From positions 1,061 to 65,060 of the forward strand of contig JACIWK010000003.1 of assembly GCA_014360985.1 (NCBI GenBank): a stretch of DNA of 64,000 nucleotides, written 5' to 3'. Both the position numbers and the translations under genes were made by a program. Source of the stretch: Candidatus Bipolaricaulota bacterium. Its GTDB lineage: Bacteria; Bipolaricaulota; Bipolaricaulia; Bipolaricaulales; Bipolaricaulaceae. The notes under the pieces were generated by a model. The model had not been told where the DNA came from and ran no database searches. It saw only the letters and a list, made by a program, of their open reading frames with translations. Shown here piece after piece: positions 1 to 64,000 of this stretch (positions within the stretch are counted from its first letter, which is position 1; each line of letters starts with the position of its first letter).

Positions 1-317
1 TTCTCGGGCCACAACCCCTCGATATCGTAGAAGGCGCGAACCTCGTCCTGAAAGACATGCACGATGAAGTCGCCGTAGTCGAGGAGCGCCCACCTCCCTT
101 CCCGCACCCCCTCGATGTGGCGGGGGGCGAGGGGCATCTTCGCAAGGAGCTCGTTGCAGAGGGCCCTCACATGGACCGGGTTCTCCCCGCTGGCGATGAG
201 GAAGTACGAGGTGGGGATGGACGACCCTCCCACGTCGACCACGGTCAGGCGGGCCCCCTTCTTCGTGGCGATGAGGGCCGCGGCCCGGTCGAGGAGCTCC
301 CGCTCAGGGGTAGACAT
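1..317 (-). CDS. rsfS: Ribosome silencing factor RsfS/Iojap (3' end runs off the window)
   Basis: Manual translation of the minus strand from ATG 317: [21 protein letters not shown]...SYFLIASGENPVHVRAL...WALLDYGDFIVHVFQDEVRAFYDIEGLW, with the family's W-x-L-x-D-x-G-D-x-x-V-H-V-F and FYDxExLW motifs. Confidence 0.88.
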   Translation of the reverse strand, partial: MSTPERELLDRAAALIATKKGARLTVVDVGGSSIPTSYFLIASGENPVHVRALCNELLAKMPLAPRHIEGVREGRWALLDYGDFIVHVFQDEVRAFYDIEGLWPE

Positions 318-1446
318 CGAATCCTGCCCCCAGGATCAAGATCACGTCCACGTCCTCTGGCCACCCCCCCACTCGGGCGAGGTCGAACTCGCGATCGGTC
401 TGGACCTGGACCCCGGCCTGGACGCTCGCGGGGAGGACGTCGAGGAGGGCGCGGCCCTTGGCCCGGTCCTCCTCCCGCACCACGAGGTGGGTGCGAGGGT
501 AGTTGGACCGATCGGCATCCGCCGTGCCCACCACCTGGAACCCGCGGTCAGCGAGCCACCCCCCGGTCCTCGCGGCGAGGAGCTTCATCCCAGTGCCATT
601 GAGGATAAGCACGCGGATCTCGTCCCGGGTAAGGAAGGATGGCCCGCCCCCGATGGACTGGACGAGTCGACGGAGGCGAACGAGGTCGGGGGCGCGGTCT
701 CCTCCCCCATCAGGTCGGGGCACGGTGGGGACGATGGTGAACGTGACTCGGTCCGGGGAGAGATCTCCGAGGGCCCGCGCCAGGTCGAGGGCCTCCCCCA
801 GGGAGAGGTTCGTCTGCACTGCGCTCCAAATCCTCTCGACCGTCGCACGGCCGAGAGGAGCGGCCCGCAACCGGTTCAGGGAGGCGCGCAGGAGGTCGTG
901 GTGGCGCGTGAGCTGCCCCTCCTCGCCGCCGTCCTCGTAGCGCACGAAGTCCAGGGCGGTCGCCCCGTCGAACGTATGCTGGCCGGGGGGGATGTCGATG
1001 AACAGGTTTCGGGAACGGTCTTGGTACACGAGGCGGGCTTCCACGGAGAGCTCCACACCCCCGATCGCGTCAACCACCTCGCGGAATCCAGCGGCATCCA
1101 CGACCACCCAATACGGCAGGGCAATCTCGAACAGCAAGTTCAGGCGGTGGGCCAGCCCGGCGACCCCTTCGGAGGAGTACAGGGCGTGGAGCGGCTTCCA
1201 CCCGCTGGCCGTGGGCCACACGAGGTTGCGGGGGATGCTGATCCAGGTTGCCTTGCCCCCCGGCTGAAGGAAGGCCAGGGATACGGCCTCGGCCTCCATG
1301 CCCCCCTCGTCCACGCGGACGACGAGGATGGAGATGGGGGTCCCTTGGCGGAGCGTCCGCGCGACCTCGGTCTGGGAAAGCAGGATGAACAAGGTCACGG
1401 CCACGCCGGTCAGGATCAACCCCACGCCAACCGCTGCCCGTCGCAT
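304..1446 (-). CDS. LCP (LytR-CpsA-Psr) family protein with C-terminal LytR_C domain
   Basis: N-terminal TM helix, [14 protein letters not shown] and ALDFVRY LCP motifs, VLILNGTG LytR_C motif; start placed at MRRAAVG (TACTCT -10 box 9 nt upstream). Confidence 0.85.
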
Positions 1447-1529
1447 CGCAGGTAGAGAGTAGCCAGAGGGAGGGAGTGCCGTCAAACGGGCGGTTGACAG
1501 CGGCCGGCTGCCGGGTACGCTCGCTGGCG

Positions 1530-2048
1530 ATGGTCCGGCATGATCCATACGTGGCTTTGGCTCGCTCGGCGATCGCGGCGTACGTGAACGAGGGTCGGCG
1601 CATCTCCCCCCCGCCCGATCTGCCCCCGGAGCTCACTTCCCTCCGCGGAGGGGTGTTTGTGTCCATCAAGAAGGGGGGGGCGCTGCGGGGGTGCATCGGT
1701 ACCTGCGAGCCGAGCGAGGAGAACCTCGCTGCGGAGGTCATTGCCAACGCGATCCGTGCTGCCACCCAGGACCCGCGGTTCCCCCCGGTGCGAACCGAGG
1801 AGCTGCCGCAGCTCGACGTATCGGTGGATGTCCTTTCTCCCATCGAACCGTGCACCGCGGCGGATCTCGACCCACGGCGGTACGGGGTGATCGTGGAAAG
1901 CGGGTGGCGACGGGGGCTCCTCCTCCCCGACCTCCCCACGGTGGACACGGTCGAGGAGCAGCTCCGGATCGCGAGGATGAAGGCCGGCCTCTCTCCGGAC
2001 GAGCCGTGCCGGCTGTGGCGGTTCACGGTGGAGAGGCACACCGCATGA
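1530..2048 (+). CDS. AmmeMemoRadiSam system protein A (AMMECR1 domain)
   Basis: [43 protein letters not shown] motifs. Confidence 0.9.
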
Positions 2049-3316
2049 GCGTGACCGTTCACACGCTGGGGTGCCGGGTCAACCAGTACGAGTCTCAGCT
2101 CCTCGCGGAGAAGCTGCAGGCGGTGTCGGACCAAGCCCTGGTCCACGTGGTGAACACCTGCACCGTGACCGCCCTCGCCGACCGCAAGTCGCGTCAGCTC
2201 GTGTCTCGCCTTCGGCGTGAGCACCCGACGGCGCTCATCGTGGCCGTGGGGTGCGGGGTTCGGGGGGGTGAAGAGAGGTTGCGGGCGGCGGGGGCGGATC
2301 TCCTCGTGGAGAACAGGGACAAGATGCGCCTCGTCGAGGTGATCGAACTCTTCCTCCAGGGGAGGACGGGGGAGGGGAACGGGGGGTGGGCAACCCTCGA
2401 TGAGGAGCGCCTCTCCGGGGCCGAACCCCGCGTGCGGGCCGTGCTCAAGGTTCAGGACGGGTGTACCGTCGGGTGCACGTTCTGCCGAACATGGCAGGTG
2501 CGGGGGCCGCTGCGGAGCAAGACTCCCCAGGCGGCGCGGGCCGAAGCAGAATCCCTCGCGCGGGCCGGCCACCGCGAGATCGTCCTCGCGGGGGTCAACC
2601 TCGCTCAGTACGGGGAGGACCTCCCTTCGCGGCCGAGTCTCATCGACCTCCTCGAGGCCCTGCTTGAAGTAGGGGGGGTTCGATATCGTCTCTCCTCCCT
2701 CAGCCCGGATGGGCTCACCGACGGGCTCATCGCTCTGTTCGCTTGGGAGCGGCGCCTCTGCCCCTACCTCCACCTCCCCCTCCAGTCGGGGGACGATGCG
2801 ATCCTGGAGAGGATGGGACGGCCCTACACCGTGGCCGAGTGCCTCGATCGGGCACGCGCGTTCCGCTCTGCGGTCCCCGGAGCGACCCTCGGCGCGGACG
2901 TGATGGTGGGGTTTCCGGGGGAAGACGAAGCGGCGTTCGCGCGCACCGTGGACGCGCTCGCCGCCCTCGATCCCCTCAACGTCCACGTGTTCCGATTCTC
3001 CCCCCGGCCTGGTACGGCCGCGGCGCGGATGACACCGCGCGTCCCTCCACGGGAGGCCGCCCGGCGCGCGGCTCGGCTCGCGGCTCTCGCCGACGGCTGG
3101 TCGGAAGCTGCCCAGGAACGGTTCCTGGGGGCCGAGGTCGGGGTGGCGGTGGAGGAGAAGCAGGGCCACTTGGCATGGGGACGGAGCGAGAACTACCTCT
3201 GGGTGGAGGTGCGGGGACGGGGGGCCACACGGGGTACAATCGTCCCAGCCCGCCTCGTGGAACGCGCGGATGGGCGTCTCGTGGGGGTGATGGTGGATCG
3301 CACGGAGAACGGCTGA
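2045..3316 (+). CDS. mtaB: tRNA methylthiotransferase MtaB (radical SAM, MiaB-like)
   Basis: [12 protein letters not shown]-terminus, VNTCTVT, QDGCxxxCxxC radical SAM motif, [17 protein letters not shown]. Confidence 0.85.
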
Positions 3317-3338
3317 GATCGAGCTGGGGAGCCACGAC

Positions 3339-7173
<3,835 letters not shown>

Positions 7174-7224
7174 GGTTCGTCCCGGGCGGAGTGTACCGGG
7201 GACCGCGCGGCCGCGTCCAGGGTC

Positions 7225-7252
7225 TTGCCTTTCTCCTCTCCCCGGCTATACT
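7225..7252 (+). promoter_or_regulatory. Putative sigma70 promoter of the cold-shock gene (about 110-nt 5' UTR follows)
   Basis: TTGCCT-16 nt-TATACT; long leaders are typical of csp genes. Confidence 0.6.
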
Positions 7253-7370
7253 CAGTCTTGCAGGACCGTGCGAAATGCAGCACCGCCGTGGCTGCTCGGG
7301 GTTTCCCCAGCGCAGCGAAGAGGGGCTCATGTAGACGGTCGAAATGCAAGGAAAAAGGGGGGAAAACCGA

Positions 7371-7571
7371 ATGGCCACTGGCAAGGTGAAGTGGTTCGAC
7401 GACTCGAAAGGGTACGGCTTCATCGAGCAGGATGGGGGCCCGGATGTGTTCGTCCATTTCTCGGCGATCAGCATGCCCGGGTTCAAGAGCCTGCGCGAGG
7501 GACAAGTCGTGGAGTTCGACGTAGAACAGGGCCCGAAGGGCCCGCAGGCGAAGAACGTCACGCCGCGGTAG
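7371..7571 (+). CDS. csp: Cold-shock protein
   Basis: [18 protein letters not shown]...DVFVHFSAI (RNP1/RNP2), 66 aa. Confidence 0.96.
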
Positions 7572-7591
7572 CGATCGCGGTCTTTGGAGTG

Positions 7592-7619
7592 GGAAGGCCC
7601 TGGACGACCAGGGCCTTCC
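7592..7619. terminator. Perfect 12-bp hairpin between convergent csp and epsilon-like genes
   Basis: GGAAGGCCCTGG-ACGA-CCAGGGCCTTCC; no strong U-tract. Confidence 0.65.
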
Positions 7620-7631
7620 TGTCTGTTGGGG

Positions 7632-7898
7632 TCAGCGCGGAGGGCCCTCGGAGGTGGGCGAAGCATCCGCGGTGAGGATGATCACCCGTTCTGGCTCGAC
7701 GTACAGGGTCCCTCCCGCAACGCGGAAGGAACGGGTGCCCTCGGACGTCGTCACCCGCAGCGGGGCAGGGGCGAGGGCGAACACAGCGGGGGCATGGCCG
7801 GGGAGGATCCCAAACCACCCCTCGTGGCTTCGGGCGTAGACCGCGGTCGCCTCTCCCGAGAACACAACGCGCTCGCAGGACAGGATTCGGCACTCCAC
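7632..7898 (-). CDS. F-type ATP synthase epsilon-like protein (N-terminal beta-sandwich only), orphan
   Basis: ILSCERVVFSGEA..V......G.FGILPGHAP...L...GG.L.V matches the AtpC N-terminal pattern; 88 aa. Confidence 0.75.
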   Translation of the reverse strand: MECRILSCERVVFSGEATAVYARSHEGWFGILPGHAPAVFALAPAPLRVTTSEGTRSFRVAGGTLYVEPERVIILTADASPTSEGPPR

Positions 7899-7930
7899 GA
7901 GAGGACTATAGCCCGCTGGGGGGCGCGGCG

Positions 7931-8620
7931 CTACCGGGCGAGCTGGGCCTCACGGAACGTGTGGAGAAGGGCGATCCCTTGGGCGAGGTCCTCCCTCGTG
8001 AGTCGGAGCCGGGGGAGGGCCGCCACGGGCAGCCGGGCCAGGGCGTCGAGGGACCGCCACAGGTGGGGCGGGATCTCTTCCCCTCTCCCTCCGCAGCGGC
8101 CACAGAGGAGCCCTCCCTCCCCAGGAGCCCACGTCAGATCCTCCGTCCCCCCGCAGCGGACGCAGCCGGAGAGGTGGGGAGCCAGGCCTGCCGCGGCGAG
8201 GAGCCGCAGGGTGAAGGCCACGGTGAACATGTCGGGCGCCAACCCCTCGTCGAGAGCGGTGAGGAACTCCAGGGTCAGGGCGTAGGGACGGTCGTCGGGC
8301 GCGCCGCGGGGGACGAGGGCCACCACCCAGTCCAGTGCGGTGAGGGCAGTCGTCGCCCGCTCGAGGTCCCCGCGGACGCGGGGGAAGGTCCGGACGAAGC
8401 TCGCCTCCTTGAGGAGGTGCAGCCCGCGGCGCCGGTAGTGGATCACGTCCACCACGTGCAGAGGGTCCAGCACGGCCCCGGTTGAGCGCTCCAAGCGGCG
8501 GGCACCCTTCGCGAGCACATCCAATCGGCCGCGCGGGGTCAGGAGGACTGCGATCCGGTCCGTCTCCGCGTGGTCCTGGGTCCGGAGGACGATCCCCCGA
8601 TCGCGTGCGAGCTCGGCCAC
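7931..8620 (-). CDS. recO: DNA repair protein RecO
   Basis: GIVLRT.D..ETDRI..LLT..GRLD.LAKGARR, C-terminal CxxC...CxxC. Confidence 0.9.
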   Translation of the reverse strand: MAELARDRGIVLRTQDHAETDRIAVLLTPRGRLDVLAKGARRLERSTGAVLDPLHVVDVIHYRRRGLHLLKEASFVRTFPRVRGDLERATTALTALDWVVALVPRGAPDDRPYALTLEFLTALDEGLAPDMFTVAFTLRLLAAAGLAPHLSGCVRCGGTEDLTWAPGEGGLLCGRCGGRGEEIPPHLWRSLDALARLPVAALPRLRLTREDLAQGIALLHTFREAQLAR

Positions 8621-8623
8621 GGT

Positions 8624-9286
8624 CTAGTCAGGGGCGCCGGCGATGATCTGGACGCTCTTCGAGGCGCCGATGCGGCTGGCGCCGGCCTCGATCATGCGCA
8701 GCGCCGTCGTGTAGTCACGGATCCCGCCCGCGGCCTTGACCCCCAGCGCTTGCCCCACCGTGCGGCGGAGGAGGGCCACGTCCTCAGCCGTCGCCCCGCC
8801 GGTGCTGAACCCGGTCGAGGTCTTGACGAAGTCCGCCCCCGCCTCCTGGGCAAGCCGCGCCCCGGCCACTTTCTCCGCGTCGGAGAGGAGGGAGCACTCG
8901 AGGATGACCTTGAGGACAATCGGCCTGGGTGCCGCCTCCCGCACCGCGCGGAGGTCGGCGAGGACGCGCGCCCGGTCTCCCTCCTTGAGCGCGGCGACGT
9001 CCACCACCATGTCCACCTCGTCGGCACCGTCATCCACGGCCCGCGCCGCCTCGAACGCCTTCACATCAGGCCGGTGCTGGCCGTGGGGGAACCCGACCAC
9101 CGTGCACACGCGGACCTCGGTGTTCTGGAGAAGCGACTTGGCCAGCGCGACGTATCCGGGTGGGATGCACACCGCGTAGAACCCGTGCTCGATCGCCTCC
9201 GCGCACACCTTCTCCACCGCGGCGCGGCCCGTCTCCGGCCCAAGGGCGGTATGGTCGATCCGCTTCGCTAGCTTCGCTTTCGTCAT
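8624..9286 (-). CDS. deoC: Deoxyribose-phosphate aldolase
   Basis: IDHTAL, CTVVGFPHG, ADEVDMV, LKVILE, FVKTSTGF, KAAGGIR, RIGAS. Confidence 0.96.
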   Translation of the reverse strand: MTKAKLAKRIDHTALGPETGRAAVEKVCAEAIEHGFYAVCIPPGYVALAKSLLQNTEVRVCTVVGFPHGQHRPDVKAFEAARAVDDGADEVDMVVDVAALKEGDRARVLADLRAVREAAPRPIVLKVILECSLLSDAEKVAGARLAQEAGADFVKTSTGFSTGGATAEDVALLRRTVGQALGVKAAGGIRDYTTALRMIEAGASRIGASKSVQIIAGAPD

Positions 9287-9296
9287 TCCATCCTCC

Positions 9297-10406
9297 TTAG
9301 GGGTGCCACGCCCACGCCCGCACCGTGAACCGCTGCAGTCGCGCGGTGTCCACCTCCACCCCCAGGCCCGGCCGCTGAGGGACGCGGATGTGCCCTTCTT
9401 CCAGCCGGAACAGGGGCGTCGCGATGTCCTCCCGGTAGTAGCGGTCCGTGGCCGAGATGTCGTGGGGGAGCGTGAACCCGGGGAGGGAGGCCACGGCGAC
9501 GTTGAGGGCCCGCCCGATCCCGGTCTCGAGCATCCCCCCGCACCACAGGGGCACCTCCCGCTCCCGGGCCAGCGCGTGCACCTCGAGGGCCGCGGACAGG
9601 CCGCCCAGCCGGCCCTGCTTCACGTTGAGGATCCGGCACGCCGAAAGCTCCAGCGCCTCCCACGCCCGGTGGGGGGAGGAGATCGACTCGTCGAGGCAGA
9701 GCGGCGTCTCCAGGGCCTGAGCGAGCCGGGCGTGGCCGACGAGGTCGTCGTAGGTGAGAGGCTGCTCGACCATGAGGAGCCGAAAGCGGTCGAACTCCCG
9801 CAGGTGCGCCCGATCGGCGAGCGCGTACGCGGCGTTCGCGTCCACGGAGAGGGGGAGGTCGGGGAACCGCTCCCGCACCGCGGCGAGGGGCCCAAGGTCC
9901 CACCCCGGCTTGACCTTGAGCTTCACGCGCTTGTACCCCTCCGCCACGTACCCCGCGACGCGGGAGACGAGCGTTTCCACGTCGGGCTGGATCCCCACGC
10001 TCACCCCGGCCGGGACGCGGTCCCGGGTTCCGCCGAGGAGCGCGGCGAGGGGCTTCCCCTCCGCCTGGGCGTGGAGGTCCCACAGCGCGGCCTCCACCGC
10101 CGCCTTCGCCATCGGGTGCCCGCGGATCGGGGCGACGATCGAGGGGAACTCCCGGGGTTGCTCGATCTCCCGCCCGTGGAGGAGGGGGAGGACGAAGTCG
10201 AGGATCATATGGCGGGCCGTTTCCGTCGTCTCCGCGGAGAACCAGGGGCCCGAGCCCGCCACGCACTCCCCCCACCCCGTGCGCCCCCCAGACGTGAGGG
10301 CGACGAGGAGCGCCCGGCGGACCCGCTCCTCGCCGAAACTCGTCACGAACGGGGCGACGAGGGGCAGCTCCACAAGGTAGAGGGTCGCGCGTTCGACTCG
10401 GATCAC
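9297..10406 (-). CDS. menC: o-succinylbenzoate synthase / N-succinylamino acid racemase (enolase superfamily)
   Basis: PFVTSFG, VPAGVSVG, KRVKLKVKPG (KxK), SVDANAAY, EQP, CLDESI, NVKQGRLGG, WCGGMLETG; GTG start overlaps the upstream stop (GTGA). Confidence 0.88.
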   Translation of the reverse strand: MIRVERATLYLVELPLVAPFVTSFGEERVRRALLVALTSGGRTGWGECVAGSGPWFSAETTETARHMILDFVLPLLHGREIEQPREFPSIVAPIRGHPMAKAAVEAALWDLHAQAEGKPLAALLGGTRDRVPAGVSVGIQPDVETLVSRVAGYVAEGYKRVKLKVKPGWDLGPLAAVRERFPDLPLSVDANAAYALADRAHLREFDRFRLLMVEQPLTYDDLVGHARLAQALETPLCLDESISSPHRAWEALELSACRILNVKQGRLGGLSAALEVHALAREREVPLWCGGMLETGIGRALNVAVASLPGFTLPHDISATDRYYREDIATPLFRLEEGHIRVPQRPGLGVEVDTARLQRFTVRAWAWHP

Positions 10407-11269
10407 GGCCGCTCCAGGATCCTCGGGAGCGTTGTGCGCTCCAGAACGAGGAAGCTCCGGTCCCCCTGGCGGAAGAGGGAGGTCACGAGGTACCCCTCGT
10501 CGAGGTAGGTACCCAGCGCCCGCCGCGCCTCGAGCCGCCAAGTTCGGGCGAGGTCGAGGTCCTCCTTGCGCATCGCCTGGAGGTCGGACGGGATCTCGAA
10601 GAGGAGGTTCGGGGCCCGCAGGCCAGGCCGGAACCCGGCCGGGGCGCGGAGCCCCGAAGAGATGCGCTGGGTGCGGTTGATTGTCTCCACGTCCCCGAGA
10701 GCGAGGGCCGGCGGCTTGCCGCCCGCGAGGTAGCTTTTCACGCGCGGGGCCTCGAGGTGCCATTGACAGAGGAAGCGGTCCGTGTCGATCCCCCGGTTGC
10801 GGGCGTCGCGCAGCTCCCCGAAGTAGTTGGGGAGATAGTGGGCGACGACCCCCCCCAGCTTGTTGAGGTTGAAGTAGGCGTTCCGCGACTCCAGCGGATC
10901 GAAGGTCCACGTGATGATCCCGATCCCCTGGCGCAGCACGCGCTCCCGCTGGGCGAGCTTGAGCCTGTAGCCCACCCCGCGGTCCTGCCAATCTGGCCGC
11001 ACCGCGGCCATGAGCGAGTGGTGGCGGAGCGTTTGGCCGTCGAGGAGGCCGACCACGGACAGGGTGAACCCGATCATCTCCCGCCCCGGGCCGATCCCAT
11101 CGAACGCGCCGAGAAGGAGCCCGCCCGCGTCGGTCACCATGTGGATGAGGTGGTCGGGGATCACCGCGAGGTCGGCGAACCCCCACACCTCCTGCTGGAG
11201 CCGCTCGCAGGCGCGGTACCCCGCCCCGTCGCGGACCGGTTCGATCACTAGATCATCGCGCAGCTCCAT
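10403..11269 (-). CDS. GNAT N-acyltransferase (putative D-amino acid N-succinyltransferase partner of NSAR)
   Basis: HSLMAAVRPDWQDRGVGYRLKLAQRE, ITWTFDPL..RNAYFN..KLG, DTDRF; coupled to the OSBS/NSAR gene. Confidence 0.82.
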   Translation of the reverse strand: MELRDDLVIEPVRDGAGYRACERLQQEVWGFADLAVIPDHLIHMVTDAGGLLLGAFDGIGPGREMIGFTLSVVGLLDGQTLRHHSLMAAVRPDWQDRGVGYRLKLAQRERVLRQGIGIITWTFDPLESRNAYFNLNKLGGVVAHYLPNYFGELRDARNRGIDTDRFLCQWHLEAPRVKSYLAGGKPPALALGDVETINRTQRISSGLRAPAGFRPGLRAPNLLFEIPSDLQAMRKEDLDLARTWRLEARRALGTYLDEGYLVTSLFRQGDRSFLVLERTTLPRILERP

Positions 11270-11295
11270 GCGGGGGAAGTATAGCCGCCCCTTCC

Positions 11296-11570
11296 CCGGT
11301 TTCGCTCGCCGCTCTCACACCTGGCTTTCGGGGCCCGCTCTGCCTGCGGCTACGCAAGCGTTGCGGTGGTATCGGGGCTTGTCCCCGACGGCCTTTGAAG
11401 CGCAAATGGATTGCCGGAGACGGACAGATCAAGCCCAGCGAGTCTCTCAGCGTACCTGTGGTGAGCAGCTCAGCCCACCGGGGTTTCGTCGCCCAGAGAA
11501 CGCTCGGGGCTAGACCCTCACCCTCCAGGGCAGCGGGCTTCTCGTCGCGTGTCCGCCCACGCGAGCCGGT
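11296..11570. other. Structured non-coding segment containing REP parts and a 110-bp AAGCCC...GGGCTT element; class unknown
   Basis: Several hairpins visible by eye (TCGGGG/CCCCGA, GGTGAGC/GCCCACC, TCGCGTG/CACGCGA); no credible ORF. Confidence 0.35.
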
Positions 11571-11645
11571 GGAGGACGGCATGGGACGGTCCGGAGCAGG
11601 CCGATACCGTGGCGCTCGGGGTGTTAGGGAACGGCGAGGTCGTGG

Positions 11646-11712
11646 ACCCTAAGAATGAAGGTCTGACCCCGTAGTTGACGTAGAGTTGACCCCGTAGTAG
11701 TTGACCCCGTAG
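11646..11712. repeat. Dispersed copy of the RAYT-flanking 25-bp repeat followed by tandem TGACCCCGTAG units
   Basis: ACCCTAAGAATGAAGGTCTGACCCC (11646-11670) is the exact reverse complement of 60417-60441 and 59216-59240. Confidence 0.9.
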
Positions 11713-11749
11713 TAACGTAATAACGGAACGTAGAGATCACTGGACCTCG

Positions 11750-13465
11750 CTACGCGCGGGCTTGAGCCCGGCCCTGGAGCTTCGCCCAGGTGTCGCGGAG
11801 GGTGGCGGTGCGGTTGAACACGGGCGCGCCGGGCCGAGTGTCGGGGTCCACGCAGAAGTACCCTTTCCGCTCGAACTGGAACCGCTCCCCGGGCTCGACC
11901 TGGGCCAGGGAGGGCTCGAGCTTGCACCCCGTGAGCACGACGAGGGAATTCGGGTTCACGTTCTTGATCCAGTCCTCTCCCTCGGGGACGTCGAGGGGAT
12001 TGGGCACGGTGAACAAGCGGTCGTAGAGGCGGACCTCGCCGTCCACGGCGTGAGCCGCCGACACCCAGTGCAGGGTCGCCTTGACCTTGCGGCCGTCGGG
12101 CGCATCGCCCCCCCGCGTCGCCGGGTCGTACGTGCAACGGACCTCGACCACCCTCCCCGACTCATCCTTCACCACGTCCACGCACTTCACGAAGTACGCG
12201 TACCGGAGCCGCACCTCGCGGCCCGGGGCGAGGCGGAAGAACCCTGGGGGAGGATCCTCCATGAAGTCCTCCCGCTCGATCCACAGCTCGCGCGAGAACG
12301 GGACCCGGCGCGTCCCGGCCGCGGGATCCTCGGGGTTGTTCATCGCCTCGAACTCCTCCACCTGTCCCGCGGGGTAGTTCGTGATCACGAGCTTCACGGG
12401 CTCCAGGACCGCCATCCGCCGCGGGGCTCGCCGGTTGAGGTCATCCCGCACGCAGTGCTCGAGGAGCTCGACCTCGCGCACGCTCTCCGATTTGGAGACC
12501 CCGATCCGGCGGACGAACTCTGCGATCGCCTCCGGGGTGTAGCCGCGGCGGCGGATCCCGGCGATCGTCGGCATCCGCGGGTCATCCCACCCCCGCACGT
12601 GCCCCTCCTGCACGAGCCGCAGGAGGAATCGCTTGCTGAGGACGGTGTAGGTTAGGTTGAGGCGTGCGAACTCGATCTGGCGGGGGTGGTGCACGCCGAG
12701 CTGGTCGAGGAACCAGTCGTAGAGCGGGCGGTGGTTCTCGAACTCCAGGGTGCAGATGGAGTGCGTAATCCCCTCGATTGAGTCCGATTGGCCATGTGCC
12801 CAGTCGTAGCTCGGATAGATGCACCACGCGTCCCCGGTGCGGTGGTGGCGCGCGCGGAGGATCCTGTACAGAACTGGGTCACGCATGTTGAGGTTGGGAT
12901 GGGCCATGTCGATCTTGGCGCGTAGGGTTCGCGATCCCTCGGGGAACTCCCCCGCCCGCATCCGGCGGAAGAGGTCGAGGTTCTCCTCCACGGATCGGTT
13001 GCGGTACGGGCTCTCGATCCCTGGTGGGGTGATGACACGGTCGCCGTCGCGGATCGGCTGCCCCCGCTGGCGGCTCAGCTCTTCCGGGGACAGGTCGCAC
13101 ACGTAGGCTAGACCCTTGCGGATGAGGTCCTCGGCCCACCGGTAGAGCTGCTCGAAGTAGTCGGAGGCGTAGAACTCGCGGTCCTCCCAGTCCGCGCCCA
13201 GCCAGCGCACGTCGCGTTTGATCGCCTCGACGTACTCCGCGCTCTCCCGTTCCGGGTTCGTGTCGTCGAAGCGGAGGTTGAACTTCCCCCCGAACTCCTG
13301 GGCGATCCCCCAGTTGAGGAGGATCGCCTGGGCGTGGCCGATGTGGAGGTAGGCGTTCGGCTCGGGGGGGAACCGGGTGTGAACGTGGTCGAACCTCCCC
13401 GTCTGGAGGTCGTCGCGGATGATCTCGCGGATGAAGTCCACCGGCTCGCTCACGTCGCTGGGCAT
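11750..13465 (-). CDS. glnS: Glutaminyl-tRNA synthetase
   Basis: [16 protein letters not shown] (HIGH), [39 protein letters not shown]. Confidence 0.97.
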
Positions 13466-13595
13466 GGAACCGATCTTACCTCACCCGCCGGAGGGACAAA
13501 CCCCAACGGCCGGAAAGGCTACGGCGGAACGACGGTCCGTTGTTCGTGGTTCCGTACGTTGTTCACCGAACCGGCGAACCGCCTTCCCAACCGGG

Positions 13596-14483
13596 TCACT
13601 CGCCCGTGAGGCGGACGATCTCCTCCTCCCGTTCCGTCCACTTGGGACGCACCTTCACCTGGAGGGAGAGGAAGACCTTCTTCCCCAGGAGGAGCTCCAG
13701 CTCCTGCCGGGCGAGCGTCCCGATCTCCTTCAGTTTCTGGCCTCCACTCCCGATGACGATCCCCTTCTGGGAATCCTTCGCCACGTGGATCGAGGCGTAG
13801 ATCTCGATCAAGGGCTTGTCCTCCCGCTCTGCGATGTGCTCCACCGTCACCGCAGTGGAGTAGGGGATCTCCTGGAACGTCGTCTGGAACACCTTCTCCC
13901 GGATGAGCTCCGCGGCGAGGAACTCCAGCGGGCGGTCGGTGGAAAGGTCGGGTGGGAAGAGGGGCTCTCCCAGGGGGAGGTGGCCGGTGATCACGGCCAG
14001 TGCCCGGTCGAGGTTCGTTCCCCGGATCGCGGAGATGGGCACGAGGTCGGCGAACATCCCCAGCTCCTCGTAGGCGAGGAGCGTCTCGGGGAGGGAATTG
14101 CCGCGGGCACGATCGCTCTTGTTGATGAGGAGTACCTTCGGGCAGGGGAGGGGCTGAATCTTGGAAAGCACGGTGGCATCGTAGGGATCCACGCTCTCCG
14201 TGGGCTCGACCATGTACGCCACGACATCGACCCCCGCCAGGGCCCGCATCGCTTGCCGTACGAGATGGGAGGAGAGCTTGTTCAGGGGCTGGTGGAGCCC
14301 CGGTGTATCCACGAACACGATCTGGGCCTCGGGGGTGGTGAGGATGCAGCGGATGCGGTTGCGGGTCGTCTGGGGGCGGTCGGAGACGATGACCACCTTC
14401 CGTCCGAGGACGGCGTTGATGAACGTGGACTTCCCGACGTTGGTCTGGCCGAGGACGGCCACCGTGCCCGACCTATAGCTCAT
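13596..14483 (-). CDS. era: GTPase Era
   Basis: GQTNVGKST, QTTR, DTPG, NKSD, C-terminal KH domain (SQKGIVIG). Confidence 0.95.
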   Translation of the reverse strand: MSYRSGTVAVLGQTNVGKSTFINAVLGRKVVIVSDRPQTTRNRIRCILTTPEAQIVFVDTPGLHQPLNKLSSHLVRQAMRALAGVDVVAYMVEPTESVDPYDATVLSKIQPLPCPKVLLINKSDRARGNSLPETLLAYEELGMFADLVPISAIRGTNLDRALAVITGHLPLGEPLFPPDLSTDRPLEFLAAELIREKVFQTTFQEIPYSTAVTVEHIAEREDKPLIEIYASIHVAKDSQKGIVIGSGGQKLKEIGTLARQELELLLGKKVFLSLQVKVRPKWTEREEEIVRLTGE

Positions 14484-15972
14484 GGTGGCCGATCCTGCCC
14501 GCGCGGACTGCCTCGCGCACGGCGGCGATCGTGGGAGAGAGGTCGCGGTCCTCCCCCGGCGGGGGGACGAGCTCGGTCAGCGCCGCGTAGGCGGGGCGGC
14601 TGGCAGAGGCGAGGCCCTCTTCTCCGGCGAACGCCACCGCCCACCGCGCGGCGACCCCCTCCAGCGCGACCTGGGACAAGACGTTCTCCACGATGCGGAG
14701 GCATTTCCAGGCTGAGGTCGCGCCCATCGCGTTGTGGTCCTCCTTGTCGCCCGAGGTGGGGATCGAGTCCACCGCTGCGGGGTGGGCGAGGACCTTGTTC
14801 TCCGCGGCGAGCGCGGCCGCGGTGTACTGGAGGAGCATCAGCCCCGAGCTCGTCCCCGGCTGCGGGGAGAGGAACGGGGGGAGGCCCCTCGCCTCCCCGG
14901 TGAGGAGGAGGGACAGCCGTCGCTCGCAGCTCGCCCCGAGCTCGGCCAACGCCATCCCCAGCCACTCCGCGGCGAAGGCGAGGATCTCCCCGTGGAAGTT
15001 CCCCCCGGAGAGGGCCGTGCCGCCTCCGTCGGGGAGGAGGAGGGGGTTGTCCGTGGCCGCGTTCATTTCCACCCGGAGCCGGCCCTCCACCGCCCACAGG
15101 GTCTCCACCACCGGCCCGAGGAGCTGCGGCAGGCAGCGCAGGGAGTACGGGTCTTGGACATCGCTTGCGTGCCGATCGGTCAGGGCGCTCCCGGCGAGGA
15201 GCTCCCGCAGCCAGGAGGCGACCTGGGCCTGCCCAGGGTGGGGTCGCGCGGCGTGGACCCGCGCGTCGAGCGCCTCTGTCTTTCCCCGAAGGGCCTGGAA
15301 GGACAGCGCCGCGATCCCCACCGCCGCGGTGAGGGCTTGCCATCCCCAGGTCCAGGCGAGGAAGAGGTGAGAGAGCATGTACGCCGTCCCGTTGAGGAGG
15401 GCCAGTCCCTCCTTCGGATCGAGTTCCTCCAGCGGGGATAGTCCGGCCCGGCGGAGGGCTTCCCCCCCGGGAAGGTTCTCCCCATGGACGCGGGCCCGCC
15501 CCTCCCCGAGGAGAGGCAACGCGAGGTGGGCGAGCGGCACGAGGTCGCCGGAGGAGCCGACGGAACCCTGCTCGGGCACGAGGGGATGGACCCCAGCGTT
15601 GAGCATCCCGGCGAGGAGGTCCACCAGCTCCAGGCGCACCCCGGACGCCCCCTGGAGGAACGAGTTCAGCCGGAAGAGGAGCATCCCCCGGACGAGCGGG
15701 TCGGGGAGCGACGGGCCGACCCCCGTGGCGTGAGAGAGAACGATGTTCCGCTGGAGCCGCGTCAGGTCCGCCTCCGGAATGCGCACCGTGGACAGGGCAC
15801 CGAACCCCGTGTTGACCCCGTACACCGGCTCCCCCCGGGCGAGGATCGCGCGGAGCGCTCGGTGCGAAGCGTCGATCTTCGCGCGAGCGGAGGGGGCGAG
15901 GGCGACCGGGCTCCCCCCGAGGATGATCGCCTCCGCGTCCTGGGGCGTGAGATGGCCATCGAGTTCGATCAC
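14473..15972 (-). CDS. hutH: Histidine ammonia-lyase
   Basis: YGVNTGFG, SHATGVG, GSVGSSGDL (MIO motif variant SSG), KEGLALLNGT, QDPYSLRC, SGGNFHG, EDHNAMG. Confidence 0.95.
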   Translation of the reverse strand: MIELDGHLTPQDAEAIILGGSPVALAPSARAKIDASHRALRAILARGEPVYGVNTGFGALSTVRIPEADLTRLQRNIVLSHATGVGPSLPDPLVRGMLLFRLNSFLQGASGVRLELVDLLAGMLNAGVHPLVPEQGSVGSSGDLVPLAHLALPLLGEGRARVHGENLPGGEALRRAGLSPLEELDPKEGLALLNGTAYMLSHLFLAWTWGWQALTAAVGIAALSFQALRGKTEALDARVHAARPHPGQAQVASWLRELLAGSALTDRHASDVQDPYSLRCLPQLLGPVVETLWAVEGRLRVEMNAATDNPLLLPDGGGTALSGGNFHGEILAFAAEWLGMALAELGASCERRLSLLLTGEARGLPPFLSPQPGTSSGLMLLQYTAAALAAENKVLAHPAAVDSIPTSGDKEDHNAMGATSAWKCLRIVENVLSQVALEGVAARWAVAFAGEEGLASASRPAYAALTELVPPPGEDRDLSPTIAAVREAVRAGRIGHHEL

Positions 15973-16035
15973 GGCAGCCCAGTATAGCCGCGGGGTTTTG
16001 CATGGGGTAGCGGAGTCGGTGGGTATACTCGTTTC

Positions 16036-17292
16036 ATGGACCTCCTCGTGTATGGGATCGGCCAGCTCGCCAGCCCGGTCGGGTGGGAGCCGCGGCGGGG
16101 CCCGGCCCAGGGCGAGCTCTCCATCCGGCGCGATGCCTACCTCGTCGTGTGCGAGGGCCGGATCGCCGAGATCGGTGAGGGGCGCAGGCCCCGATTCTCG
16201 GGTCCGGCCCTGGACGCGGGGGGGCGGTGCGTCACCCCCGGGCTCGTGGACCCCCACACCCACGCCGTGTTCGCCGGCTCTCGCGTTCAGGAGTTCGTCG
16301 CCCGGGCACGGGGGGAGCGGTACACGGGCAGCGGGATCCTGAACACAGTTGGCGCCACGCGCGCGGCGAGCGAGGAGGAGCTCGTGGCCCTGGCCCGGCC
16401 CAGGCTCCTCCGCATGCTCGAGCTGGGTACCACCACCGTCGAGGTCAAGTCCGGGTATGGGCTCTCCCCCGCCGACGAGGTCAAGATGCTTCACGCGGTT
16501 CGGCGGCTCGGCGAGGGGCTCCCGATGACGCTCGTCCCGACGTTCATGGGCGCCCACGCCTTCCCACCCGAGCTTCCCCGCGAGGAGTACGAGCGGCTCC
16601 TCGTGGAAGAGATGATCCCCGCCGTGGCCCGGGACGGCCTGGCCCGGTTCTGCGACGTGTTCTGCGACGAGGGGTTCTACACGGTGGACGAGGCACGGGC
16701 GATCCTCGCCGCGGCGCGGGAGCACGGGCTTGGCCTGAAGGTTCATGCCGACGAGCTCGCGCCTGTGGGCGCGGCCGAGCTCGCCGGCGAGCTCTCCGCC
16801 GTCTCCGCCGAGCACCTCCTTCACGTGTCACGAGAAGGGATCCAAGCCCTTGCCCGCGCCGGCACGGTGGCGGTGCTCCTGCCGGGGGCGGCGTTCGTGC
16901 TCGACGAGCCCTACCCCCCCGCCCGGGACCTCATCGCGGCCGGGGTCCCCGTGGCCCTGGGCACGGACTTCAACCCCGGCTCATCGCCGGTCGCGTCGCT
17001 GCCTCTTGTGCTATCGCTCGCTGTTCTGAAGATGAAAATGAGCCCCGAGGAGGTGCTCGTGGGAGCGACCCTCCACGCGGCGGCGGCGGTCGGCCTCGCG
17101 GACAAGGTGGGTTCGCTCGAACCTGGGAAGCGGGCTGACCTCGTGGTGTGGGACACTGAATCGTACGAGGAGATCCCGTACTGGATCGGGCAGAACCTCG
17201 CTTGGGCAGTGGTGGCGGGGGGCCGGCTCGTCGTTCCCTCTCACGTCGAGGGTCTGCCGCGCGGGGCAGAGGAGGATCGATGCGCGGACTGA
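16036..17292 (+). CDS. hutI: Imidazolonepropionase
   Basis: PGLVDPHTHAVF, GTTTVEVKSGYGL, FMGAHA, DVFCD, HADEL, SAEHL, GTDFNPG. Confidence 0.95.
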   Translation: MDLLVYGIGQLASPVGWEPRRGPAQGELSIRRDAYLVVCEGRIAEIGEGRRPRFSGPALDAGGRCVTPGLVDPHTHAVFAGSRVQEFVARARGERYTGSGILNTVGATRAASEEELVALARPRLLRMLELGTTTVEVKSGYGLSPADEVKMLHAVRRLGEGLPMTLVPTFMGAHAFPPELPREEYERLLVEEMIPAVARDGLARFCDVFCDEGFYTVDEARAILAAAREHGLGLKVHADELAPVGAAELAGELSAVSAEHLLHVSREGIQALARAGTVAVLLPGAAFVLDEPYPPARDLIAAGVPVALGTDFNPGSSPVASLPLVLSLAVLKMKMSPEEVLVGATLHAAAAVGLADKVGSLEPGKRADLVVWDTESYEEIPYWIGQNLAWAVVAGGRLVVPSHVEGLPRGAEEDRCAD

Positions 17293-18116
17293 CGGTCCTC
17301 GCCTACGCCAAGCTCAACCTGACGCTGCGCGTGGTCGGCCGAAGGGCCGATGGGTACCACGAGCTCCAGTCCCTGGTCACGGCGGTGGATCTCGCGGACC
17401 GGATCACGCTTGCCCCGGCTGAACACGGGATCACCCTCGACGCTCCGCCCGAGCTCGGTCCTCCCGAGGCGAACCTCGCCTTCCGCGCGGCCCGTGCCCT
17501 CCTCCTCGGCGAGGGGCCCGGGGTGCGGATCACGCTGCGGAAAGGGATTCCAGCCGGGGCAGGGCTCGGGGGAGGGAGCTCCGATGCGGCGGCGGTCCTC
17601 GCCGGCTTGAACGACCTTTTCGCCCTGGGAAAGCCGCTCCACGAGCTCCAGACGATAGGGGCAGGACTCGGGGCGGACGTCCCGTTCTTCCTGGGCCCCA
17701 GTCCGGCGTGGGTGGAAGGGGTCGGAGACAGGATCACGCCGCTCGATGTCCCGCTTCCCGCGGCGTTCCTCATCCTCGTCCCCCCCTTCCGCTGCCCGAC
17801 GCCGGATGTGTACCGGGCGTTCGACGAGCTGGGCCTTCCGCTTTCCCCTCCCGGGCCCCCGCCGGCGGGAGTGGCGATCGCCAACGACCTCTGGCCGGCG
17901 GCGGTTCAGTTGTTCCCCGAACTCCTCGATGTCCAGTCCGCGCTCGCCCGGGTCTCCCCGGGGGGAGCGGGGATGACGGGGTCCGGCTCCGCGCTGTTCG
18001 CCCCGTTTCCCTCGGGGGAGGAAGCCGAGGTGGGACGACGGAGGGTCCGGCCCGATGTGGAGGGGGACCTGTTCATTGCATCCCCCACCCAGTCGGGATA
18101 CCGTATCGCGGGATGA
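17280..18116 (+). CDS. ispE: 4-diphosphocytidyl-2-C-methyl-D-erythritol kinase
   Basis: AKLNLTL.V.G.R.DGYHEL, KGIPAGAGLGGGSSDAA, GADVPFF, MTGSGS. Confidence 0.92.
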   Translation: MRGLTVLAYAKLNLTLRVVGRRADGYHELQSLVTAVDLADRITLAPAEHGITLDAPPELGPPEANLAFRAARALLLGEGPGVRITLRKGIPAGAGLGGGSSDAAAVLAGLNDLFALGKPLHELQTIGAGLGADVPFFLGPSPAWVEGVGDRITPLDVPLPAAFLILVPPFRCPTPDVYRAFDELGLPLSPPGPPPAGVAIANDLWPAAVQLFPELLDVQSALARVSPGGAGMTGSGSALFAPFPSGEEAEVGRRRVRPDVEGDLFIASPTQSGYRIAG

Positions 18117-18730
18117 GGATCGCCATCGACGGACCGGCTGCGGCGGGGAAGACGACCCTTGCCCGTTCGCTGGCCCACGAGCTCGGGTACCTGTTCGTCC
18201 CCACCGGGGCGATGTACCGCGCGGCGGCCCTCGCCCACCAGCGAGGGATCCCCGTGGAGCGCATGGAGATCGCGGTGGGGGAAGGGGGGAGGATCCTTCT
18301 TCAAGGGGAGGACGTGACCCCGCTCCTTCCCCAGCCCGAGCTGGACGAGCTCTCCTCCCAGCTGGCGGTGGACGGTCGGGTCCGGCGGCGCCTCGTGGAG
18401 ATCCAGCGCCGGATCGCCGCGGAGGGGGACGTGGTGATGGAGGGGCGGGACATCGGGACGGTCGTCCTCCCCGATGCGGAGGTGAAGGTCTACCTGTGGG
18501 CCACGGCCGAGGAACGGGCGCGACGGCGCCGCGAGGAACACGGGGGCGAGTTCACGGAGGTCCTCGCGGCCATCCTCCGTCGGGACGAGCGGGACTCCAC
18601 CCGCGCCGATTCCCCCCTCCGGCCGGCTCCCGATGCAGTGGTGGTGGACACGACGGGCAGGACCCCGCAGGAGGTGGTAGCGCTTGTCCGGGATATCGTC
18701 CTGGCGCGCCGTGGGCAGTTGGCTCGCTGA
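18113..18730 (+). CDS. cmk: Cytidylate kinase
   Basis: IAIDGPAAAGKTT, TGAMYRA, VMEGRDIGTVVLPDA, RDERDSTR..SPL. Confidence 0.93.
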   Translation: MRIAIDGPAAAGKTTLARSLAHELGYLFVPTGAMYRAAALAHQRGIPVERMEIAVGEGGRILLQGEDVTPLLPQPELDELSSQLAVDGRVRRRLVEIQRRIAAEGDVVMEGRDIGTVVLPDAEVKVYLWATAEERARRRREEHGGEFTEVLAAILRRDERDSTRADSPLRPAPDAVVVDTTGRTPQEVVALVRDIVLARRGQLAR

Positions 18731-19349
18731 TCGGGTGCGGGACGTCTTCTACGGGTTCCTCGTCGTCCTGTTCTGGCCCCCGGTGACGGTGCTGTTCCGG
18801 TTGTCCGTGCGCGGGCGGTCCCACCTCCGCGCGCGGGGGATCGTCGTCGCTGCGCACCGTTCGTACTGGGACATCTTCGTCCTGTGCGTGGCGTGCGGTC
18901 CCCTGCGCCGGATCACGTTCCTGGCGCGAGAAGGCCTCCTGCGCCATCCCGTGTTCGCCCCGTTCGTGTGGGGGTTCGCCGTGGCGATCGACCGGGAGGC
19001 GTTCGGAGTGCGGGACTTCCGGCGGACGCTCGCCGCGGCGAGCCGGGCGAAGCTTCTCGGGATCTTCCCCGAGGGGACGACCCGGCCTGGGGCACAGCCC
19101 AAGTCGGGCGCGATCCGGCTCGCCGAACGGCTGGACCGCCCCCTCATCCCGGTGAACATCGTCGCCCATGGCCCGTATCCTCCTGTGCGGCTCCTGAAGA
19201 TCCCGGTGCGTTTCCCCCGGATCGAGGTGCGCATCGGCCCTCCCGTCACTGTGGACGAACTGAGTCGTGATCTCCCTCCCGCTCTCCCCCGTTCCGATCG
19301 GCACCGCCTCCTCACCGAGTGGTTGATGGGGCTCATCCAGTCGACGTGA
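18711..19349 (+). CDS. Lysophospholipid acyltransferase (PlsC family)
   Basis: AHRSYWD (HX4D), IFPEGT motif; cmk-plsC-rpsA gene order. Confidence 0.8.
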   Translation: MGSWLADRVRDVFYGFLVVLFWPPVTVLFRLSVRGRSHLRARGIVVAAHRSYWDIFVLCVACGPLRRITFLAREGLLRHPVFAPFVWGFAVAIDREAFGVRDFRRTLAAASRAKLLGIFPEGTTRPGAQPKSGAIRLAERLDRPLIPVNIVAHGPYPPVRLLKIPVRFPRIEVRIGPPVTVDELSRDLPPALPRSDRHRLLTEWLMGLIQST

Positions 19350-19465
19350 TTTGAGCTCCCCCTGAGGCGGGGATATGATCGCCGTGTTTGCCCAGGCGGG
19401 GTTCGCCGTGCGGTTTGCCGAAGATGCGGGCCCGAAAACGGGGAAACCAACGAGGTGGTCTCGGT

Positions 19466-21148
19466 ATGGTGGAGTGGATCCAGATGGAAGAGGCGCTCGA
19501 CGAGAGCGACGTGCGGCTGTTCAGCCGCGGGGACACGGTGCGGGGCCGTGTGGTTCAGGAAGCGGGCCAAGACATCCTCGTCGACATCGGATACAAGTCC
19601 GAGGCCGTCCTCCCCAAGCGCGAGCTCGCCCCTCACCACGAGGTGGCGCAGCCGGGGGAGGAGATCGAGGTCCTCATCACCTATATCGATGAGGAGAACG
19701 GTACGGTGTTCATCTCCGAGCGTCAGGCGTACTTGGCCAAGCGCTACAGCGAGCTCGAGCGGGCGTACAAGGCGGGCACGGCCGTGGCGGGGGTGATCCT
19801 CGACGAGGTCGGGGAGGCGGGGTACAACGTGAGCCTGGGGGGAATTCGCGCCTTCCTTCCCGCGTCCCATCTGGGCAAGGGCATCTCCACCAAGATCGAG
19901 AAGTTGAGGGGCAAGGACCTCGAATTCCGGATCATCGAGTTCTCGCGTCGCAACCGGAACATCGTCGTCTCGCGGCGGGAGTACCTGAAGGAGCTGGAGG
20001 AGAAGGAGCGGGACGCGCTGTTCGCCTCCCTCACCCCGGGATCGGTGGTCGAGGGGACGGTGAAGAGCATCGTCGACTTCGGGGTGTTCGTGGACGTGGG
20101 AGGACACGACGGCCTCGTCCACCGCACCGAGATCTGCTGGAAGGACGTGCCCGTCCCGCCTCCCGACAAGTTCGAGCCTGGGCAGAAGGTCAAGGTGATG
20201 GTCCTCGAGGCGGACCGGGACGAGGGGCGGATCTCGCTGTCCATCAAACGACTGCGCCCGGATCCCTGGCAGGGAATCGCCGAACGCTACCCCCCCAAGA
20301 CGCGTGTCAAGGGGAAGGTTGTGTCCGTGACCGATTTCGGGGCGTTCGTGGAGCTCGAGGAGGATGTGGAGGGCCTCGTTCACATCTCCGAGCTCTCGTG
20401 GACCACCCCCAAGCACCCCCGGGACGTCGTGAGCGAGGGGGACGAGGTGGAAGTGGTCGTGCTGGCAGTGGATGCGGACCGGAAGCGGATCAGCCTTTCT
20501 TTGCGCCGCGCTCTACCCGATCCGTGGGACGACGTCGGCCATCGCTACCCGCGGGGGGCGCTCGTGGAGGGCAAGGTCACCAATGTGACCGACTTCGGGG
20601 CGTTCGTGGAGCTCGAGCAGGGGGTGGAGGGCCTCATCCACATCTCCGAGATCTCCTGGCAACGGGTGGGGCACCCCAAGGAGGTCCTCGAGCCGGGGCA
20701 GAGCGTGCGGGCGATCGTGCTCAAGGTGGACGAGGAGGAACGGCGGATCAGCCTGTCGCTCAGGGCGCTCCAGCAGGACCCGTGGGAGGAGTTCCTCGAG
20801 CAGTACTCGGTGGGGTCGATCGTGTCCGGCCCGGTGACCCAGATCAAGGATTTCGGGGCGTTCGTGCGCCTCACCCCAGCGGTGGAGGGGCTAATCCACG
20901 TGTCCGAGATCTCCGCCGACCGCATCGCCAGCCCCTCCGAGGCCCTCCGCCTGGGGCAGGAGGTCTCGGCGAAGATCATCGGGATCAACGAGTCCAAGCG
21001 CCAGGTGCGCCTGTCGATCAAGAAGATCGCCGAGGACGTGGAGGACGTGGACAAGGACCGGTTCCTCACCGCTCAGACGGGGCGGGAGACGTTCACGCTC
21101 CGGGAGCGGCTGAAGGGCCTCACCGAGGAGGAAGAGGAGGGGGAGTAG
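19466..21148 (+). CDS. rpsA: 30S ribosomal protein S1
   Basis: Six S1 repeats (DFGAFVEL...GLxHISE); promoter-like TTGAGC-16-TATGAT at 19351-19378. Confidence 0.95.
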   Translation: MVEWIQMEEALDESDVRLFSRGDTVRGRVVQEAGQDILVDIGYKSEAVLPKRELAPHHEVAQPGEEIEVLITYIDEENGTVFISERQAYLAKRYSELERAYKAGTAVAGVILDEVGEAGYNVSLGGIRAFLPASHLGKGISTKIEKLRGKDLEFRIIEFSRRNRNIVVSRREYLKELEEKERDALFASLTPGSVVEGTVKSIVDFGVFVDVGGHDGLVHRTEICWKDVPVPPPDKFEPGQKVKVMVLEADRDEGRISLSIKRLRPDPWQGIAERYPPKTRVKGKVVSVTDFGAFVELEEDVEGLVHISELSWTTPKHPRDVVSEGDEVEVVVLAVDADRKRISLSLRRALPDPWDDVGHRYPRGALVEGKVTNVTDFGAFVELEQGVEGLIHISEISWQRVGHPKEVLEPGQSVRAIVLKVDEEERRISLSLRALQQDPWEEFLEQYSVGSIVSGPVTQIKDFGAFVRLTPAVEGLIHVSEISADRIASPSEALRLGQEVSAKIIGINESKRQVRLSIKKIAEDVEDVDKDRFLTAQTGRETFTLRERLKGLTEEEEEGE

Positions 21149-21473
21149 GCACCACGACCACCGCCGCCGCGTAGCGGGCGGTGTGGGTGAGGGAGAGGGG
21201 ATAGCGACGGCCTTGCCAGACGAGGTGGGGCCGTTTCTGTTCCATGACCACCTCCATCTCCCGAAACGGTATGGGACGGCCGAGGGCCTTGCGGAACGCC
21301 TCTTTGGCGGCGAACCGCGCGGCGAAGCGCTGGGCGGCGAGGGGATCGCGCCCCTTCCGGGCGTAGGCGATCTCCGCTGGGGCGAACAGGCGCGCGAGGG
21401 CGCGTTCCCCGCACCGGGCGAGGAGGGCCTCGACCCGGTCCACCTCCACGAGGTCGATCCCTACGGCGAGCAC
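21120..21473 (-). CDS. acpS: Holo-[acyl-carrier-protein] synthase
   Basis: VGIDLVEV.R, RFAAKEAF.KAL, SLTHT..YAAAVV. Confidence 0.9.
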   Translation of the reverse strand: MLAVGIDLVEVDRVEALLARCGERALARLFAPAEIAYARKGRDPLAAQRFAARFAAKEAFRKALGRPIPFREMEVVMEQKRPHLVWQGRRYPLSLTHTARYAAAVVVVPTPPPLPPR

Positions 21474-22093
21474 CGCATGATCCGCGCCCGCTCGGCGGCG
21501 AGGATCGCCTCCACCCGTGCCACCGCCTCCTCCAGGGCGTCGTTCACGACGAGGTAGTCAAACTCGGGGATGGCGCGGATCTCCTCCTCGGCGATCGCGA
21601 GCCTTCTGGCGAGCGCCTCGTCCGACTCCGTCCCGCGGGCGCGGATCCGGCGCCGAAGCTCGTCCCGGCTCGGGGGGATCATGAACACGAGGACCATCGG
21701 GTGGGGGAGGGCGGAGCGACGGAGGGCGAGCGCCCCCTGGACCTCGACGTTGATCAGCAAGTCCTGTCCGGCGGCGAGGCGTCCCGCGACCTCGGCCCAC
21801 GGTGTCCCGTAGCGGTAGCCGCCGTACGTGGTCCACTCGATGAGCGCCCCCTCTTCGATCATCCGGTCGAACGCCTCCTCCGATACGAACGAGTAGTCGC
21901 GCCCGTCCACCTCCTCCGGGCGGCGGGGACGGGTGGTGGCGGACACGGAGAAGGCGAGGTTCGGATCGCGACGCAGGACCTCAGCGATCACGGACGATTT
22001 CCCCGCCCCGGACGGCCCGGCGATGACGAGGGCGATCCCGCGCCCCTCTTGGACGGTCCAACCCGGGGGGAGGAATTCGTCTACGGGCGACAT
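21461..22093 (-). CDS. gmk: Guanylate kinase
   Basis: GPSGAGKS, SVSATTRPRR..EVDGRDY.FV, YGTP, FDYLVVND. Confidence 0.94.
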   Translation of the reverse strand: MSPVDEFLPPGWTVQEGRGIALVIAGPSGAGKSSVIAEVLRRDPNLAFSVSATTRPRRPEEVDGRDYSFVSEEAFDRMIEEGALIEWTTYGGYRYGTPWAEVAGRLAAGQDLLINVEVQGALALRRSALPHPMVLVFMIPPSRDELRRRIRARGTESDEALARRLAIAEEEIRAIPEFDYLVVNDALEEAVARVEAILAAERARIMRCSP

Positions 22094-22175
22094 CGCATCC
22101 CCCGCCTCGTCATCGGCCCACCGCGGGCCTGGTCCCCGCCGGCCGGTGCCCGCCGAGGAGGGATCCTCCCCACGC

Positions 22176-23027
22176 TCACTCCACGTTCCGGGCCTGTTCC
22201 CGGATCCGCTCCACCGCGAGGCGGATCTGGCCTGCGGCTTGAGCGAGGTCCACGGACCGGGCCTTGGCCGACAGTGTCCCCGCTTCGCGCCCCATCTCTT
22301 GGGCGAGGAACTCGATCTCCCGCCCCACCGGCCCCTCCGCATCAAGGAGTTCCTCGAACCGGGCGAGGTGGCTCTTCAACCGATCCAGCTCCTCCTGGAT
22401 GTCGGTCCGTTCCGCCCACAGGACGAGCTCCGTCGCCACCCGCGCCGGGTCGACCTCCACCCCCAGTTCCGCGATGCGCGCGGCGATCCTCTGCCGCGCC
22501 TCGTCGAGGGCCTGCGGGGCAAGTCGTTCCGCGTCCACGATCGCTGCCCGGAGGAGAGCGCCTTCCCGACCGAGAACGTCGCGGAGGTCGGCCCCTTCGC
22601 GCTCCCGCGCCGTGGTCACCGCCTCGATCGCCCCGTCGAGGGCCTGGGCGAGGGCTGGCCACAGCTCCTCCTCGTCCGGTGCCTCTTCGACGAACACGCC
22701 GAGGGAGAGGAGGTGGGTAAGGGACGGTCGATCGGCGAGGCCCAGCTCCTCCTGAAGCCGGGACAGGTCGGACAGGTACTGCCGAGCCGCATCGAGCCCG
22801 AGCCGCTTGGGGCGGGCCCCGTTCTCCCACCGCACGTGGAGGTCGAGGGCCCCCCGTGCGAACGCCGCCCGGAGCCGGTCCTCGCACCGCTGGGCGATCG
22901 CGGGGAGCTCGGCCAGCCCGCGCACCCGCACCTCGAGGAAGCGGTGGTTGAGGCTGCGCAGATCCACCTGCACGGCATGGCCCCCCTGCGCGGCGCGAGC
23001 GCGGCCGAACCCGGTCATGCTACGCAA
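22176..23027 (-). CDS. yicC: YicC/YloC family endoribonuclease
   Basis: (L)RSMTGFG, SLNHRFLE, DIQEELDRL.SH, GREIEFLAQEMGREA.T...K, EQARNVE; upstream of gmk as is usual. Confidence 0.9.
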   Translation of the reverse strand: MRSMTGFGRARAAQGGHAVQVDLRSLNHRFLEVRVRGLAELPAIAQRCEDRLRAAFARGALDLHVRWENGARPKRLGLDAARQYLSDLSRLQEELGLADRPSLTHLLSLGVFVEEAPDEEELWPALAQALDGAIEAVTTAREREGADLRDVLGREGALLRAAIVDAERLAPQALDEARQRIAARIAELGVEVDPARVATELVLWAERTDIQEELDRLKSHLARFEELLDAEGPVGREIEFLAQEMGREAGTLSAKARSVDLAQAAGQIRLAVERIREQARNVE

Positions 23028-23865
23028 CGTCGTCCACCCGCCGGAACAGGACCGCGGCGTAGCCCACCACTTGATCGAGATGCCCGGCGACCTCGCCCGA
23101 GGTGCGGTAGGCGAGGAGCTCGGCCCCGAGGAGCCTCGCGTCGCGAGCCGCGGCGAGGAAGAGGGCGATCGCCCCCACGCCGCAGATCGAGACCCGGTAG
23201 CGGGCCACCGCTGCCAGGAACCCTGCCACATCCAGGTTCAGGATGGGGGCCAGCGCCCGCCGGTCCTTCTCCCGGGCCACGGGATCCGGCTCGTAGTGGG
23301 TGAAATCGCTGGAAGCGAGGAGCGCCACAGGCCGGTCGGTGAGGAGGGAGCCAAGCGCGCTCCCCGCGGCCACGGCAGCCGCCTGGCCCAGGTGCTGCAC
23401 GACCACCGGAACGAGAGGCACCGTGCCGAACAGGTGGCCAAGGAACGGGAGCTGAACCTCCACCGAGTGCTCGTCGCCAAATGGGGCATCGTCTTGATCG
23501 GCCGTCAGCGCGTGGGCGACATCGCGGGACAGGTCGGCGGGCACGGGGACCTCCCCGAGCGGGGTCTCCCACGTCCCCGGCTCCCCCACCGTGATCGGCC
23601 CTCCGAGGCCAGTGTGGTTCGTGCCGAGGATGATCACCGCCTCCGGCCGACCGAGGGCGGCCAGCGCCCGGAAGCCGGCCCCAGCCACGGCACCCGAGTA
23701 ACGGTACCCGGCGTGGGGGAGGATGGCTCCCACCGGCCCGGGGAGGGGTTCGGGGCGGACCGCCACTGGCCCGTTCCCGCCGAGGGCGGCCTCGATCTCA
23801 TCGCGAAGCCGCCGGGGATCAGCCGGGTAGAACGTTCCCGCCGCGCATGGCCAGCGCCGTCCCAT
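23020..23865 (-). CDS. AmmeMemoRadiSam system protein B (MEMO1 family)
   Basis: AGTFYP, PHAGYRYSG, EHSVEVQLPFL, ASSDFTHY, SICG, TSG, VVGYAA. Confidence 0.92.
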   Translation of the reverse strand: MGRRWPCAAGTFYPADPRRLRDEIEAALGGNGPVAVRPEPLPGPVGAILPHAGYRYSGAVAGAGFRALAALGRPEAVIILGTNHTGLGGPITVGEPGTWETPLGEVPVPADLSRDVAHALTADQDDAPFGDEHSVEVQLPFLGHLFGTVPLVPVVVQHLGQAAAVAAGSALGSLLTDRPVALLASSDFTHYEPDPVAREKDRRALAPILNLDVAGFLAAVARYRVSICGVGAIALFLAAARDARLLGAELLAYRTSGEVAGHLDQVVGYAAVLFRRVDDVA

Positions 23866-23944
23866 CGGCTCATTGTACTGGGGATGGAATCGGGAACGCA
23901 ATGGTTGCCCCCTGGGACGGGTAGGGCTAGAATCCCACCGCCCC

Positions 23945-24018
23945 TGGGAGATCGGCTAATGGCAGGCCGACGGGCTCTGGACCCGTTAGTGGGGGTTCGA
24001 ATCCCTCTCTCCCAGCCA
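23945..24018 (+). tRNA. tRNA-Gln (anticodon CTG), encoded CCA
   Basis: Cloverleaf TGGGAGA/TCTCCCA acceptor stem, ACGGG-CTCTGGA-CCCGT anticodon arm, GTTCGAATC T-loop; promoter TTGCCC-17-TAGAAT at 23905-23933. Confidence 0.97.
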
Positions 24019-24097
24019 CACCCCCTTGGCCAGCCCAACGTCTCCCCGCGCATGCCGCGGTCCGCTCGGCTTCCCCGCCCTCCCGCCTTCTTCCCGT

Positions 24098-24790
24098 TCA
24101 CGAAGCGCGTGGTGGGCCGTTCTGGGAGGGGGCCGTCCCCGGGGGGAGCCACTCCGTCAGGCCCCGCTCGAGGGGCTCGAGCAGCGCCACCGTCCGCGTC
24201 CGGACAGCCGTGGCGAGCTCCGTTCGCGAACGAGCCAGTTCGTGCCGGAACGTGCTTTCCCCGAGGGAGAGGGCGTTGGCGTCCACGTTCGCCAGCGCCG
24301 CCTCCGCCGCCGCCCCGGCGAGCTGGACCGCGGTCACGAGGTCGCTGCGCGCCACCTGGGGACAGAGAGGAGCCACCTCGGACGCGAGAGCAAGGGCGTC
24401 AGCGGCGAGCTTGGCCGTGGCGAGCGGGATCGCCGCCGCCCCGACGAGGGCCCGCTGGAGGGCGGCCGAGCGATCGGCCTTCTCCGCGGACGTGGAACGG
24501 GGGAGGGCGAGGGCTTCCCCCACCGCGCGGTACGCGGCGACGTCATCGTCAGCCAGGTCCAGGAACCGCAGCCGCAGGGCGTCGGCCCGCCCGTGGAGGG
24601 AGGTTAGGCACGACACAGCCCCCGGGTCCTTCGCCCGACGGAGGGCGAGGGAAATCACCATCTGGAGAAGGGCGCTCCCCACGGCTCCGGCCACGGCCGC
24701 CACGGCCCCGCCTCCGGGGACCGGCTCGTCGGACGCGACGGCGTCCAAGAACCGGCTGAGCGTCAGGTCGCGGATCTTCGGATTGGGCAT
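24098..24790 (-). CDS. Formiminotetrahydrofolate cyclodeaminase / methenyl-THF cyclohydrolase family
   Basis: FLDAVAS.EPVPGGGAVAA, DDDVAAY, A..PL, SDL..A..L..AA...A..NV..N. Confidence 0.85.
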   Translation of the reverse strand: MPNPKIRDLTLSRFLDAVASDEPVPGGGAVAAVAGAVGSALLQMVISLALRRAKDPGAVSCLTSLHGRADALRLRFLDLADDDVAAYRAVGEALALPRSTSAEKADRSAALQRALVGAAAIPLATAKLAADALALASEVAPLCPQVARSDLVTAVQLAGAAAEAALANVDANALSLGESTFRHELARSRTELATAVRTRTVALLEPLERGLTEWLPPGTAPSQNGPPRAS

Positions 24791-24948
24791 CGCACCTCCA
24801 GGGGCCGCGCGAGCGGGCCCTCCTCCGGATCTTACCGCACGGGGGCCGTGCTGCCCGGTTTGCTCTGACCGAGCCGCTGCTGGGGACGAGCCCCGCCTCC
24901 CCCTTGCCCGCGGTGGACGGGACACGAGGGATGGGGTAGACTTCGCCC

Positions 24949-24965
24949 TATTCCAAGTTGGAATA
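24949..24965. promoter_or_regulatory. Palindromic operator upstream of padR
   Basis: TATTCCAA-G-TTGGAATA perfect AT-rich palindrome just downstream of a TAGACT -10 box (24937-24942). Confidence 0.65.
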
Positions 24966-24974
24966 AGCGAGTGG

Positions 24975-25511
24975 ATGCGAATGGAGGAGCTCGTCCTCGG
25001 GATGCTGAAGCTGGGCCCGGCCCACGGCTACGAGCTGCGGAGCCGGGTCCGCGAGGAGCTCGGCCCAGCGTGGCGCGTGGCCTCGAGCCAGCTTTACGCC
25101 TGGCTGCGCCGCCTCGAGGAGGGGGGGTTCGTCCGCGCGTCGCCCCTCCCCGCCCCCGGTCGTCCGCCGCGCGTGGTGTACGCCCTCACCCCAGCGGGGG
25201 AGGAGCGGTTCTGGAAGTGGCTTGCCTCCCCTCCCCGGGGGCGCCGACGCGCCCGGGGGATGTTCCTCGTCCGGCTGTACTTCCTGGCCCGGTTCGCTCC
25301 CCATCGCCTCCCCACCTACCTTGCCCAGGAGGAGGAAGTCCTCACGCGGAGGAAGGAGAGGCTCCTCGCAGTGGACGCCGGCGGTGACCCGTTTCAGGAG
25401 GCGGTGCGAAGGCTCCGACTCCTCCAGGTGGAGGGGGGCCTCAAGTGGCTGGCCGAAGTGGGTGACCTGTTTCGTCCAAAGGAGGAAGGGTGCGCGTGTG
25501 TGCAGTCGTGA
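24975..25511 (+). CDS. PadR family transcriptional regulator
   Basis: VLGML..GPAHGYEL, SQLY..LRRLE..G, PPRVVYALT.AG. Confidence 0.88.
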   Translation: MRMEELVLGMLKLGPAHGYELRSRVREELGPAWRVASSQLYAWLRRLEEGGFVRASPLPAPGRPPRVVYALTPAGEERFWKWLASPPRGRRRARGMFLVRLYFLARFAPHRLPTYLAQEEEVLTRRKERLLAVDAGGDPFQEAVRRLRLLQVEGGLKWLAEVGDLFRPKEEGCACVQS

Positions 25512-26479
25512 TCGCAGTGTTGGCCGTTGCCCTCGGTGCGGGGGCGGAGGTGACTGTGGTCGATCATGCGGGGAGGACGGTGGTCGTTCCCCTCCCGCCC
25601 TCGCGGGTGGCGAGCGCGTTCGGGGTCGCCACGGCGTACGTGTACGCCCTCGGGGCGGGGGACCTCCTCGTGGGGGCGCGCTACCTCGGGCTCCCGGAGA
25701 GCCCCCTCGGGGTGGAGGTGATGGAGCGGATCGACCCCGCGTTCGAGGGCAAAGCGTTCCCCGGCGAGGTCTCCGTGGAGGTCCCCGTCGCATTGGGAGC
25801 GGACCTCGTCTTCGTGGGGCGTAAGCATCTTCCGCTCGCGGACCAGCTGGCCGATGTGGGGATCCCGGCCGTGGTCTTGCAACCGGAGTCGTTCCCCGAG
25901 GTGCGGGAGGCGATCCTCCTCACCGGGGACCTCCTCGGGCGGGGGGAACGGGCGGAGGGACTCGCTGCATTCTACGACGCGATCCTGGCCGCAGTGGCCG
26001 CAGAAGGCGTGCTCGGGGAGGATCGGCCAACGGTCCTCCTCGTGGGGACGTCCCCGGGGCGCGTTGCCGGGGGAGGGATGTACCAGACGGGACTGGTGCA
26101 CCTGGCGGGCGGAGCGTCCGTGTCGCAGGACCTTCCTGGATCGTGGCAGGACGTGGGGCCTGAGCAGATCCTCCTCTGGGATCCGGAGGTGATCGTGATC
26201 GCGCCCTACGGGCCCGTCACGCCAGGCGACTTCCTCGACGAGCCCCTGTTCCAGGGACTGAGGGCGGTGCGGGAGGGTCGGGTGTACAAGATGCCCCAGC
26301 TCCTGTTCGCGTGGGACACCCCGATTCCGGAGTCCGTGCTCGGCGTCCTCTGGCTGGCCGAGCTTCTCCACCCCGGGAGGGTGCCCCTCGACTTCGCCGC
26401 GGTGGCCACCCGCTTCTACCGCGAGTTCTACGGGGTCGAGCTCCAGCCAGCGGAGCTCGATCTCCTCGGCGGCCGCTGA
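25490..26479 (+). CDS. ABC transporter substrate-binding protein (iron-siderophore/cobalamin class)
   Basis: Signal peptide, VVDHAGRTVVVP.PP.RV, EQILLWDPEVI, AVREGRVY, WDTP.PE. Confidence 0.85.
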   Translation: MRVCAVVIAVLAVALGAGAEVTVVDHAGRTVVVPLPPSRVASAFGVATAYVYALGAGDLLVGARYLGLPESPLGVEVMERIDPAFEGKAFPGEVSVEVPVALGADLVFVGRKHLPLADQLADVGIPAVVLQPESFPEVREAILLTGDLLGRGERAEGLAAFYDAILAAVAAEGVLGEDRPTVLLVGTSPGRVAGGGMYQTGLVHLAGGASVSQDLPGSWQDVGPEQILLWDPEVIVIAPYGPVTPGDFLDEPLFQGLRAVREGRVYKMPQLLFAWDTPIPESVLGVLWLAELLHPGRVPLDFAAVATRFYREFYGVELQPAELDLLGGR

Positions 26480-27477
26480 TGCGTGCGCTCCTGCTCGCTG
26501 CGGTGTTCGCCGCTTCCGCCGTGGGACAACTGGCGGTGACGGACCAGGCGGGGCGGGAGGTGATCCTCCCCCCTCGGGTGGAGCGGGTGGTGGACCTCCA
26601 CGGCGGTGCGAAGTGGATCATCTATGCCCTCGGCGGGGCCGATCTCCTCGTCGGCGCCTACTTCGTCACCCCCCCAACCCACCCGTTGGCCCAGGCGACG
26701 CTGGCCGAGCTGGACCCGCACCATCGGGAGAAGGAGCTCCCCATCCTCCCCACTCTGGAAGCCCTCGTTGCCCTGCGGCCGGACGTCGTGTTCGCGAGTT
26801 CCGTCGTCCACGGGGCGCTCGCCGACCTCCTGGCCGAGGTTGGGATCACCACCGTGCTCCTCTTCCCCGAGACCCTGGACCTCCTCGAGGACGCGTTCGT
26901 TTTGATCGGGGCGGTGCTGGGGCGGGAGGAGCGGGCCCGGGCCCTGGCCGCGCGGTTCCACGAGATGGTGGAGGAGGTGAAGTCCGCCGCTGAGGGCGTC
27001 GAGCACCGTCCCGAGGTGTACTTCGCCGCGTACTACCCGCTCAACATCTACGCTGGCGATGTGATCCAGAACGTGATCACCGAGCTCGCCGGTGGCGTCC
27101 CCCTCGGGAAGGAGTTCGCCCCCTATCGCGCGGGAGCGTTCTGGTACCGGGCCAACGTCGAGCAGGTCGTCCTGTGGGACCCGGAGGTGATCATCGTCCC
27201 CTCGTACAGCCGAGCCAGCCGCGAGGATTTCTTTTCCGATCCTGCGTTCAGTGGGACGAGGGCCGTCAAGGCAGGCCGGGTGTACCGGTTCCCGTCATTC
27301 TTTGGGCCGTGGGACACCCCCAGTCCGGAGGTGGTCCTGGGGCTCCTCTGGCTCGCCGAGGCGCTGCACCCGGGCGCGACCGGCCTCGACCTCGTGGGGG
27401 AGGTCGTTCGCTTCTACCGTGAGTTCTACGGGTGCGAGCTTCCGGCGGACGAAGTCGCGGCCTTCCTCGGGCAGTGA
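26479..27477 (+). CDS. Second ABC transporter substrate-binding protein (paralogue)
   Basis: VTDQAGREVILP..VERVV, EQVVLWDPEVII, AVKAGRVY, WDTPSPE. Confidence 0.85.
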   Translation: MRALLLAAVFAASAVGQLAVTDQAGREVILPPRVERVVDLHGGAKWIIYALGGADLLVGAYFVTPPTHPLAQATLAELDPHHREKELPILPTLEALVALRPDVVFASSVVHGALADLLAEVGITTVLLFPETLDLLEDAFVLIGAVLGREERARALAARFHEMVEEVKSAAEGVEHRPEVYFAAYYPLNIYAGDVIQNVITELAGGVPLGKEFAPYRAGAFWYRANVEQVVLWDPEVIIVPSYSRASREDFFSDPAFSGTRAVKAGRVYRFPSFFGPWDTPSPEVVLGLLWLAEALHPGATGLDLVGEVVRFYREFYGCELPADEVAAFLGQ

Positions 27478-28466
27478 ACCGCACCTGCCTTTCCGGGGCC
27501 CTTCTCCTCCTCCCCCTCCCGGTGGCGTTCGGCGCCCTCATGATCGGGCGCTACCCGATCTCCCCGGGGGAGGTGTTCGCCTCCCTCACCGGCGGTGAGG
27601 TGGCGGAGGTGGTGCGGGCCCTCATCCTGAGGATCCGTCTCCCGCGGATCGGGGCGGCGGCCCTCGTCGGGGCGAACCTCGCCGTGGCGGGGGCGGTGTA
27701 CCAGGGTGTGTTTCGGAACCCTCTCGTCGAGGGGCGGCTGCTGGGGGTGAGCTCCGGGGCGGGCCTGGGGGCAGCGCTGGCGTTCCTCCTCTTCCCCCAG
27801 CCGGCGGTGGTTCAGGCCCTCGCCTTCGCCGGCGGGCTCGCGGGGGTCGCCCTGACCGCGCTCCTCGGGTGGGCGTTCGGAGCCGGGGTCCTTGTCCTTG
27901 TCATCGCCGGGGTGCTCGTCGATTCGTTCTTGTCCGCGGTGCTCGGGCTCGTGAAATACGCGGCGGACCCGTTGGGGACGCTCCCCGCGATCACGCACTG
28001 GCTCTTGGGGGGCTTGAGCGGGGTCCGCGTTCCCGACCTCCTCCCGCTGGGCATCGCCTCCGCGATCGGCCTCTCCTTCTTTCTCCTCGCCCGGTGGCGG
28101 CTGAACCTCCTCACCCTCACCGACCAGGAGGGGGAGGCTCTCGGGGTGAGGGTCCGCCCGACGCGGTTCCTTGTGGTGGGGATGGGGACGCTCCTCGTCG
28201 CCTCCGCGGTCTCCGTGAGCGGGATCGTGAGCTGGGTCGGCCTGCTTGTACCCCATGCCGCCCGGGCGGTGGTGGGGCCCGACTACGCCCGGCTCCTCCC
28301 CGCCGCCGCCGGGCTGGGGGCCGCGCTCGTCGTGGCCCTCGACACGCTCGCCCGCACCCTCCTCACCGCGGAGATCCCCTTGGGGGTGCTCACCGGCCTC
28401 CTCGGGGCACCGCTGTTCCTCGTCCTGTTCCTCCGGTTCCTCCGTGAGCGCGGGGGGTGGCGGTGA
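27474..28466 (+). CDS. FecCD/BtuC-type ABC permease
   Basis: IRLPRI, AGAVYQGVFRNPL, GIVSWVGLLVPH, EIPLGVLTGLLGAP. Confidence 0.92.
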   Translation: MNRTCLSGALLLLPLPVAFGALMIGRYPISPGEVFASLTGGEVAEVVRALILRIRLPRIGAAALVGANLAVAGAVYQGVFRNPLVEGRLLGVSSGAGLGAALAFLLFPQPAVVQALAFAGGLAGVALTALLGWAFGAGVLVLVIAGVLVDSFLSAVLGLVKYAADPLGTLPAITHWLLGGLSGVRVPDLLPLGIASAIGLSFFLLARWRLNLLTLTDQEGEALGVRVRPTRFLVVGMGTLLVASAVSVSGIVSWVGLLVPHAARAVVGPDYARLLPAAAGLGAALVVALDTLARTLLTAEIPLGVLTGLLGAPLFLVLFLRFLRERGGWR

Positions 28467-29236
28467 GGCTCCGGGCACAGGACCTTGTGTACGCCTACAT
28501 CCCAGGGCGGCCCGTCCTGCGCGGGATCACGCTCGACCTCCGCTCCGGGGAGACGGCGTTCCTCCTTGGACCGAACGGGAGCGGGAAGACGACGTTCCTC
28601 GACCTCATCGGGGGCCTGCGGACTCCGCGGGAAGGGGAGGTCCTCCTCGACGAGCGTCCGCTCGCCTCGTTCTCGGCCCGGCAGCGGGCGCAGCTCGTGG
28701 GGTACGTGCCCCAGTTCCACGAGCCGCCGTTCAACTTCACGGCGTGGGAGGTCGTCCTCATGGGTCGGGCCCCCTACGTGCGCTGGCTCAGCCAGCCGAA
28801 GGAGCGGGACCGCCGGGCCGCCGACGGAGCGCTGGCCGCGCTCGGTCTGGCGGGGTTCCGGGACCGCCCCTACTACACGCTGAGCGGGGGGGAGCGGAGG
28901 CTTGTCCTGGTGGCGCGGGGACTGGCCCAGGGGGCGGCGTTCCTCCTCCTCGACGAGCCCGACGCCCACCTCGACCCGGCGAACCAGCACCGGGTGCTCC
29001 TCGCCGTGCAGGAGGTGGTCGGGGAGGGCCTTGGGGCGGGGATCACCTCCCACTCCCCGAACAACGCCCTCCTCTACGCTGATCGGGTCGCCCTCTTCTC
29101 CTCGGGCGAGGTCCTCGCCCAAGGGGTGCCCGCCGCGGTCGTGGCTCCCCCCCTCCTCGAGCGGGCCTACGGGATCCCGTTCGTCTCTGTGGGCGATGGC
29201 CACGGCCCGCGGGCCGTGCTCCCCGCCGTGGGATGA
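28457..29236 (+). CDS. ABC transporter ATP-binding protein
   Basis: GPNGSGKT, LSGGERRLV, LLDEP, SH. Confidence 0.93.
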   Translation: MAVRLRAQDLVYAYIPGRPVLRGITLDLRSGETAFLLGPNGSGKTTFLDLIGGLRTPREGEVLLDERPLASFSARQRAQLVGYVPQFHEPPFNFTAWEVVLMGRAPYVRWLSQPKERDRRAADGALAALGLAGFRDRPYYTLSGGERRLVLVARGLAQGAAFLLLDEPDAHLDPANQHRVLLAVQEVVGEGLGAGITSHSPNNALLYADRVALFSSGEVLAQGVPAAVVAPPLLERAYGIPFVSVGDGHGPRAVLPAVG

Positions 29237-29300
29237 GGCCGGCCCTCCTGCAGCGAACGGCCGGTGGGGATGGAGCCCGCTGCCACGACGACGCTGTTCC

Positions 29301-29385
29301 GTAGCGTTGCAGCTTGTCTGCGACGGCCGTTGGCCTTTTCCCAACAGGGGTCGGGGTTCGTAGCGGTGGACCTTGTGTCCGCCAC
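29301..29385 (+). repeat. GTAG-type REP pair (unit A 29301-29325, unit B 29360-29385)
   Basis: GTAG-CGTTGCAG-CTTGT-CTGCGACG and GTAG-CGGTGGAC-CTTGT-GTCCGCCAC; homologous copies at 32438-32592 and 63715-63784. Confidence 0.8.
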
Positions 29386-29499
29386 ACTTCGGCTCAACCC
29401 GTTCCTGGTCCATCTCCCCCACCCCATCCCTCTCCCGCCGGGGGGAGAGGGAGACGAGACGATCGCTTGGCAACGCACGTCGGGTGCCGAGCCGCGACC

Positions 29500-30318
29500 C
29501 TACCGGAACAGGCGGTCCACCTCCGTCAGGTACTCGGCGGCCTTTTCCTTGGCGTGGCGGTTCCAAAACGGCCAGTTCCCGATCGGGGCTGCAAGGATGT
29601 AGTGGAGCAGGTCCTCGAACAGGACCCGATCCTTCGCCCGCCGCGCGTACTCCCAGGCGTAGGCGAGGTGGTTTTCAAGGTACGTCGGGTCCAGATCGAG
29701 CGCCCACTCGAAGTACGGCTTGGCCTGAGAGAGATCGGTGCCGATGCCGGGGACCCACCACCACTCCGACAGGTTGGCGAGGAGGGCCCCGACGGCTTGG
29801 GGCGCAGATCCCCCCCAGTACCCCGGGTCGAGCTCGATCACCCGGTCGTACATGATCCGGACCTTGTTGCGGTGGGGGATGGCCGAAAGCGGGTTCATCC
29901 GCCCGAGGACGAGCCCCAAGCTGTGCGCCGTCCAGAGGAGCGTCGCCGGGTCCGTGGCCTGAGCCACCAACGCCCGCAGCCCGTCCTCCGAGAGGCGGAA
30001 CCCCTCGTCGAGGCCCGCGAGCCCCAGGGAGCGGAACCCGTAGTCGGCGGCCTTGCGCAGCGCCGCTTCCCTGACGTTCTCCGGGAGGAGCGTCGACCGC
30101 TCGTACCACAGCTGGGCCAGCCGCGCGAGAACGGACGCGCTCTCCGACTCCTCCACGAGCAGGGCCTCGTAGATCGCGATCAGCCGCTCCAGGTTCCGCA
30201 GTTCGTAACGCACCGGGAAAAGGGCCTCTGCCTCCGCGGTGAGATTGGCCACCGACTGCGCCCACCCTGCCCACGCCATCGCCGCAACGACGAACAGCGC
30301 AAGAGCTCTCCGTGCCAT
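29500..30318 (-). CDS. Secreted TRAP transporter TatT-like helical-repeat protein
   Basis: Signal peptide; helical repeats; LDPGYWGG, AKPYFEWAL.LDP.YLEN...YA. Confidence 0.6.
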   Translation of the reverse strand: MARRALALFVVAAMAWAGWAQSVANLTAEAEALFPVRYELRNLERLIAIYEALLVEESESASVLARLAQLWYERSTLLPENVREAALRKAADYGFRSLGLAGLDEGFRLSEDGLRALVAQATDPATLLWTAHSLGLVLGRMNPLSAIPHRNKVRIMYDRVIELDPGYWGGSAPQAVGALLANLSEWWWVPGIGTDLSQAKPYFEWALDLDPTYLENHLAYAWEYARRAKDRVLFEDLLHYILAAPIGNWPFWNRHAKEKAAEYLTEVDRLFR

Positions 30319-30384
30319 GACGCCCGAGCGTAGCCATCCCGCCCAGCGCGGGGGATCGGGGATTCGGCTAGAATGGGTTTCACG

Positions 30385-31452
30385 ATGAGGGCCGTCGTGT
30401 TGTGCGGGGGAGAAGGGACCCGGCTCCGCCCGTTCACGTTCACCCAGGCCAAGCACCTCCTCCCCGTGGCGGGGAGGCCGGTCGTCGAGCACGCCCTCGC
30501 CGCGGTGCGGGCGACGGGGATCCGCGACGTGGGGATCGTGGTCAGCCCGAGCGTGGAGGGGCAATTCCGGGAGCGCCTCGGGGACGGGAGCCGACTGGGC
30601 CTCTCCGTGACGTACATCGTCCAGCCCGAGCCCAAGGGCCTCGCCCACGCCGTCCTCTGCGCCGAGGGGTACGTCGGTGACGACCCGTTCCTCGTCTACC
30701 TTGGGGACAACCTCCTCCAGGGAGGGATCGCGGGCGTGGTTGACCTGTTCCGTTCGCAGAACCCGGCGGCGGTGGTCACCCTGCGGCGGGTCGACGACCC
30801 TCGCCGGTTCGGGGTCGCGGTGATCGAGGGCGGGCATCTCGTGCGCCTTGTGGAGAAGCCGCCGAACCCGCCGAGCGACCTCGCGATCGTCGGGGCGTAC
30901 GCGTTCACCCCACTTCTGTTTCAGGCGGCGCGGGAGGTGAAGCCATCCTTCCGCGGCGAGCTCGAGCTCACCGATTGCCTGCAGTGGCTCGTCGACCGTG
31001 GCCACCCCGTCCTCCCCTACGAGGTCCGCGGGTGGTGGCAGGACGTGGGGCGGCCGACGGACCTCCTCGTGGCGAACCGCCTGCTCCTTGCCCAGATCGA
31101 ACCTCGGGTCGAGGGAGAGGTGGACGGGAGCTCGACTCTCGACGGCCCGGTGGTGATCGAGCGGGGCGCGCGCATCGTGGCGAGCCGGGTCGTGGGGCCG
31201 GTGGTCATCGGCGAGGAGGCGCGGATCGAGCGCTCCACGGTGGGCCCGAACGCGGCGGTCGGACCGCGGGCCGTGGTCCGGGACGCCGAGGTCGCCGACA
31301 GCATCCTCATGGACGGCGCCTGCGTCGAGCAGGGAGCGAGGATCGCTGGGGTGGTGCTTGGCCGGGGCGCACGCGTTCATCTGCCAATGGGAAGGCCATT
31401 CTCGGCGTTCCTCGGCGACGAATCGACCCTCGAGGTCAAGGAGGAAGGATGA
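30385..31452 (+). CDS. Glucose-1-phosphate thymidylyltransferase, long form
   Basis: LCGGEGTRLRP.T...KHLLPVAG, QPEPKGLAHA, VEKP, S.RGELE.TD, WQDVG, C-terminal LbH. Confidence 0.9.
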   Translation: MRAVVLCGGEGTRLRPFTFTQAKHLLPVAGRPVVEHALAAVRATGIRDVGIVVSPSVEGQFRERLGDGSRLGLSVTYIVQPEPKGLAHAVLCAEGYVGDDPFLVYLGDNLLQGGIAGVVDLFRSQNPAAVVTLRRVDDPRRFGVAVIEGGHLVRLVEKPPNPPSDLAIVGAYAFTPLLFQAAREVKPSFRGELELTDCLQWLVDRGHPVLPYEVRGWWQDVGRPTDLLVANRLLLAQIEPRVEGEVDGSSTLDGPVVIERGARIVASRVVGPVVIGEEARIERSTVGPNAAVGPRAVVRDAEVADSILMDGACVEQGARIAGVVLGRGARVHLPMGRPFSAFLGDESTLEVKEEG

Positions 31453-32441
31453 TTCTCGTCACGGGCGGGGCGGGGTACATCGGAAGCCACACGATCAAGG
31501 AGCTCCTGCGCGACGGGCGGGAGGTGGTGGCGCTCGACAACCTGTCCGCCGGGCACCGCGAGCTCGTCCTGTGCCGCGCGTTCGTCCACGGGGACCTCGC
31601 CGACGGGGACCTCCTCCGGAAGACGTTCCAGCGCTATCCGATCGAGGCGGTGATCCACTTCGCTGCTCACACGTCCGTCCCCGAATCCGTCGAGAACCCG
31701 GCCAAGTACTACGACAACAACGTGGGGTGCGGGCTGGCGCTCCTCGACGCCATGGTCGAGGCAGGGGTGAAGACGATCGTGTTCTCGTCGAGCGCCGCCG
31801 TGTACGGCGACCCGGTGCGGGTGCCCATCCCCGAGGATCATCCCAAAGAGCCGAAGAACCCCTACGGCCGAACGAAGCTCATCTTCGAGGGAGTTCTCCA
31901 CGACTACGGGGTCGCCCACGGGCTGCGCCACGTGTCGCTCCGGTACTTCAACGCCGCGGGGTCCGACCCCGACGGCGAGATCGGCGAGTGCCACGACCCG
32001 GAGACCCACCTCATCCCGATCGTGCTGGAGGTGGCGGCCGGGAAGCGATCCCAGGTGCAGATCTTCGGCACCGACTACGAGACGAAGGATGGAACCGCGG
32101 TCCGCGACTACATCCACGTGACCGACCTTGCCCGGGCCCACGTCCTCGCCCTGCGGGCCGTCGAGGAGGGGCGAGCGGCGCCGGCGTACAACCTCGGGAC
32201 GGGTCGGGGCTACACCGTGCGCGAGGTGGTGGAGTGCTGTCGGCGGGTGACGGGACGGGAGATCCCCGCGGTGGACGCGCCGCGCCGGCCGGGGGACCCC
32301 GCGGCCCTCGTCGCCGACCCGTCCCGGGCGAGGCGCGATCTCGGCTGGGAGCCGCGGTTCACGGCCCTCGAGCCCATCGTCGAGACGGCCTGGAGGTGGA
32401 TGCTCCGCCGCCCGCCCGCCGGTCGCGGATCCCCCCGGTAG
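31449..32441 (+). CDS. galE: UDP-glucose 4-epimerase
   Basis: TGGAGYIGSH, FSSSAAVYG, YGRTK, LRYFNAAG, GT.VRDYIHV.DLA. Confidence 0.93.
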   Translation: MILVTGGAGYIGSHTIKELLRDGREVVALDNLSAGHRELVLCRAFVHGDLADGDLLRKTFQRYPIEAVIHFAAHTSVPESVENPAKYYDNNVGCGLALLDAMVEAGVKTIVFSSSAAVYGDPVRVPIPEDHPKEPKNPYGRTKLIFEGVLHDYGVAHGLRHVSLRYFNAAGSDPDGEIGECHDPETHLIPIVLEVAAGKRSQVQIFGTDYETKDGTAVRDYIHVTDLARAHVLALRAVEEGRAAPAYNLGTGRGYTVREVVECCRRVTGREIPAVDAPRRPGDPAALVADPSRARRDLGWEPRFTALEPIVETAWRWMLRRPPAGRGSPR

Positions 32442-32592
32442 CGCGGTGGGGCTTGTCCCCGCCGTACCTTGCGTCGGCCTTTCCGGAACCGGACAACCGC
32501 GATCCTGGGTCCGTAGGGGCGGACCCCGTGTCCGCCCGCTGGAGCGGTTCCGTGACCAGAAGGGTGCGTACCGTCGCAGCTTGTCTGCGACG
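32438..32592 (+). repeat. GTAG-type REP cluster (A 32438-32465, B 32513-32537, A 32568-32592)
   Basis: GTAG..GGTGGGG-CTTGT-CCCCGCC; GTAG-GGGCGGAC-CCCGT-GTCCGCCC; GTAC-CGTCGCAG-CTTGT-CTGCGACG. Confidence 0.8.
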
Positions 32593-32683
32593 ACCTTTCC
32601 CATTTGCCCTCGGTTGCCCGTTCCGGGTAACTTGGCCGGCGTGGAGCGGTAAGATCGCGTTTGACCCTAGGAGGGGTGGATCC

Positions 32684-33700
32684 ATGGACGAGTACGAGGT
32701 CGATCTGCGGGAGTACCTCCTCATCCTGTGGAAGGGGAAGTGGATCGTGGCGGGGGTGTTCGTGGTGGCCGTCGCCCTGGCCTGGCTCCTCACCGCCCGG
32801 GCCCCGGTGGAGTACCGCGCCGAGGTGCTGCTTGGTGTGGAACGTTGCGTCCCAACGTTGGATGACCAGGCAACCCCCACAGCGGCGTGGGTGGCCGAGC
32901 GTGTCCGGCACCCCGGCATCCTCTCCCGAGCTGCGTCCGAAGCGGGCGTTTCCACCGCGTGGCTGAGCGAGGCGCTGGGGGCGAGGGTCCAGGGAGCGTT
33001 CGTCCAGCTCACGGTGCAGGGCAACCGCCCTGGGGCGGAGCTCGCGGAGGTCCTGGACGGGATGGTGGCCGCCCTCCACGAGGATCTGGCAGCGCGGGTG
33101 GCGCAGGCCGTCGAACGGCGGTTGACCGGCGTGGAACTGGAACGGGAAGCCGCCCGGACGCGCCTCGCGGCGTGGGAGGAGGAATTTGACCGCGTGCGTA
33201 CGGCCACCGAGATCAGTCGTGACCGGCTGCGCGAGGAGATCGCACGGGTGAGGGATGATCCGGTGTTGCGGACCCTCAGCGTGGGGGTCGACGCCACGAT
33301 TCAAGGGTACCTTGCCCAGAAGGAGCTGGATCTTCTGTATGCCCGGCTCGAGAGGGCTGAGCTCGCCCTCGACGAGATGGAACGGTCGGGGTTGGCCTAT
33401 GTGGCGGGGATGGCGTGGAGGAACTTGGCCGACCAGCTCGTGGTCCTGGACGAGGAGGAGGCCGCTTTGCGCAGTGTCCTGTCGGAGCCTCCGAGCCCCG
33501 TATCCGTGGTTCGGGGTGTCGCTGTCTCAGGCCCGCTCAAGCCCAACCTGAAGATGAACCTGGCGGTGGCGGTGGTGCTGGGGTTGTTCGTGGGGGTCCT
33601 CCTCGCGTTCCTCGTCCATGCGCTGCGGGCGCCGCCCCAGGGTGGGCGGGAGCTCCCAGCCGAGGGGCGCACGGGGCCGGCGGCGGGGGGGAAGGGGTGA
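32684..33700 (+). CDS. Wzz-like polysaccharide chain-length determinant
   Basis: EVDLREYLLILWKGKWIV N-terminus, coiled-coil middle, KPNLKMNLAVAVVLGLFVG C-terminal TM. Confidence 0.85.
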   Translation: MDEYEVDLREYLLILWKGKWIVAGVFVVAVALAWLLTARAPVEYRAEVLLGVERCVPTLDDQATPTAAWVAERVRHPGILSRAASEAGVSTAWLSEALGARVQGAFVQLTVQGNRPGAELAEVLDGMVAALHEDLAARVAQAVERRLTGVELEREAARTRLAAWEEEFDRVRTATEISRDRLREEIARVRDDPVLRTLSVGVDATIQGYLAQKELDLLYARLERAELALDEMERSGLAYVAGMAWRNLADQLVVLDEEEAALRSVLSEPPSPVSVVRGVAVSGPLKPNLKMNLAVAVVLGLFVGVLLAFLVHALRAPPQGGRELPAEGRTGPAAGGKG

Positions 33701-35004
33701 GGTACTTCGGGACGGACGGGGTGCGGGGGGTGGCGGGGGTCGAGCTCACCTGTGAGCTCGCGTTCCGCCTCGCCCGTGCCGCGGGCCATGCCTTCCGGCC
33801 CAACCGCGCGCTCCTTGCCATGGACACCCGCCTCTCCGGCCCGGCGCTCGCGGGCGCCTGCGCCGCGGGCCTCGCCGAGACCGGCTGCGACGTGGACCTG
33901 GCCGGCGTCCTCCCCTCCCCAGCCGTCTCCCACCTCGTCCCGCGACGGGGGTACGGCCTGGGGCTCGTCGTCTCCGCGTCCCACAACCCGCCCCAGGATA
34001 ACGGGATCAAGCTCTACGGCCCCCACGGGCTCAAGCTCTCCCCGGAGGACGAGGAGAGGGTGGAAGCGCTACTCGATGCCCCCAGCGGGGGCGGGCCCCT
34101 CGGCGCGGTGCGCGGCTGGACCGGGGCGGAAGCGGAGTACGCGGCCATTCTCCGCGCCGCCGTCCCCGACCTCTCGCTCCGCGGCGTGAAGGTCGTCCTC
34201 GACTGTGCCCACGGGGCGACGGCCCGTCTCGCACCGCGGCTCTTCGCCGAGCTCGGGGCGGACGTAGCCGTGATGGGCGGGGAACCTGACGGGGCGCGGA
34301 TCAACGAGACCGGCGCCGCGGCGATGGCCGTCCTCTCCCGGGAGGTTCCCGCCCGGGGGACGGAGATCGGGATCGCCTTCGACGGCGACGGCGACCGGGC
34401 CCTGTTCGTGGACAATCGGGGGAACGTTGTGGAGGGGGACCAGCTCATGGCGGCGCTCGCCCCCCATCTCCTCGCCTGGGGGGAGCTCTCCTCGCCAGGG
34501 GTCGTGTTCACCGTCCTCGCCAACCTGGGGGCCGAGGCGTACCTTCGGGAGCGGGGGTTCCGGGTGGACCGGGTGCCGGTGGGGGATCGGAACGTGGCGT
34601 GGGCGATGCGGGAGCGAGGGGTAGACCTCGGGGGCGAGCCGTCGGGGCACGTGATCTTCCGCCACTACACGGCGACCGGGGACGGGATCCTCACCGGCCT
34701 CCTCGTCCTGCGGGCCCTGGCGCGGATGGGAACCGACCTCGCGTCCCTCGTCGCCCCAGTTCCCCTCTACCCCCAGGTGCGGGTCGACGTCCCCGTGGCC
34801 GACCGGGAGGCGGCCCTCGCCCGCCCGGCCGTGCAGGCCGCGATCCGGGAGGTCCAGGCCCAGCTCGATGGTCGAGGGCGCCTCGTCGTGCGCCCCTCGG
34901 GCACCCAGCCGGTGATCCGGATCATGGTCGAGGGCCCCGACGTGGGGGACCTCCACGCCCTCGTCTCTCGGATCGCGGGCGAGATCGTCCAGGAGGTGAG
35001 ATGA
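33697..35004 (+). CDS. glmM: Phosphoglucosamine mutase
   Basis: YFGTDGVRG, SASHNP, DGDGDR, GGEPSGH, VVRPSGTQP. Confidence 0.9.
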   Translation: MRYFGTDGVRGVAGVELTCELAFRLARAAGHAFRPNRALLAMDTRLSGPALAGACAAGLAETGCDVDLAGVLPSPAVSHLVPRRGYGLGLVVSASHNPPQDNGIKLYGPHGLKLSPEDEERVEALLDAPSGGGPLGAVRGWTGAEAEYAAILRAAVPDLSLRGVKVVLDCAHGATARLAPRLFAELGADVAVMGGEPDGARINETGAAAMAVLSREVPARGTEIGIAFDGDGDRALFVDNRGNVVEGDQLMAALAPHLLAWGELSSPGVVFTVLANLGAEAYLRERGFRVDRVPVGDRNVAWAMRERGVDLGGEPSGHVIFRHYTATGDGILTGLLVLRALARMGTDLASLVAPVPLYPQVRVDVPVADREAALARPAVQAAIREVQAQLDGRGRLVVRPSGTQPVIRIMVEGPDVGDLHALVSRIAGEIVQEVR

Positions 35005-36314
35005 ACCCCAAGGAACAGCTTCTGGCGAGGATCCGCGACCACACCGCGGTGGTGGGCGTAGTGGGTCTCGGGTACGTCGGGCTTCCGTTCGCGGTGGAGA
35101 AGGCGAAGGTGGGGTTCCGCGTCCTCGGGGTCGAGCAGAACCCCGCGCGTGCGGACAAGGTCAACCGGGGCGAGAACTACATCAGCGACGTTCGGGACGA
35201 AGAACTCCGCGACCTCGTTGCCCGGGGGCTCATCCGCGCCGACACGGACTTCGCCCACGTTCCGGAGATGGACGTGATCGTGATCTGCGTCCCCACCCCC
35301 CTCACCAAGAACCTCACCCCCGACCTGAGCTATGTGGAGCGGGTGACGCGGGAGGTGGCCCGCAACCTCCGACGCGGGCAGCTCGTCAGCCTGGAGTCGA
35401 CCACCTACCCCGGGACGACCGAGGAGGTCATGCTTCCCGTCCTCGCCTCCTCGGGCCTGAAGGTCGAGGTGGACTTCTTCCTTGTTCACTCCCCTGAGCG
35501 GGTGGATCCGGGGAACAAGCGGTACACCACGAAGAACACGACGAAGGTCGTGGGCGGCGTCGGCCCGGAGTCCCTCGACGTTGCCCTCGCCTTCTACGGG
35601 CAGACGATCGAACGGGTCGTCCCCGTGTCCAGCGCCAAGGCCGCTGAGCTCGTCAAGGTGTTCGAGAACACGTTCCGGGCGGTGAACATCGCCCTGGTGA
35701 ACGAGCTCGCTCTCCTGTGCGACCGGATGGGCCTCAACGTGTGGGAGGTTCTGGACGCGGCGTTCACGAAACCGTTCGGGATCATGCCGTTCTGGCCCGG
35801 GCCGGGCGTGGGCGGCCACTGCATCCCCCTCGACCCCCACTACCTCGAATGGAAAGCTAAAGAGCTCAACTTCAACACCCACTTCATCGCCCTGGCCGGC
35901 GAGATCAACCGCCGGATGCCGGAGTTCGTGCGGGACAAGGCGATCCGGGTCCTGAACAGGCTCGGCGTCGCCCCGTCCCAGGCACGGATCCTCGTCCTGG
36001 GGGCCGCCTACAAGAGGGACCTCGCCGATCACCGGGAGTCCCCTGCGGTGGAGGTGATCCGGCTTCTCCGGGAGTACGGGGCCGACGTGGTCTACCACGA
36101 CCCGTACGTCCCCACCCTACACGACGAGGGAGTTGACCTCGACAGCATCCCCCTGACCGTGGACGAGCTCCAGAAGAGCGACCTCGTGGTCATCACCACC
36201 GACCACACCTCCGTGGACTACGGGTTCGTGGTCGCCCACGCCCGCCACGTCCTCGACACCCGCAACGCGACCCGAGGCGTAGCTGCGGGCCGGGACAGGA
36301 TCACCCTGCTATGA
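35001..36314 (+). CDS. UDP-GlcNAc 6-dehydrogenase (WbpA-like)
   Basis: [56 protein letters not shown]. Confidence 0.92.
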
Positions 36315-37252
36315 AGGTGGGCCTGATCGGTGCCGGAGGGTGGGGGAAAAACCTCGCCCGGGTTCTGGCGGAGCTCGGCGCCCTGGGGGGGATCGCCGAC
36401 CTCAGTCCCGAGGCCCGCGAGGAGCTTCGGCAGCGCTATCCTGGGGTGGCGATCCACACCGACCACCGGGCCCTCCTCGCGGCGGAGGTGCCCGCTGTGG
36501 CCATCGCCACCCCGGCCGCGACCCACTTCGCCCTCGCCCGCGAGGCCTTGAAGGCGGGGAAGCACGTGTTCGTGGAGAAGCCCCTCGCCCTGCGGCGGGA
36601 GGAGGCGGCCGAACTGGCCGACCTCGCGGACCGCGCGGGGCGGATCCTCATGGTGGGCCACCTCCTCCTCTACCAACCCGCCGCGCGCTGGATCGGGGAG
36701 TTCCTCCGCTCAGGGGGCGTGGGCAGCGTGTGGAGCCTGCACCAAGAACGGCTCAATTTGGGCACGGTCCGGACGGTGGAGAACGCGCTGTGGAGCCTGG
36801 GCGTCCACGACGTGGCCGTGCTCCTCCACCTGGTAGGGGAGCGACCCACAATGGTGAAGTGCGTGGGCCAGCGGGCGTCCCCGAGCGGTGTCGAGGACGA
36901 TGCGTACCTTCACCTGGGCTTCCCGAGTCAGATCCAGGCCCACGTGCACGTGTCGTGGCTGTGGCCGGAGAAGCGACGCCGGCTCACCGTGGTGGGGTCC
37001 GAGGCGATGCTCGTGTACGACGAGCTCGCCCAAGAGGTTACCCTCCACCGCAAGCGGATCGGAGAAGATCTCAGGCCTGCCGACAAGGGGACCGAGATCG
37101 TGTTCCAGGGCGCGGCGGAGCCCCTGCGGCTCGAGATGGAGGAGTTCCTGTCCTGCATTCGGGATGGACGGCGACCACTCTCGGACGGCCGGAGAGCGGT
37201 GGAGGTGGTGGGCGTGCTCGAGGAGGCGAGCCGCCAGTTGGGGGGGAGATGA
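36311..37252 (+). CDS. Gfo/Idh/MocA oxidoreductase (WbpB-like 3-dehydrogenase)
   Basis: [21 protein letters not shown]; position between wbpA- and wbpD-like genes. Confidence 0.85.
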
Positions 37253-37845
37253 GCGACTACTTCGTGCACGAATCCGCGTACGTGGACCCCGGGGCCAAAG
37301 TCGGCCCAGGGACGAAGATCTGGCACTTCAGCCACGTGATGGGCGGGGCCGAGATCGGGGCGAACTGCAGCCTGGGCCAGAACGTGTTCGTGGCCGATCG
37401 GGTGAAGATCGGGAACCATGTCAAGATCCAGAACAACGTGTCCGTGTACGAGGGCGTGGTCCTGGAGGACTACGTGTTCTGTGGTCCGAGCTGTGTGTTC
37501 ACCAACGTGCGCACACCCCGGTCCGCGTTCCCCCGCAACCGCCCCGAGGACTACGTACCGACGGTGGTCAAGCACGGGGCGTCGATCGGGGCCAATGCCA
37601 CGGTTGTCTGCGGGGTGACGATCGGCGAGTGGGCGTTCGTTGCCGCTGGCGCGGTGGTGACGAAGGACGTGCCGCCCTACGCCCTCGTGGCCGGCGTCCC
37701 CGCCCGCATAATTGGCTGGGCCTGTGAGTGCGGCGTGCCATTACGATTCGAAGGCGGCGGTGACCAGGAGGCGACGTGCGCCGAGTGCGGACGGGTGTAT
37801 CGGCTGAAAGGGGAGGGCATGGAGTTGGTGCGGGAGAGCTCGTAG
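37249..37845 (+). CDS. wbpD: UDP-2-acetamido-3-amino-sugar N-acetyltransferase
   Basis: [60 protein letters not shown]. Confidence 0.9.
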
Positions 37846-37870
37846 CATGTGGCTTGTAGCCAGTGGAGCA
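37843..37870 (+). repeat. G-rich heptamer arm (4 units) starting at the wbpD stop codon
   Basis: TAGCATG TGGCTTG TAGCCAG TGGAGCA. Confidence 0.8.
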
Positions 37871-37884
37871 GACCAGGAGTGTGC

Positions 37885-38397
37885 ATGCCGGAGTGCGTGG
37901 AGAACCTTGAGGTCTGGCAGCGTGGCGTCAGGCTCGTGAAGGCCGTATACGAGATCACCCGTCACTGGCCATCGGAAGAGCAGTATGGTCTGACCTCCCA
38001 GTTCCGCCGCGCGGCTGTCTCCGTACCGACCAACATCGCTGAGGGGGTCGGTCGAGGGGGACGCCGCGAGATCGTGCGGTTCGCCCGGGTTTCGCTCGGC
38101 TCACTGTACGAGCTGAGCACGTTGTTGGTCATCGCTGAGGGACTGGGGTGTGTCAGCGAAGGGTCGGCGGCGAAGATGCGTGCCGAGATCGATGCCCTCA
38201 CCCGGCAGCTGGCGGCCTTCATCCGTTACCAGCAGGGTCGCCTGCCCGGCCGGCCTCCAGGTTCCACCCACGCTCCACCCCCGGATGGAGACGCCGCCGG
38301 CCCCCCCTACAAACCACAAGCTTTGATCCACTCGCCACAAGCCACACGCCACAAGCCAAGAACCGCAAGGAGAACAGATGACCATTCCCATCCTTGA
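37885..38397 (+). CDS. Four helix bundle protein (23S rRNA IVS protein / Avd-like fold) with repeat-encoded C-terminal tail
   Basis: LEVWQ....L...VY..T..WP.EE.YGLTSQ.RRAAVS.PTNIAEG..R......RF...SLGS.YE; low-complexity tail runs through the heptamer arm. Confidence 0.9.
   Translation: MPECVENLEVWQRGVRLVKAVYEITRHWPSEEQYGLTSQFRRAAVSVPTNIAEGVGRGGRREIVRFARVSLGSLYELSTLLVIAEGLGCVSEGSAAKMRAEIDALTRQLAAFIRYQQGRLPGRPPGSTHAPPPDGDAAGPPYKPQALIHSPQATRHKPRTARRTDDHSHP
38307..38369 (+). repeat. C-rich heptamer arm (9 units), complementary to the 37843 arm
   Basis: CTACAAA CCACAAG CTTTGAT CCACTCG CCACAAG CCACACG CCACAAG CCAAGAA CCGCAAG. Confidence 0.88.
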
Positions 38398-39742
38398 CCT
38401 CAAACGCCAGTACGCGTCCATCAAGCCCCAGATCGATGCTGCCATCCAGCGGGTGGTGGAGTCGGGGCGGTTCATCCTCGGCCCCGAGGTCGAGGCGTTG
38501 GAGCAGGAGATCGCCGCCTACTGCGGCGTCAAGCACGCGATCGGGGTGGCGAGCGGTACCGACGCGTTGCTCCTCTCGCTGCGGGCGCTTGGGATCGGGC
38601 CGGGGGATGGGGTGATCGTCCCCAGCTTCACCTTCTTCGCCACCGCCGGCGCGGTCCACAACGTGGGGGCAACCCCCGTCTTCTGCGACATCGACCCCCG
38701 CACCTTCAACCTTGATCCCGACTCGGTTCGAGAGATCATGGCCCGTGGCCCGTGGCTCGTAGCCAGTGGGACCCCACAGGGCATTCCTCCCACATGCTAC
38801 AAGCCACAGGCAACTAGCCACATCACATGCCACTCGCCACACGCCACTCGCCCCAGGCCGCGCGCCATCATCCCCGTCCACCTCTACGGCCAGATGGCGG
38901 ACATGGACGCAATCATGGAGCTCGCCCACGAGTTCGGCCTCTATGTGATCGAAGACGCCGCCCAGTCCATCGGCGCCGAGTACGTTGGGCAAGTAGCTAG
39001 TAGCCAGTGGCCTGTAGATGAAGGCTCCCCACCCCCCACAAGCCACCTCCCGCTCTCCACAGGCCACAGGCCCCAGGCCCCAGGCCACAAGCTAGGAGCA
39101 ACTAGCCACAAGCCACAAACCAAGAAAGCCGGCACCGTCGGCCATCTCGGCTGTTTCTCCTTCTTCCCCACCAAGAACCTCGGGGCGTACGGGGACGGGG
39201 GGATGGTCGTGACGAACGACGACGAGCTCGCCGAGCGGGTGCGGATGCTGCGCGTGCACGGGTCCAAGCCCAAGTACTACCACCACATCGTGGGGTACAA
39301 CTCCCGGCTCGATGCCCTCCAGGCCGCGATCCTGAGGGCGAAGCTCCCCCATCTGGACGAGTGGACAGCGGCGCGGAGGAGACTCGCCGCCCGGTACGAC
39401 GAGCTCCTGGCTGGGGTGCCGGGGATCGAGCTCCCCCACCGGGCGGCGGGGCAGACCCACATCTTCCACCAGTACACGATCCGAGTGTTGGACGGCAAGC
39501 GCGACGCGTTGCGCGAGCACCTCAAGGCGCAGGGAATCGGGACCGAGATCTACTACCCATTGCCATTGCACCTCCAGGAGTGCTTTGCCCATCTCGGGTA
39601 CCAAGAAGGGGACCTCCCCGAGAGCGAGAAGGCAAGCCGCGAGGCGTTGTCCTTGCCCATGTTTCCCGAACTCACCGATGAGGAGCAGGCTTGCGTCGCC
39701 AACTCCATCCGCTCCTTCTTGGGCTCAAGCTGCCAACCATGA
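38378..39742 (+). CDS. DegT/DnrJ/EryC1/StrS aminotransferase (WbpE-like) with two in-frame repeat insertions
   Basis: SGTDAL, IEDAAQSIGA, FSFFPTKNLG.YGDGG, GYNSRLDALQAA; 454 aa, two low-complexity loops. Confidence 0.92.
   Translation: MTIPILDLKRQYASIKPQIDAAIQRVVESGRFILGPEVEALEQEIAAYCGVKHAIGVASGTDALLLSLRALGIGPGDGVIVPSFTFFATAGAVHNVGATPVFCDIDPRTFNLDPDSVREIMARGPWLVASGTPQGIPPTCYKPQATSHITCHSPHATRPRPRAIIPVHLYGQMADMDAIMELAHEFGLYVIEDAAQSIGAEYVGQVASSQWPVDEGSPPPTSHLPLSTGHRPQAPGHKLGATSHKPQTKKAGTVGHLGCFSFFPTKNLGAYGDGGMVVTNDDELAERVRMLRVHGSKPKYYHHIVGYNSRLDALQAAILRAKLPHLDEWTAARRRLAARYDELLAGVPGIELPHRAAGQTHIFHQYTIRVLDGKRDALREHLKAQGIGTEIYYPLPLHLQECFAHLGYQEGDLPESEKASREALSLPMFPELTDEEQACVANSIRSFLGSSCQP
38739..38857 (+). 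repeat. In-frame inverted heptamer insert 1 in the aminotransferase
   Basis: TGGCCCG TGGCCCG TGGCTCG TAGCCAG TGG followed by CCACAGG..CCACATG CTACAAG CCACAGG CAACTAG..CCACTCG CCACACG CCACTCG CCCCAGG. Confidence 0.88.
38986..39126 (+). repeat. In-frame inverted heptamer insert 2 in the aminotransferase
   Basis: TAGCTAG TAGCCAG TGGCCTG, then 13 consecutive in-phase C-rich heptamers at 39036-39126. Confidence 0.9.
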
Positions 39743-39764
39743 CGAGTGGACTCCCGACCCCGGC

Positions 39765-39834
39765 CCACGGACGCTGGACCATGGACCATGCACTTCGTCC
39801 CACACGCCACTCGCCACAGGCCACGTACAGCATG
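39765..39834 (+). repeat. C-rich heptamer array (10 units) ending at the TAGAAT -10 box of the MNT-HEPN pair
   Basis: CCACGGA CGCTGGA CCATGGA CCATGCA CTTCGTC CCACACG CCACTCG CCACAGG CCACGTA CAGCATG. Confidence 0.85.
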
Positions 39835-39871
39835 TAGAATCGAAGCAACACTCCGGAGGGGGTGATCGTTC

Positions 39872-40216
39872 TTGGCCTCACGAACCGTTCCTGCGGATGT
39901 GCTGGATGACATCGTCCGGCGGATCGTAGCGGTGGCTGATCCAGACAAGATCATCCTCTTCGGCTCCGCAGCCCGGGGGGAGATGCGCCTGAGCAGCGAC
40001 TTGGACCTCCTCGTCGTCAAGTCCGGCGTCCCTCATCGCGGACGGCTGACGGAGGAGATCTACATGGGCCTCTCGGGCGTCGGGAGAGCTGCCGACATCA
40101 TCGTCGTTACCCCCGAGGACATAGAACGATATCGCGATGTGCATGCAACCGTGATCAAGCCCGCCATCCGCGAGGGGAGGGTGATCTATGAGCGCGAAGC
40201 AGCGACCACCGGATGA
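39872..40216 (+). CDS. Minimal nucleotidyltransferase (MNT) antitoxin
   Basis: IILFGSAARGE....SDLDLLVV motif, 114 aa. Confidence 0.9.
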   Translation: MASRTVPADVLDDIVRRIVAVADPDKIILFGSAARGEMRLSSDLDLLVVKSGVPHRGRLTEEIYMGLSGVGRAADIIVVTPEDIERYRDVHATVIKPAIREGRVIYEREAATTG

Positions 40217-40586
40217 CCCCATCGAGTGGTTGAACAGGGCGCGGAGCAACCTCCTGCAGAGCCAGGCGCGACTCGAAGGGGTGTACCTGGAGGACCTGGC
40301 TTTCGCGGCTCAACAAGCGGCAGAGAAGGCGATCAAGGCCGTCCTCATCCATCTTGGCGTGGAGTTCCCGTACACCCATGACCTGACAGCACTGCTCACG
40401 CTCGTGCAGCAGCAAGGGTTCTCTGTGCCGAGGGAGGTAGCCCAAGCAGGCCGGCTCACTCGGCATGCAGTGATCGCCCGCTACCCGGGACTCGGGGAAC
40501 CTGTGACCGAAGAGGAGTACGCGGAGGCAGTGACGATTGCGGAGGGTGTTGTGCAGTGGGCGCAGTCCATTGTGGCCGGCCAATGA
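40188..40586 (+). CDS. HEPN domain toxin
   Basis: WLNRA..NL, F.AQQAAEKAIKA, FPYTHDL..L, RYPG; overlaps the MNT gene. Confidence 0.9.
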   Translation: MSAKQRPPDDPIEWLNRARSNLLQSQARLEGVYLEDLAFAAQQAAEKAIKAVLIHLGVEFPYTHDLTALLTLVQQQGFSVPREVAQAGRLTRHAVIARYPGLGEPVTEEEYAEAVTIAEGVVQWAQSIVAGQ

Positions 40587-40608
40587 GCGCCTCACCGTGG
40601 CACCCAGA

Positions 40609-40747
40609 CCACTCGCCATGGACCATGGACCCCTCGCACCACGCACTACGGACCATGGACCATGCACTTCGTCCCACACGCCACTCCCCACAAGCCGACC
40701 CCGCACCACGCACTATGGACCATGGACCATGGACCATGCACTCCGAC
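40609..40747 (+). repeat. C-rich heptamer array (about 19 units, small phase slips) ending at the wecB start
   Basis: CCATGGA, CCACGCA, CCACACG and CCACAAG units; 40650-40686 is identical to 39776-39812. Confidence 0.88.
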
Positions 40748-40749
40748 CC

Positions 40750-41961
40750 ATGCGCCTAGCCAACGTCGTCGGTGCCCGTCCTCAGTTCATCAAGCTCGCT
40801 CCGGTCCTGAAGGCCATCGACCAGCACAACCGGGAGCACCCCGAGGCCCAGGTTGAGGAGATCTTGATCCACACGGGGCAGCACTACGACTACGAGATGT
40901 CCCAGGTGTTCTTCGACGAGCTGGGGTTGAAGGCACCTGACCACCATTTGGGCGTTAGGTCAGGGTCCCATGGCCAGCAGACCGGGGAGATGCTCAAGCG
41001 GATCGAAGAGGTGCTTCTCAAGGAGAAGCCCGATCTGGTGGCGGTCTACGGCGACACGAACACCACCCTGGCCGGGGCCCTGGCAGCGGCCAAGCTGCAT
41101 GTCCCGGTGGCCCACGTGGAGGCGGGCTTACGCAGCTTCAACCGGAAGATGCCCGAGGAGATCAACCGCGTGCTCACCGACCATGTGGCGGATCTCCTCT
41201 TCTGCCCCACCGAGACCGCAGTACAGAACCTGAAAAGGGAGGGTTTCACCAACATCGTCAACGATGGCCATCTCCTCCCGCTTGACTATGCACCACGGAC
41301 TCCAGGCGACAAGCCACGCACTACACGCCACAAGCCACTAGCCATCAATGTTGGCGACGTGATGTACGATGCGGTGCTCCAGTACGCCGAGCTTGCCGAA
41401 GCGAAGTCAGGGATCCTCGAGCGCTTAAAGCTTGAGCTCAGAGGCTACGCCCTGGCCACCGTCCACCGCGCGGAGAACACCGACGATCCAGTGCGTCTCA
41501 GGGCGATCTTCCAGGGGCTGGTGAAGCTTGCCCGGGAGGGGCTGACGGTGGTGGTTCCCTTGCACCCCCGCACCCGTAATGCCCTCTCTTCTCTCTCCCT
41601 TACCCCTGACCCTTCGCCCTGCAATCTGCTCATAATCGAGCCGGTCTCTTACCTGGACATGCTCGTGCTCGAGAAGAACGCCCGGGTTATTCTGACGGAT
41701 TCCGGCGGGGTGCAAAAGGAGGCCTTCTTCTTCCGCGTCCCCTGCGTGACCCTCCGGGAGGAGACCGAGTGGGTGGAGACGGTGGAGGCGGGTTGGAATG
41801 TGCTCGTGGGCGGTGACCCGGAACGGATTCTCCAGGCGGCCCTAATGGCTCAGCAAGGAGAGGAGACCACTTGGCCCTACGGTAACGGCCGGGCGGCGGA
41901 GAGGATTGCCGGCTTTCTGGAACGCGGATTATGCTGGGGATGGCGCCATGAACGAGCCTAG
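40750..41961 (+). CDS. wecB: UDP-N-acetyl-hexosamine(uronate) 2-epimerase, non-hydrolysing (WecB/WbpI-like)
   Basis: VVGARPQFIK, HTGQHYD, VYGDTNTTLAG, HVEAGLRSFN..MPEEINR, TDSGGVQKEA, ETEW. Confidence 0.93.
   Translation: MRLANVVGARPQFIKLAPVLKAIDQHNREHPEAQVEEILIHTGQHYDYEMSQVFFDELGLKAPDHHLGVRSGSHGQQTGEMLKRIEEVLLKEKPDLVAVYGDTNTTLAGALAAAKLHVPVAHVEAGLRSFNRKMPEEINRVLTDHVADLLFCPTETAVQNLKREGFTNIVNDGHLLPLDYAPRTPGDKPRTTRHKPLAINVGDVMYDAVLQYAELAEAKSGILERLKLELRGYALATVHRAENTDDPVRLRAIFQGLVKLAREGLTVVVPLHPRTRNALSSLSLTPDPSPCNLLIIEPVSYLDMLVLEKNARVILTDSGGVQKEAFFFRVPCVTLREETEWVETVEAGWNVLVGGDPERILQAALMAQQGEETTWPYGNGRAAERIAGFLERGLCWGWRHERA
41286..41348 (+). repeat. In-frame C-rich heptamer run (9 units) inside wecB
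   Basis: CTATGCA CCACGGA CTCCAGG CGACAAG CCACGCA CTACACG CCACAAG CCACTAG CCATCAA. Confidence 0.8.
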
Positions 41962-43141
41962 ATTAGGAGAACCCGGAAAGGCCAACGACAAGAGGCTCAG
42001 AATCCTGCACATCGCCGGATGGTATCCGTCTAGGGAGAACCCTGTGGCCGGTGTTTTCGTGCGGGAGCATGTAAAGGCGACCTCTCTTTACAACGATGTA
42101 GCTGTCCTTTACGGCGAAGGAGTGAACAAGGAAATCCGCGGTCTCTACCAGATCAAGGACAACATTGAAGATGGCATTCGTACACTGCGGCTGCGCTACA
42201 GGAAATCCCCCATTCCCAAGACCTCCTATTTCGTCTACATGTGGGCTATGTTTCGGGCCTTTCGCAAGCTCGCAGAAGAAGGGTTTCGGCCAGACGTAAT
42301 CCATGCCCATGTGTATTCGGCCGGTGTTCCGGCGGTGCTTATGGGGAAGCGTTATGGGCTACCGGTGGTCATTACGGAACATTTCACTGGGTTCCCACGC
42401 GGGTTGGTTCGGGGTATTGAGAAGCTGAAGGCGAAATTCGCCTTCGAGCGGGCGGCTGTCGTCTGCCCTGTGAGCAATGACTTGAGAACGCACATAGAGC
42501 GGCGCTTAGGAGTCAGAGCCCGCTTCCACGTGGTCCCTAACGTGGTTGATACCTCGCTTTTTTCTCCCCCAGCAGCACGCAGTGCAAGAGAAGATGGCAG
42601 AAAGCGCCTCCTGGTTGTAGCCCTGCTAACCCCGAAAAAGGGGATTCCGTACCTTCTTGAGGCTCTAGCCCGCCTCAGGGAGAGGCGCGATGACTTCGTC
42701 CTCGACATCGTCGGCGACGGGCCGAACAGAAGCGAGTACGAAGTGCTGACCAACAAGCTTGGGCTACAAGACGTTGTCCGTTTCCACGGATTGAAAACCA
42801 AACAGGAGGTCGCGGAGCTCATGAAACGATGTGACGTTTTCGTCCTTCCAAGCCTCTTTGAGACTTTTGGGGTGGTACTGATTGAGGCTTTGGCTTGCGG
42901 AATGCCCGTGGTTGCCACAGACATTGGGGGGCCCAATGAGATTGTTACGGATGAAGTGGGGTGCCTTGTCCCGCCGGCAGACACCCAAGCCCTTGCCAGG
43001 GCCATTGATTACATGCTGAATCATTGCGGGGATTATGTTCCGGAGAGAATTGCTCAGTATGCCGAAGGGCGCTATAGCTACCAGGCGGTAGGGTCAAAAC
43101 TCAACCAGCTTTACAGATCAGTTTTGAGGCAAAGGTTATGA
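41948..43141 (+). CDS. Glycosyltransferase family 4
   Basis: PDVIHAH, KKGIPYLLEA, FVLPS.FETFGVVLIEALACG.PVV. Confidence 0.88.
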   Translation: MNEPRLGEPGKANDKRLRILHIAGWYPSRENPVAGVFVREHVKATSLYNDVAVLYGEGVNKEIRGLYQIKDNIEDGIRTLRLRYRKSPIPKTSYFVYMWAMFRAFRKLAEEGFRPDVIHAHVYSAGVPAVLMGKRYGLPVVITEHFTGFPRGLVRGIEKLKAKFAFERAAVVCPVSNDLRTHIERRLGVRARFHVVPNVVDTSLFSPPAARSAREDGRKRLLVVALLTPKKGIPYLLEALARLRERRDDFVLDIVGDGPNRSEYEVLTNKLGLQDVVRFHGLKTKQEVAELMKRCDVFVLPSLFETFGVVLIEALACGMPVVATDIGGPNEIVTDEVGCLVPPADTQALARAIDYMLNHCGDYVPERIAQYAEGRYSYQAVGSKLNQLYRSVLRQRL

Positions 43142-44478
43142 GCACCGGTAAATTCGTTAGGGGAACAACGGTTACCTTCGGTAGCGGCGTCCTGAACCTC
43201 CTCGTAGGAGTTGGAACGTCGGTCATTCTGGCCAGGGTTCTGGGCCCGGAGGGCAGGGGAATCTATGCCCTCGCCGCGCTTCTGCCTTCCCTCATCGTGA
43301 CCTTCGGCAACTTGGGGATCGGGCCTGCAACCGTCTACTACGTTGCCCGGGGCGAGTTCCGGCGCCAGGAGATACTAGGAAACAACGTCCTGCTCAGCTT
43401 GGGCGTCGGTGGCATAGGAATCCTTACCGGGCTGATTGTGATCCTCTTCTTCCGGGAGATCGTGTTCCCTGGTGTTTTACCTGGTTATCTTCTCTTGGCT
43501 CTGGCTCTCGTGCCCGTAGAGGTCTTCTTCTCGTATGTCAGGTATGTATTGCTCGGGGCCCAGCGCATCAAGGAGTTCAACTACGTCCAAATCGCCCAAT
43601 CAGTGCTTTTTCTTGGGTTCATTGCGCTTGCCCTGCTGGGACTGAAGGCTGAAGTGACCGGGGCCATACTTGCCGGCCTGATCACCTGGTTGGTGGTTGA
43701 TGCCTTGGTGTTCCGCCTAGCTAAAACGGTAGCCGGGGGGATTGACCTTAAACCCAACGCCTCCTACATGAAGCGGACAACTACATATGGGGTTCAGGCG
43801 CACCTTTCGAACATCCTGGGGTTCCTTAATTACCGGGTGGACATGTTCCTTGTCAACGGCTTTTTGGGGCCGGTCGCGGTGGGGCTTTATGCTGTGGGAG
43901 TTGGGCTGGTCGAGAAGCTGTGGATGATCTCCCAGGCGGCCAGCACGGTTCTCTTTCCTCGAGTCGCAGCGGAGACCGACGAACAAAGGCGTAGGGAGTT
44001 TACTCCCCTGGTGGCCCGCACGGTCCTCTGGACGACGGCGCTCGGAGCCCTGGCACTGGCGCTCCTCAGCCGCTGGATTGTGCTCCTCCTCTACTCCGAG
44101 GCTTTTTTGCCGGCGGTCGGCGCGTTGCAGGCATTACTGGTTGGAATCGTAGCACTCAGCGCCGGGAGGGTGTTGAGCAACGACATTGCCGGCCGCGGGC
44201 GACCTGGGCTAAATATCTACACAGGTGTCGCTGCTGTGGCTACCAACGTGATTCTGAACATCATATGGATCCCCCGCTACGGCATTGCCGGTGCAGCCTG
44301 GGCCTCAACGGCGTCTTACACCCTCTCATTTCTCGGCGCCCTTTTCTTCTACTGCCGCCTCTCCGGTAACCGGTGGACCGAAGTGGTCCTCCCCCAGCGG
44401 GGCGATTGGAAGCTTTACCAGCGGACGGCATGGGCGCTGGGGCAGTGGGTCAAGGCAAAGACGAGGACTTTACCGTAA
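43138..44478 (+). CDS. Wzx flippase
   Basis: Multiple TM helices, ARVLGPEGRGIY, VGLYAVG, IPRYGIAGAAWA. Confidence 0.88.
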   Translation: MSTGKFVRGTTVTFGSGVLNLLVGVGTSVILARVLGPEGRGIYALAALLPSLIVTFGNLGIGPATVYYVARGEFRRQEILGNNVLLSLGVGGIGILTGLIVILFFREIVFPGVLPGYLLLALALVPVEVFFSYVRYVLLGAQRIKEFNYVQIAQSVLFLGFIALALLGLKAEVTGAILAGLITWLVVDALVFRLAKTVAGGIDLKPNASYMKRTTTYGVQAHLSNILGFLNYRVDMFLVNGFLGPVAVGLYAVGVGLVEKLWMISQAASTVLFPRVAAETDEQRRREFTPLVARTVLWTTALGALALALLSRWIVLLLYSEAFLPAVGALQALLVGIVALSAGRVLSNDIAGRGRPGLNIYTGVAAVATNVILNIIWIPRYGIAGAAWASTASYTLSFLGALFFYCRLSGNRWTEVVLPQRGDWKLYQRTAWALGQWVKAKTRTLP

Positions 44479-44498
44479 GGGAGTAAAGGGAGCAAAGA

Positions 44499-45968
44499 AT
44501 GTGTGAAAGCACGGGTTCCGTGAAGAAGTATTGGAAAATAATTGATGTGTTGGCTCTAGTCTTCCTCCTCTCATCTATGGTTGGGTGCTCGGCTGGACGA
44601 ACCGATACTCAACAGTTCTTAGGCAAGTATTACATTGATTTCACGACCGAGGCCAAGAACTGGGACGGCCCTCTCGACGAAAAAGGCATTCCTTTACGAC
44701 ATTACAGTGAGTTCGGGATTCAATACCAACCTGTCGGCATCGCTCATTACGCTTTGGGGAATTGGGACTTGTATTTGAGCACTAAACAAGCTCAATACAG
44801 AGAGAAGTTCCTTAGAATGGCTGATTGGTTCTGCGAGAATCTGGTTATTAAGGGGGATTGCGGCGTTTGGGAATACCACTTCGATTACCCTCGGTTCCTT
44901 CTAAAAGCGCCCTGGCCCTCTGCTATGTCGCAAGGAGAGGCTATCTCGGTCCTGGTACGGGCTTATCAAATCACGCAGGAGAAGCGCTACCTGGAATGTG
45001 CAGAGCTTGCATTGGCCTCCTTTAAAGCTCCTCTTGAAGAGGGAGGCGTAAGATATCGCGATGAAGATGGGTTCATCTGGTATGAGGAGTACCCTTCTTT
45101 AGTAGAGCTGCCCCACGTGCTTAACGGTTTCATCTTTGCGCTCTTTGGGCTCTACGATTTTTATATGACAACAGGAAGCGAAGAAGCTCACGCTTTGTTC
45201 AACGAGGGGATTGGAACCCTGAAAGCGAATCTTGGGCGATGGGACCTCGGCTTTTGGTCAAGATATGACTTGACGGACCTTTATGGCCAAGACACCTATC
45301 TCTTTCGTTTTGTTACTGACAAGAAGCACCCCGAGTCTCCTCATCCTATTGATATGATCGTGTTGCGGACGGTCACTGAAGATGGCAACGAAGTGTCGCA
45401 GATCATGCTGGACGTCGGAGCTGAAAACGACGCGACCGATATTGGCGTCAACGGCTCGTGCCTTTACTATTCTCCGGGGTATCAAGACTGGGGTGAACCC
45501 TACGTCTTGGACGGAAAGAACGTAAGAAATTATGAGAATCGTGCCGGGCGGTATGCCCACGCGCCCTTTGAGTTTGCCATCGATCTTGAACCCTCTTACA
45601 AATACTTTCTTGAGATATTCTACAAGGATACAGTCAATGAGCCCGTACATTTAGAAGCGTATGCGGAGGGAGTAAAGTACATAAGGTTCAGCGAGCTGGA
45701 AAGTGTTGGTGATGGAGAGTGGAAGACTACTATTGTTGAACTCCCACTGGGTCTGCTGACCATGATGAAGAAAGGGGCCTCCTCCAGTTATCACCGGTTG
45801 CACATTCAGCAACTGCGGACTCTCTTCTGGATGACCGGCATAGAGATCTTCAAGGACTATGCCCAATTGTTTGATATCTACTACGAAGCCACCAGCTCAA
45901 ATCAGTGGTGGGAAGACATTCTCAAGGAGATTCGCCTGAGGAAGGCGAGGTTCGGCGATGGTGCGTAA
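44499..45968 (+). CDS. D-glucuronyl C5-epimerase-like protein, putative lipoprotein, with inserted domain
   Basis: PWPSAMSQGEAISVLVRAY, WYEEYP, HVLNGFIFALFGLYD, WSRYDL, YHRLHIQQL; MVGC lipobox-like. Confidence 0.82.
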   Translation: MCESTGSVKKYWKIIDVLALVFLLSSMVGCSAGRTDTQQFLGKYYIDFTTEAKNWDGPLDEKGIPLRHYSEFGIQYQPVGIAHYALGNWDLYLSTKQAQYREKFLRMADWFCENLVIKGDCGVWEYHFDYPRFLLKAPWPSAMSQGEAISVLVRAYQITQEKRYLECAELALASFKAPLEEGGVRYRDEDGFIWYEEYPSLVELPHVLNGFIFALFGLYDFYMTTGSEEAHALFNEGIGTLKANLGRWDLGFWSRYDLTDLYGQDTYLFRFVTDKKHPESPHPIDMIVLRTVTEDGNEVSQIMLDVGAENDATDIGVNGSCLYYSPGYQDWGEPYVLDGKNVRNYENRAGRYAHAPFEFAIDLEPSYKYFLEIFYKDTVNEPVHLEAYAEGVKYIRFSELESVGDGEWKTTIVELPLGLLTMMKKGASSSYHRLHIQQLRTLFWMTGIEIFKDYAQLFDIYYEATSSNQWWEDILKEIRLRKARFGDGA

Positions 45969-47256
45969 GGTTCTGCTCATAACCTACTATTTCCCTCCAC
46001 GCCCGGGCGTTGCATCTTTGAGATTGAGGGGTGTGGCCAAATACCTGCCGGAGTACGGCTGGGAGCCGGTTATACTTACAGCGGCCCTGCCAGGAGAACC
46101 GGAGCCTCGCTTTAACGTTGTCCAGACATCTTATCCTGGGGATGTCACAGCTCGTTGGAAAAAAAAGCTGGGCTTGGCACCCGATAATGGGTTTCAAAAG
46201 CAAATCGGGATTCCTCGTGCTCTCCGTGAAAGCAGAGCTTCCTTTACAAGTAAAGTGATCAACTGTACTAAAGCGATCATCGTTTACCCCGATGAGCAGA
46301 AGAGTTGGTATCCGTTTGCCGTAAGCGCAGGGCACGACCTGTTGAAAAGGGAGCGGTTCGATGCGCTCCTTAGCAGTTCCGGGCCTGTTACCTGTCACCT
46401 CATCGCCAGAGAGCTAAAGAGAAGGCATGGAATTCCATGGGTTGCTGACCTCCGAGATCTCTGGACCCAAAACCATTATTACCCATATGGGCTACTGAGG
46501 CGGCTCTTTGAGAGGCGGCTCGAGTTGAAGACACTTGAACTAGCCGATGTGTTGGTGACGGTTTCAGGGCCTTTAGCGGAAGAATTACAATCTCTGCATC
46601 GAAACAAGCGAGTATTGGCCATCACAAATGGCTTTGACCCGGATGAAGTTGCTTCAGTTCCCTTGACCAAGGAGTTCACTATCACGTATACCGGACAACT
46701 CTATGAAGGAAACCGAGATCCTGCTCTTCTTTTTCAAGCTGTCCACGAGCTGGTTGCTGACGGCACCATCGATCCCTTGGATATCAGGATTCGCTTCTAT
46801 GGAGAAGCGCCCTATTGGCTTGAGCAGCAGGTCGGGCATTACCAACTAGGGGAGATAGTTAGTTTGCACCACACAGTGCCGCGGGATGTTGCCCTAACCA
46901 AGCAGCGGGAGTCCCAGGTGCTCTTGCTTCTCAACCGGGACGACCCAAGAGAGAGAGGCGTTTATACTGGGAAGATCTTTGAGTACTTAGCAGCAAAAAG
47001 GCCTATCCTTGCTTTAGGAGGTCCAGGTGGTGTGGTTGCACAACTTCTTAAAGAAACAGGGGCCGGTGTTCATGTTAACTTGTACGATCATCTAAAAGCT
47101 TTCCTCAGCTCGTGGTATCAAGAGTATAAGACGGAGGGAGAAGTCAGATATAAGGGACAGTGGGAAGCTGTTCACAAATACAGCCATCGGGAAATGGCAC
47201 GAAGGTTTGCGTATTTACTGGATGAAATCACAGGAGGTGGACTTGCAAATCGTTAA
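45958..47256 (+). CDS. Glycosyltransferase family 4-like
   Basis: TYYFPP, PWVADLRDLW, NGFDP, TYTG.LY, TGKIFEYLAA.RPIL. Confidence 0.82.
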   Translation: MVRKVLLITYYFPPRPGVASLRLRGVAKYLPEYGWEPVILTAALPGEPEPRFNVVQTSYPGDVTARWKKKLGLAPDNGFQKQIGIPRALRESRASFTSKVINCTKAIIVYPDEQKSWYPFAVSAGHDLLKRERFDALLSSSGPVTCHLIARELKRRHGIPWVADLRDLWTQNHYYPYGLLRRLFERRLELKTLELADVLVTVSGPLAEELQSLHRNKRVLAITNGFDPDEVASVPLTKEFTITYTGQLYEGNRDPALLFQAVHELVADGTIDPLDIRIRFYGEAPYWLEQQVGHYQLGEIVSLHHTVPRDVALTKQRESQVLLLLNRDDPRERGVYTGKIFEYLAAKRPILALGGPGGVVAQLLKETGAGVHVNLYDHLKAFLSSWYQEYKTEGEVRYKGQWEAVHKYSHREMARRFAYLLDEITGGGLANR

Positions 47257-47575
47257 TGATCCCACAATCGTGCTAAAGCATGCCCGAGAAGTGGGCATTG
47301 TTGGTCATGTTCGATTCGTTGGAGGTGATGCAACACGCAGCTATCGACGTGTTCCTATACTTGTACTTGAGAACCAACCATTGCGAGAGAGGCTTGGTGC
47401 AAACACAAGAGAGTGGGCGTGGCAACACTTAACAGCTTGGGATGAGCGATTAGAACAAGAGTTGCGAGAGGTGGAGGAGCTTGTGTCCAAGCAAGTTCCG
47501 CCTCGGGATCGGCAAAAGAGAAGTTGTTTGAAGCGCCTCCGTTTGTCCACCGATCGGAGGGACATCGATGGGTGA
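47243..47575 (+). pseudogene. Internally deleted GT4 remnant
   Basis: AREVGIVGHVRFVG and LENQPLRERLGANTREWA resemble GT4 C-terminal segments, but the central donor-binding motif is missing; 110 codons. Confidence 0.5.
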
Positions 47576-48932
47576 CGTGAGGGTCGCTAATGCTTCACGT
47601 GGCGTGAGCACATATGCGGCCAAGCACGTCGGGTTGGATTCCCTTCTCCAATGGGGGCTATCACTGCTCTTGCTAGCCGTCCCATTCCATTCGGTCCTTG
47701 TTCTTCCCGGCGTCAGCGTGGTCAAAGCAATCGGCTTCATCCTTGCACCGATCTGGCTGATCTGGCTTGTGGCAGCGCTGGGGACACGACGAGGGCCGTG
47801 GATCATGCCACGCCGGAACGTCTGTCTCACTCTTTCCTTCGGAGTGTTTGTCTGCTCCATTCTGCTCTCAGTCCTCTACGCCCCTACAAGTCCGATCTTT
47901 CGCACTAGCTTACTGACCATTGTGTCCTTTGCTGCAATGGCTGTAGTTATCTACACCTTGGTTTCTTCCGAAGCCCTTTTGCGTCGCGCCTATACCTGCT
48001 TGGCCTTAGGCGGGACGGTTTTTGGGATGCTGGTTATCGTGCAATTTGTGGCGCCGCAAGAGGTGGCTGCGATTTTCGGCCAGCGTGTCTTTGAGGAATC
48101 CATTGGAGTGCGGGCGACAGGACCGTTCCGTGATCCGAACTATGGAGCACTTACGCTCGTCGTGCTGGCATGCCTTTCATTCTTTCTTGCTTTGACTCAG
48201 CGAAGACGATGGCAGCGTACCCTACTATTGCTTGGTGTCAGCACGGAACTCGTTGCCGTTCTTCTGACGTTCTCGCGGGCTGCCTATGTATTATTGGGGC
48301 TTATGGGCTTGGTGGTTCTGTGGCGCGAGAGGCGTCGACTGCGGCTTTGGAAAGTCGCTATAGTAGCTACGATTGGCCTTGTGCTATTGGCCTCGTTCGG
48401 TGAAGGGCTCCTCACTTTGGCGACGTCCCGTGCTGGCACACTGGCAGAGTTTGTACAACTCCTTGGGAAAGATCCGGGACAAGCCCGCCAGCTTGATCTA
48501 AGCCTATGGTATCGCTTCCAACTTTTGCGAGCAGGTGTCAAGATGGCTTTTGACAAGTTCCCTATAGGGGTAGGGTGGGAGAACTTCCGCTACCAAGTCA
48601 CCCGGTACTCCGAAGAGGTTCCCGAGCAAGGCGCGCACAACACCTACGTTGCGGTTGGCGCAGAGCTCGGACTGCCGGGAATCCTATCGCTTGCTTGGCT
48701 TCTTTGGGCGTTGTGGGGAAGCACTAGCCGTCTCTGCAGGATTGCACAAGACAGGATCGGCCTTCTTGCGAGAGGAACCAGGTATGGCCTCTTGGCCATT
48801 CTCATTGGCGGATTGTTCCTCACAGTGCTCCACGAAGCTGTGGTTTGGGCTTTGATTGGGTTGATCATGGCGCAGAATCAGGTGGTTTTCAGAGCAGCGA
48901 AAGCAAGGGAAACTAGTGTGACTGTGGGATGA
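47568..48932 (+). CDS. O-antigen polymerase/ligase (Wzy_C)
   Basis: About 10 TM helices, RATGPF.DPN, TFSRAA, R..L...G..M....PIGVG, GAHNTY. Confidence 0.85.
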   Translation: MGDVRVANASRGVSTYAAKHVGLDSLLQWGLSLLLLAVPFHSVLVLPGVSVVKAIGFILAPIWLIWLVAALGTRRGPWIMPRRNVCLTLSFGVFVCSILLSVLYAPTSPIFRTSLLTIVSFAAMAVVIYTLVSSEALLRRAYTCLALGGTVFGMLVIVQFVAPQEVAAIFGQRVFEESIGVRATGPFRDPNYGALTLVVLACLSFFLALTQRRRWQRTLLLLGVSTELVAVLLTFSRAAYVLLGLMGLVVLWRERRRLRLWKVAIVATIGLVLLASFGEGLLTLATSRAGTLAEFVQLLGKDPGQARQLDLSLWYRFQLLRAGVKMAFDKFPIGVGWENFRYQVTRYSEEVPEQGAHNTYVAVGAELGLPGILSLAWLLWALWGSTSRLCRIAQDRIGLLARGTRYGLLAILIGGLFLTVLHEAVVWALIGLIMAQNQVVFRAAKARETSVTVG

Positions 48933-50065
48933 GCATGATGAACGAGGAGGGAGTACGGCAGGCCAAGCGCCGCCTTCGGGTTTTGTATGTCGAGGAGGGG
49001 TTAAGCCATCCGGCCAGACACCTTCTGCCTCTTCTCGCGTCGGAGGTAGACTATTACTTGGTCACGGCGGAAAGGGATAGGGAGTTTGCGGACCGCTATT
49101 CCATGCCGATCTATGCGTTCCCTTCTCCGAAGTTCCCGGTCCAGAGGGCGTGGACGAGCCGGCGACTTGCAGCGCGGGTTTTGCAAGAGACGAAAGTCGA
49201 TTTGATCCACAGCCATAGCGGGACGGATTTTCTCTTGCCTCGGACAGTGCCCGTCGTGACGCATGTGCACGGAAGCTGGCAAGCCGATTGGCGCCGCGCA
49301 TGGAGCGCCGCTAGCCCGGCCAAGAAGATGCGGCACTTGGTTGGGTTCCTCCATTATGTCGTCCCTGAGAGTATCAGCACTCGCAGGGCGACGCACATCA
49401 TCACCGTTTCCGAGGCAGTGAAGCGGGAGGTGATTCGGTTCTATGGGATCCCTCCTCAGCGTGTGACCGTTGTTCCCAACGCTGTTCCAGAGCATGTGTA
49501 TAACATCGGTTACGCCAAGCGCCCAGAGGATCCTCCCCGGCTCGTCTATGTAGGCCGGCTTCATCCCTCGAAGGGGATCGCGGAGGTCACAGCGGCCTTT
49601 GCTAGAGCGCCAGAGCTTGAGGTTGAGTTCCTTATTATTGGTGACGGTCCTGAGAGGAAGTTTTTGCACTCGCTGGCGGGTAGAGACCCCCGCATCCGTC
49701 TTCTTGGCACGCTCCCTCATGAGGAGGTCTTGCGGTGGCTGGACCGAACAAACATCTTCATTTTTCCGAGCCACTATGAGGGATCTAGCCTTGCCCTGTT
49801 GGAAGCGATGGCCACGGGCCATGCGTGTATAGTCAGGAAGATCCCCGTGATGGAGGAGGTCCTAGGCCAAGAGGTCGGCATTCTCTGCAACGATGTTGAG
49901 GCGATGGTGGAGGCCGTGGCAGACCTGGTAAGTGATTCAGAGAAGCGGTTTGAAATGCAAAGGCAGGCCAAGATACGTGCCAGGGAGTTCTCTTGGCAGA
50001 AATCGGCGCATATCCTCATGGACGTCTACAACAAGGTGGCGGAGGGCGCTTGTGGGTCCGGATAA
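48929..50065 (+). CDS. Glycosyltransferase family 4
   Basis: YVGRLHPSKG, FIFPSHYEGSSLALLEAMA.G. Confidence 0.88.
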   Translation: MSMMNEEGVRQAKRRLRVLYVEEGLSHPARHLLPLLASEVDYYLVTAERDREFADRYSMPIYAFPSPKFPVQRAWTSRRLAARVLQETKVDLIHSHSGTDFLLPRTVPVVTHVHGSWQADWRRAWSAASPAKKMRHLVGFLHYVVPESISTRRATHIITVSEAVKREVIRFYGIPPQRVTVVPNAVPEHVYNIGYAKRPEDPPRLVYVGRLHPSKGIAEVTAAFARAPELEVEFLIIGDGPERKFLHSLAGRDPRIRLLGTLPHEEVLRWLDRTNIFIFPSHYEGSSLALLEAMATGHACIVRKIPVMEEVLGQEVGILCNDVEAMVEAVADLVSDSEKRFEMQRQAKIRAREFSWQKSAHILMDVYNKVAEGACGSG

Positions 50066-51314
50066 GAAGAGACCGAGAATAGCGCTGTTCCTTCCCTCGC
50101 TAGGCATCGGGGGCGTTGAGCGAGTCATGCTCAACCTGGCCGCCGGGTTTGCTCAATGGGGTGCGTCTGTGGATCTGGTGCTGGTGAAAGCCCAGGGCGA
50201 GTACATGCGCCGAATTCCGCCCGGTGTCCGCGTCGTTGACCTCCGGGCAAGCCGAGTGCTCACTAGTCTTTTACCACTTGTTCGGTACCTACGGACAGCA
50301 AAGCCCGAGGGGCTTATCTCTGCTAAGGACTATGCCAACGTCGTTGCTATACTGGCGAAATCCCTGGCTCGGGTTTCAACCCGCGTGATCGTCAGCATAC
50401 ATACTACCTTGTCAAAGCATGTCCAATATGCCAAAGGGTTTAGAGAAAGAGCGATTGTACCGCTGCTGGCGCGCCAGCTTTATCCGCGTGCTTACGTCAT
50501 TGTAGCAGTATCGAACGGCGTGGCCGATGACCTAGCACAATTTCTGGGGCTCCCGCGTGGCCGCATAAGTGTGATTTATAATCCTGTGATAGACGAAAAC
50601 CTCTTTGCCGTAGCTCGAGAGCCGGTTGATCACCCTTGGTTTGCTCCGGGAGGCCCTCCGGTAATTCTGTCCGTCGGTCGCTTAACAGCGGCCAAGGACT
50701 ACCCGACGCTCATAGCTGCGTTTGCAGAGGTGAGGCAGCGACGTGACGCTCGGCTAGCAATCCTTGGGGAAGGAGAGGAAAGGCCACGCCTTCATGATCT
50801 TCTGCGACGCCTCGGATTAGAGAGCGACGTGTGGTTACCAGGCTTTGTGGAACCCCCGTATCCCTATCTTGCCCGCGCCTCGTTGTTTGTGGTGTCCTCT
50901 ATATGGGAAGGCCTTCCTACCGCAATCATCGAGGCGCTCGCCCTTGGGGTGCCGGTGGTATCTACCGACTGCCCAAGCGGTCCTCGTGAAATTCTTGATA
51001 ATGGGCGCTTCGGGGAACTGGTACCTGTGGGCGACGCGGATGCATTGGCGGACGCGATTCTCCGCGCCCTTGACACGCCGCATGACCCAGAGCGGTTGAG
51101 GGAGAGAGCGAAGCAGTTCTCCGTGGGTAATGCAGTTGCCCAGTACCTCGCACTCCTTGGCCTCGAAGTAGGCGGTGGCCATAATGACGAAGCGGGCGCA
51201 CCTGACGAGGAGAGTGACCGCTGTATCCAGCGGAACAAGGCCGTCAGGGGTGGGCGAGCTCGGACGCCTGATGTGTTATGTTGTGAACCAAGCCGTAGGA
51301 GGGCCACGACGTGA
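50052..51314 (+). CDS. Glycosyltransferase family 4
   Basis: GGVERV, VGRL..AKDYPTL, SS.WEGLPT.IIEALA.G.PVVSTDCPSGPREIL; C-terminal extension of about 45 low-information residues. Confidence 0.88.
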   Translation: MGPDKKRPRIALFLPSLGIGGVERVMLNLAAGFAQWGASVDLVLVKAQGEYMRRIPPGVRVVDLRASRVLTSLLPLVRYLRTAKPEGLISAKDYANVVAILAKSLARVSTRVIVSIHTTLSKHVQYAKGFRERAIVPLLARQLYPRAYVIVAVSNGVADDLAQFLGLPRGRISVIYNPVIDENLFAVAREPVDHPWFAPGGPPVILSVGRLTAAKDYPTLIAAFAEVRQRRDARLAILGEGEERPRLHDLLRRLGLESDVWLPGFVEPPYPYLARASLFVVSSIWEGLPTAIIEALALGVPVVSTDCPSGPREILDNGRFGELVPVGDADALADAILRALDTPHDPERLRERAKQFSVGNAVAQYLALLGLEVGGGHNDEAGAPDEESDRCIQRNKAVRGGRARTPDVLCCEPSRRRATT

Positions 51315-52492
51315 GAATCGCGATCATTGACCCGTCCGGCTTCACGCCGCCCTATGATCACTGTCTGGCCACTGCTCTTGCACAGCAGGGGTGCCAGGTG
51401 GTGCTGGCCACTACCCGGGTGCCGCCGGGGCCGTGGGCTCAAGACACGACCTATGAGCGATGGGAACACTTCTATCCGGTTGGAAGGAGACTGACCAAAA
51501 CCAAAGTCCGCACCTATGTCAAGGGATGCGAGCACCCATTTGACATGGAAAGGCTGCTCCGTCGCCTGCGGCGCTGGAAGCCAGATGTGGTTCATTTCCA
51601 GTGGGTATCGTTCCCCATAGTTGATGGATTCTTTCTTCGGCGGTTCCGAAAGATTGCCCCTCTCGTACTTACGGTGCATGATACCGAGCCCTTCCACGGC
51701 GCACCCTCGTCTCGGTTTCAATCGGTGGGATTGTCATCCGCGTTTCGGCACCTTGACCATTTCATCGTTCATACGCACTACTCGAAGGAAGCGCTTATGC
51801 GCCAACTGGCGCTGCCCGAGCACCGCGTGACCGTGATTCCCCACGGCGTCTTCACCTACTATCGTGAACTATTCAGCGATTTAGGAGGATCCGGGCAAGG
51901 CCCTCAGCCAGCGGGGGAAGAAGAGAGGATCCTGTTCTTCGGTGTGCTCAAACCGTACAAGGGTGTGGATGCTCTCCTTGAGGCCTATGCGCGCCTTCCT
52001 GAGCCAGTCGCGAAGAACGCGATCCTTCAGATTGTGGGGTATCCGAGGATGCCGGTTGAGCCGCTCCAGTCTCTCGCCGGACGTCTCGGCATCGAACACC
52101 GCGTGTTTTGGGACCTTCGGTTTGTGGAAGAAACGGAAGTGGCGGCATACTTTTCCCATGCTGATGTCGTGGTTCTGCCGTATCGGAGGATCGATCAAAG
52201 CGGGGTCTTAATGGTAGCCCTAGCGTTTGGAAAGCCGATTGTCGCGTCGCGTGTAGGAGGGTTTGCGGAAATCATCAGTGATGGAGTGCACGGCTTCCTT
52301 GTGGAACCTGGGGATGTGGAGTCGCTCGCCCAGGCTTTGGCGCGAATTCTAAGCGACGACGACCTGCGTGCTCGGATGGCGGACGCGGTTGAAGCGTTGG
52401 CAAGTAGAGAACTGTCGTGGAGCAACATTTCCACTCAGACTGTGCACCTCTACCAAACGACTTTAAGGGCAAAGACGCGGGGAGCCAAGTGA
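51311..52492 (+). CDS. Glycosyltransferase family 4
   Basis: FFGVLKPYKG.D.LL.A, VVLPY..IDQSGVL..A..FGKP. Confidence 0.88.
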   Translation: MRIAIIDPSGFTPPYDHCLATALAQQGCQVVLATTRVPPGPWAQDTTYERWEHFYPVGRRLTKTKVRTYVKGCEHPFDMERLLRRLRRWKPDVVHFQWVSFPIVDGFFLRRFRKIAPLVLTVHDTEPFHGAPSSRFQSVGLSSAFRHLDHFIVHTHYSKEALMRQLALPEHRVTVIPHGVFTYYRELFSDLGGSGQGPQPAGEEERILFFGVLKPYKGVDALLEAYARLPEPVAKNAILQIVGYPRMPVEPLQSLAGRLGIEHRVFWDLRFVEETEVAAYFSHADVVVLPYRRIDQSGVLMVALAFGKPIVASRVGGFAEIISDGVHGFLVEPGDVESLAQALARILSDDDLRARMADAVEALASRELSWSNISTQTVHLYQTTLRAKTRGAK

Positions 52493-53361
52493 CAAACATG
52501 ATATCCGCCGTTATCTTGACTTGGAATTCCGCGCGCTATATCGAGAGGTGCTTGCGAAGCCTCCTAGGGGATGCGCGGGGCACCGGGGTGGAGCTGGAGC
52601 TCTTCGTCGTTGATGGAGGATCTTCGGACGGGACGCCGCGAATTCTTTCCCGATTGGCCAAGGACATCCCCGGGCTCCGAACCGTTCAATTGGGGAAGAA
52701 TTTGGGAACGACTGTATCCCGCAACATCGCCATCCGGAAATCGCGGGGCGAGTACGTGCTCATACTCGACTCAGATACTGAAATCTTGCCCGGGGCGCTT
52801 GGGGTACTCTGCAGAGCACTTGAAGGAATACCTCGAGCAGGCATCGCTGCTCCAAGGCTGCTCTACCCCGATGGTTCAGTCCAACCTTCGTGTAAGCGCT
52901 TCCCTACCGCTCCTCTTAAGGTTTGTAAGTTTGTGCCGGTTTCGTGGCTACAGCGGCTTGGCGGTAAAGCTGAGCTCTATCCGCGTGAGGTCTACAATCG
53001 GGATTTCAAGGAGGTCCTACGCGTGGAACACTGCATCTCGGCCTGCTGGTTGGTCCGACGCGAAGCGATCGAGAAGGTTGGTCTGCTTGACGAGAGGATT
53101 TTCTACGCACCCGAAGACGTGGACTACTGCTTGCGAATGTGGCTTGCCGGATGGGAGGTCCTGTACGTTCCCTCTGCAGAGGTCGTGCACCATACCCAGA
53201 GACGGTCACACAAGAGCTTGCGGATGGCCTGGGTGCACGCAAGGGGACTCCTTTACTACTTCCGAAAGCATAGGTATTGGCTGAGCCAAAGAAGCCTCTA
53301 CCGCAGGATTAACAGGGCGGCGGCACAGCATGGGCTCCAGTCGCCGTTTGGCCTAAGCTGA
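52489..53361 (+). CDS. Glycosyltransferase family 2
   Basis: VILTWNS, VDGGS.DGT, LILDSD (DxD), DERIFYAPEDVDYC. Confidence 0.88.
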   Translation: MTNMISAVILTWNSARYIERCLRSLLGDARGTGVELELFVVDGGSSDGTPRILSRLAKDIPGLRTVQLGKNLGTTVSRNIAIRKSRGEYVLILDSDTEILPGALGVLCRALEGIPRAGIAAPRLLYPDGSVQPSCKRFPTAPLKVCKFVPVSWLQRLGGKAELYPREVYNRDFKEVLRVEHCISACWLVRREAIEKVGLLDERIFYAPEDVDYCLRMWLAGWEVLYVPSAEVVHHTQRRSHKSLRMAWVHARGLLYYFRKHRYWLSQRSLYRRINRAAAQHGLQSPFGLS

Positions 53362-53617
53362 TCCTAGCTGGCCGCGGGAGAATACCACTGGAACGATCAC
53401 GCGGTGTTGGGTCTTTACTTTCCGCATTCTTCTTCCTAGACTTCTTCCGCCGGGTCCACGGTGAGGGTCAGGACCAGCCGGGGGCAGACCCACAAGTAAG
53501 GTGGATGGCTTAGGAGCCACGCCGGGGAAGAGATTTGAGGGACACTCCCTCGACCACATCCTCGAGGAGATGAGCGCAATGGCAGACGCTGTCCAGAGAA
53601 GCAGTGGGGAGAGAGGG

Positions 53618-54694
53618 ATGCCTGGAGTCTTCGCAGTGATCATGGCCGGTGGGAGGGGCGAGCGGTTGTGGCCTCTCAGCACGCGGGAGAGGCCCAAGCA
53701 GTTCCTGGCGCTGGCGGGTGCTGGGACCATGCTCCAGGAGACGGCCGACCGGATCCGCCCCTTGGTCCCGGCCGAGCGCATGTGCGTCGTGGCCCTCAAG
53801 GAGATCGCGCACCTGGTCCGGGAGCAGCTCGACGTCCCTGACGAGAACATCCTAGTCGAGCCAATGGGGCGAAACACTGCCCCCTGCTTGGGCCTCGCTG
53901 CTGTGGTCCTGAGGGCGAAGGATCCGCAGGCGGTGATGATCGCCCTGCCCGCGGACCACGTGATCCGAGACCGTGATAGGTTCCTGACGATCATGAAGGC
54001 TGCGGTGAAGGTGGCCACAGGCGGCGACTATCTGGTGACCTTGGGGATCGTCCCGGATCGCCCGGCCGCGGGCTACGGCTACATCCGCCGCGGGGAGCTC
54101 TTCGCCAAGAGCGGCGATCTCGAGATCTACCGGGCCGAGCGGTTCATCGAGAAGCCGGATCACAAGACCGCCGAGCGGTTCATCGAGGAAGGAGGATACT
54201 ACTGGAACAGCGGGATGTTCGTCTGGCGGGTGGATGCCATCTTGAAGGCGATCACCGAGCAGATGCCCCACCTAAGTGCTGGGCTGTGTGAGATCAACGC
54301 CCATCTTGGCCGGGCAAGTTGGGCTGAGGTGGTGGAGCGGGTCTACCGGAACCTCCCGAGCATCTCCATCGACTACGGGGTGATGGAGCGGGCTTCCAAT
54401 GTGCTCGTGATCCCCGCTGAGATCGGCTGGAGCGATCTGGGGGACTGGTCTGCCTTGGGGGCCGTGATCCCCTCAGATTCCCAAGGCAATGTGGTTCGTG
54501 CCCGCCACGTGGGAGTAGAGACCGAGGGGAGCATCGTCTACGCAGACAATCCGGAACGGCTGGTGGCCACGGTGGGGCTCAAGGACCTGGTGATCGTGGA
54601 CACCGACCAAGGCCTCCTGGTCATGCCGAAGGCCCGGGCCCAAGAGGTCCGCAGGATCCTGGAGCTGCTGGGGAAACAGCAAGGCCCAGAGTGA
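53618..54694 (+). CDS. manC: Mannose-1-phosphate guanylyltransferase
   Basis: IMAGG.GERLWPLS....PKQFL, EP.GRNTAPC, PADHVI, FIEKP, WNSGMF, SIDYGVME, WSDLG.W. Confidence 0.92.
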   Translation: MPGVFAVIMAGGRGERLWPLSTRERPKQFLALAGAGTMLQETADRIRPLVPAERMCVVALKEIAHLVREQLDVPDENILVEPMGRNTAPCLGLAAVVLRAKDPQAVMIALPADHVIRDRDRFLTIMKAAVKVATGGDYLVTLGIVPDRPAAGYGYIRRGELFAKSGDLEIYRAERFIEKPDHKTAERFIEEGGYYWNSGMFVWRVDAILKAITEQMPHLSAGLCEINAHLGRASWAEVVERVYRNLPSISIDYGVMERASNVLVIPAEIGWSDLGDWSALGAVIPSDSQGNVVRARHVGVETEGSIVYADNPERLVATVGLKDLVIVDTDQGLLVMPKARAQEVRRILELLGKQQGPE

Positions 54695-54706
54695 GCAGGA
54701 AGATGG

Positions 54707-54787
54707 GCGGAATTGGAAAACCTACCTATCCTAGCCGCTGATCCGCAGATTGCCCGATATCTGGCAAAGATAAAGACCATCTGGTGA
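54707..54787 (+). pseudogene. 3' remnant of a PIN/VapC toxin gene
   Basis: AELENLPILAADPQIARYLAKIKTIW* aligns by eye with the end of the intact VapC at 59995 (AELEGLVVLTGDPQIAAYGVETLW*). Confidence 0.65.
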
Positions 54788-54936
54788 AGAGGGAAGCGGG
54801 ATCTTGGATGATCTGTTTGGGACCAGCCAGGCGGATGGGGCTGGCCCTGGGGCGGTGGGCTAGTTAGATACACGAGACAATCGATCAGTTGCTGGAACCT
54901 CCCCCCCTCGGGTCCGGGGTCATTAAGCCTTACCGG

Positions 54937-55062
54937 ATGCCCCTGGAGGAGCGAGAGGTGCTGGGCCGCCGCGGGCGGGAGTACGTGGAGGAGCACCACG
55001 ACATCCGGAAGCTGGTGGAGAGGTTGGAGCGCGTTCTGATGGACGTGGTCCATGGTCCGTAG
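54937..55062 (+). pseudogene. 3' remnant of a GT4 glycosyltransferase
   Basis: MPLEEREVLGRRGREYVEEHHDIRKLVERLERVL resembles GT4 C-terminal helices; stop codon supplied by a heptamer TAG. Confidence 0.6.
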
Positions 55063-55101
55063 TGCGTGGTCCGGAGGGAAGGGCTTGTGGCGTGTGGGGA
55101 A
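55046..55101 (+). repeat. G-rich heptamer arm (8 units)
   Basis: TGGTCCA TGGTCCG TAGTGCG TGGTCCG GAGGGAA GGGCTTG TGGCGTG TGGGGAA; first 25 bp are the exact reverse complement of 40638-40662. Confidence 0.85.
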
Positions 55102-55132
55102 ACCAGTCTGGGTTCCCGGAACCCAAAGGGCC

Positions 55133-55150
55133 GTCGGGGACAAGCCCCGA
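55133..55150 (-). repeat. REP unit A variant
   Basis: GTCGGGGACAAGCCCCGA is the reverse complement of 11372-11389. Confidence 0.7.
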
Positions 55151-55236
55151 GGCTCCGTTTGCTGGACCCCGTCCAGGTGACGGCCGGAAGATGCTCGGGC
55201 GGGTATCCCGGGGACGGGTAGCGGTAGAATGAAGGC

Positions 55237-55860
55237 ATGGCGGCCGGCGGGTGGTACCCCAGGTTCGGAAAGCGCGCGCTGGATCTGGTGCTTGCAGGCG
55301 TGGCGCTTGTGGTCCTTTCCCCTCTTGCGCTTGCGGTCGCCCTTCTCGTTTGGCTCACCAGGGGCTCGCCCATCCTTTTACGCCAGGTCCGGCTTGGCCT
55401 TCACGGGAAGCCGTTCGTGATGTGCAAGTTTCGCACGATGGCTGAACGCCGGGACGCGGCGGGGGAGCTCCTTCCCGATGCCGAGCGCCTACCGCCCGTC
55501 GGGAGGTTCCTGCGGAAGCTCTCCTTGGACGAGATCCCGGAGCTCTGGAACGTCCTCCGCGGCGACATGAGCCTGGTCGGCCCGCGCCCACTCCTCATGG
55601 AGTACCTCCCCCTCTACACCCCGGAGCAGGCGCGGCGGCACGAGGTCCGCCCCGGCATGGCCGGGCCGGTGATCATGCGTGGCCGGAACCTCCTCTCCTG
55701 GGAGGAGAAGTTCGAGCTCGACAGCTGGTACGTGGACCACGCAAGTCTCGCGGTCGACGTGGGGATCCTCGTCCGAACCTTCCTCCGCGTCCTCCGGGGA
55801 GAGGGGGTCAGTGCCCCGGGGGAAGCCACCGCTCCCAAGTTCCAGGGGGGGCGAGGGTAG
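55237..55860 (+). CDS. Monotopic phosphoglycosyl transferase (PglC/WbaP-like sugar transferase)
   Basis: KRALDL, RQVR.G..G.PF...KFRTM, LRKLSLDE.PELWNVLRGDMSLVGPRP, W..KFELD.WY. Confidence 0.92.
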   Translation: MAAGGWYPRFGKRALDLVLAGVALVVLSPLALAVALLVWLTRGSPILLRQVRLGLHGKPFVMCKFRTMAERRDAAGELLPDAERLPPVGRFLRKLSLDEIPELWNVLRGDMSLVGPRPLLMEYLPLYTPEQARRHEVRPGMAGPVIMRGRNLLSWEEKFELDSWYVDHASLAVDVGILVRTFLRVLRGEGVSAPGEATAPKFQGGRG

Positions 55861-56484
55861 ATGCCGGTCTGCGTGTTCGGCGCGGGCGGCCACGCCAAGG
55901 TGGTCCTGAGCACCCTCCGCGCCGCGGGCTACTCCGTAGAAGGGTTATTCGATGATGACCTGCGGAAACGTGGATCTCATGTGCTTGGCGTGCCCGTCCT
56001 CGGTTCGGTGGCGGAGGCCCGGGGAAGGGGGCCGGGACAAGCGGTGCTGGCGATCGGGGACAACCGAGCGCGACAGAGGCTGGCCACCGACTTCGTGGGC
56101 TGGGAGTGGGTGACGGTGGTTCACCCCCGGGCCTACGTGGACCCCTCGGCGGTGCTCGGCCCGGGGACGGTGGTGTTCGCCGGAGCGGTGGTGCAGCCCG
56201 AGGTCAGGCTTGGCGCGCACGTCATCGTCAACACCGGCGCGACCGTGGATCACGACTGCCAGGTGGACGACTACGTTCATCTTGCCCCGGGGGTGAGGCT
56301 CGGGGGGGCTGTATGCGTGGAGGAAGGGGCCCTCGTCGGCATCGGCACGGCGGTGATCCCCGGCGTCCGCATTGGAGCGTGGAGCGTGGTCGGCGCCGGG
56401 GCGGTGGTGGTCCGGGACGTCGCTGCCGGCTCCACCGTGGCTGGAGTCCCGGCGCGAGCACTTAAGGGAAGAAGGTCCGCATAG
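55861..56484 (+). CDS. PglD/NeuD-type sugar acetyltransferase
   Basis: FGAGGHAKVV, AIGDN..R, hexapeptide repeats, VDHDC, GVPA. Confidence 0.9.
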   Translation: MPVCVFGAGGHAKVVLSTLRAAGYSVEGLFDDDLRKRGSHVLGVPVLGSVAEARGRGPGQAVLAIGDNRARQRLATDFVGWEWVTVVHPRAYVDPSAVLGPGTVVFAGAVVQPEVRLGAHVIVNTGATVDHDCQVDDYVHLAPGVRLGGAVCVEEGALVGIGTAVIPGVRIGAWSVVGAGAVVVRDVAAGSTVAGVPARALKGRRSA

Positions 56485-56564
56485 TAGAGCGAGAACCTCC
56501 CGCGTACGCCAAGGAGGGCGCCGACGCAGGGGCGGGCGCACGGAATGGGCGGAACGCGGCCCAG

Positions 56565-56592
56565 TTGACGGACCAAGCGACTACCCTATACT
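56565..56592 (+). promoter_or_regulatory. Consensus-like sigma70 promoter of the hicBA cassette
   Basis: TTGACG-16 nt-TATACT. Confidence 0.75.
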
Positions 56593-56611
56593 GGCTCAGG
56601 GGGCATACGGG

Positions 56612-56845
56612 ATGCGACAGCGCTTCAAGGTCATCGTGGAGAAGACGGAGGACGGCTACGTCGCCTACCCCCTCGGACTTCGCGGAGTCGTCGTGAGCGA
56701 CGGGCAGACCTTCGAGGAAGCCTTGGCCAACATCAAACGCGCGATCGCATTCCACATCGAGACCTTCGGGCTAGATGCGCTCGGGGAGCTGGTCGCCACG
56801 GAGAACATCTACCTCGCTGAGGCCGAAGTTGCCGTAGATGTCTAG
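56612..56845 (+). CDS. HicB-like antitoxin (short form)
   Basis: VIVEKTEDGYVAY..GL.GVVSDG.T.EEAL.N.K.AI..H.E, 77 aa. Confidence 0.85.
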   Translation: MRQRFKVIVEKTEDGYVAYPLGLRGVVVSDGQTFEEALANIKRAIAFHIETFGLDALGELVATENIYLAEAEVAVDV

Positions 56846-57083
56846 ATTCCCTCACGACGCACCCAGACAACGGGTCCTAGCTGCGCTGGGGCGACTGGGG
56901 TTTGTGGTCGTGAGGGAAGCTGAGCACATCGCTCTTCAGCGGGTCAACCTGGATGGGAGCATTACCCCGATGACGATCCCGAATCACAGGGCCTACAAGG
57001 CAAGCACGTGGAGGGTCGTCCTCCGCCAGGCTGGGATCTCCCGGGAGGCGTTCTTGGAGATGTACGATGGACCGCGTTCGTGA
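56838..57083 (+). CDS. HicA-like toxin
   Basis: LGRLGF.VVR...HI......TIPNH......T...VL.QAGIS.E.F. Confidence 0.82.
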   Translation: MSRFPHDAPRQRVLAALGRLGFVVVREAEHIALQRVNLDGSITPMTIPNHRAYKASTWRVVLRQAGISREAFLEMYDGPRS

Positions 57084-57890
57084 CCGGATGCCGATGTCCG
57101 CCCCGGACATCTCCGAGGAGGACGTGCGGGCGGTGGCCGAGGTGGTTCGATCGGGCCGGCTGGCCCTCGGACCTCAAACGGAGGAGTTTGAACGACTCAT
57201 CGCCGAGTATGTCGGGGCGAAGCACGCCGTGGCGGTGAGCTCGGGGACGACGGCGCTCCACCTCGTGGTGCGGGCCCTGGGGATCGGCCCGGGCAATGAG
57301 GTCTTGGTCCCGTCCTTCACGTTCGCCGCCAGTGTGAACGTGATCCTCTACGAGCGAGGAACGCCGGTGTTCGTGGACATCGAACCGGATACGTACAACC
57401 TGGACCCGGAGGACCTCGCGCGCAAGATCACGCCCCGCACGAAGGCGATCCTCGCCGTGGACGTGTTCGGCCACCCGGCGGAATGGGACGCGATCCTGCG
57501 GATTGCGGGTAAGCACGGTCTGCGGGTGATCGACGACGCCTGCGAGGCCCTCGGCGCGGAGTACAAGGGGAAGAAGCTCGGCGGGTTCGGCGACGCGGCG
57601 ACGTTCGCCTTCTACCCGAACAAGCAGATGACCACCGGGGAGGGCGGGGTGGTCGTGACCGACGACGCGGAGCTGGCTTCCCTCTGCCGGAGCCTGCGCA
57701 ACCAGGGCCGGGGGGAGATGGGGTCGTGGCTCGAACACGAGCGGCTGGGGTACAACTACCGGATGACGGAGATGTCGGCAGCGCTCGGGGTGTCGCAGCT
57801 CGCGCGGATCGAGGCTCTCCTCGCCAAGCGGGACCGGGTGGCGCGGATGTACTCGGAGCGGCTTTCGGGCCTGGAGTTCGTCCGCCCGCC
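57067..57890 (+). pseudogene. DegT-family aminotransferase (PglE-like), truncated at the 3' end
   Basis: SSGTTALH, DDACEALGA, FAFYPNKQMTTGEGG, GYNYR; homology stops after LEFVRPP and the ORF runs on as nonsense to 58032. Confidence 0.8.
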
Positions 57891-58220
57891 AGCGCCTTCG
57901 TTCTCCCCTCGAAGCGGGAGGGGCTCCCCCGATCGGTGCTGGAGGCGATGGCGGCCGGGCTCCCCGTGGTGGTCACCGACGTGCGGGGCAACCACGACCT
58001 CGTCGAACACGGGAAGAACGGGTTTCTGGTGAAGGTCGGGGATGTCCACGGCCTCACCGAGGCGTTGGTCGCCCTGGCCCGGGACGGGAAGCTGCGAAGG
58101 CGAATGGGAGAGGACGGACGGGCCAGGGCGAAGGAGTACGCGTTGGAGCGGGTTCTCCAGGAGATGGGGACGATCTACGGGCGGTACCTCACACATGACG
58201 ATGAGGTGAACGGCGGATGA
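57888..58220 (+). pseudogene. 3' half of a GT4 glycosyltransferase fused out of frame to the truncated aminotransferase
   Basis: AFVLPSKREGLPRSVLEAMAAGLPVVVTDVRGNHDLV..G.NGFLV in a different frame. Confidence 0.8.
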
Positions 58221-59191
58221 TGACACTGGCGATCGTGGGCAGTTCGCTCTGCGTCTCTGCACTGGGCGCGTGGCTTCTCCTGCCGCAGCTCAGGGCGGCG
58301 GGGATGGTCGGCCGGGATATGAACAAGCCCAATCGGCCCGAGGTGCCGGAGATGGGGGGACTGGCCTTGGTGGCGGGGTTCGGGGCCGGCGTGCTGCTCG
58401 CGGTTGCCCTGGAGGCGTTTGTCCCAAGCCTCCTCCCGGTGGACTTCACCGCGCTGCTCGCCGTGCTGGGCACGGTCCTCCTCACCACCCTGGTCGGTGT
58501 GGTCGACGACCTCCTCGGGATGGGGCAGTGGGTGAAGGCGTTCCTCCCGCTCCTGGCCTCCCTCCCCCTCGTAGCGATCCGGGCCGGGCAGGTGACGATG
58601 ACGATCCCGTTCCTGGGCCAAGTGGACTTCGGCCTTCTCTACCCCCTCGTCCTCGTTCCCATTGGGGTCACGGGCGCCGCCAACGCCGCGAACATGCTCG
58701 CCGGGTTCAACGGCCTGGAGCTCGGCGTAGGCCTCGTGGCGATGGGATCGTTGGCGGGGATCGCGGCAGGCTTGGGTCAGATGACGGCCCTCGCCTTGCT
58801 CCTCGCTGGGCTCGGGGCAGGCCTCGGCCTCCTCGTCTTCAACTGGTACCCGGCGCGGGTGTTCGTGGGCGACGTGGGGACGCTCTCCATTGGGGCGATC
58901 CTCGCCACCGCGTGCATCGTGGGCGACATGGAGCTCGCCGGGGTGATCGTGATCGTTCCCTATGGGGTCGACTTCCTGCTCAAGGCGGTCCACCGGTTCC
59001 CGTCGCGGGGGTGGTGGGGGGAGCTGGGGGACGATGGGAAGCTGCGCTGCCCGGCCCACGGGCCGGTCAGCCTGCCCCAGCTCGTGATGAAGCTGGCCGG
59101 CGGGATCACGGAGCGGGCCCTCGTGGGGGTTCTCGTGGGGATCGAGCTCGTGTGCGGCCTGGGCGCAGTGGCCCTCTACCTGTGGCGCTGA
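58217..59191 (+). CDS. MraY/WecA/GPT superfamily HexNAc-1-phosphate transferase (GPT-like)
   Basis: GRDMNKPNRPEVPEMGG, GVVDD, NAANMLAGFNGLE, FNWYPARVFVGDVG. Confidence 0.85.
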   Translation: MMTLAIVGSSLCVSALGAWLLLPQLRAAGMVGRDMNKPNRPEVPEMGGLALVAGFGAGVLLAVALEAFVPSLLPVDFTALLAVLGTVLLTTLVGVVDDLLGMGQWVKAFLPLLASLPLVAIRAGQVTMTIPFLGQVDFGLLYPLVLVPIGVTGAANAANMLAGFNGLELGVGLVAMGSLAGIAAGLGQMTALALLLAGLGAGLGLLVFNWYPARVFVGDVGTLSIGAILATACIVGDMELAGVIVIVPYGVDFLLKAVHRFPSRGWWGELGDDGKLRCPAHGPVSLPQLVMKLAGGITERALVGVLVGIELVCGLGAVALYLWR

Positions 59192-59215
59192 TCCCCACCC
59201 CGGGGTCACCACCCC

Positions 59216-59240
59216 GGGGTCAGACCTTCATTCTTAGGGT
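59216..59240. repeat. 25-bp RAYT-associated repeat, preceded by a duplicated ACCCCGGGGTCA
   Basis: GGGGTCAGACCTTCATTCTTAGGGT identical to 60417-60441. Confidence 0.9.
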
Positions 59241-59255
59241 TGTTGGGGCAGCCGG

Positions 59256-59648
59256 ATGTCGATGAGGAGGGTGCGCTGGACCTTCGTCCTGGCATGGATG
59301 GGCTTCCTCGCGTACCTGAGCCTGGGGCGCGCCTACCCCCCGCCGATCGAGGGGGCGCTACGGATCACCGGGACAACGGTCCTCCACTTCGCGGGCTATG
59401 GGATCCTCGCCGCCGCGCTGGCGTGGGCCCTCGGGGGTCGGGCTCGGAGTCGCCTCGCTGCGCCCGCGCTGGCGTTCGCGTACGGTGCGGTGCTGGAAGC
59501 CCTCCAGCTCGCTGTCCCGGGGAGGACGGCTGACTGGGCCGACCTCGGCATCAACCTCGCCGGCGCCCTGACCGGCACGCTGATCGTCCTGCTCGCAATC
59601 CGCCTCTCCCACCGGGCTCGCCCAAACCGGGGCGAGACCCCAACGTGA
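59256..59648 (+). CDS. VanZ-like membrane protein
   Basis: LHFAGY, YGAVLE.LQ..VPGR...W.D...N..GA. Confidence 0.8.
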   Translation: MSMRRVRWTFVLAWMGFLAYLSLGRAYPPPIEGALRITGTTVLHFAGYGILAAALAWALGGRARSRLAAPALAFAYGAVLEALQLAVPGRTADWADLGINLAGALTGTLIVLLAIRLSHRARPNRGETPT

Positions 59649-59761
59649 GGTCCATCTTCAGCAGAGCCGCGCCGTCGCCCCACACCTCAGGGAGCCAAGA
59701 CCCGAGGGGTTGACTTAGTCTTGGCCTTAGTCCAACCTCGTCCACGAGGAGGTGGACGAGC

Positions 59762-59998
59762 GTGACGCTGCGGGTGAACGTGCATGAGGCCAAGACGCAC
59801 CTCTCGCGACTTCTGGCGCGCGTCGAGGGTGGGGAGGAGGTGGTGATTGCCCGCGCGGGCAGGCCGGTTGCGCGGCTCGTCCCGATCTCGGAGCGACCGG
59901 ACCGACGTGTGCCGGGAACCGCTCGGGGAAAGATCACGATCGCGCCTGACTTTGAGGCTCCGCTTCCGGAATCCGTGCTGCGGGAGTTCGAGGAATGA
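59762..59998 (+). CDS. Phd/YefM antitoxin
   Basis: VNVHEAKTHLSRLL.RVE.GEEVVIARAG.PVARLVP. Confidence 0.92.
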   Translation: MTLRVNVHEAKTHLSRLLARVEGGEEVVIARAGRPVARLVPISERPDRRVPGTARGKITIAPDFEAPLPESVLREFEE

Positions 59999-60381
59999 AG
60001 TGCCTCTTGGACACACACGTGTTCCTATGGTGGGTGGCTGGGGATCGGCGGATCTCGCCCAAGGCGCAGGAGATCATCACCGACGGGCGCAACACGCTCT
60101 ACCTGAGTGCGGCCAGCGGGTGGGAGATCGCGATCAAGGCGGGACTGGGGCGGTTGCTCGTGGCCGACGAGCTCGAGCGGTTCATACCCGAGCAGATGGC
60201 CCTCAACGGGATCGAGGGACTGCCGGTGGCTCTCACTCATGCCCTGCGCGTCGCGGCTTTGCCTCTCCACTACCGCGATCCCTTTGACCGTCTCCTCGTC
60301 GCCCAGGCGGAGCTCGAGGGTTTGGTGGTCCTCACCGGGGACCCCCAGATCGCGGCATACGGGGTAGAGACGCTGTGGTAA
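59995..60381 (+). CDS. vapC: PIN-domain VapC toxin
   Basis: LLDTHVFLW, SAASGWEIAIK, H.RDPFDR.LVAQA. Confidence 0.92.
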   Translation: MKCLLDTHVFLWWVAGDRRISPKAQEIITDGRNTLYLSAASGWEIAIKAGLGRLLVADELERFIPEQMALNGIEGLPVALTHALRVAALPLHYRDPFDRLLVAQAELEGLVVLTGDPQIAAYGVETLW

Positions 60382-60416
60382 AGCAACTATCCGATCTTCA
60401 TCATCCGCGCACCGCC

Positions 60417-61344
60417 GGGGTCAGACCTTCATTCTTAGGGTTTTCCCCGTCTCCGCTCCACCTTCTTCGCGATCGTGCTGATGGTCGAGTAGAGCAACCC
60501 CACATGGGCTCCTACTTCGGTGAGCGTATAGCCGTGCACCCGCACCGCCTCGTGGATGCGCTCGTCGCGGGTCGCCCGGTCGGTGACACCGGCGAACAGC
60601 TCGTCGAGGCTCGGTCGGGCCGCCAGCCGCTCGCGTTGACGGTACTCGGGGGTGAGGGGCTTCTGCTGGAGGCGCGGGCGGAGGCTCTCGACGAACGAGG
60701 GGCGCCCGAGGACCCAACCTGCCTGAAGTTCGTCCCATACCCGCACGCCACGCCCCTGGTGCACGAACCGCCGGTACGCGCGGACAGCGCGCTCCCAGTC
60801 GGAGTCGAACTGGGCGAGGATCCAATCTACGGTGAGGTAGGCGGGCGGCTCGATGTAGCCCGCGGTGGCGCGGTAGCTGCTCCACGGCCAGTCGCGGGGC
60901 ACGCGGACTAGACCCGCACGCACAGGGTTCAGGACGACGTAGCGGGCGAGCTCGAGCAGGTAGCTGTCCTTCTCCACGAGGATGGACTTGAACCGTCCTT
61001 GAAAGAGGTGGCCGATTCGGTCATGGCGGCGGTTGAACCACTGGGTGTACACGCCATTCAGTAGCTGCATTCCACGGGATAGGCTACCCTCGGGGGTCTC
61101 GACCACGAGGTGGTAGTGGTTGTCCATCAGGCAGTACGCGTGGCAGATCCAGCGGTGTCGCGCGACGACGTCGCTCAGCGTGTCGAGGAAGCTCCGGCGG
61201 TCTGCGTCGTCGCAGAAGACCGCCTCGCGGGCGTTCCCGCGGCTGGTGAGGTGGTACAGAGCCCCGGCGTACTCCAACCGCAGCGGTCGAGCCATGGCAA
61301 GGTGAGTATAGCGGCAAGGACCCTAAAAATGAAGGTCTGACCCC
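60417..61344 (-). mobile_element. RAYT-type Y1 transposase unit bounded by 25-bp inverted repeats (1 mismatch)
   Basis: Left 60417-60441 GGGGTCAGACCTTCATTCTTAGGGT; right 61320-61344 ACCCTAAAAATGAAGGTCTGACCCC. Confidence 0.8.
60435..61295 (-). CDS. REP-associated tyrosine transposase (HUH/Y1) with C-terminal HTH
   Basis: RPLRLEY.GALYHLTSRGN, AYCLMDNHYHL (HUH), GHLFQGRFKS, YVVLNPVRAG, WPWSSY. Confidence 0.92.
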   Translation of the reverse strand: MARPLRLEYAGALYHLTSRGNAREAVFCDDADRRSFLDTLSDVVARHRWICHAYCLMDNHYHLVVETPEGSLSRGMQLLNGVYTQWFNRRHDRIGHLFQGRFKSILVEKDSYLLELARYVVLNPVRAGLVRVPRDWPWSSYRATAGYIEPPAYLTVDWILAQFDSDWERAVRAYRRFVHQGRGVRVWDELQAGWVLGRPSFVESLRPRLQQKPLTPEYRQRERLAARPSLDELFAGVTDRATRDERIHEAVRVHGYTLTEVGAHVGLLYSTISTIAKKVERRRGKP

Positions 61345-61361
61345 GAAGTGAGGAGGGAGCG

Positions 61362-61847
61362 ATGGAGATCAGGAGTGTGGGGATCGAGAAGCCGGATGAG
61401 GTGAACGTGATCCTCGGGCAGGCGCACTTCATCAAGACGGTGGAGGACCTCCACGAGGCGCTCGTGAACGCGGTCCCGGGGGCGAAGTTCGGGCTCGCGT
61501 TCTGCGAGGCGTCGGGCCCGGCCCTCGTGCGGTGGTCGGGCACGGACCCGGAGCTCGTGGACCTCGCAACGCGGAACGCGCTCGCGCTCGCCTGCGGCCA
61601 CACGTTCGTCATCGTCCTGCGGGGGATGTACCCGGTCAACGTCCTCAACGCGGTCAAGCTCGTCCCGGAGGTGTGCCGCGTGTTCTGCGCCACCGCCAAC
61701 CCCGTCCAGGTGATCGTCGCCGAGACGGAGGGGGGACGGGGGATCCTCGGCGTGGTGGACGGCGTGGCGACGAAAGGCGTGGAAGGGGAAGAGGAGATCG
61801 CGGAGCGCAAGGCGCTCCTCCGCCGGATCGGGTACAAACTGGGCTGA
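61362..61847 (+). CDS. DUF355 / adenosine-specific kinase family protein
   Basis: [52 protein letters not shown]. Confidence 0.85.
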   Translation: MEIRSVGIEKPDEVNVILGQAHFIKTVEDLHEALVNAVPGAKFGLAFCEASGPALVRWSGTDPELVDLATRNALALACGHTFVIVLRGMYPVNVLNAVKLVPEVCRVFCATANPVQVIVAETEGGRGILGVVDGVATKGVEGEEEIAERKALLRRIGYKLG

Positions 61848-61877
61848 GTCCCGCCCCGCGGGACAAGGAGGCGCAAC

Positions 61878-63032
61878 GTGAGCACCCGGGTCATGAAGAA
61901 GATCGTCACGCCGTTCGAGACGCTCGGGGTGTCGGGAGCGGTGGTCATGGTCAACCTCTACGACCCCCAGCTTCCCACCGCCGCGCTGTTCCTGGAGGCG
62001 GTCCGCGGCGCGGGGATCCCGGTCCTCGCCTTGGGGAACAAGCTCGATCTCGTGTCCCCGGACGTGGTGGAGCGAGTCCGGGACGAGCTCGGGGTGGATG
62101 TGGAGCCGATCTCGCTCCTCACGGGCGAGAACGTCGCCCGGGCGGCCGCCGCGATCGAGGAGCGGTTCCCCGCTGGGGCCCGGATCGCGGTCCTCGGGGT
62201 GTTCAACGCCGGAAAGACGAGCCTCATCGCCCGCCTCACCGGAAAGGAGCTACGGGTGGGCGACCTCCCCGGCACGACGCTCGAGTTCGAGGAGCATGCC
62301 TGGAACGGGCGGACCCTCATCGACTCCGTGGGCCAGCTCATCGATGTGAACCGCCCGTTCATGGTCGGCTACGACTTCACGGGGTGCGAGGGCCCCGAGG
62401 ACATGTTCGAGCGCGCCCTGCGCCTGGAGGCGGAGGGGATCCTGTCCACCCTCGTCACGGCCCGGAACGGGTTCGTCGAGGCGCTCGCCCGGATCGGCGA
62501 GCGGATCGCAGCCGGAGGGAAGATCGTCACCACCGGGGCCGGGGCCTCGGCCCTCGTGGCGGAGGAGATCGCCGGGCAGTGCTACGAGACGGGCGTTCCC
62601 TGCCTGTGCATCACGAACAGCATGGCCCAGGCGCTGCCGGTGTCGTTCGCCAAGGGCACGGCGGAGGAGGAAGGGGGGCTGGCCCGCTACATCGCGGACT
62701 CCGTGGGTCCAGGGGATGTGCTCATCGGGATCTCCGCCTCGGGGGGGACGGGGTTCGTCTACGAGGCCCTCCGGCTGGCCCGGGACAAGGGCGCGCTCAC
62801 AGTGGCGATCACGGAGAACAGGGACACCCCACTTGGGAAGAACGCCGACGTGGTCGTGAAGAGCAATGCCAAGCCCGAGGGTCCGTCGAGCACCCGGGTT
62901 CAGACGGCCCACCTCGCCCTCGGCCACGCCCTGGTGTGCTCGCTGGCGGCGCTGCGCGGGCTCACCGCGGAGGAGTCGATCCGGTACATGCTCCCGGAGA
63001 AGATCGCCACAAAGAAGATGGGGATCAAATGA
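61878..63032 (+). CDS. Circularly permuted GTPase fused to a SIS (sugar isomerase) domain
   Basis: G4 NKLD, G5 SLL, G1 GVFNAGKT, G2 PGTT, G3 DSVG in cpGTPase order; then GAGAS, GDVLIGISASG.T, TVAIT..DTPL...ADVV SIS motifs. Confidence 0.8.
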   Translation: MSTRVMKKIVTPFETLGVSGAVVMVNLYDPQLPTAALFLEAVRGAGIPVLALGNKLDLVSPDVVERVRDELGVDVEPISLLTGENVARAAAAIEERFPAGARIAVLGVFNAGKTSLIARLTGKELRVGDLPGTTLEFEEHAWNGRTLIDSVGQLIDVNRPFMVGYDFTGCEGPEDMFERALRLEAEGILSTLVTARNGFVEALARIGERIAAGGKIVTTGAGASALVAEEIAGQCYETGVPCLCITNSMAQALPVSFAKGTAEEEGGLARYIADSVGPGDVLIGISASGGTGFVYEALRLARDKGALTVAITENRDTPLGKNADVVVKSNAKPEGPSSTRVQTAHLALGHALVCSLAALRGLTAEESIRYMLPEKIATKKMGIK

Positions 63033-63718
63033 TCCGCGCACTACTCCTCGACCTGGGCGGGCCTGTCTTGAACGAGGACGCGGAGTACGCGAGCTGGGCC
63101 CGGTTCCTCCGCGGAGCGCTCGCGGGGGAGGGGATCGCCGTGCCCGAACAGGAGTTCGCTCGCGAGGTGCGGATGGCGATCTCTCGCTGCGACCCCAACG
63201 CCTACCTCTCCGCGGTGTGGAGCTTTTCGCGCCCGGATGTGGACCGGTTCCGCCGGATTCGGGCTGCGTTCCGGGAGCACGGGCAGGCGTTCGCCGCCGA
63301 TCTCCCCGGCGTGGAGGTCCGCCCCGAGGCGCGGGAGGTCATCCCCGCACTCGCGGACCGGCACCTCCTCGCCATCGCCGCGAACCAGCCCCTGACGGTG
63401 CTCTCTCTCCTCGAGGAGGCGGGGCTGCTGCGCCACTTTCGCTGGCAGCACGTCTCGGATGGGATGGGCGTTGCCAAACCTTCCCCCCTCTTCTTCCGGA
63501 TGATCCTCGACGGGCTCGGGGTGAGGCCAGAGGAGGCGGTGATGGTGGGGGACCGGTTGGACTTCGACATCCACCCCGCGAAGCTCATGGGAATGAAAAC
63601 GATCCGCGTCCTCGTCGGCCCGTACGCTGGCCAGGAGCCGATCTCTCCCTTCCATGTGCCCGACCGGACCGTTTCCACCTTGCGCGAGCTCCTCCCTGCC
63701 CTCGCTTCGCTCCCGTAG
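63029..63718 (+). CDS. HAD-superfamily hydrolase
   Basis: LLDLGG, AKPSP.FF, MVGDR..FDI.PA...GM. Confidence 0.88.
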   Translation: MIRALLLDLGGPVLNEDAEYASWARFLRGALAGEGIAVPEQEFAREVRMAISRCDPNAYLSAVWSFSRPDVDRFRRIRAAFREHGQAFAADLPGVEVRPEAREVIPALADRHLLAIAANQPLTVLSLLEEAGLLRHFRWQHVSDGMGVAKPSPLFFRMILDGLGVRPEEAVMVGDRLDFDIHPAKLMGMKTIRVLVGPYAGQEPISPFHVPDRTVSTLRELLPALASLP

Positions 63719-63784
63719 CGTCGCCGCTTGCCTGCGACGGCCCCTTTGCCGGAGGGTCCGTAGCGGCGGATCTCGTGTCCGCCG
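63715..63784 (+). repeat. GTAG-type REP pair (A 63715-63739, B 63760-63784)
   Basis: GTAG-CGTCGCCG-CTTGC-CTGCGACG and GTAG-CGGCGGAT-CTCGT-GTCCGCCG. Confidence 0.8.
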
Positions 63785-63870
63785 GGTGTCCCATCGTGGT
63801 GCGGTGAGGGGTGGCGATCGGACGGGACCTCCTCTACACTTCGGCGGAGGAAAAACAAGGAGGAGAACGG

Positions 63871-64000
63871 ATGCGCACGCTGTCCCGAGTGCTCGACGAG
63901 ACGACCCGGAAGTTCCCCGATCGGCCGGCCGTGTTCTACGAGGGGAAGACGATCCCCTACCGCGAGCTGGCCACGGAGGTGGACCGACTCGCGGCAGGCC
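63871..64000 (+). CDS. AMP-binding enzyme / acyl-CoA ligase, N-terminal fragment (runs off the window)
   Basis: GGAGG SD; MRTLSRVLDETTRKFPDRPAVFYEGKTIPYRELATEVDRLAAG. Confidence 0.7.
   Translation, partial: MRTLSRVLDETTRKFPDRPAVFYEGKTIPYRELATEVDRLAAG

Follow-up and report, generated by a model that had tools for sequence, protein, structure and literature searches.

To our knowledge, the intervening sequences (IVSs) of 23S rRNA and the conserved open reading frame (ORF) found in them have gone unexplained since the early 1990s. In Coxiella burnetii the IVS is 428 nt long and combines an S23p gene (PF05635) with a 28-bp inverted-repeat stem and tandem GACAGAT heptamers; it is excised by RNase III, and its ORF is reported to be decaying and not made in vivo (PMC4990558). 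The IVSs of Coxiella and Leptospira have already been proposed to be once-mobile (PMC4990558; Ralph & McClelland 1993, as cited there). Proteins of the family carry a conserved R-x3-S-x3-N-x2-E motif (Zhang et al. 2013, PMC3936711; Lin et al. 2006). Among the accessory domains of diversity-generating retroelements (DGRs), PF05635 is also reported to be the commonest, and the family structure 2GSC is reported to be homologous to that of the accessory protein Avd (4DWL), both being pentameric four-helix bundles (PMC10053308). The ties of this family to 23S rRNA IVSs and to Avd, stated in a preliminary description of the DNA studied here, are thus in print. Dispersed heptanucleotide arrays have been reported in Geobacter metallireducens (GGACCGG x4; PMC2700814) and in Xanthomonas and Nostoc (GGGNATC; PMC4692102), with regulatory or G-quadruplex roles proposed; these reports name neither an associated gene family nor inverted pairing around a gene. 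In the literature searched, no paper ties PF05635 four-helix-bundle (4HB) genes to inverted heptamer arms outside rRNA.

In the window, the whole 64,000-nt stretch of Candidatus Bipolaricaulota DNA that was analysed, a 4HB gene lies between a wbpD-like and a wbpE-like gene and is enclosed by two arrays of 7-nt repeats, the arms. The features of the locus are as follows.

37255-37845, + strand: wbpD-like hexapeptide acetyltransferase gene (Pfam Hexapep; NCBIfam sugar acetyltransferase families)
37843-37866, + strand: left arm, 3.4 heptamers (TAGCATG TGGCTTG TAGCCAG TGG)
37875-37879, + strand: AGGAG, ribosome binding site (RBS) of the 4HB gene, 5 nt upstream of its ATG (from the sequence)
37885-38397, + strand: 4HB gene, PF05635 / TIGR02436 (profile matches)
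38307-38369, + strand: right arm, nine C-initial heptamers of the CCACAAG type
38367-38380, + strand: RBS AAGGAG (38367-38372) and ATG (38378-38380) of the wbpE-like gene (from the sequence)
38378-39742, + strand: wbpE-like DegT-family aminotransferase gene (Pfam DegT_DnrJ_EryC1, E 2e-123, in two stretches)

The preliminary description had the left arm beginning at the wbpD stop codon and a right arm of nine C-initial units running into the wbpE RBS, and both statements hold. The left arm opens with the TAG at 37843-37845, which is also the stop codon of the wbpD-like gene, and all nine units of the right arm (CTACAAA CCACAAG CTTTGAT CCACTCG CCACAAG CCACACG CCACAAG CCAAGAA CCGCAAG) begin with C, the final AAG forming the wbpE AAGGAG together with the following GAG and so overlapping RBS and last heptamer. 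Variation of the heptamer at positions 5-6, also described previously, was found in the four central CCACNNG units, whereas the outer units vary elsewhere. The left arm is the reverse-complement form of CCACAAG (CCACTGG CTACAAG CCACATG CTA when reverse-complemented), is G/T-rich and has TAG in two frames; the right arm is C/A-rich and nearly without stop triplets. In the 4HB gene the domain is encoded by positions 37900-38214 and a proline-rich tail by 38215-38397, the reading frame crossing the right arm and stopping at 38395-38397, within the wbpE start. An inverted-repeat search paired 37838-37870 with 38324-38356 (33 nt, 82% complementary, 453 nt apart), so that terminal inverted repeats surround the ORF as they do in 23S rRNA IVSs. 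The arms are very unequal, 24 nt (3.4 units) on the left and 63 nt (nine units) on the right, and most of the right arm is therefore without a partner.

The cassette of approximately 530 nt resembles the ORF-bearing 23S IVSs in its PF05635 gene, its size class (428 nt in Coxiella), the placement of the gene within long-stem terminal inverted repeats and the tandem heptamers beside the start codon. It differs from them in that it lies between coding genes of an operon and not in a 23S rRNA helix, both of its arms are heptamer arrays, and the arms supply the stop codon of one host gene and abut the RBS of the other. No rRNA match was found with Rfam in positions 36000-43000, placing the cassette outside helices 25, 45 and 9 of 23S rRNA. 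RNase III excision, reported for the Coxiella IVS, is putative for the cassette. The claim of an undescribed system accordingly stands for the setting outside rRNA, and falls for the design itself, as gene, stem and heptamers had been published for the Coxiella 23S IVS. We consider it probable, at about 60%, that the locus is a DNA-inserted cassette of approximately 530 bp with the same design as the ORF-bearing 23S rRNA IVSs, tolerated within an operon.

The 4HB protein matched PF05635 with E 3e-32 (111.4 bits, cut-off 33.8) and TIGR02436, 'four helix bundle protein', with 108.4 bits (cut-off 24). The family motif is present, with R37, S41, N45 and E48 invariant in an alignment of 21 sequences, and the nearest solved structure by sequence is 2GSC (Xcc0516; E 7e-21), an entry with five chains. 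None of the PADLOC anti-phage defence profiles matched the protein. The dN/dS ratio was 0.12 against the ortholog in G003 and 0.09-0.19 in eight of the nine measurable ortholog pairs when the decaying copy in G011 was left out, compared to 0.30-0.38 for that copy. As judged by these ratios of approximately 0.1-0.2, the 4HB protein is under purifying selection, unlike the decaying ORF of Coxiella. A role as an Avd-type accessory of a DGR, or as another partner of a reverse transcriptase with the repeats being template-like, would agree with the frequency of PF05635 among DGR accessory domains and with the homology of 2GSC to Avd. However, a search of the whole source genome, which is 94% complete, gave no RVT_1 match, no template/variable repeat pair was evident, and no Avd structure was among the solved structures matched by sequence with an E value of up to 0.01. 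Because a genome of this completeness yielded no reverse transcriptase, such a role is extremely improbable.

When the wbpD-wbpE junction was compared among relatives, it was found to be empty in G024 and G028, where the two genes overlap by 4 nt (GTGA and ATGA stop/start). A type A cassette with CCACAAG arms occupies the junction in G000 and G003, with a decaying copy in G011; type B with GAGTC arms is present in G010 and G012, type C with GTCCGTG-like arms in G017, G027, G008 and G016, and a further, GGTTCR-armed type in metagenome relatives. No two of the cassette types at this junction exceed 54% identity, and their closer relatives sit at other junctions. The G010 junction is a palimpsest, in which the initial 14 nt of the left arm of type A survive along with the stump of a type C gene. 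No 4HB gene was present in the surrounding DNA fetched for 76 of 80 wbpE homologs. Comparison of these alleles shows that insertion of the cassette took place in the DNA, precisely at the wbpD/wbpE stop/start overlap, and that one junction has been repeatedly filled, refilled and left empty among relatives; the empty sites predicted earlier thus exist, and different cassettes share the junction. The filled and empty junctions compared come from distant genomes, and no target duplication was visible between them; nor was any movement, excised form or candidate mobilising enzyme seen. Near-identical relatives were absent from the metagenome scan (best match, 81% identity), and since the filled and empty alleles come from genomes of different families, loss and gain are inseparable at each node.

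Inverted arms were found around most of the 4HB genes sampled. Among 19 relatives, 19 of the 25 4HB loci with full flanks reached an arm score of at least 15, compared to 0 of 52 shifted windows. In a wider sample from many phyla, 55 of 77 loci scored at least 18, a threshold reached by one of 149 shifted windows and by three of 300 non-cognate pairs, which supports the earlier proposal that gene and arms form one unit. The wider sample represents one subfamily with a QxRRAAVSVP pattern and was collected with a 7-sequence subfamily alignment that replaced the 21-sequence 4HB alignment, which was too diverse for the scan; the high armed fraction may be limited to the sampled subfamilies. Cultured carriers of an armed cassette in this sample include Rubrivirga sp. 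IMCC45206, Mucilaginibacter lutimaris and Brevundimonas sp. SH203. Among 72 distinct armed cassettes (median span, 489 nt) the repeat period was 7 in 61, 8 in seven and 9 in four, and the heptamer differed from locus to locus, so the arms are cassette-specific. On the coding strand, G outnumbered C in the left arm of 60 of 70 cassettes (p 8e-10). The left arm contained more stop triplets than the right in 45 cassettes and fewer in 10, and stops in all three frames occurred in 30 of 72 left arms compared to 11 of 72 right arms. The stop codons of the upstream genes end mostly between -15 and +35 nt from the arm start. Comparison across loci shows that arm polarity is fixed with respect to the gene, the upstream arm being G-rich and stop-rich. 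The armed module occurs at unrelated junctions (hdr-like genes, tRNA/SRP RNA, sugar genes) in many phyla, and in the literature searched its setting outside rRNA is undescribed; on these comparisons, the cassette behaves like a widespread, insertable type.

A host-kept regulatory module would account for part of these results. The hairpin and protein, rather than making up a selfish insert, would then govern how the mRNA of the polysaccharide operon is processed, how stable it is or how its translation is coupled, and presence and absence would reflect vertical inheritance with loss. Purifying selection on the protein fits this explanation, as does the position of the wbpD stop codon and the wbpE RBS at the stem base. 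Cassettes were mostly co-oriented with both neighbours (34 compared to 11), and approximately one sixth were seemingly antisense to them, although these counts are rough because longest-ORF orientation calls are noisy at 67% GC and the known wbpD flank was miscalled in several loci. A second 4HB copy of the source genome, flanked by a tRNA gene on one side and the SRP RNA gene on the other and without clear inverted arms, is conserved across the class. In contrast, the presence of the armed module at unrelated junctions in many phyla, the at least four unrelated types with remnants of earlier cassettes at a single junction, and the absence of the gene beside 76 of the 80 wbpE homologs argue against such a module, and we regard it as quite unlikely.

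In the minimum-energy folds of both strands the arms were predicted to pair and to close the cassette, and this closure would bring the wbpD stop codon beside the wbpE RBS, whose AAGGAG was unpaired in the predicted sense-strand fold. Compared to shuffled sequences, the fold of the whole cassette was not better on the sense strand (z -1.4) and was better on the antisense strand (z -3.2). Among the arm mismatches of 72 cassettes there was no excess of G-U (107) over A-C (94), and transversion mismatches were equally common (197). As G-U did not exceed A-C, there is no sign of sense-strand selection for RNA pairing. The earlier suggestion that the arms pair to loop out the gene thus agrees with the predicted folds, but gains no RNA-specific mismatch signal; from the folds, the arms probably pair in the transcript. 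The source genome encodes an RNase III gene.

Under the preferred reading, an inserted cassette of IVS design, the 4HB gene with its own RBS and enclosing inverted 7-nt arrays would have entered between wbpD and wbpE when these were translationally coupled, overlapping genes. The design would render the insert tolerable within an operon. The 7-nt period moves a stop through all three frames, and the stop-rich upstream arm would thereby end translation of the upstream gene at once; the stop-poor downstream arm would lead into the RBS of the gene that follows. Once transcribed as part of the operon, the arms would pair and loop the 4HB gene out, and by analogy with rRNA intervening sequences their stem would be a likely substrate of RNase III. 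Plausible ligands of the pentameric 4HB protein are the heptamer arrays, which may also spread or homogenise locally at the DNA level.

Mobilization in trans was considered as well. Y1 (IS200/RAYT-like) transposases act on single-stranded DNA hairpins, and four Y1_Tnp genes are present in the source genome, one of them within the window. Among 31 relatives, 13 had both Y1 and 4HB genes, six 4HB only, one Y1 only and 11 neither (Fisher p 0.002), although this co-occurrence is confounded by ancestry and by overall mobile-element load; within the genus the corresponding numbers were seven, one, zero and six. Movement of cassettes and hairpins by these enzymes is nevertheless very improbable, given that the Y1 genes are flanked by a different repeat of their own, CCTAAGAATGAAGGTCTGACCCCG, that all 10 CCTAAGAATGAAGGTCTGACCCCG copies are more than 600 nt away from any heptamer array, unlike the repeats of a REP/RAYT system, which adjoin or are shared with Y1 genes, and that six genomes have 4HB genes without any Y1 gene. 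The cassette shares with MITE- and REP-like hairpins its short inverted repeats at gene boundaries and gene-less copies that are possibly non-autonomous. It differs from them in that its arm sequence varies between copies within a genome, no target duplication was seen, and the REP-like repeat and Y1 genes of the source genome are separate from the heptamer arrays. The 4HB gene is the sole ORF of the cassette, which carries no transposase that would class it as a transposon, MITE or IS.

Heptamer arrays were also found without a 4HB gene. Arrays with a lag of 7 numbered 28 genome-wide, compared to 2-8 for lags 4, 5, 8, 10 and 11, and nine of the 28 fall in the gene cluster of the wbpD/wbpE cassette. 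The wbpE-like protein has 454 aa, compared to 374-380 aa in insert-free relatives, and its gene contains two hairpins of the CCACAAG family.

38739-38867, + strand: gene-less heptamer hairpin at hot spot 1 in wbpE, in frame
38992-39122, + strand: gene-less heptamer hairpin at hot spot 2 in wbpE, in frame

None of the 11 length variants at these hot spots shifts the reading frame or contains a stop, and the arrays within wbpE share their heptamer family with the adjacent cassette (permutation p 0.0025). Local spread of arrays at the DNA level would explain these same-family, gene-less arrays. Alternatively, heptamer arrays may be independent repeats, either slippage-prone or self-spreading hairpins, with the arms being targets and not parts of an element and the 4HB gene merely landing or persisting in pre-existing hairpin loops. 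Gene-less hairpins with the order stop, arm, loop, arm and RBS do exist (for example, G000:C12:30520-30640), as do those inside wbpE, solo heptamer arrays and the published gene-free arrays of Geobacter metallireducens (PMC2700814) and of Xanthomonas and Nostoc (PMC4692102). Yet a gene entering a symmetric hairpin in either direction would not be expected to give an arm polarity of 60 out of 70. Moreover, related 4HB proteins keep related heptamers in different genomes (GGGTTCR arms in L007, L015, L028 and L144), and the arm families in neighbouring coding sequence track the cassette type. Independent repeats are therefore an unlikely explanation.

The inserted-cassette reading can be extended tentatively, and as a joint proposal this extension is rather unlikely. 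4HB genes and inverted heptamer arrays would form one pan-bacterial class of minimal, self-contained elements, in which the pentamer, on meeting the heptamer arrays of its own element in single-stranded form as nucleic acid, recognises them and promotes insertion, copying or maintenance of the hairpin at transcribed junctions. The rRNA intervening sequences would be copies that landed in rRNA, and gene-less hairpins, including the translated ones of wbpE, would be non-autonomous derivatives for which the neighbouring cassette acts in cis or trans. Selection would have favoured a period of 7 nt for stepping stop codons through all frames.

In this locus an ordinary operon displays the gene-in-hairpin design of 23S IVSs with a protein clearly kept by selection, and the single junction, empty or filled by at least four cassette types and with arm-type repeats in the neighbouring enzyme gene, amounts to a natural experiment. 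The purpose of the IVS protein and the mobility of the element thereby become concretely testable questions. For annotation, the locus offers an explanation for oversized, repeat-riddled enzymes in metagenome-assembled genomes and for the presence of the 4HB gene family in unrelated operons, including cas loci.

The two wbpE hairpins also differ in detail. The hairpin at hot spot 1 has fold z scores of -5.2 (sense strand) and -4.9 (antisense strand), is missing from G011, G024 and G028 in the ortholog alignment, and coincides with the sole Rfam match in 36-43 kb, a sub-threshold one to a microRNA hairpin. The hairpin at hot spot 2 folds with z -3.2 and -3.0 and adjoins a conserved FFPTKNLG stretch on its upstream side.

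The source genome (G000) is metagenome-assembled, 1.56 Mb in size with 67.6% G+C, and is rated 94% complete; the window corresponds to positions 1061-65060 of its contig C23. The cassette, a four-helix-bundle (4HB) gene between inverted arms of 7-nt repeats, was found within the following sugar-nucleotide operon, in which the wbp gene names are family-level matches only:

34599-36314, long ORF at the upstream end, resembling a sugar-nucleotide dehydrogenase from its translation alone
36311-37252, GFO/IDH/MocA oxidoreductase (profile match)
37255-37845, wbpD-like hexapeptide acetyltransferase (profile match)
between the wbpD-like and wbpE-like genes, 4HB gene (PF05635 and TIGR02436)
38378-39742, wbpE-like DegT-family aminotransferase (profile match)
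next, nucleotidyltransferase/HEPN pair (MntA-like nucleotidyltransferase, 39872-40216; HEPN, 40188-40586)
after that pair, wecB-like gene, resembling a UDP-GlcNAc 2-epimerase from its translation alone

Both boundaries claimed in the preliminary description were confirmed. The acetyltransferase gene stops at the TAG of 37843-37845, which also opens the left arm, read directly as TAGCATG TGGCTTG TAGCCAG TGG. The right arm consists of nine C-initial heptamers (38307-38369), whose final AAG and the GAG after it make up the ribosome-binding site (RBS) serving the aminotransferase ATG at 38378. The arms were unequal in length (3.4 units on the left and 9 on the right) and 82% complementary over 33 nt. 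The ORF between them has its own AGGAG/ATG (37875-37887) and matches both family profiles far over cut-off; by sequence, the nearest solved structure is Xcc0516 (2GSC). The 4HB reading frame remains open across the right arm and terminates within wbpE.

Arrays with a 7-nt lag numbered 28 in the genome compared to 2-8 at other non-multiple-of-three lags, and 9 of the 28 fell in the cassette's own gene cluster. Thirty PF05635 gene loci were then fetched from 19 of 30 relatives, and inverted arrays were found around nearly every 4HB gene, with a heptamer differing from locus to locus (for example GAGTCNN/NNGACTC, GTGACGS/SCGTCAC, GGGTTCR/YGAACCC, GTAGTCC/GGACTAC and AGTTGGA/TCCAACT-like). The pattern was repeated in a wide sample of 80 loci picked by protein similarity alone from Acidobacteriota, Planctomycetota, Chloroflexota, Bacteroidota, Proteobacteria, Gemmatimonadota, Nitrospirota and two archaeal bins. 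One scoring rule was used for both samples:

wide sample, score ≥18: cognate arms 55/77, shifted windows 1/149, non-cognate pairs 3/300
relatives sample, score ≥15: cognate arms 19/25, shifted windows 0/52, non-cognate pairs not comparable because the set includes orthologous cassettes

Complementary arms are thus enriched around family members, as had been anticipated. The period was 7 in 61 of 72 distinct armed cassettes, 8 in 7 and 9 in 4, and the median span of the whole unit was 489 nt. These findings show that the arms belong to the 4HB gene, with a sequence particular to each cassette, and that the module is real, non-random and recurrent.

A second 4HB gene of the genome (contig C38, 63341-63655) lies between a tRNA gene and a large SRP RNA gene, both Rfam matches, and is flanked by NCGGTT arrays that are direct, not inverted. 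Loci L013, L018, L023 and L030, from other genera and from another family of the class, have a 4HB gene in the same position, and some of them are clearly armed, such as L013 (AGTTGGA-type).

The preliminary description had proposed a mobile or RNA-processed unit. Empty-site alleles were indeed present in G024 and G028, from other families of the class, where the acetyltransferase gene runs 4 nt into the aminotransferase gene (GTGA, ATGA) with no insert. This favours an insert at the DNA level, in a comparison of empty and filled sites that spans distant relatives (best metagenome identity 81%, no near-identical genomes). Filled junctions carried three types of cassette:

type A, CCACAAG arms: G000 and G003, and in G011 as a decaying copy with an eroded right arm, a reduced profile score and dN/dS of 0.30-0.38
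type B, GAGTC arms: G010 and G012
type C, GTCCGTG-like arms: G017, G027, G008 and G016

Metagenome relatives contributed type A-like, GAACC-armed and GGTTCR-armed versions, and 76 of 80 metagenome wbpE homologs had no 4HB gene within the DNA fetched around each. Protein identity between types was 26-54%, and each type had a closer relative (58-63%) at some other junction than at this one; the occupants are therefore separate arrivals and not products of divergence in place. In G010 the junction is a palimpsest: directly behind the stop codon the first 14 nt of the type A left arm are retained, and between these and the type B gene lie two GAGTC arrays separated by a 40-nt remnant of the start of a type C gene. 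Each of the dozen or more cassettes at this junction was in sense orientation, and in every variant the right arm led directly into the RBS; with the stop at the arm start, the cassette thus swaps a 4-nt stop/start overlap for a stop, a hairpin and an RBS. The module is best read as a cassette of the type of the 23S rRNA intervening sequences (IVS), inserted at an operon junction and encoding a protein under selection. We give a probability of approximately 0.75 to its being a DNA-inserted, turnover-prone element.

Downstream, the nucleotidyltransferase/HEPN pair has a copy of a 65-nt direct repeat, built of heptamer arrays, on each side (39758-39822 and 40632-40696, 86% identical). In G028 nothing separates the wbpE-like and wecB-like genes, whose overlap is ATGA, and in G010 and G012 this junction is occupied by other small inserted genes.

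The wbpE-like aminotransferase is 454 aa in G000 compared to 374-380 aa in G011, G024 and G028, and ortholog alignment confined the extra length to two fixed places, which in G000 hold gene-less hairpins of the CCACAAG family:

38739-38867, in-gene hairpin 1, fold z -5.2
38992-39122, in-gene hairpin 2, fold z -3.2

Relatives had different lengths and different heptamers at both places. All 11 length variants were in frame and without stops, and the inserts are therefore translated and not spliced out. Across four arm families, the heptamer family inside the gene tracked that of the neighbouring cassette arms (permutation p 0.0025), indicating DNA-level spread or homogenisation of arm-type arrays across several hundred bases. 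The exception, G010, still has a type A in-gene hairpin, in agreement with its palimpsest junction. In coding sequence, only stop-free arrays at permissive loops would survive.

Arrays and other extra segments were also observed apart from cassettes. In the wbpE ortholog of locus L139 (metagenome contig Ga0315547_1000447), short extra segments lie at both places although the upstream junction is empty, and the N-terminal domain has a third insert, GDSARGITRDGNIPRAKV. A solo CCACAAG-type array (41293-41348) is in frame and translated within the wecB-like gene (PLDYAPRTPGDKPRTTRHKPLAIN); it is without an inverted partner, and its fold was not significant (z 0.3). On contig C12 (30520-30640), a gene-less intercistronic hairpin is laid out like the cassette: stop TAG, left arm, 40-nt loop, GGACCAC-type right arm, AAGGAGG and ATG. 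A solo array of left-arm type (GTGGTCC ATGGTCC GTAGTGC GTGGTCC, then GGCTTGTGGCGTGTGG; 55040-55095) lies at a gene 3' end, with TAG within the array and no right-arm partner within 1.5 kb.

In 60 of 70 cassettes, G outnumbered C in the coding strand of the upstream arm (p 8e-10). Stop triplets were more numerous in the upstream than in the downstream arm at 45 loci, with the reverse at 10, and stops in all three frames were found in 30/72 upstream and 11/72 downstream arms. The upstream host stop codon mostly ended within -15 to +35 nt of the arm start, also in the wbpD/wbpE cassette. A stop-bearing unit every 7 nt would pass through three frames in three units, a simple candidate explanation of why the period is not divisible by three, and the opposite strand presents the same stops to ribosomes from the other side because the arms are inverted copies. 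Polarity, stops and the RBS-adjoining arm may together explain how the cassette is tolerated. By a rough ORF heuristic, 34 cassettes ran in the direction of both neighbours and 11 against both.

Pairing and processing of the arms in RNA was weighed as well. In predicted folds of 37830-38380 the arm stem closed the cassette on either strand. The sense fold contained four A-C mismatches (overall z -1.4); in the antisense fold these become G-U pairs (z -3.2). An RNase III gene is present, and by analogy with the rRNA IVS, whose equivalent stem is cleaved by this enzyme (PMC4990558), the cassette stem could be cleaved too. No RNA-pairing signature was found in the arm mismatches of the 72 cassettes: G-U (107) and A-C (94) were similar and transversions (197) as frequent, giving no sign of selection for sense-RNA pairing. 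We consider arm pairing and processing in RNA to be possible, at somewhat under even odds.

Across the 4HB domain, dN/dS was 0.12 between G000 and G003, 0.09-0.19 in seven more ortholog pairs and 0.84 in a single very closely related pair (15 differences); these ratios indicate a protein kept by selection. Recognition of the arms by the protein is plausible, at less than even odds. The family has also been noted in diversity-generating retroelements as their Avd domain (PMC10053308), and an accessory role of that kind is unlikely because no reverse transcriptase was found in the 94% complete genome. A PADLOC search with the protein gave zero matches.

The nearest published system is the ORF-bearing 23S rRNA IVS (Warrier et al. 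2016, PMC4990558; see also Ralph and McClelland 1993, as cited there), which shares the gene family, inverted-repeat stem and tandem heptamers; it is excised by RNase III and has been proposed to be of mobile origin. In contrast to the 4HB protein of the cassette, the Coxiella IVS ORF is reported as decaying and unexpressed (PMC4990558). Heptamer arrays between or inside genes, with no gene link given, are described for Geobacter metallireducens (PMC2700814) and for Xanthomonas and Nostoc (PMC4692102), and the 4HB family was noted in cas loci (PMC3936711). Our literature search found no description of a 4HB gene with inverted heptamer arms outside rRNA.

The genome also holds four Y1_Tnp (IS200/RAYT-like) genes, with a helix-turn-helix-like C-terminal tail:

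60936-61259, minus strand, in the window
contig C1, 168726
contig C2, 75248
contig C17, 1048

Across 31 relatives, Y1 genes and 4HB genes tended to be present together (Fisher p 0.002). Flanking the window copy is an inverted repeat, CCTAAGAATGAAGGTCTGACCCCG, also found upstream of at least one other Y1 copy; it occurs in the window at 11653, 59216, 60417 and 61327 (10 copies in the genome) and in the source genome was never near heptamer arrays. At 11653-11714 it is followed by 2.5 copies of a 15-nt tandem repeat, CGTAGTAGTTGACCC. Several of the 17 genomic copies of a further dispersed hairpin repeat, GGGCGGAC(N4-10)GTCCGCCC, directly adjoin GGACCAC-type heptamer arrays (contigs C10, 15500-15760; C34, 430-660; C8, 3150-3350).

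Follow-up and report, generated by a model that had tools for sequence, protein, structure and literature searches.

How can a gene that encodes a working enzyme carry two hairpin-forming stretches of tandem 7-nt repeats inside its coding sequence, and are these stretches removed from the mRNA, skipped by the ribosome, or translated? The question is raised by a WbpE/DegT-type aminotransferase gene in the window, i.e. the whole 64,000-nucleotide stretch of DNA analyzed here. The source assembly comprises 1.56 Mb in 41 contigs with a G+C content of 67.6%, and the proteins closest to the product of the DegT-type gene are those of Candidatus Bipolaricaulota (Acetothermia). The gene belongs to a polysaccharide cluster with the order Gfo/Idh/MocA oxidoreductase, hexapeptide acetyltransferase, four-helix-bundle (4HB) gene, DegT gene, MNT-HEPN pair, and UDP-GlcNAc 2-epimerase. 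An initial annotation, made from the letters alone, proposed that both stretches are cargo-less copies of the element that contains the 4HB gene, and that they are either tolerated as loops or dealt with at the RNA level. In this study, the two inserts, their host enzyme, the neighboring cassette, and the orthologous genes of the phylum were analyzed computationally.

Results

Anatomy of the two inserts

In both inserts, a G-rich heptamer array upstream is followed by a spacer and a complementary C-rich array downstream, co-oriented with the host transcript, as in the 4HB cassette (Table 1). The G-rich arm of insert 1 reads TGGCCCG TGGCCCG TGGCTCG TAGCCAG TGG, and the 13 heptamers of the C-rich arm of insert 2 are CCACAAG CCACCTC CCGCTCT CCACAGG CCACAGG CCCCAGG CCCCAGG CCACAAG CTAGGAG CAACTAG CCACAAG CCACAAA CCAAGAA. 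Tandem Repeats Finder (TRF) reported arrays of period 7 at 38739-38769, 38790-38867, 38992-39017, and 39057-39122. An inverted-repeat search paired 38988-39014 with 39081-39107, and 39003-39018 with 39056-39071. Each module measures ~110-135 nt and is hairpin-forming; on RNA folding, both inserts folded better than dinucleotide-shuffled sequence (insert 1, z = -5.4; insert 2, z = -2.6). A BLASTP alignment with the paralog encoded at 57067 contained gaps of 36 and 44 residues, located at NLDP...AI and GAEY/KGKK. Nine stop triplets occur in frames 1 and 2 of the two inserts, and none in the frame of the gene. The initial annotation had described two in-frame modules with G-rich arm, spacer, and C-rich arm, 36 and 44 extra residues relative to the paralog, and an open reading frame kept open by stops that fall out of frame, and all three descriptions hold.

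Table 1. Positions in the window of the aminotransferase gene, its two inserts, and the adjacent 4HB cassette.
Feature	Position	Strand	Basis or remark
4HB cassette, left (G-rich) arm, from the stop codon of the upstream acetyltransferase gene; contains GTAGCCAGTGG	37838..37870	+	Inverted repeat I1, 33 nt, 82% complementary
Four-helix-bundle gene, PF05635, 23S rRNA IVS protein family	37885..38397	+	Pfam E 3.1e-32, residues 6-110; genome search
4HB cassette, right arm, C-rich, GCCAC-NN	38324..38358	+	TRF, inverted repeats, collinear alignment
WbpE/DegT-type PLP-dependent sugar aminotransferase gene, host of both inserts	38378..39742	+	ORF list, 454 aa
Site 1 segment, codon coordinates, residues 119-158, 120 nt	38732..38851	+	Ortholog baseline 27-30 nt; heptamer-periodic part 38739-38867
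Insert 1, G-rich left arm, 4.4 heptamers, ends in GTAGCCAGTGG	38739..38769	+	TRF, sequence, 11-mer count
Insert 1, spacer	38770-38789	+	Sequence
Insert 1, C-rich right arm, GCCAC-NN units	38790..38867	+	TRF rows 38790-38822, 38824-38867
Site 2 segment, codon coordinates, residues 204-249, 138 nt	38987..39124	+	Ortholog baseline 6 nt
Insert 2, G-rich left arm, contains GTAGCCAGTGG	38988..39018	+	TRF, inverted-repeat search, 11-mer count
Insert 2, spacer	39019-39035	+	Sequence
Insert 2, C-rich right arm, 13 heptamers, single phase	39036..39126	+	Sequence; TRF row 39057-39122

Several other identities were considered. The same inserts were recovered in independent assemblies (L083 and L146/L228), and an assembly artifact was therefore rejected. 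An intron, a riboswitch, and other known RNA families were also rejected: no Rfam family reached the threshold, and the sub-threshold matches were miRNA-precursor look-alikes only, i.e. generic hairpins. An intein was rejected too, since the inserts are too short for one and lack intein motifs. Inspection of the spacer sequences (17-20 nt) found no gene in them, so the inserts are at most cargo-less derivatives of the 4HB cassette.

Kinship with the adjacent 4HB cassette

The 10-mer TAGCCAGTGG is present at 37857, 38760, and 39001, the three positions at which it was noticed at the outset. With the preceding G it becomes the 11-mer GTAGCCAGTGG, of which the 1.56-Mb genome contains exactly three copies, one in each left arm, all on the same strand and at the inner end of the arm. 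When the cargo gene is left out, the cassette aligns collinearly with both inserts from the left arm through an oligo-C run to the right arm. All of them have in common the oligo-C run that precedes the right arm, GCCAC-NN units in that arm, and their orientation. In the cassette, the inverted repeat pairs 37838-37870 with 38324-38356. The open frame of the 4HB gene continues through the right arm of the cassette. At the detection threshold used, 7 of the 11 heptamer arrays of the genome lie in this locus. Such arms are absent from the second 4HB gene of the genome (contig C38), which lies beside a putative tRNA gene recognized by eye. Just downstream of the aminotransferase gene, the MNT-HEPN pair is flanked by repeats of another family, ATGGACC; it is the adjacent cassette, and not this family, that the inserts match. 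That the inserts belong to the element family of the 4HB cassette arms is well supported by these sequence comparisons. From the proposal of cargo-less copies, it is this kinship with the cassette arms (the 11-mer, the collinear alignment, and the matching units) that stands.

The host enzyme

The 454-aa ORF encodes a DegT/DnrJ/EryC1-family aminotransferase (Pfam PF01041, E 1.7e-123), with the Pfam match split into two stretches. A phmmer search of the PDB aligned three blocks of it (residues 3-118, 159-205, and 249-450) to 7b0d, 2oga, and WbpE (3nu7); the two stretches left unaligned to these WbpE-like structures are inserts 1 and 2. The catalytic motifs DAAQ and FSFFPTK are invariant. In the AlphaFold2 model (pTM 0.80), the core mostly has a pLDDT of 85-97, and residues 127-155 of insert 1 and 209-243 of insert 2 have a pLDDT below 50 and no secondary structure. 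Insert 1 is placed between a surface helix and the next strand, and insert 2 at the tip of a beta-hairpin (bridges 201-202 and 249-250) that precedes the strand of the PLP lysine. The inserts are predicted by this model to be disordered loops on an intact fold.

The core of the gene has a dN/dS of 0.16 in comparison with L083, and likewise with L146; judged from this ratio, it is under purifying selection. In the comparisons with L083 and L146, the inserts have a dN/dS of 0.49 and 0.28. Values below 1 in the inserts could reflect constraint on the repeat or on the RNA, not on the peptide. The public gene call for the aminotransferase begins within insert 1 and loses 120 N-terminal residues, and automatic annotation is thus degraded by inserts of this kind.

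Orthologs across the phylum

Among the 120 closest proteins together with the window's own, at least 8 extra residues are present at site 1 in 41 and at site 2 in 73. The extra peptides correspond to short DNA repeats read in frame; PQATSHK, for example, equals three CCACAAG units, and GPRTTDH three GGACCAC units. A DNA sample independent of gene calls was gathered by searching 151 genomes of the phylum in six frames (30 loci) and by adding loci reached by other routes, and expansion was counted relative to the baseline (site 1, 27-30 nt; site 2, 6 nt). The DNA search yielded ~10 expanded alleles at site 1 (72-168 nt) and ~16 at site 2 (33-228 nt). These ~26 alleles have ~20 distinct lengths, all of which are divisible by three, and none contains an in-frame stop.

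The same two sites carry inserts in at least three families of the class, with loop sequences and lengths that vary greatly from lineage to lineage. Single-arm arrays that are unable to fold occupy these sites in other lineages, and Ca. Bipolaricaulis sibiricus (L144) and many further orthologs have no inserts; the ortholog of Ca. B. sibiricus comprises 380 aa. When the empty site of L144 (GAGTAC AAGGGCCGC AAGGCC) was compared with the inserts, no clear target-site duplication was seen; the inverted arms are present, and no insertion signature was found. A DNA pattern search for GCCACAR-type arrays in long ORFs of other genomes led three times to this same DegT gene; the remaining arrays were rejected as 5' extensions upstream of real starts or as spurious GC-rich frames.

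Between fixed anchors, the length of site 2 in three close relatives is 171, 150, and 108 nt, with differences of 21, 42, and 63 nt that are multiples of both 7 and 3; relative to the window, the right arm of insert 2 is 21 nt shorter in L083, and the whole of site 2 is 63 nt shorter in L146. The turnover of the arms was read from the alignment with L083, in which the flanks are nearly identical. It shows almost no change in the left arms and spacers (those of insert 2 are identical), and the C-rich arms differ by indels of units. In net terms, site 1 changes by +33 nt and site 2 by -21 nt, and the frame is kept at both. Outside the coding sequence of the aminotransferase, a 40-nt indel in the right arm of the cassette shifts the frame of the 4HB tail, which consequently differs in L083, and indels of 48 and 153 nt are found in the spacer 3' of the gene.

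Association of the inserts with 4HB cassettes

At 13 loci, which represent at least two families of the class, a 4HB gene lies directly upstream of the DegT ortholog, and 12 of these 13 have expanded sites; the sole exception is Ca. Bipolaricaulis sibiricus, which has a cassette and no insert. Expansion was seen at 2-3 of 18 loci that have enough upstream sequence and no adjacent 4HB gene, and one of these is non-periodic. At one locus (L236), a hairpin insert occurs with no 4HB gene within ~1.1 kb upstream. With loci counted as independent of phylogeny, Fisher's test of 4HB adjacency versus expansion gave p between 4e-5 and 8e-6.

The repeat-unit family in the gene equals that of the local cassette arms in every expanded lineage, and five families were distinguished. 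These are GCCACNN (the window, L083, L228, L148, and L245), CGAACNN (L003, and nested inside GCCACNN arrays in L147 and L231), the 9-mer CGAACYCNA (L229 and L233), GACTCNN (L234), and GSACCAC (L232). The inserts share 8-mers with the arms of their own locus at 0.18, versus 0.05 with the arms of other loci. Several genomes have a site 1 that is of baseline length (27-30 nt) and yet written in the local heptamer, with a lag-7 identity of 0.52-0.75 versus 0.13-0.35 elsewhere; on its sequence, such a site looks like overwriting rather than insertion.

Among the 30 4HB loci of the phylum, lag-7 arrays are present on both sides in 20 and on one side in 5, and 4 have a period of 8 or 9. The two-sided arrays are G-rich upstream and C-rich downstream, and their unit sequences vary by locus. 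GCCACAR arrays were found in 28 of the 151 genomes, and a reversed control pattern had almost no matches. At this level, co-occurrence is absent: a 4HB gene is present in 15 of the 28 array-positive and in 56 of the 123 array-negative genomes, and no 4HB gene was detected in three genomes that have 7-9 arrays. The link between arrays and 4HB genes is visible only at the level of the locus and in the type of unit. The co-occurrence of inserts with 4HB genes, which the initial annotation had suggested testing across genomes, is found at the locus (12/13 versus 2-3/18), but not for GCCACAR arrays genome-wide (15/28 versus 56/123).

Discussion

The sequence comparisons suggest that the inserts are probably translated, tolerated, and fast-evolving copies of the stem of the adjacent cassette. 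They would be cargo-less relatives of the stem of the 4HB cassette directly upstream, in the same orientation, and would occupy two permissive loop positions of a working WbpE-type aminotransferase. They would also remain in the mRNA and be translated; we infer translation from the conservation of the frame. The resulting peptides may form disordered loops rich in Pro, Gln, Ala, Thr, Ser, and His, which presumably have little effect on the enzyme. The inserts would change rapidly as repeat units are gained and lost, chiefly in the C-rich arm, with selection retaining only those variants that have no stop and a length that is a multiple of three. The arms appear to have been copied locally, possibly through recombination, gene conversion, or template switching between nearby arrays, or through the internal deletion of a copy of the cassette. 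Tolerance as loops, one of the two fates envisaged in the initial annotation, is supported by the in-frame, stop-free state of all expanded alleles, the dN/dS of the core, and the modeled disordered loops on an intact fold.

The other fate was removal or bypass at the RNA level. The inserts would then be mRNA intervening sequences, i.e. hairpins that are cut out (for example by RNase III, as in the intervening sequences (IVS) of 23S rRNA) or skipped by the ribosome, giving an enzyme without the extra residues. The modules resemble ORF-less rRNA intervening sequences, which are of similar size, in length and in stem-loop form, and RNase III is encoded in the genome. In Coxiella, the stem of the IVS, which has heptamer repeats and a 4HB ORF, is cut by RNase III (PMC4990558). 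However, removal before translation would free both the length modulo three and the occurrence of stops, and both are constrained: ~26 of ~26 expanded alleles are in frame and free of stops despite a range of 33-228 nt, with nine stops lying in the other frames of the window's inserts. RNA-level removal is therefore unsupported. We know of no bacterial system that rejoins RNase III fragments of an mRNA. Cleavage by RNase III leaves the fragments unjoined (PMC4990558), and would therefore destroy an mRNA. Ribosomal bypass was rejected as well, since the sequence has no in-frame stop and no take-off/landing pair. Overall, we consider it highly improbable that the inserts are mRNA intervening sequences.

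The conserved frame also bears on the possibility of a contingency locus, in which slippage of the 7-base units would toggle a surface-polysaccharide gene on and off (phase variation). A unit length that is not a multiple of 3, the position of the gene in a polysaccharide cluster, the concentration of 7 of the 11 detected arrays of the genome in this one locus, and the variation of unit number between close relatives are all features expected of such a locus. Known phase-variable genes, however, are commonly OFF among strains, and all of the ~26 expanded alleles are in frame. Slippage is lowered by the imperfect units, no more than two identical ones being neighbors, and in the lineages with 9-mer units (L229 and L233) a frame shift by whole units is impossible. 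Phase variation is thus a distinctly improbable explanation. It is improbable, if less strikingly so, that the hairpins are kept for a function, either in the RNA (as an RNase III or degradation site, or as a translational pause that tunes expression of the operon) or as protein loops. Loops that are predicted to be disordered and differ greatly in sequence and length between lineages do not fit such a role, nor do the single-arm, non-folding arrays at the same sites elsewhere or the absence of inserts from Ca. B. sibiricus and many orthologs. A function would agree with the persistence of inserts, which at least three families of the class carry at the same two sites, with the insert dN/dS below 1, and with the fact that the window and L083 have an identical left arm and spacer in insert 2.

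Beyond the preferred reading of translated and tolerated stem copies, the cassettes themselves might play an active part. 4HB (Avd/IVS-protein family) cassettes may spread their repeat arms in cis, with the same orientation and unit, into chosen loops of a neighboring gene, sometimes overwriting a loop at unchanged length; the cassette, perhaps via a nucleic-acid-binding 4HB protein, would then drive local templated spreading of repeats. We offer this as a speculation that is more likely wrong than right by some way. If true, such spreading would give host proteins disordered loops that evolve fast and always stay in frame, and could explain part of the unexplained excess of heptamer repeats in bacteria.

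Comparison with known systems

Rickettsia palindromic elements (RPEs) are palindromic repeats that lie in frame within protein-coding genes (PMC10969869). As with RPEs, a hairpin element of ~100-150 bp is present in an ORF, the frame is kept, a peptide is added at a position compatible with the fold, and the gene is functional. RPEs, however, form dispersed families with a conserved sequence and dozens of copies, located in unrelated genes, whereas the inserts consist of short tandem units of 7 or 9 nt. Their copies are few and local, as all three occurrences of GTAGCCAGTGG illustrate, and, unlike RPEs, they recur at the same two sites of one gene and track the neighboring cassette.

The IVS of Coxiella contains an S23p ORF and heptamer repeats of variable number, and RNase III cuts within its stem (PMC4990558). 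The inserts share with the 23S rRNA IVS of Coxiella, Leptospira, and Salmonella a stem-loop with complementary ends, heptamers of variable number in the stem, and, in the full-size form, PF05635 cargo. They differ in that they lie in the coding sequence of a DegT gene and not in rRNA, where the IVS occupies helix 25 or 45, and in that conservation of the frame indicates translation of the insert rather than its excision. Intergenic heptamer repeats are known as GGGAATC in Xanthomonas, GGGGAYT in Nostoc, and the cyanobacterial STRR, and the Xanthomonas/Nostoc paper describes heptamer repeats as hardly studied (PMC4692102). Like these heptameric SSRs, the arrays described here are tandem 7-nt units, sometimes in inverted pairs, whose length varies widely between close relatives. 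Bacterial heptameric SSRs are reported to be intergenic, under-represented in coding regions, and not tied to a protein family (PMC4692102), whereas the present arrays are in-frame parts of a gene, with a match to 4HB cassette arms. With contingency loci, the arrays have in common tandem units that are not a multiple of three, a location in a surface-polysaccharide gene, and a copy number that varies between relatives; unlike them, they show no OFF allele among ~26, degenerate units, and 9-mers in some lineages.

In sum, the inserts are RPE-like hairpins that lie in frame and are made from the stem of an IVS-type cassette. Literature searches that combined the 4HB family with heptamer arms led only to the papers on the Coxiella IVS (PMC4990558) and on the Xanthomonas/Nostoc heptamers (PMC4692102). 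In-frame palindromic DNA in working genes is known mainly from Rickettsia, and the repeat-armed 4HB cassette has been published only as an intervening sequence of rRNA. At this locus the two are joined, with one stem that is present with a gene between the genes of an operon, and without a gene inside a coding sequence. Any mechanism must explain that the presence of an insert follows the adjacent cassette, that the type of unit follows the local arms in five families, and that all alleles are in frame. The origin and spread of bacterial heptamer repeats thereby become a testable question.

Repeat units at the aminotransferase sites

The two in-frame heptamer insert sites of the DegT-type aminotransferase gene were compared among DegT loci of the phylum. 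The GCCAC-NN right arm at site 2 of loci L231 and L147 has another repeat family nested in it, CGAACYC (encoding LEPRTPNPELRT), which also makes up the arms of the four-helix-bundle (4HB, PF05635) cassette directly upstream of DegT in both. In L003, L144, L148, L232, and L237, site 1 has the normal length of 27-30 nt but is composed of the genome's own heptamer unit, with a lag-7 identity (a measure of 7-nt periodicity) of 0.52-0.75. Judging from these sequences, the site 1 loop seems to have been overwritten there, not lengthened. In L237, the 4HB cassette matching the site 1 unit is located elsewhere in the genome.

Repeat arrays are also found downstream of DegT, where an MNT-HEPN pair is flanked by arrays of a different heptamer (ATGGACC/TGGACCA) and by GCCAC-NN units. 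The close relative L083 has two MNT-HEPN pairs, and its spacer after DegT carries 48 + 153 nt of extra repeat compared with that of the window. A further in-frame run in the same cluster as DegT lies in the UDP-GlcNAc 2-epimerase gene.

Coordinates of the genes and repeat arrays discussed (window positions unless another sequence is named)
Feature	Sequence	Position	Strand
Public aminotransferase call (P0002)	window	38738-39742	+
4HB tail through the right arm	window	38220-38397	+
4HB tail, other frame	L083	5700-5896	
Second PF05635 gene	contig C38	63341-63655	-
Second DegT homologue	window	57067-58032	
Arrays flanking the MNT-HEPN pair	window	39775-39824, 40616-40738	
Counterpart of these arrays	L083	7270-7600	
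Period-7 and period-21 arrays (CCACGCACTACACGCCACAAG) inside the UDP-GlcNAc 2-epimerase ORF	window	41293-41344	

Gene models

The public call for the aminotransferase is a protein of 334 aa that starts at Met121 (MARGPW...), within insert 1, and therefore lacks the first 120 residues; the gene caller seems to have been misled by this insert. In the second DegT homologue, the family match ends at about residue 275. Because its last ~45 residues (PAPSFSPRSGRGSPDRCWRRW...) appear out of frame, a frameshifted or truncated gene is suggested.

The 4HB reading frame stays open through the C-rich right arm and ends at a stop that overlaps the DegT start. Because a 40-nt unit indel places this tail in another frame in L083, the tail is unlikely to be coding sequence under constraint. 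The sole other PF05635 gene of the genome lies just downstream of a putative tRNA gene (assigned by eye) and lacks heptamer arms; such arms are not universal among 4HB genes.

Age of the cassette junction

Ca. Bipolaricaulis sibiricus (CP034928.1; L144) and 12 other loci share one gene order: acetyltransferase, 4HB gene, DegT. Because this conserved order occurs in two or more families of the class, it indicates that the cassette at the acetyltransferase/DegT junction is old and mostly vertically inherited, and is not a recent insertion.

What the first reader, a model, noticed from the sequence alone, without database searches (positions are those of the whole stretch)
39765..40749. MNT-HEPN toxin-antitoxin cassette bounded by an exact 37-bp direct repeat made of heptamers
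Seen: GGACCATGGACCATGCACTTCGTCCCACACGCCACTC occurs at 39776-39812 and 40650-40686, each inside a longer C-rich heptamer array. The cassette has its own TAGAAT -10 box immediately after the last left heptamer. Inference: the arrays act as integration and excision sites for small self-contained cassettes in the polysaccharide operon, integron-like but with no integrase seen. Recombination between the repeats would remove the TA pair cleanly.
Basis: partly seen in the sequence, partly recalled or inferred. Interest (0 to 1): 0.7.

Follow-up and report, generated by a model that had tools for sequence, protein, structure and literature searches.

The report
Toxin-antitoxin cassette slot between heptamer arrays
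A small toxin-antitoxin-type gene pair sits between two sugar-pathway genes of an uncultured Bipolaricaulota bacterium, flanked by 7-base repeat tracts, and related genomes hold zero to five such mini-gene cassettes at this spot with break points inside the tracts, so the tracts work as cassette swap sites with no integron machinery in sight.

Summary
An exact 37-bp direct repeat (39776-39812, 40650-40686) lies in two C-rich degenerate heptamer arrays. These flank an MNT/HEPN pair with its own TAGAAT promoter, between a WbpE-like aminotransferase gene and wecB.

The wbpE-wecB junction carries:
- nothing at all in an out-group;
- a bare 179-bp array in one genus;
- one, two, three, four or at least five promoter-bearing cassettes in others (MNT/HEPN of two allelic types, MntA/HepT, HicBA, ParE-type, four-helix-bundle IVP). 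These occur in different orders and are always separated by arrays.

The window's cassette is 91-99% identical in DNA to that of a species whose flanking wbpE is only about 72% identical. A metagenome contig carries two cassettes (A+B). The window's right array is a hybrid of that contig's middle and right arrays. Another species' left array is the reciprocal hybrid. Cassette gain or loss therefore happened by crossover inside arrays.

There is no integron integrase and no attC-like fold. The most likely mechanism is general recombination between arrays; a dedicated enzyme (a RAYT is a lead) is not excluded. This is a new variant of known kinds, of moderately high interest.

The parts
38378..39742 (+). 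WbpE-like DegT aminotransferase gene, the conserved left flank of the cassette slot; it carries two in-frame heptamer hairpin inserts (38739-38881, 38988-39125)
   Evidence: PF01041 E=1.7e-123. The C-terminal 203 aa are 93% identical to G011 and 78-79% to G003 and G012. The inserts are absent in out-group G028.
39743..39835 (+). Left heptamer array: GGACCAT-type units, a transition core, then CCACNNG-type units
   Evidence: C 42%, G 25%. No significant ssDNA fold, z = +1.6.
39776..39812 (+). 37-bp direct repeat, copy 1 (spans the transition core CACTTCGTCCCAC)
   Evidence: Exact match, 0 expected by chance. The core occurs only twice in the genome.
39811..39840 (+). Cassette promoter-like site: -35-like TCGCCA inside the last heptamers, an 18-nt spacer, and -10 TAGAAT (39835-39840)
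   Evidence: The TAnAAT(G/C)G box recurs before every cassette in G003, G010, G011, G012, L041 and L133.
39855..39859 (+). Shine-Dalgarno GGAGG, 12 nt before the TTG start of the MNT gene
   Evidence: Read from the sequence. Conserved in G003, G011 and L133.
39872..40216 (+). MNT (minimal nucleotidyltransferase) gene, the putative antitoxin; GSX10DXD motif at residues 31-45
   Evidence: PF18765 E=2.8e-10, PF01909 E=1.4e-8. Motif found. Below the MntA equivalog cut-off, 30.7 against 60 bits.
40188..40586 (+). HEPN-domain gene, the putative toxin; overlaps the MNT gene by 29 nt
   Evidence: PF05168 E=3.2e-27. Only RLTRH (Rx3H) is present, with no canonical Rx4-6H. 95% aa identity to G003 and 55% to G011.
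40587..40749 (+). Right heptamer array, ending at the wecB ATG; a hybrid of two arrays seen in the two-cassette relative L133
   Evidence: C 46%, G 20%. It folds only through CCATGG self-complementarity.
40650..40686 (+). 37-bp direct repeat, copy 2
40750..41961 (+). UDP-GlcNAc 2-epimerase (wecB/wbpI-like) gene, the right flank; has an in-frame heptamer insert at about 41286-41348
   Evidence: PF02350 E=7.9e-109. 86% aa identity to G011.
37843..38377 (+). Related cassette one junction upstream: four-helix-bundle (23S rRNA IVP) gene (37849-38397) between a G-rich heptamer arm (37843-37872) and a C-rich array (about 38300-38365)
   Evidence: PF05635 E=3.7e-32. TIGR02436. Same arrangement in G003, G017, L041, L042 and L133.
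55046..55090 (-). Inverted copy of the mixed GGACCAT/GCACTAC/CCACAAG array at the far end of the variable glycosyltransferase block
   Evidence: Equivalent far arrays are G012:C10:74222-74275 and G010:C42:11517-12790.

Best explanation
The wbpE-wecB junction of this Bipolaricaulota polysaccharide operon is a cassette slot. Small self-contained modules, each with its own -10 promoter, Shine-Dalgarno site, one or two genes and a short cassette-specific tail, are stacked head to tail and separated by polar, degenerate heptamer arrays. The arrays read (GACTCNN)/(GGACYAY)n, then a transition core of the type GGACT..CTTCCCACAAGCCAC, then (CCACNNG)n.

The arrays give tens of bases of near-identity on both sides of every cassette. 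Recombination between two arrays therefore deletes, duplicates, replaces or re-orders cassettes. This is most probably general homologous recombination or slipped or template-switch recombination, acting within a chromosome or with incoming DNA.

The window holds one cassette, an MNT/HEPN pair of type A. Its exact 37-bp repeat is the transition core of the two outer arrays. It is the substrate on which the next deletion would occur, leaving a 133-bp empty array.

Shown here: the repeat, the arrays, the gene identities, cassette-number and order polymorphism, discordant identity between cassette and flanks, and hybrid arrays at the junctions.

Inferred: the enzyme (RecA-type rather than a dedicated recombinase), the direction of each event (loss or gain), promoter activity, and that the pair is a working toxin-antitoxin system.
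For: (1) Cassette content at one orthologous junction differs between genomes:
- none and no arrays in out-group G028;
- array only in G016;
- type A in the window;
- type B in G011;
- A+B in L133;
- A + MntA/HepT + IVP in G003;
- HicBA + A + MntA/HepT + ParE pair in G012;
- ...MntA/HepT + HicBA + B + small antitoxin + IVP in G010;
- MNT/DUF86 + MNT/HEPN + HicB-like in the low-GC relative L041.
Pfam confirms the families.

(2) Identity is discordant. For window against G011, wbpE is 93%, wecB 86%, MNT 64% and HEPN 55%. For window against G003, wbpE is 78%, MNT 92% and HEPN 95%. In DNA, 40040-40600 is 91-99% identical to G003, while the wbpE 3' end is about 72% identical. The G003-like stretch ends at about 40632, inside the right array.

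(3) Arrays are hybrids. The first ~95 nt of the window's right array match L133's middle array, and the rest matches the 3' part of L133's right array. G011's left array equals the 5' part of L133's left array plus the 3' part of its middle array, with the B-type promoter.

(4) The repeat pair is orthologous. In L133 it flanks the whole two-cassette stack at 37/39 identity.

(5) Cassette-specific tails travel with their cassettes while the arrays between them vary. One example is the non-heptamer stretch of ~150 nt after hicA, which looks conserved between G012 and G010; this was read by eye, not aligned.

(6) No dedicated machinery is visible. There is one tyrosine recombinase in the assembly, on another contig. 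The arrays have no attC-like fold and match no Rfam family.
Against: - No same-species empty allele was found, and reads could not be examined, so ongoing excision is not shown.
- The left break point of the G003-like patch lies in the conserved 5' third of the MNT gene, not in the array. Cassette homology also serves as a crossover site, so the arrays are not the only one.
- G017 retains a decayed TA pair at the site without flanking arrays. Arrays are therefore not needed to hold a cassette there.
- The conserved polarity and core of the arrays across species is more order than simple slippage predicts. It hints at a function or an enzyme that general recombination does not explain.
- The same arrays also sit in frame inside wbpE and wecB, where no cassette is involved.
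Confidence: 0.65

Rival explanations
1. A dedicated recombinase uses the arrays as attachment sites. This would be a true integron analogue. The best candidate is a REP-associated tyrosine transposase (RAYT, Y1 HUH enzyme) acting on single-stranded DNA at the GTRG-type heptamers.
For: - The arrays have a conserved polar grammar and a conserved core (YTCCCACARGCCAC) across species.
- In this genome GGACCAC (= GTGGTCC) heptamers directly abut the GTAG of the abundant REP element GTAGGGGCGGACCTCGTGTCCGCCC, in 2 to 7 copies.
- The assembly has 4 Y1_Tnp genes. One is at C23:61996-62319, about 6 kb from the far array. G012 also has one within about 8 kb of the locus, and G011 has a partial hit about 13 kb from wecB.
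Against: - No REP hairpin or GTAG-tagged palindrome lies in the arrays that flank the TA pair.
- G017 has arrays but no Y1_Tnp hit. G016 also has none, but is only 58% complete.
- Heptamer flavour differs between genomes (GACTCNN in G012 and G016, GAACYAC in L041), which fits drift better than a fixed recognition site.
- The mixed GGACCAT/GGACTAC arrays are confined to the polysaccharide locus, whereas REPs are genome-wide.
- One break point lies inside a gene.
Confidence: 0.12
2. The arrays are primarily functional RNA- or transcription-level elements, and recombination at them is a by-product. For example, they could be C-rich, G-poor, unstructured Rho-loading (rut-like) insulators that stop read-through between selfish cassettes and operon genes, or promoter-upstream elements.
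For: - The arrays are 42-46% C and 20-25% G against about 32/35% in the window.
- They are C-rich on the coding strand at every junction read. The exceptions are the G-rich left arms of the IVP cassette and of the in-frame hairpin inserts.
- The left array is unstructured.
- Rho is encoded.
- Each array ends at a -10 box, and the -35-like hexamer lies in the last units.
- Heptamer arrays just upstream of genes are described in Beggiatoaceae, Cyanobacteria and Bacteroidetes, with a proposed regulatory role (PMC4679880).
Against: - The right array runs straight into the wecB ATG with no promoter after it. Termination there would silence an operon gene.
- The same arrays occur in frame inside wbpE and wecB.
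- The unit sequence is not conserved between genera.
- No expression data could be obtained.
Confidence: 0.15
3. The TA pair is an old, fixed insertion, and the heptamer arrays are plain microsatellite-like slippage products. The 37-bp identity would come from gene conversion or chance and would have no bearing on cassette movement.
For: - The cassette site is shared by several genera, so the insertion is old.
- Arrays also occur without any cassette: in frame in wbpE and wecB, in hydrogenase and Mrp operons, and next to REPs.
- Unit number and flavour change quickly between species.
Against: - Cassette number (0 to at least 5) and order differ between species of one genus.
- Cassette DNA is 91-99% identical where flanks are about 72% identical.
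- Reciprocal hybrid arrays are present.
- A 73%-identical homologue of the HEPN gene, with its MNT partner, lies in a quite different TA island in G054.
Confidence: 0.05
4. The direct repeat is an assembly artefact, a short-read mis-join or duplication at a repeat.
Against: - The region lies inside a 115-kb contig.
- The complete single-contig genome G011, the 64-kb contig L133, and G003, G010 and G012 all show the same layout.
- L133 has the orthologous repeat pair.
Confidence: 0.02

Closest known systems
Chromosomal integron cassette arrays (e.g. the Vibrio superintegron) and CALINs (own knowledge)
   Same: Co-oriented stack of small cassettes separated by a repeated junction element. Many cassettes are toxin-antitoxin pairs that carry their own promoters. 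Cassette content and order differ between close relatives.
   Different: There is no IntI and no attI. The junction elements are tandem degenerate heptamers, not imperfect palindromes with R/L boxes. They do not fold like attC. They also occur in frame inside genes. Break points can lie inside cassette genes.
Intergenic heptanucleotide tandem repeats: cyanobacterial STRR (Mazel et al. 1990, own knowledge) and TAACTGA repeats of Beggiatoaceae, Cyanobacteria and Bacteroidetes (PMC4679880)
   Same: A 7-nt unit in degenerate tandem arrays just upstream of genes. Copy number varies between strains. Roles in regulation and in genome rearrangement have been suggested.
   Different: Here the mixed arrays are confined to one polysaccharide locus rather than spread over hundreds of loci. 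They have a polar composite grammar, delimit promoter-bearing cassettes, and are translated in frame in three protein loops.
REP/BIME elements and their RAYT transposases (PMC3733652, PMC2817692, PMC8266576)
   Same: The genome carries GTAG-tagged REP palindromes (28-30 copies within one mismatch of each 12-13-nt seed) and four Y1_Tnp genes. GGACCAC heptamers form the variable 5' flank of one REP family.
   Different: The arrays that flank the TA pair contain no REP hairpin. Heptamer tracts as a variable part of REP clusters did not turn up in my literature searches.
Minimal mobile elements and other replacement hot spots between conserved genes in naturally transformable bacteria such as Neisseria (own knowledge)
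   Same: Alternative cargo sits between the same two conserved genes. It is exchanged by homologous recombination, and the cargo carries no mobility gene.
   Different: Here crossovers use internal repeat arrays as well as flanks. This allows stacking, partial deletion and re-ordering of several cassettes at one site.
MNT-HEPN toxin-antitoxin modules (COG1708/COG2250 type; HepT/MntA type VII systems) (own knowledge)
   Same: Two small overlapping genes. The MNT has the GSX10DXD motif and the partner is a HEPN-domain protein.
   Different: The HEPN protein is of the PF05168 type and lacks the Rx4-6H RNase motif, having only RLTRH. The MNT scores below the MntA equivalog cut-off. Toxicity is unproven.

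Membership tests
Integron / CALIN cassette array | IntI-type tyrosine recombinase next to the array | tested here: not met
   PF00589 has one hit in the whole assembly, on contig C5 (41899-42444), not on C23.
Integron / CALIN cassette array | attC sites: imperfect palindromes that fold as single-stranded hairpins | tested here: not met
   No inverted repeats in the two arrays. Left array z = +1.6 on both strands. The right array folds only through CCATGG self-complementarity.
Integron / CALIN cassette array | Co-oriented cassettes whose number and order vary between relatives | tested here: met
   0, 1, 2, 3, 4 and at least 5 cassettes in G016, window/G011, L133, G003, G012 and G010, in different orders.
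MNT-HEPN toxin-antitoxin pair | Adjacent small genes, MNT upstream, overlapping or tightly coupled | tested here: met
   39872-40216 and 40188-40586 overlap by 29 nt.
MNT-HEPN toxin-antitoxin pair | Nucleotidyltransferase motif GSX10DXD in the MNT | tested here: met
   GSAARGEMRLSSDLD at residues 31-45.
MNT-HEPN toxin-antitoxin pair | Rx4-6H RNase motif in the HEPN | tested here: not met
   Only RLTRH (Rx3H) was found. The HEPN domain itself matches at E=3.2e-27.
MNT-HEPN toxin-antitoxin pair | Toxicity of the HEPN protein and its neutralisation by the MNT | not testable with these tools
   Needs expression in a laboratory strain.
REP/BIME-RAYT system | High-copy GTAG-tagged palindromes plus a Y1 transposase gene in the genome | tested here: met
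   28-30 copies of each REP family within one mismatch of the 12-13-nt seed; 214 and 272 within two mismatches, some of which look spurious. Four PF01797 hits.
REP/BIME-RAYT system | The element in question contains the REP palindrome | tested here: not met
   There is no plausible REPa or REPb copy in or beside the arrays of 37843-41348. The one two-mismatch REPb seed hit, at window 38456, lies in wbpE coding sequence. Only the heptamer unit is shared with the REP flank.
STRR-type intergenic heptamer repeats | Tandem 7-nt units in non-coding DNA | tested here: met
   Period-7 arrays.
STRR-type intergenic heptamer repeats | Dispersed at many loci genome-wide | tested here: not met
   CCACNNG and mixed GGACCAT arrays occur only at C23:38.9-42.4 kb and 56.1 kb. 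There are about 10 short GGACCAC tracts elsewhere. GACTCNN arrays of G012 are confined to C10:74-89 kb.

The most novel reading that the evidence does not exclude
The polar heptamer array, (GGACYAY)n then core YTCCCACARGCCAC then (CCACNNG)n, is the attachment site of an unrecognised, integrase-free cassette capture and shuffling system. It may be driven by a single-strand HUH enzyme (RAYT) or by a host factor. It would stock polysaccharide operons with toxin-antitoxin and four-helix-bundle cassettes. Unchecked notes of this scan from other phyla suggest it may be one instance of a widespread 'heptamer-punctuated cassette array'.
Probability: 0.17. Interest if true: 0.85.

Novelty: new variant of a known kind. 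Interest (0 to 1): 0.62.

Why it matters
Integrons are the textbook way bacteria stack and shuffle small gene cassettes, and they need a dedicated integrase and folded attC sites. Here the same outcome is reached with nothing but short tandem heptamer tracts as junctions: co-oriented, promoter-bearing toxin-antitoxin cassettes whose number and order change between close relatives.

If confirmed, this would show three things:
- how simple-sequence DNA can create a gene-capture hot spot inside an essential surface-polysaccharide operon;
- why toxin-antitoxin and 'IVP' genes so often litter such operons;
- a tractable case for asking whether heptamer repeats, long known but unexplained in cyanobacteria and sulfur bacteria, serve recombination, regulation or both. 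The case offers three genomes that look like parent and reciprocal products.

It also warns annotators that these tracts can be translated in frame inside real enzymes.

Tried and rejected
- Exact 37-mer in metagenome contigs: no match.
- HEPN relatives in viral contigs: none.
- The 15-nt array core in viral contigs gave 36 single hits, roughly what I estimate chance would give. The one double hit (L202) is an unrelated repeated coding sequence.
- Rfam on 37500-41500: only sub-threshold hairpin look-alikes at the in-gene inserts.
- attC-like folding: rejected.
- Integron integrase: rejected.
- Literature searches for Bipolaricaulota plus heptamer, and for heptanucleotide repeats plus toxin-antitoxin, found nothing relevant. 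The TAACTGA paper does not mention toxin, HEPN or nucleotidyltransferase.
- Simple vertical inheritance of the cassette was considered and rejected because identity is discordant.
- A CsrA-sponge reading of the GGA-containing heptamers was considered and dropped, because other genomes use GGA-free units (GACTCNN, GAACYAC, CCACAAG).
- Loci of other genomes were not available in the Python box. Three stretches were therefore copied by hand from tool output for alignment.
Full report
**Observation**

The 37-mer GGACCATGGACCATGCACTTCGTCCCACACGCCACTC occurs exactly at 39776-39812 and 40650-40686. Allowing three mismatches gives no further copies, and no shuffle gave a match. Similarity extends to 65 nt at 86%. 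The unusual core CACTTCGTCCCAC occurs only at these two places in the 1.56-Mb assembly.

Both copies lie in period-7 arrays, 39743-39835 and 40587-40749. The arrays are C-rich and G-poor, 42-46% C and 20-25% G, against about 32/35% for the window.

Pfam identifies the genes in order:
- wbpA-, wbpB- and wbpD-like genes;
- a four-helix-bundle '23S rRNA IVP' gene (37849-38397);
- a DegT/WbpE-type aminotransferase (38378-39742);
- a Pol-beta-type minimal nucleotidyltransferase (39872-40216);
- a HEPN protein (40188-40586);
- UDP-GlcNAc 2-epimerase (40750-41961);
- a GT4 glycosyltransferase.

The only promoter-like site in 3.5 kb has a -35-like TCGCCA in the last heptamers and TAGAAT at 39835-39840. 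GGAGG at 39855-39859 precedes the TTG start. Deletion between the two repeat copies would leave both flanking genes intact, with 133 bp of array between them.

**Organism and background repeats**

The closest named relatives of the wbpE gene are Candidatus Bipolaricaulota/Bipolaricaulia metagenome-assembled genomes. In this assembly the CCACNNG and mixed GGACCAT/GCACTAC arrays are confined to C23:38.9-42.4 kb (window 37.8-41.35 kb), plus one inverted copy at window 55046-55090.

About ten short GGACCAC tracts lie elsewhere. Most of them abut REP elements. The genome has two REP families, each with 28-30 copies within one mismatch of its 12-13-nt seed (214 and 272 within two mismatches, some of which look spurious): GTAGGGGCGGACCTCGTGTCCGCCC and GTAGCGTCGGGGCTTGTCCCCGACGG. 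The first is regularly preceded by ...GCGATCC GTGGTCC|GTAG, with two to seven heptamers. Four Y1_Tnp (RAYT-type) genes are present, and only one tyrosine recombinase, on another contig.

**The same junction in relatives**

| Genome | Relation | Content of the wbpE-wecB junction |
|---|---|---|
| G028 | another family | wbpD-wbpE-wecB contiguous, stop and start overlapping, no arrays, no IVP, no inserts in wbpE |
| G016 | another genus of the family | 179-bp GACTCNN array and nothing else |
| G017 | another genus | decayed MNT (internal stop) and a HEPN stump, no flanking arrays; arrays around IVP and inside wbpE |
| G011 | same genus, complete genome | array, TAGAAT, MNT/HEPN of a different allele (type B), array |
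| L133 (FWPV01001501.1) | 64-kb metagenome contig | array, type A, array, type B, array |
| G003 | same genus | type A, MntA/HepT, second IVP, then a 28-codon wecB stump |
| G012 | same genus | HicBA, type A (frameshifted), MntA/HepT, antitoxin plus ParE-type toxin, wecB stump |
| G010 | same genus | ...MntA/HepT, HicBA, type B, small antitoxin, IVP, wecB stump |
| L041 | low-GC relative | MNT/DUF86, MNT/HEPN, HicB-like, separated by GAACYAC arrays (read by eye) |

Pfam confirms HepT-like, Polbeta, HicA, ParE and IVP for the G003, G012 and G010 cassettes. Every cassette read is preceded by a TAnAAT box. Cassette-specific tails appear to travel with their cassettes (read by eye for hicA in G012 and G010), while the arrays between them differ.

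**Evidence that crossovers lie in the arrays**

Protein identities of the window:

| Gene | to G011 | to G003 | to G012 |
|---|---|---|---|
| wbpE C-terminus | 93% | 78% | 79% |
| wecB | 86% | - | - |
| MNT | 64% | 92% | 91% |
| HEPN | 55% | 95% | 86% |

- In a three-way DNA alignment, the wbpE 3' end is 88-96% identical to G011 and about 72% to G003. By contrast, 40040-40600 is 91-99% identical to G003 and 41-69% to G011. wecB returns to 82-86% identity with G011.
- The G003-like stretch ends at about 40632, in the right array. Its left end lies in the conserved 5' third of the MNT gene. The promoter is of the G011/L133 type.
- The first ~95 nt of the window's right array are nearly identical to the start of L133's middle array. 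The remainder, from GGACCATGCACTTCGTCCC to the wecB ATG, matches the end of L133's right array.
- G011's left array begins like L133's left array and continues like L133's middle array, with the B-type promoter.
- The three genomes thus look like a two-cassette state and its two reciprocal one-cassette derivatives, or the reverse by insertion. In both cases the junctions lie in GGACCAY heptamers.
- In L133 the orthologue of the 37-mer pair flanks the whole stack at 37/39 identity. The two copies within each genome share a variant that differs between genomes (CACTT in L133, CACTC in the window). This is a hint of conversion between the two arrays, but it rests on one site only.
- A 73%-identical homologue of the HEPN gene, with its MNT partner, lies in an unrelated toxin-antitoxin island in G054, with G-rich heptamers after it. 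A 97%-identical copy follows three empty array modules behind a different gene in L136.

**Array anatomy**

The arrays are not random microsatellites. Reading 5' to 3' on the coding strand, they run GACTCNN and/or GGACYAY units, then a transition of the form GGACT..CTTCCCACAAGCCAC, then CCACNNG/CTACNNG units, then the next promoter. In the window the transition reads GCACTTCGTCCCACACGCCAC. The 37-mer is this transition.

Unit flavour differs by genome, but the positions are orthologous:

| Genome(s) | Unit flavour |
|---|---|
| window, G003, L133 | CCACNNG plus GGACCAT |
| G012, G016 | GACTCNN |
| G017 | ACGGACC/ACGCACC |
| L041 | GAACYAC |
| L042 | GCGAACY |

This applies also to the two loops of WbpE and one loop of WecB, where the tracts are translated in frame. 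It points to fast concerted turnover.

**Mechanism**

No integron integrase is present, and the arrays do not fold like attC. The left array has z = +1.6. The right array folds only through the palindrome CCATGG. No Rfam family matches.

The simplest mechanism is recombination between arrays and between conserved cassette 5' regions. It would act within the chromosome to give deletion or duplication, or with imported DNA to give replacement or addition. A 37-bp perfect match lies above the minimal length generally quoted for RecA-dependent exchange in E. coli (own knowledge). I put this explanation at about 0.65.

A RAYT or other dedicated enzyme remains possible (0.12), because of the REP-flank link and the conserved core. 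A primary role of the tracts as rut-like insulators or promoter context is a further reading that is not exclusive of the others (0.15); Rho is encoded.

**The gene pair**

The MNT has the GSX10DXD motif. The HEPN protein is a clear PF05168 member but lacks Rx4-6H, having only RLTRH. The MNT scores below NCBI's MntA cut-off. Calling the pair a 'toxin-antitoxin' is therefore a family-level prediction.

**What could not be done**

The 37-mer is absent from the metagenome contig collection. Loci of other genomes could not be loaded into the Python box, so alignments used sequence copied from tool output.

**Comparison and verdict**

The site works like a chromosomal integron array, with co-oriented, promoter-bearing TA cassettes, junction repeats and shuffling. 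It fails the two defining tests, integrase and attC. It shares the 7-nt tandem unit with STRR/TAACTGA repeats, but not their genome-wide spread. It shares its unit with a REP flank, but contains no REP.

I file it as a new variant of known kinds: a heptamer-array-mediated cassette slot. Earlier unchecked notes of this scan report similar heptamer-punctuated TA stacks in other phyla. These are leads, not evidence.

Noticed in passing
38739-38881, 38988-39125 and about 41286-41348: Heptamer tracts are translated in frame inside WbpE (two loops, each a G-rich arm plus a C-rich arm) and inside WecB. The same three positions carry tracts of genome-specific unit type in G003, G011, G012, G016, G017, L041, L042 and L133. 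Out-group G028 has none.
   Followed up: partly
37843-38377: The four-helix-bundle IVP gene sits between a G-rich arm that starts at the wbpD stop and a C-rich array that ends at the wbpE Shine-Dalgarno site. This inverted-arm packaging is conserved in every family member read (G003, G017, L041, L042, L133). It recalls the stem that brackets IVS elements in 23S rRNA.
   Followed up: partly
genome contigs C8:3.2-8 kb, C34:0.1-0.6 kb and 113.4-113.9 kb, C10:15579: There are dense clusters of two GTAG-tagged REP families. A variable number (2-7) of GTGGTCC-type heptamers sits directly 5' of the GTAG of REPa. I did not find heptamer tracts as a variable module of REP clusters in the literature searched.
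   Followed up: partly
55046-55090 (minus-sense array); G012:C10:74222-74275; G010:C42:11517-12790: An inverted copy of the mixed array lies about 14 kb downstream, at the far end of the variable glycosyltransferase/flippase block, in three genomes. The arrays may also delimit the swappable part of the polysaccharide cluster.
   Followed up: no
L037 about 3610-3527, L038 about 4076-4020, L040 about 3283-3330: In G003, G012 and G010 only the first ~28 codons of wecB remain, followed directly by a flippase-like gene. This suggests a second recombination seam at the wecB start. In G003 and G010 the stump is preceded by a different repeat (CTCCCCAGCGCCC-type).
   Followed up: no
40537-40749: wecB has no Shine-Dalgarno site before its ATG at 40750. 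Its frame stays open upstream through the whole right array to a TTG inside the HEPN gene. The GGACCAT units supply in-frame ATGs.
   Followed up: no
genome C2:55634-55701 and C2:61028-61060: Short GGACCAC-type arrays sit at gene boundaries, or at N-termini, inside hydrogenase-like and Mrp-antiporter-like operons, away from any cassette.
   Followed up: no
genome contigs C21, C22, C25, C26, C28, C32: Six small contigs have 38-41% GC against about 68% for the rest. They are likely binning contamination.
   Followed up: no
genome C3:17066-17104: Another ACGGACC array ends directly at GGGGCGTAGAATGCC, upstream of an amidohydrolase-like gene. This is the same pairing of array and -10 box as in the cassettes.
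   Followed up: no

Follow-up and report, generated by a model that had tools for sequence, protein, structure and literature searches.

The GTPase-SIS fusion gene of this locus, here called X, is a genuine, intact, and highly conserved gene. Its recurrent context outside the local operon is the supply of glucosamine-6-phosphate (GlcN6P) and UDP-GlcNAc, as shown by adjacency to glmS, glmM, glmU, and UDP-GlcNAc-using genes. X probably acts on or for GlcN6P supply and would in this way help to provide amino sugars for the cell envelope; the reading preferred here, at slightly less than an even chance, is that it is a GTP-gated enzyme yielding GlcN6P. The analysis is based on MAGs and a monomer structure model. 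In the window, which is the whole stretch of 64,000 nucleotides analysed, X and its surroundings are arranged as follows.

61362..61847, + strand: DUF355 gene (PF04008, Adenosine_kin; Pfam E 3e-75), upstream of X
61848..61877, + strand: 30-nt spacer between the DUF355 stop and X, read directly from the sequence
61878..63032, + strand: X, 384 aa, GTG start, TGA stop
63029..63718, + strand: HAD-IA phosphatase gene, TIGR02253-like but below cut-off, downstream of X

The reading frame of X is open through 384 aa, and an AAGGAGG site is present 7 nt ahead of its GTG start. The spacer is composed of a short hairpin (GTCCCGC-ccc-GCGGGAC) followed by this RBS, and it is missing at the X-less (empty) sites of congeners. 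Purifying selection on X is shown by a dN/dS of 0.14-0.18 versus close relatives. More than 480 homologues have a common fused architecture and length and 55-97% identity, and they belong to Bipolaricaulota, Anaerolineae, Methylococcales, Gallionella-like bacteria, CPR bacteria, DPANN archaea, and one viral contig. Among 1.84 billion representatives, X forms one full-length 50%-identity cluster, and the remaining strong matches are fragments or intein-bearing forms. The constant length of the fused homologues and the single full-length cluster rule out an assembly or frameshift artefact and a local mutation, and the alternative of two normally separate genes, considered with the original prediction, is not borne out. 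The same prediction did not recognise the architecture as a characterised one, which agrees with the literature searches, which gave no characterisation of the fusion and no paper pairing the fusion, or the glmS ribozyme, with GTPase or SIS cargo. The existing names are generic, namely 'SIS domain-containing protein' or two COG labels. A role in anti-phage defence was also considered and rejected, as the sole PADLOC match of X is local to the P-loop (LeoA, 28.9 bits, residues 100-149) and no full-length model matches significantly.

The N-terminal half of X comprises a G domain and a linker with the following features.

61887..61916, + strand: conserved basic N-terminal motif RVxKKxxTPF, residues 4-13 (low-confidence prediction)
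61935..62336, + strand: circularly permuted G domain core, approximately residues 20-153 (AF2 secondary structure; PDB profile alignments to YqeH, YlqF, and RsgA)
62037..62048, + strand: G4 NKLD, residues 54-57, with N54, K55, and D57 invariant
62109..62126, + strand: G5-like ISLLTG, residues 78-83 (S79)
62196..62222, + strand: G1 P-loop GVFNAGKTS, residues 107-115, with G107, G112, and K113 invariant
62268..62279, + strand: G2/switch I PGTT, residues 131-134, invariant
62322..62336, + strand: G3/switch II DSVGQ, residues 149-153, with D149, G152, and Q153 invariant
62337..62393, + strand: conserved linker starting with LIDVNRPFMVGYDFTGC, with D156, P160, M162, and D166 invariant (alignment of homologues, AF2)

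In the AF2 secondary structure, the core runs β4-α3-β5-G4-α4-G5-α5 and then β1-G1-α1-G2-β2-β3-G3. The motif order G4-G5-G1-G2-G3, which was part of the original prediction, is confirmed by the motif coordinates, is invariant across 46 aligned homologues, and aligns in PDB profiles with the permuted GTPases YqeH (3ec1), YlqF (3cnl), and RsgA/EngC (1u0l). The GTP-binding residues G107-K113-T114, T133/T134, D149-G152, and N54-K55-D57 are intact, and all are invariant or nearly so. X thereby has both the motif order and the GTP residues of the circularly permuted GTPase group (YlqF/YawG-RsgA). The Q153 that follows DxxG corresponds in position to the catalytic Gln of Ras. Among Pfam models, MMR_HSR1 matches residues 102-155 at 40 bits (cut-off 21.9) and FeoB_N reaches 28.5 bits (cut-off 27), while RsgA_GTPase matches weakly in the window's X and above its cut-off in relatives. 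The linker runs from switch II directly into the SIS N-terminal helix, with a pLDDT below 50 at residues 155-163.

The C-terminal half contains the sugar-phosphate module.

62394..62990, + strand: SIS domain, residues 173-371, with a GmhA/MurQ-like fold (Pfam, PDB profiles, Foldseek)
62562..62579, + strand: EEIAGQ segment with Q234 and E230, both invariant (PDB profile alignments)
62652..62678, + strand: KGTAEEEGG acidic loop with K259, G260, E263, and E265 invariant, aligned with the MurQ EGAED segment
62733..62753, + strand: SASGGTG phosphate-binding loop, residues 286-292, invariant
62862..62927, + strand: SNAKPEGPSSTRVQTAHLALGH, with the invariant KPEGPSS loop and Q342/H345/H350
63009..63029, + strand: Lys-rich C-terminal tail TKKMGIK-COOH, invariant

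That one complete SIS domain follows the G motifs without a stop was predicted originally and is verified by the 384-aa ORF and by Pfam, in which SIS and SIS_2 (PF01380/PF13580) match residues 188-353 at 48.6 and 47.2 bits, above the gathering cut-offs of 25 and 27. The Ser/Thr-rich phosphate loop is typical of this superfamily, and the GAGAS motif of the domain is at residues 220-224. PDB profile matches of the SIS half include GmhA (3e-14) and MurQ (1.7e-13), and the best Foldseek matches are MurQ, MurR, KpsF, and GmhA with a TM to target of 0.5-0.86, with MurQ at the top. Q234 aligns with the catalytic Glu of GmhA (Bp E68/Ec E65) and MurQ (E83), E230 with Bp GmhA His64, and Q342 and H350 with GmhA Gln175 and His183. 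Two relatives carry inteins, one within the P-loop (P0123) and the other between KPEGP and SSS (P0122). SIS-only relatives without any GTPase share 42-44% identity with the SIS half, linker and C-tail included, which indicates that the SIS module has a function of its own.

The upstream DUF355 gene and the translationally coupled HAD gene were described correctly in the original prediction, as supported by Pfam and by the ATGA overlap of the HAD start with the X stop. Their proposed partnership with X did not survive the neighbourhood comparison. In five same-genus genomes without X, DUF355 is joined directly to HAD by a stop-start overlap (GTGA), and X thus sits inside an older pair. Among 61 related genomes, DUF355 is present in 46 and X in 10, whereas at the genus level X is found in 4 of 14 genomes. 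This patchy presence, together with decayed copies of X, makes X a dispensable, accessory gene. Outside Bipolaricaulaceae, X never adjoins DUF355 or HAD in the loci examined, and DUF355 is a local neighbour of X with no conserved partnership. A unit of DUF355, X, and HAD linking nucleoside and phosphosugar metabolism to GTP status or translation is therefore largely refuted by the empty sites and is quite improbable, even though the genes are tightly packed, X and HAD are coupled, and the arrangement recurs in three Bipolaricaulaceae genera. X as cargo of a mobile element was rejected as well, because the upstream RAYT/IS200-like gene and VapBC, which are present in the window's X-bearing genome, are also found in X-less congeners (G011 and G012) and do not track X. 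Upstream in the window is a glycan gene cluster, and X is placed at the end of this UDP-GlcNAc-derived cluster.

The glmS ribozyme (RF00234) is located directly upstream of X in 20 fetched loci from Anaerolineae and a second Bipolaricaulota family (clade B). These matches are above the gathering cut-off, cover the full model, and lie on the same strand, ~100-170 nt upstream of X. The genomes G039, G048, and G076-G083 each have one above-cut-off RF00234 in the whole genome, and it precedes X; G042 has a single sub-threshold match in the same place. True glmS is found elsewhere in G076, G077, G078, and G039, with no ribozyme within ~1 kb upstream. In a survey of 30 Anaerolineae ribozyme loci, whose genomes are partly the same as those of the 20 loci, the next gene is X in 15, glmS directly in 14, and neither within the fetched flank in the remaining one. 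The X-bearing survey loci are mostly ordered ribozyme-X-glmS, and in the Anaerolineae loci fetched earlier, glmS starts 25 bp downstream of X. These placements put X under the predicted control of the glmS ribozyme, which senses GlcN6P, in a single large subclade, to which the association traces as one origin. RF00234 is absent from the window, from its whole genome (G000), and from the window's own clade. In the window, X would be expressed from within the DUF355-HAD operon. Shut-off triggered by GlcN6P fits X as a producer, or positive factor, of GlcN6P.

Other lineages also place X among hexosamine genes. A GlmM equivalog above cut-off adjoins X in Methylomicrobium and in a Pseudomonadota MAG, and PGM_PMM/GlmM-like genes flank it in Methylobacter and two metagenome contigs, one of which has the pair glmM-X on one strand, 35 bp apart. 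In an Aenigmatarchaeota MAG, Arch_glmU, X, and a GlmM-like gene follow one another with overlapping stops and starts, and X holds the slot where glmS is expected. X is also found on a 115-kb viral contig, in a nucleotide-sugar cluster whose genes share one strand; the next gene after X encodes a GNAT acetyltransferase, and it is followed by those for a GT, an NTP-transferase, epimerases, and a GHMP kinase. All eight CPR/DPANN genomes holding X are without GlmS, NagA, and NagB and retain a phosphohexomutase; about half of the Parcubacteria relatives have GlmS. However, X is present in only 2 of 101 Parcubacteria relatives although about half are without GlmS, and X is thus not a general GlmS substitute. 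Canonical GlmS accompanies X in all larger genomes, in the same operon in Anaerolineae. In the window's lineage, a replacement of GlmS by X is ruled out by the presence of GlmS in 60 of 61 relatives, the window's own genome included.

From these contexts, X would be an accessory, horizontally spread part of hexosamine-phosphate supply (fructose-6-P to glucosamine-6-P to UDP-GlcNAc). The C-terminal SIS domain would be the working site, binding a hexose or hexosamine 6-phosphate and yielding GlcN6P without a glutaminase domain, most likely by amination/isomerisation of fructose-6-P with free ammonia. The gate would be the permuted G domain at the N-terminus: since switch II continues via the invariant linker into the first helix of the SIS domain, access to the sugar site would follow the GTP/GDP state, and the invariant Lys-rich tail may participate. 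We infer the substrate, the reaction direction, and the GTP gating from domain organisation and gene context. At the domain level, the original prediction of a GTP-gated sugar-phosphate enzyme or sensor is still sensible, whereas nothing was found to support its link to nucleoside metabolism or translation. A wider form of the proposal is tentative and less likely than not: X may be a GlmS-independent hexosamine entry, in which a single SIS domain gated by a permuted GTPase synthesizes GlcN6P from Fru6P and ammonia or from salvaged hexosamine, with no need for glutamine, and the glmS ribozyme in some Bipolaricaulota would control X and not glmS. Against an enzyme, X has an invariant Gln at the site of the catalytic Glu in GmhA and MurQ, and catalysis would have to use other residues. 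Moreover, Ras-like P-loop GTPases with this motif set are known as switches and not as parts of metabolic enzymes, and GTP is not known to have a role in GlcN6P formation. The coexistence of X with GlmS, within one operon in Anaerolineae, is as compatible with a helper or regulator as with a second route. The single origin of the ribozyme association, its absence from the window's clade and genome, and the dispensability of X also count against the proposal.

Such a regulator is a possible but somewhat less likely alternative. The SIS domain would then only bind a metabolite of the pathway (Fru6P, GlcN6P, GlcNAc6P, or UDP-GlcNAc), with the ligand setting the GTPase cycle or vice versa, and a partner such as GlmS or GlmM would be controlled by this switch. 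A switch-type G domain with a ligand-binding domain is the classic sensor layout, the Gln in place of the catalytic Glu agrees with it, and the SIS domains of MurR, NanR, and RccR, which are all pure sensors, are among the best Foldseek structural matches. The co-transcription of X with glmS under the ribozyme in Anaerolineae, where X is yet optional, and its position beside glmM in several lineages also favour a sensor. This is opposed by the eight CPR/DPANN genomes that have X without GlmS, by the location of X between biosynthetic enzymes in the archaeal operon and in the viral sugar cluster, by the SIS-only relatives, which retain the same charged constellation, and by the fact that many polar SIS residues are very strongly conserved, as is usual in an active site. 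It is improbable that X serves salvage, as a GTP-dependent hexosamine kinase (GlcN + GTP to GlcN6P) or a MurQ-like feeder of recycled amino sugars whose SIS loop holds the 6-phosphate. Ribozyme feedback fits salvage, and so do the coexistence with GlmS, as de novo synthesis plus salvage, and the presence of X in scavenging CPR/DPANN genomes without GlmS, NagA, and NagB; MurQ is the top NCBIfam match as well as the top Foldseek match. However, MurQ Glu83 is Gln234 in X, X reaches 54.4 bits in the MurQ model (NF003915), whose cut-off is 168, and Ras-like-class GTPases are not known to phosphorylate substrates.

A ribosome-assembly or translation GTPase like the other permuted GTPases, with SIS as a metabolic input, is very improbable. 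The alignment of the G domain with YqeH, YlqF, RsgA, and Der, the basic N- and C-termini, and one Parcubacteria copy between lepA/tRNA genes and L10/L12 genes point in this direction. Nevertheless, X has no RNA- or ribosome-binding accessory domain; outside the G domain Pfam detects only SIS/SIS_2, and the Foldseek matches to the C-terminal half are all SIS proteins. X is also patchy and dispensable with metabolic neighbourhoods, and a Gln follows its G3, at a position where RbgA, YqeH, and RsgA have a hydrophobic residue.

GlcN6P synthesis by GlmS, a drug target, is regarded as the universal and essential step through which the precursors of peptidoglycan, LPS, and glycans are made. If the GTP-gated GlcN6P enzyme proposed here is real, X would be the first permuted GTPase with a metabolic and not a ribosomal effector, extending permuted-GTPase biology past ribosome assembly, and would add a second natural cargo to the glmS ribozyme. 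With another, GTP-linked player under the same riboswitch, the annotation of hexosamine supply would change in Chloroflexota, Bipolaricaulota, CPR bacteria, and DPANN archaea, and some genomes without detectable GlmS, NagA, or NagB would be accounted for. X shows that the glmS ribozyme does not always mark glmS, which is relevant to riboswitch-based annotation.

Among known systems, YlqF/RbgA, YqeH, and RsgA (YjeQ) share with X the order G4-G5-G1-G2-G3 and the break right after switch II, due to which the C-terminal domain hangs on switch II. In X, the OB, Zn-finger, or helical RNA-binding domain is replaced by SIS and DxxG is followed by Gln; furthermore, X is rare, accessory, and horizontally spread and not universal, and its neighbours are metabolic genes. 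The single-SIS enzymes MurQ (MurNAc-6-P etherase) and GmhA (phosphoheptose isomerase) are the best sequence and structure matches, and X has their fold and phosphate loop, with an extra G domain, linker, and Lys-rich tail. X falls outside MurQ, as given above, and outside GmhA, with TIGR00441 at 41.3 bits against a cut-off of 209 and Glu65 (Bp Glu68) changed to Gln234, while the catalytic His180 (Bp His183) is kept as H350. GlmS (glutamine--fructose-6-P aminotransferase) resembles X in its position behind the glmS ribozyme and beside glmM and glmU, and in having an N-terminal accessory domain and a C-terminal SIS with a conserved Lys-bearing C-tail. In contrast, X has a GTPase in place of the Ntn glutaminase and one SIS repeat where GlmS has two. 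X is not a member of that family (TIGR01135 28.9 bits; cut-off 418), and its SIS aligns with GlmS SIS1 only, which is uninformative for catalysis. RapZ, GlmR/YvcK, and GCKR, in which sugar-phosphate-binding and nucleotide-binding modules tune GlmS or a kinase, would by analogy match the logic of a regulator, with no sequence relationship to X. Finally, the N-terminal G domain of FeoB and that of IcmF (a MeaB-mutase fusion) are fused to and gate a non-ribosomal effector; in X the effector is a soluble SIS domain and the G domain is permuted, whereas the IcmF G domain is of another GTPase class.

X is a 384-aa open frame at 61878-63032 (+), which begins with GTG 7 nt past AAGGAGG and whose TGA stop shares ATGA with the ATG of the downstream gene. 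Pfam places MMR_HSR1 at residues 102-155 and SIS/SIS_2 at residues 188-353, with every match above its cut-off. The permuted G4-G5-G1-G2-G3 order and the complete SIS domain that follows it in one frame, as read in the original prediction, were confirmed by the motif map, by Pfam and by an alignment of 46 homologues, in which the residues of the G motifs and of GAGAS and SASGGTG are invariant. The motifs of X are as follows.

Residues 54-57: NKLD, the G4 motif
Residues 78-83: ISLLTG, G5-like
Residues 107-115: GVFNAGKTS, the G1 motif
Residues 131-134: PGTT, the G2 motif
Residues 149-153: DSVGQ, the G3 motif
Residues 220-224: GAGAS
Residues 286-292: SASGGTG

The profile of this alignment matched the true permuted GTPases YqeH (3ec1), YlqF (3cnl) and RsgA/EngC (1u0l) from G4 through G3. 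In the AlphaFold model of X (pLDDT 82, pTM 0.81), the strands and helices run beta4-alpha3-beta5-G4-alpha4-G5-alpha5 and then beta1-P-loop-alpha1-beta2-beta3-G3. The linker (residues 154-171) is invariant yet modelled with low confidence, and it runs into the long first SIS helix (173-211). In the alignment, the SIS half has a dense set of invariant polar residues and a Lys-rich tail at the C-terminus, and the dN/dS of X against four relatives is 0.14-0.18.

Searched against 5.8 billion proteins, X gave 486 matches; the best 120 all carry MMR_HSR1 and SIS, measure ~384 aa and share 55-97% identity with X. Only one full-length X cluster emerged when 1.84 billion 50%-identity representatives were searched exhaustively with the profile; apart from it there were fragments, a few SIS-only relatives and two members with inteins, and the next matches are generic SIS proteins (E ~1e-14). 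The fusion is thus a general architecture and not a local one, and no description of it was found among 8.4 million papers and preprints that could be searched, in agreement with the original prediction, which did not recognise it as a characterised architecture. Both inteins match PF14890 above its cut-off and retain remnants of homing endonucleases; they lie in proteins from outside the window, P0122 and P0123, where one interrupts the P-loop (GVFN|SGKT) and the other the invariant SIS loop (KPEGP|SSS). The SIS-only relatives are 42-44% identical to the SIS half of X, keep the linker and C-tail, and have no GTPase neighbour. Two of them (L095 and L096, 215-238 aa, on metagenome contigs of 1-2 kb) retain the family linker and MGxK tail beside a PTPS/QueD gene or small unannotated ORFs, with no adjoining GTPase.

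Scanning the genomes of 185,579 species gave 53 X loci. The bacterial holders are Bipolaricaulota, Anaerolineae/Chloroflexota, Methylomicrobium, Methylobacter, a Gallionella MAG and Patescibacteria, and the archaeal ones are Parvarchaeota and Aenigmatarchaeota. The distribution is patchy, with X in 10 of 61 relatives of the window's genome, four of the 14 genomes of its genus and 2 of 101 Parcubacteria relatives. Decayed copies also occur: X is frameshifted in a relative genome (G017), internally deleted in a Minisyncoccia MAG, and cut by a DDE transposase insertion in Methylobacter sp. YRD-M1 (L001, CP091424.1), where the N-terminal part lies at 4217-4393, the remainder at 5977-6921, and glmM directly upstream. 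The X tree has two clades: clade A comprises Bipolaricaulaceae, the window included, and Proteobacteria, and clade B comprises CPR bacteria, DPANN archaea and a 23-member ribozyme-bearing subclade.

In the window, the flanking DUF355 gene (PF04008, 61362-61847) and the HAD hydrolase gene from 63029 are present as described, and the order DUF355-X-HAD is repeated within Bipolaricaulaceae. The original prediction took these genes as one operon; a functional unit of this kind is a less likely setting for X. In five same-genus genomes without X, the HAD gene begins within the end of DUF355 (CTGTGACC: start GTG, stop TGA) at the exact position of X in the window, so DUF355-HAD is the older coupled pair, with X inside it. 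DUF355 is a core gene (46 of 61 relatives, against 10 for X), and the shared neighbourhood is limited to Bipolaricaulaceae, since X is nowhere beside DUF355 or HAD in the loci examined from other lineages. The empty sites prove that DUF355 and HAD are bystanders of X. At filled sites, 30 nt with a small hairpin and an RBS separate the DUF355 stop from X, which in turn overlaps HAD as ATGA. Two further features precede X.

45.9-59.2 kb: glycan gene cluster (GT4, GT2, Wzy_C, ManC-like, PglC-like Bac_transf, PglD-like, DegT, WecA/MraY-like)
61848-61877: DUF355-X spacer, 30 nt, with a 7-bp GC hairpin just 5' of the RBS, conserved in the relative genome G008

Relatives match the DegT aminotransferase ORF (57067-58220) to about residue 275, after which the sequence is out of frame, and an overlapping frame (57726-58220) seems to encode the C-terminal portion of a group-1 glycosyltransferase. 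The region resembles either the joint of a rearrangement or two gene remnants. Between vanZ and DUF355, the stretch 59762-61295 contains a Phd/VapC pair and an IS200-like transposase (RAYT-type, PF01797). Neither this transposase nor VapBC tracks X, because both are found in the congeners G011 and G012, which lack it, as well as in the window's genome.

In 20 loci the glmS ribozyme (RF00234) immediately precedes X on the same strand, above the gathering cut-off and over the full model. In whole-genome scans of 26 holder genomes, G039, G048 and G076-G083 each had a single ribozyme above cut-off, always 5' of X, and G042 had one sub-threshold match (30.7 bits), also 5' of X. Four Bipolaricaulota-like holders, G076, G077, G078 and G039 (loci L041/L085, L046/L087, L052/L086 and L044/L089, respectively), have true glmS on a different contig, where the ~1 kb upstream of the gene contains no ribozyme; the only glmS ribozyme found in these genomes therefore controls X rather than glmS. 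Among Anaerolineae relatives, 30 of 41 have a ribozyme above cut-off, and within the fetched flank these divide evenly between X (15, mostly then glmS) and glmS directly (14), with neither in one. The ribozyme was not found in the scanned clade A loci, and its confinement to one clade B subclade indicates a single origin of the ribozyme-X link, kept across two phyla.

The anatomy, conservation and context of X are established, and X probably has a role in hexosamine-phosphate supply. Neighbours of X were clustered in 43 loci, and key families were named with NCBIfam. In nine Anaerolineae loci, X is followed after 25 bp by true glmS (836 bits); a GlmM equivalog above cut-off adjoins X in Methylomicrobium and a Pseudomonadota MAG; and a PGM_PMM gene holds the corresponding place in Methylobacter and in two metagenome contigs, in one case with glmM before X on the same strand and 35 bp between them. 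An Aenigmatarchaeota MAG has Arch_glmU, X and a GlmM-like gene with overlapping stops and starts, and a TviB-like UDP-GlcNAc 6-dehydrogenase adjoins X in Gallionella-like genomes. The X-glmM link arose at least three separate times. Because expression is shut off by glucosamine-6-phosphate (GlcN6P) and the genomic position is glmS-like, X would produce or promote GlcN6P. For its substrate, reaction and use of GTP, we infer tentatively a GTP-gated enzyme that may form GlcN6P without glutamine. The main rival, a metabolite-sensing GTPase that regulates GlmS or GlmM, is only slightly less probable. GlmS, NagA and NagB are absent and a phosphohexomutase is present in all eight CPR/DPANN holders, whereas about half of the Parcubacteria relatives have GlmS, a contrast that is only suggestive with regard to X. 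A salvage enzyme is less likely still, as is a ribosome role; the original prediction had named translation as one possible link. The GlmS of the window's genus and of a second Bipolaricaulota family scores ~470-495 bits on TIGR01135, against ~800 in the remaining families of their class, and is a divergent type.

X also occurs, at 47% identity, within a one-strand nucleotide-sugar cluster on a 115-kb viral contig (L098, IMGVR_UViG_3300028920_001945).

38734-59921 of L098: the cluster, with two epimerases and a radical SAM-SPASM gene among its genes

Its genes run epimerase, methyltransferase, X, GNAT (overlapping X), GT1, NTP-transferase, B12-radical SAM, epimerase, GHMP kinase, GmhA-like SIS gene, transaldolase, PfkB and transketolase, and the cluster resembles a modified pathway for NDP-heptose or amino sugars.

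No solved chain spans both halves of X in profile and fold searches. The order of G-domain elements in the model and the linker into the first SIS helix place the permutation break directly after switch II, the position it has in YlqF-type proteins. Among solved proteins, the sequence profile comes closest to GmhA and MurQ, and the fold to MurQ, MurR, KpsF and GmhA. X is neither GmhA nor MurQ, because the catalytic Glu of both (Bp E68 and E83, respectively) aligns with the invariant Gln234, and all family models match X far below their cut-offs. Bp GmhA His64 aligns with the invariant E230 of X, and Gln175 and His183 of GmhA are retained as Q342 and H350.
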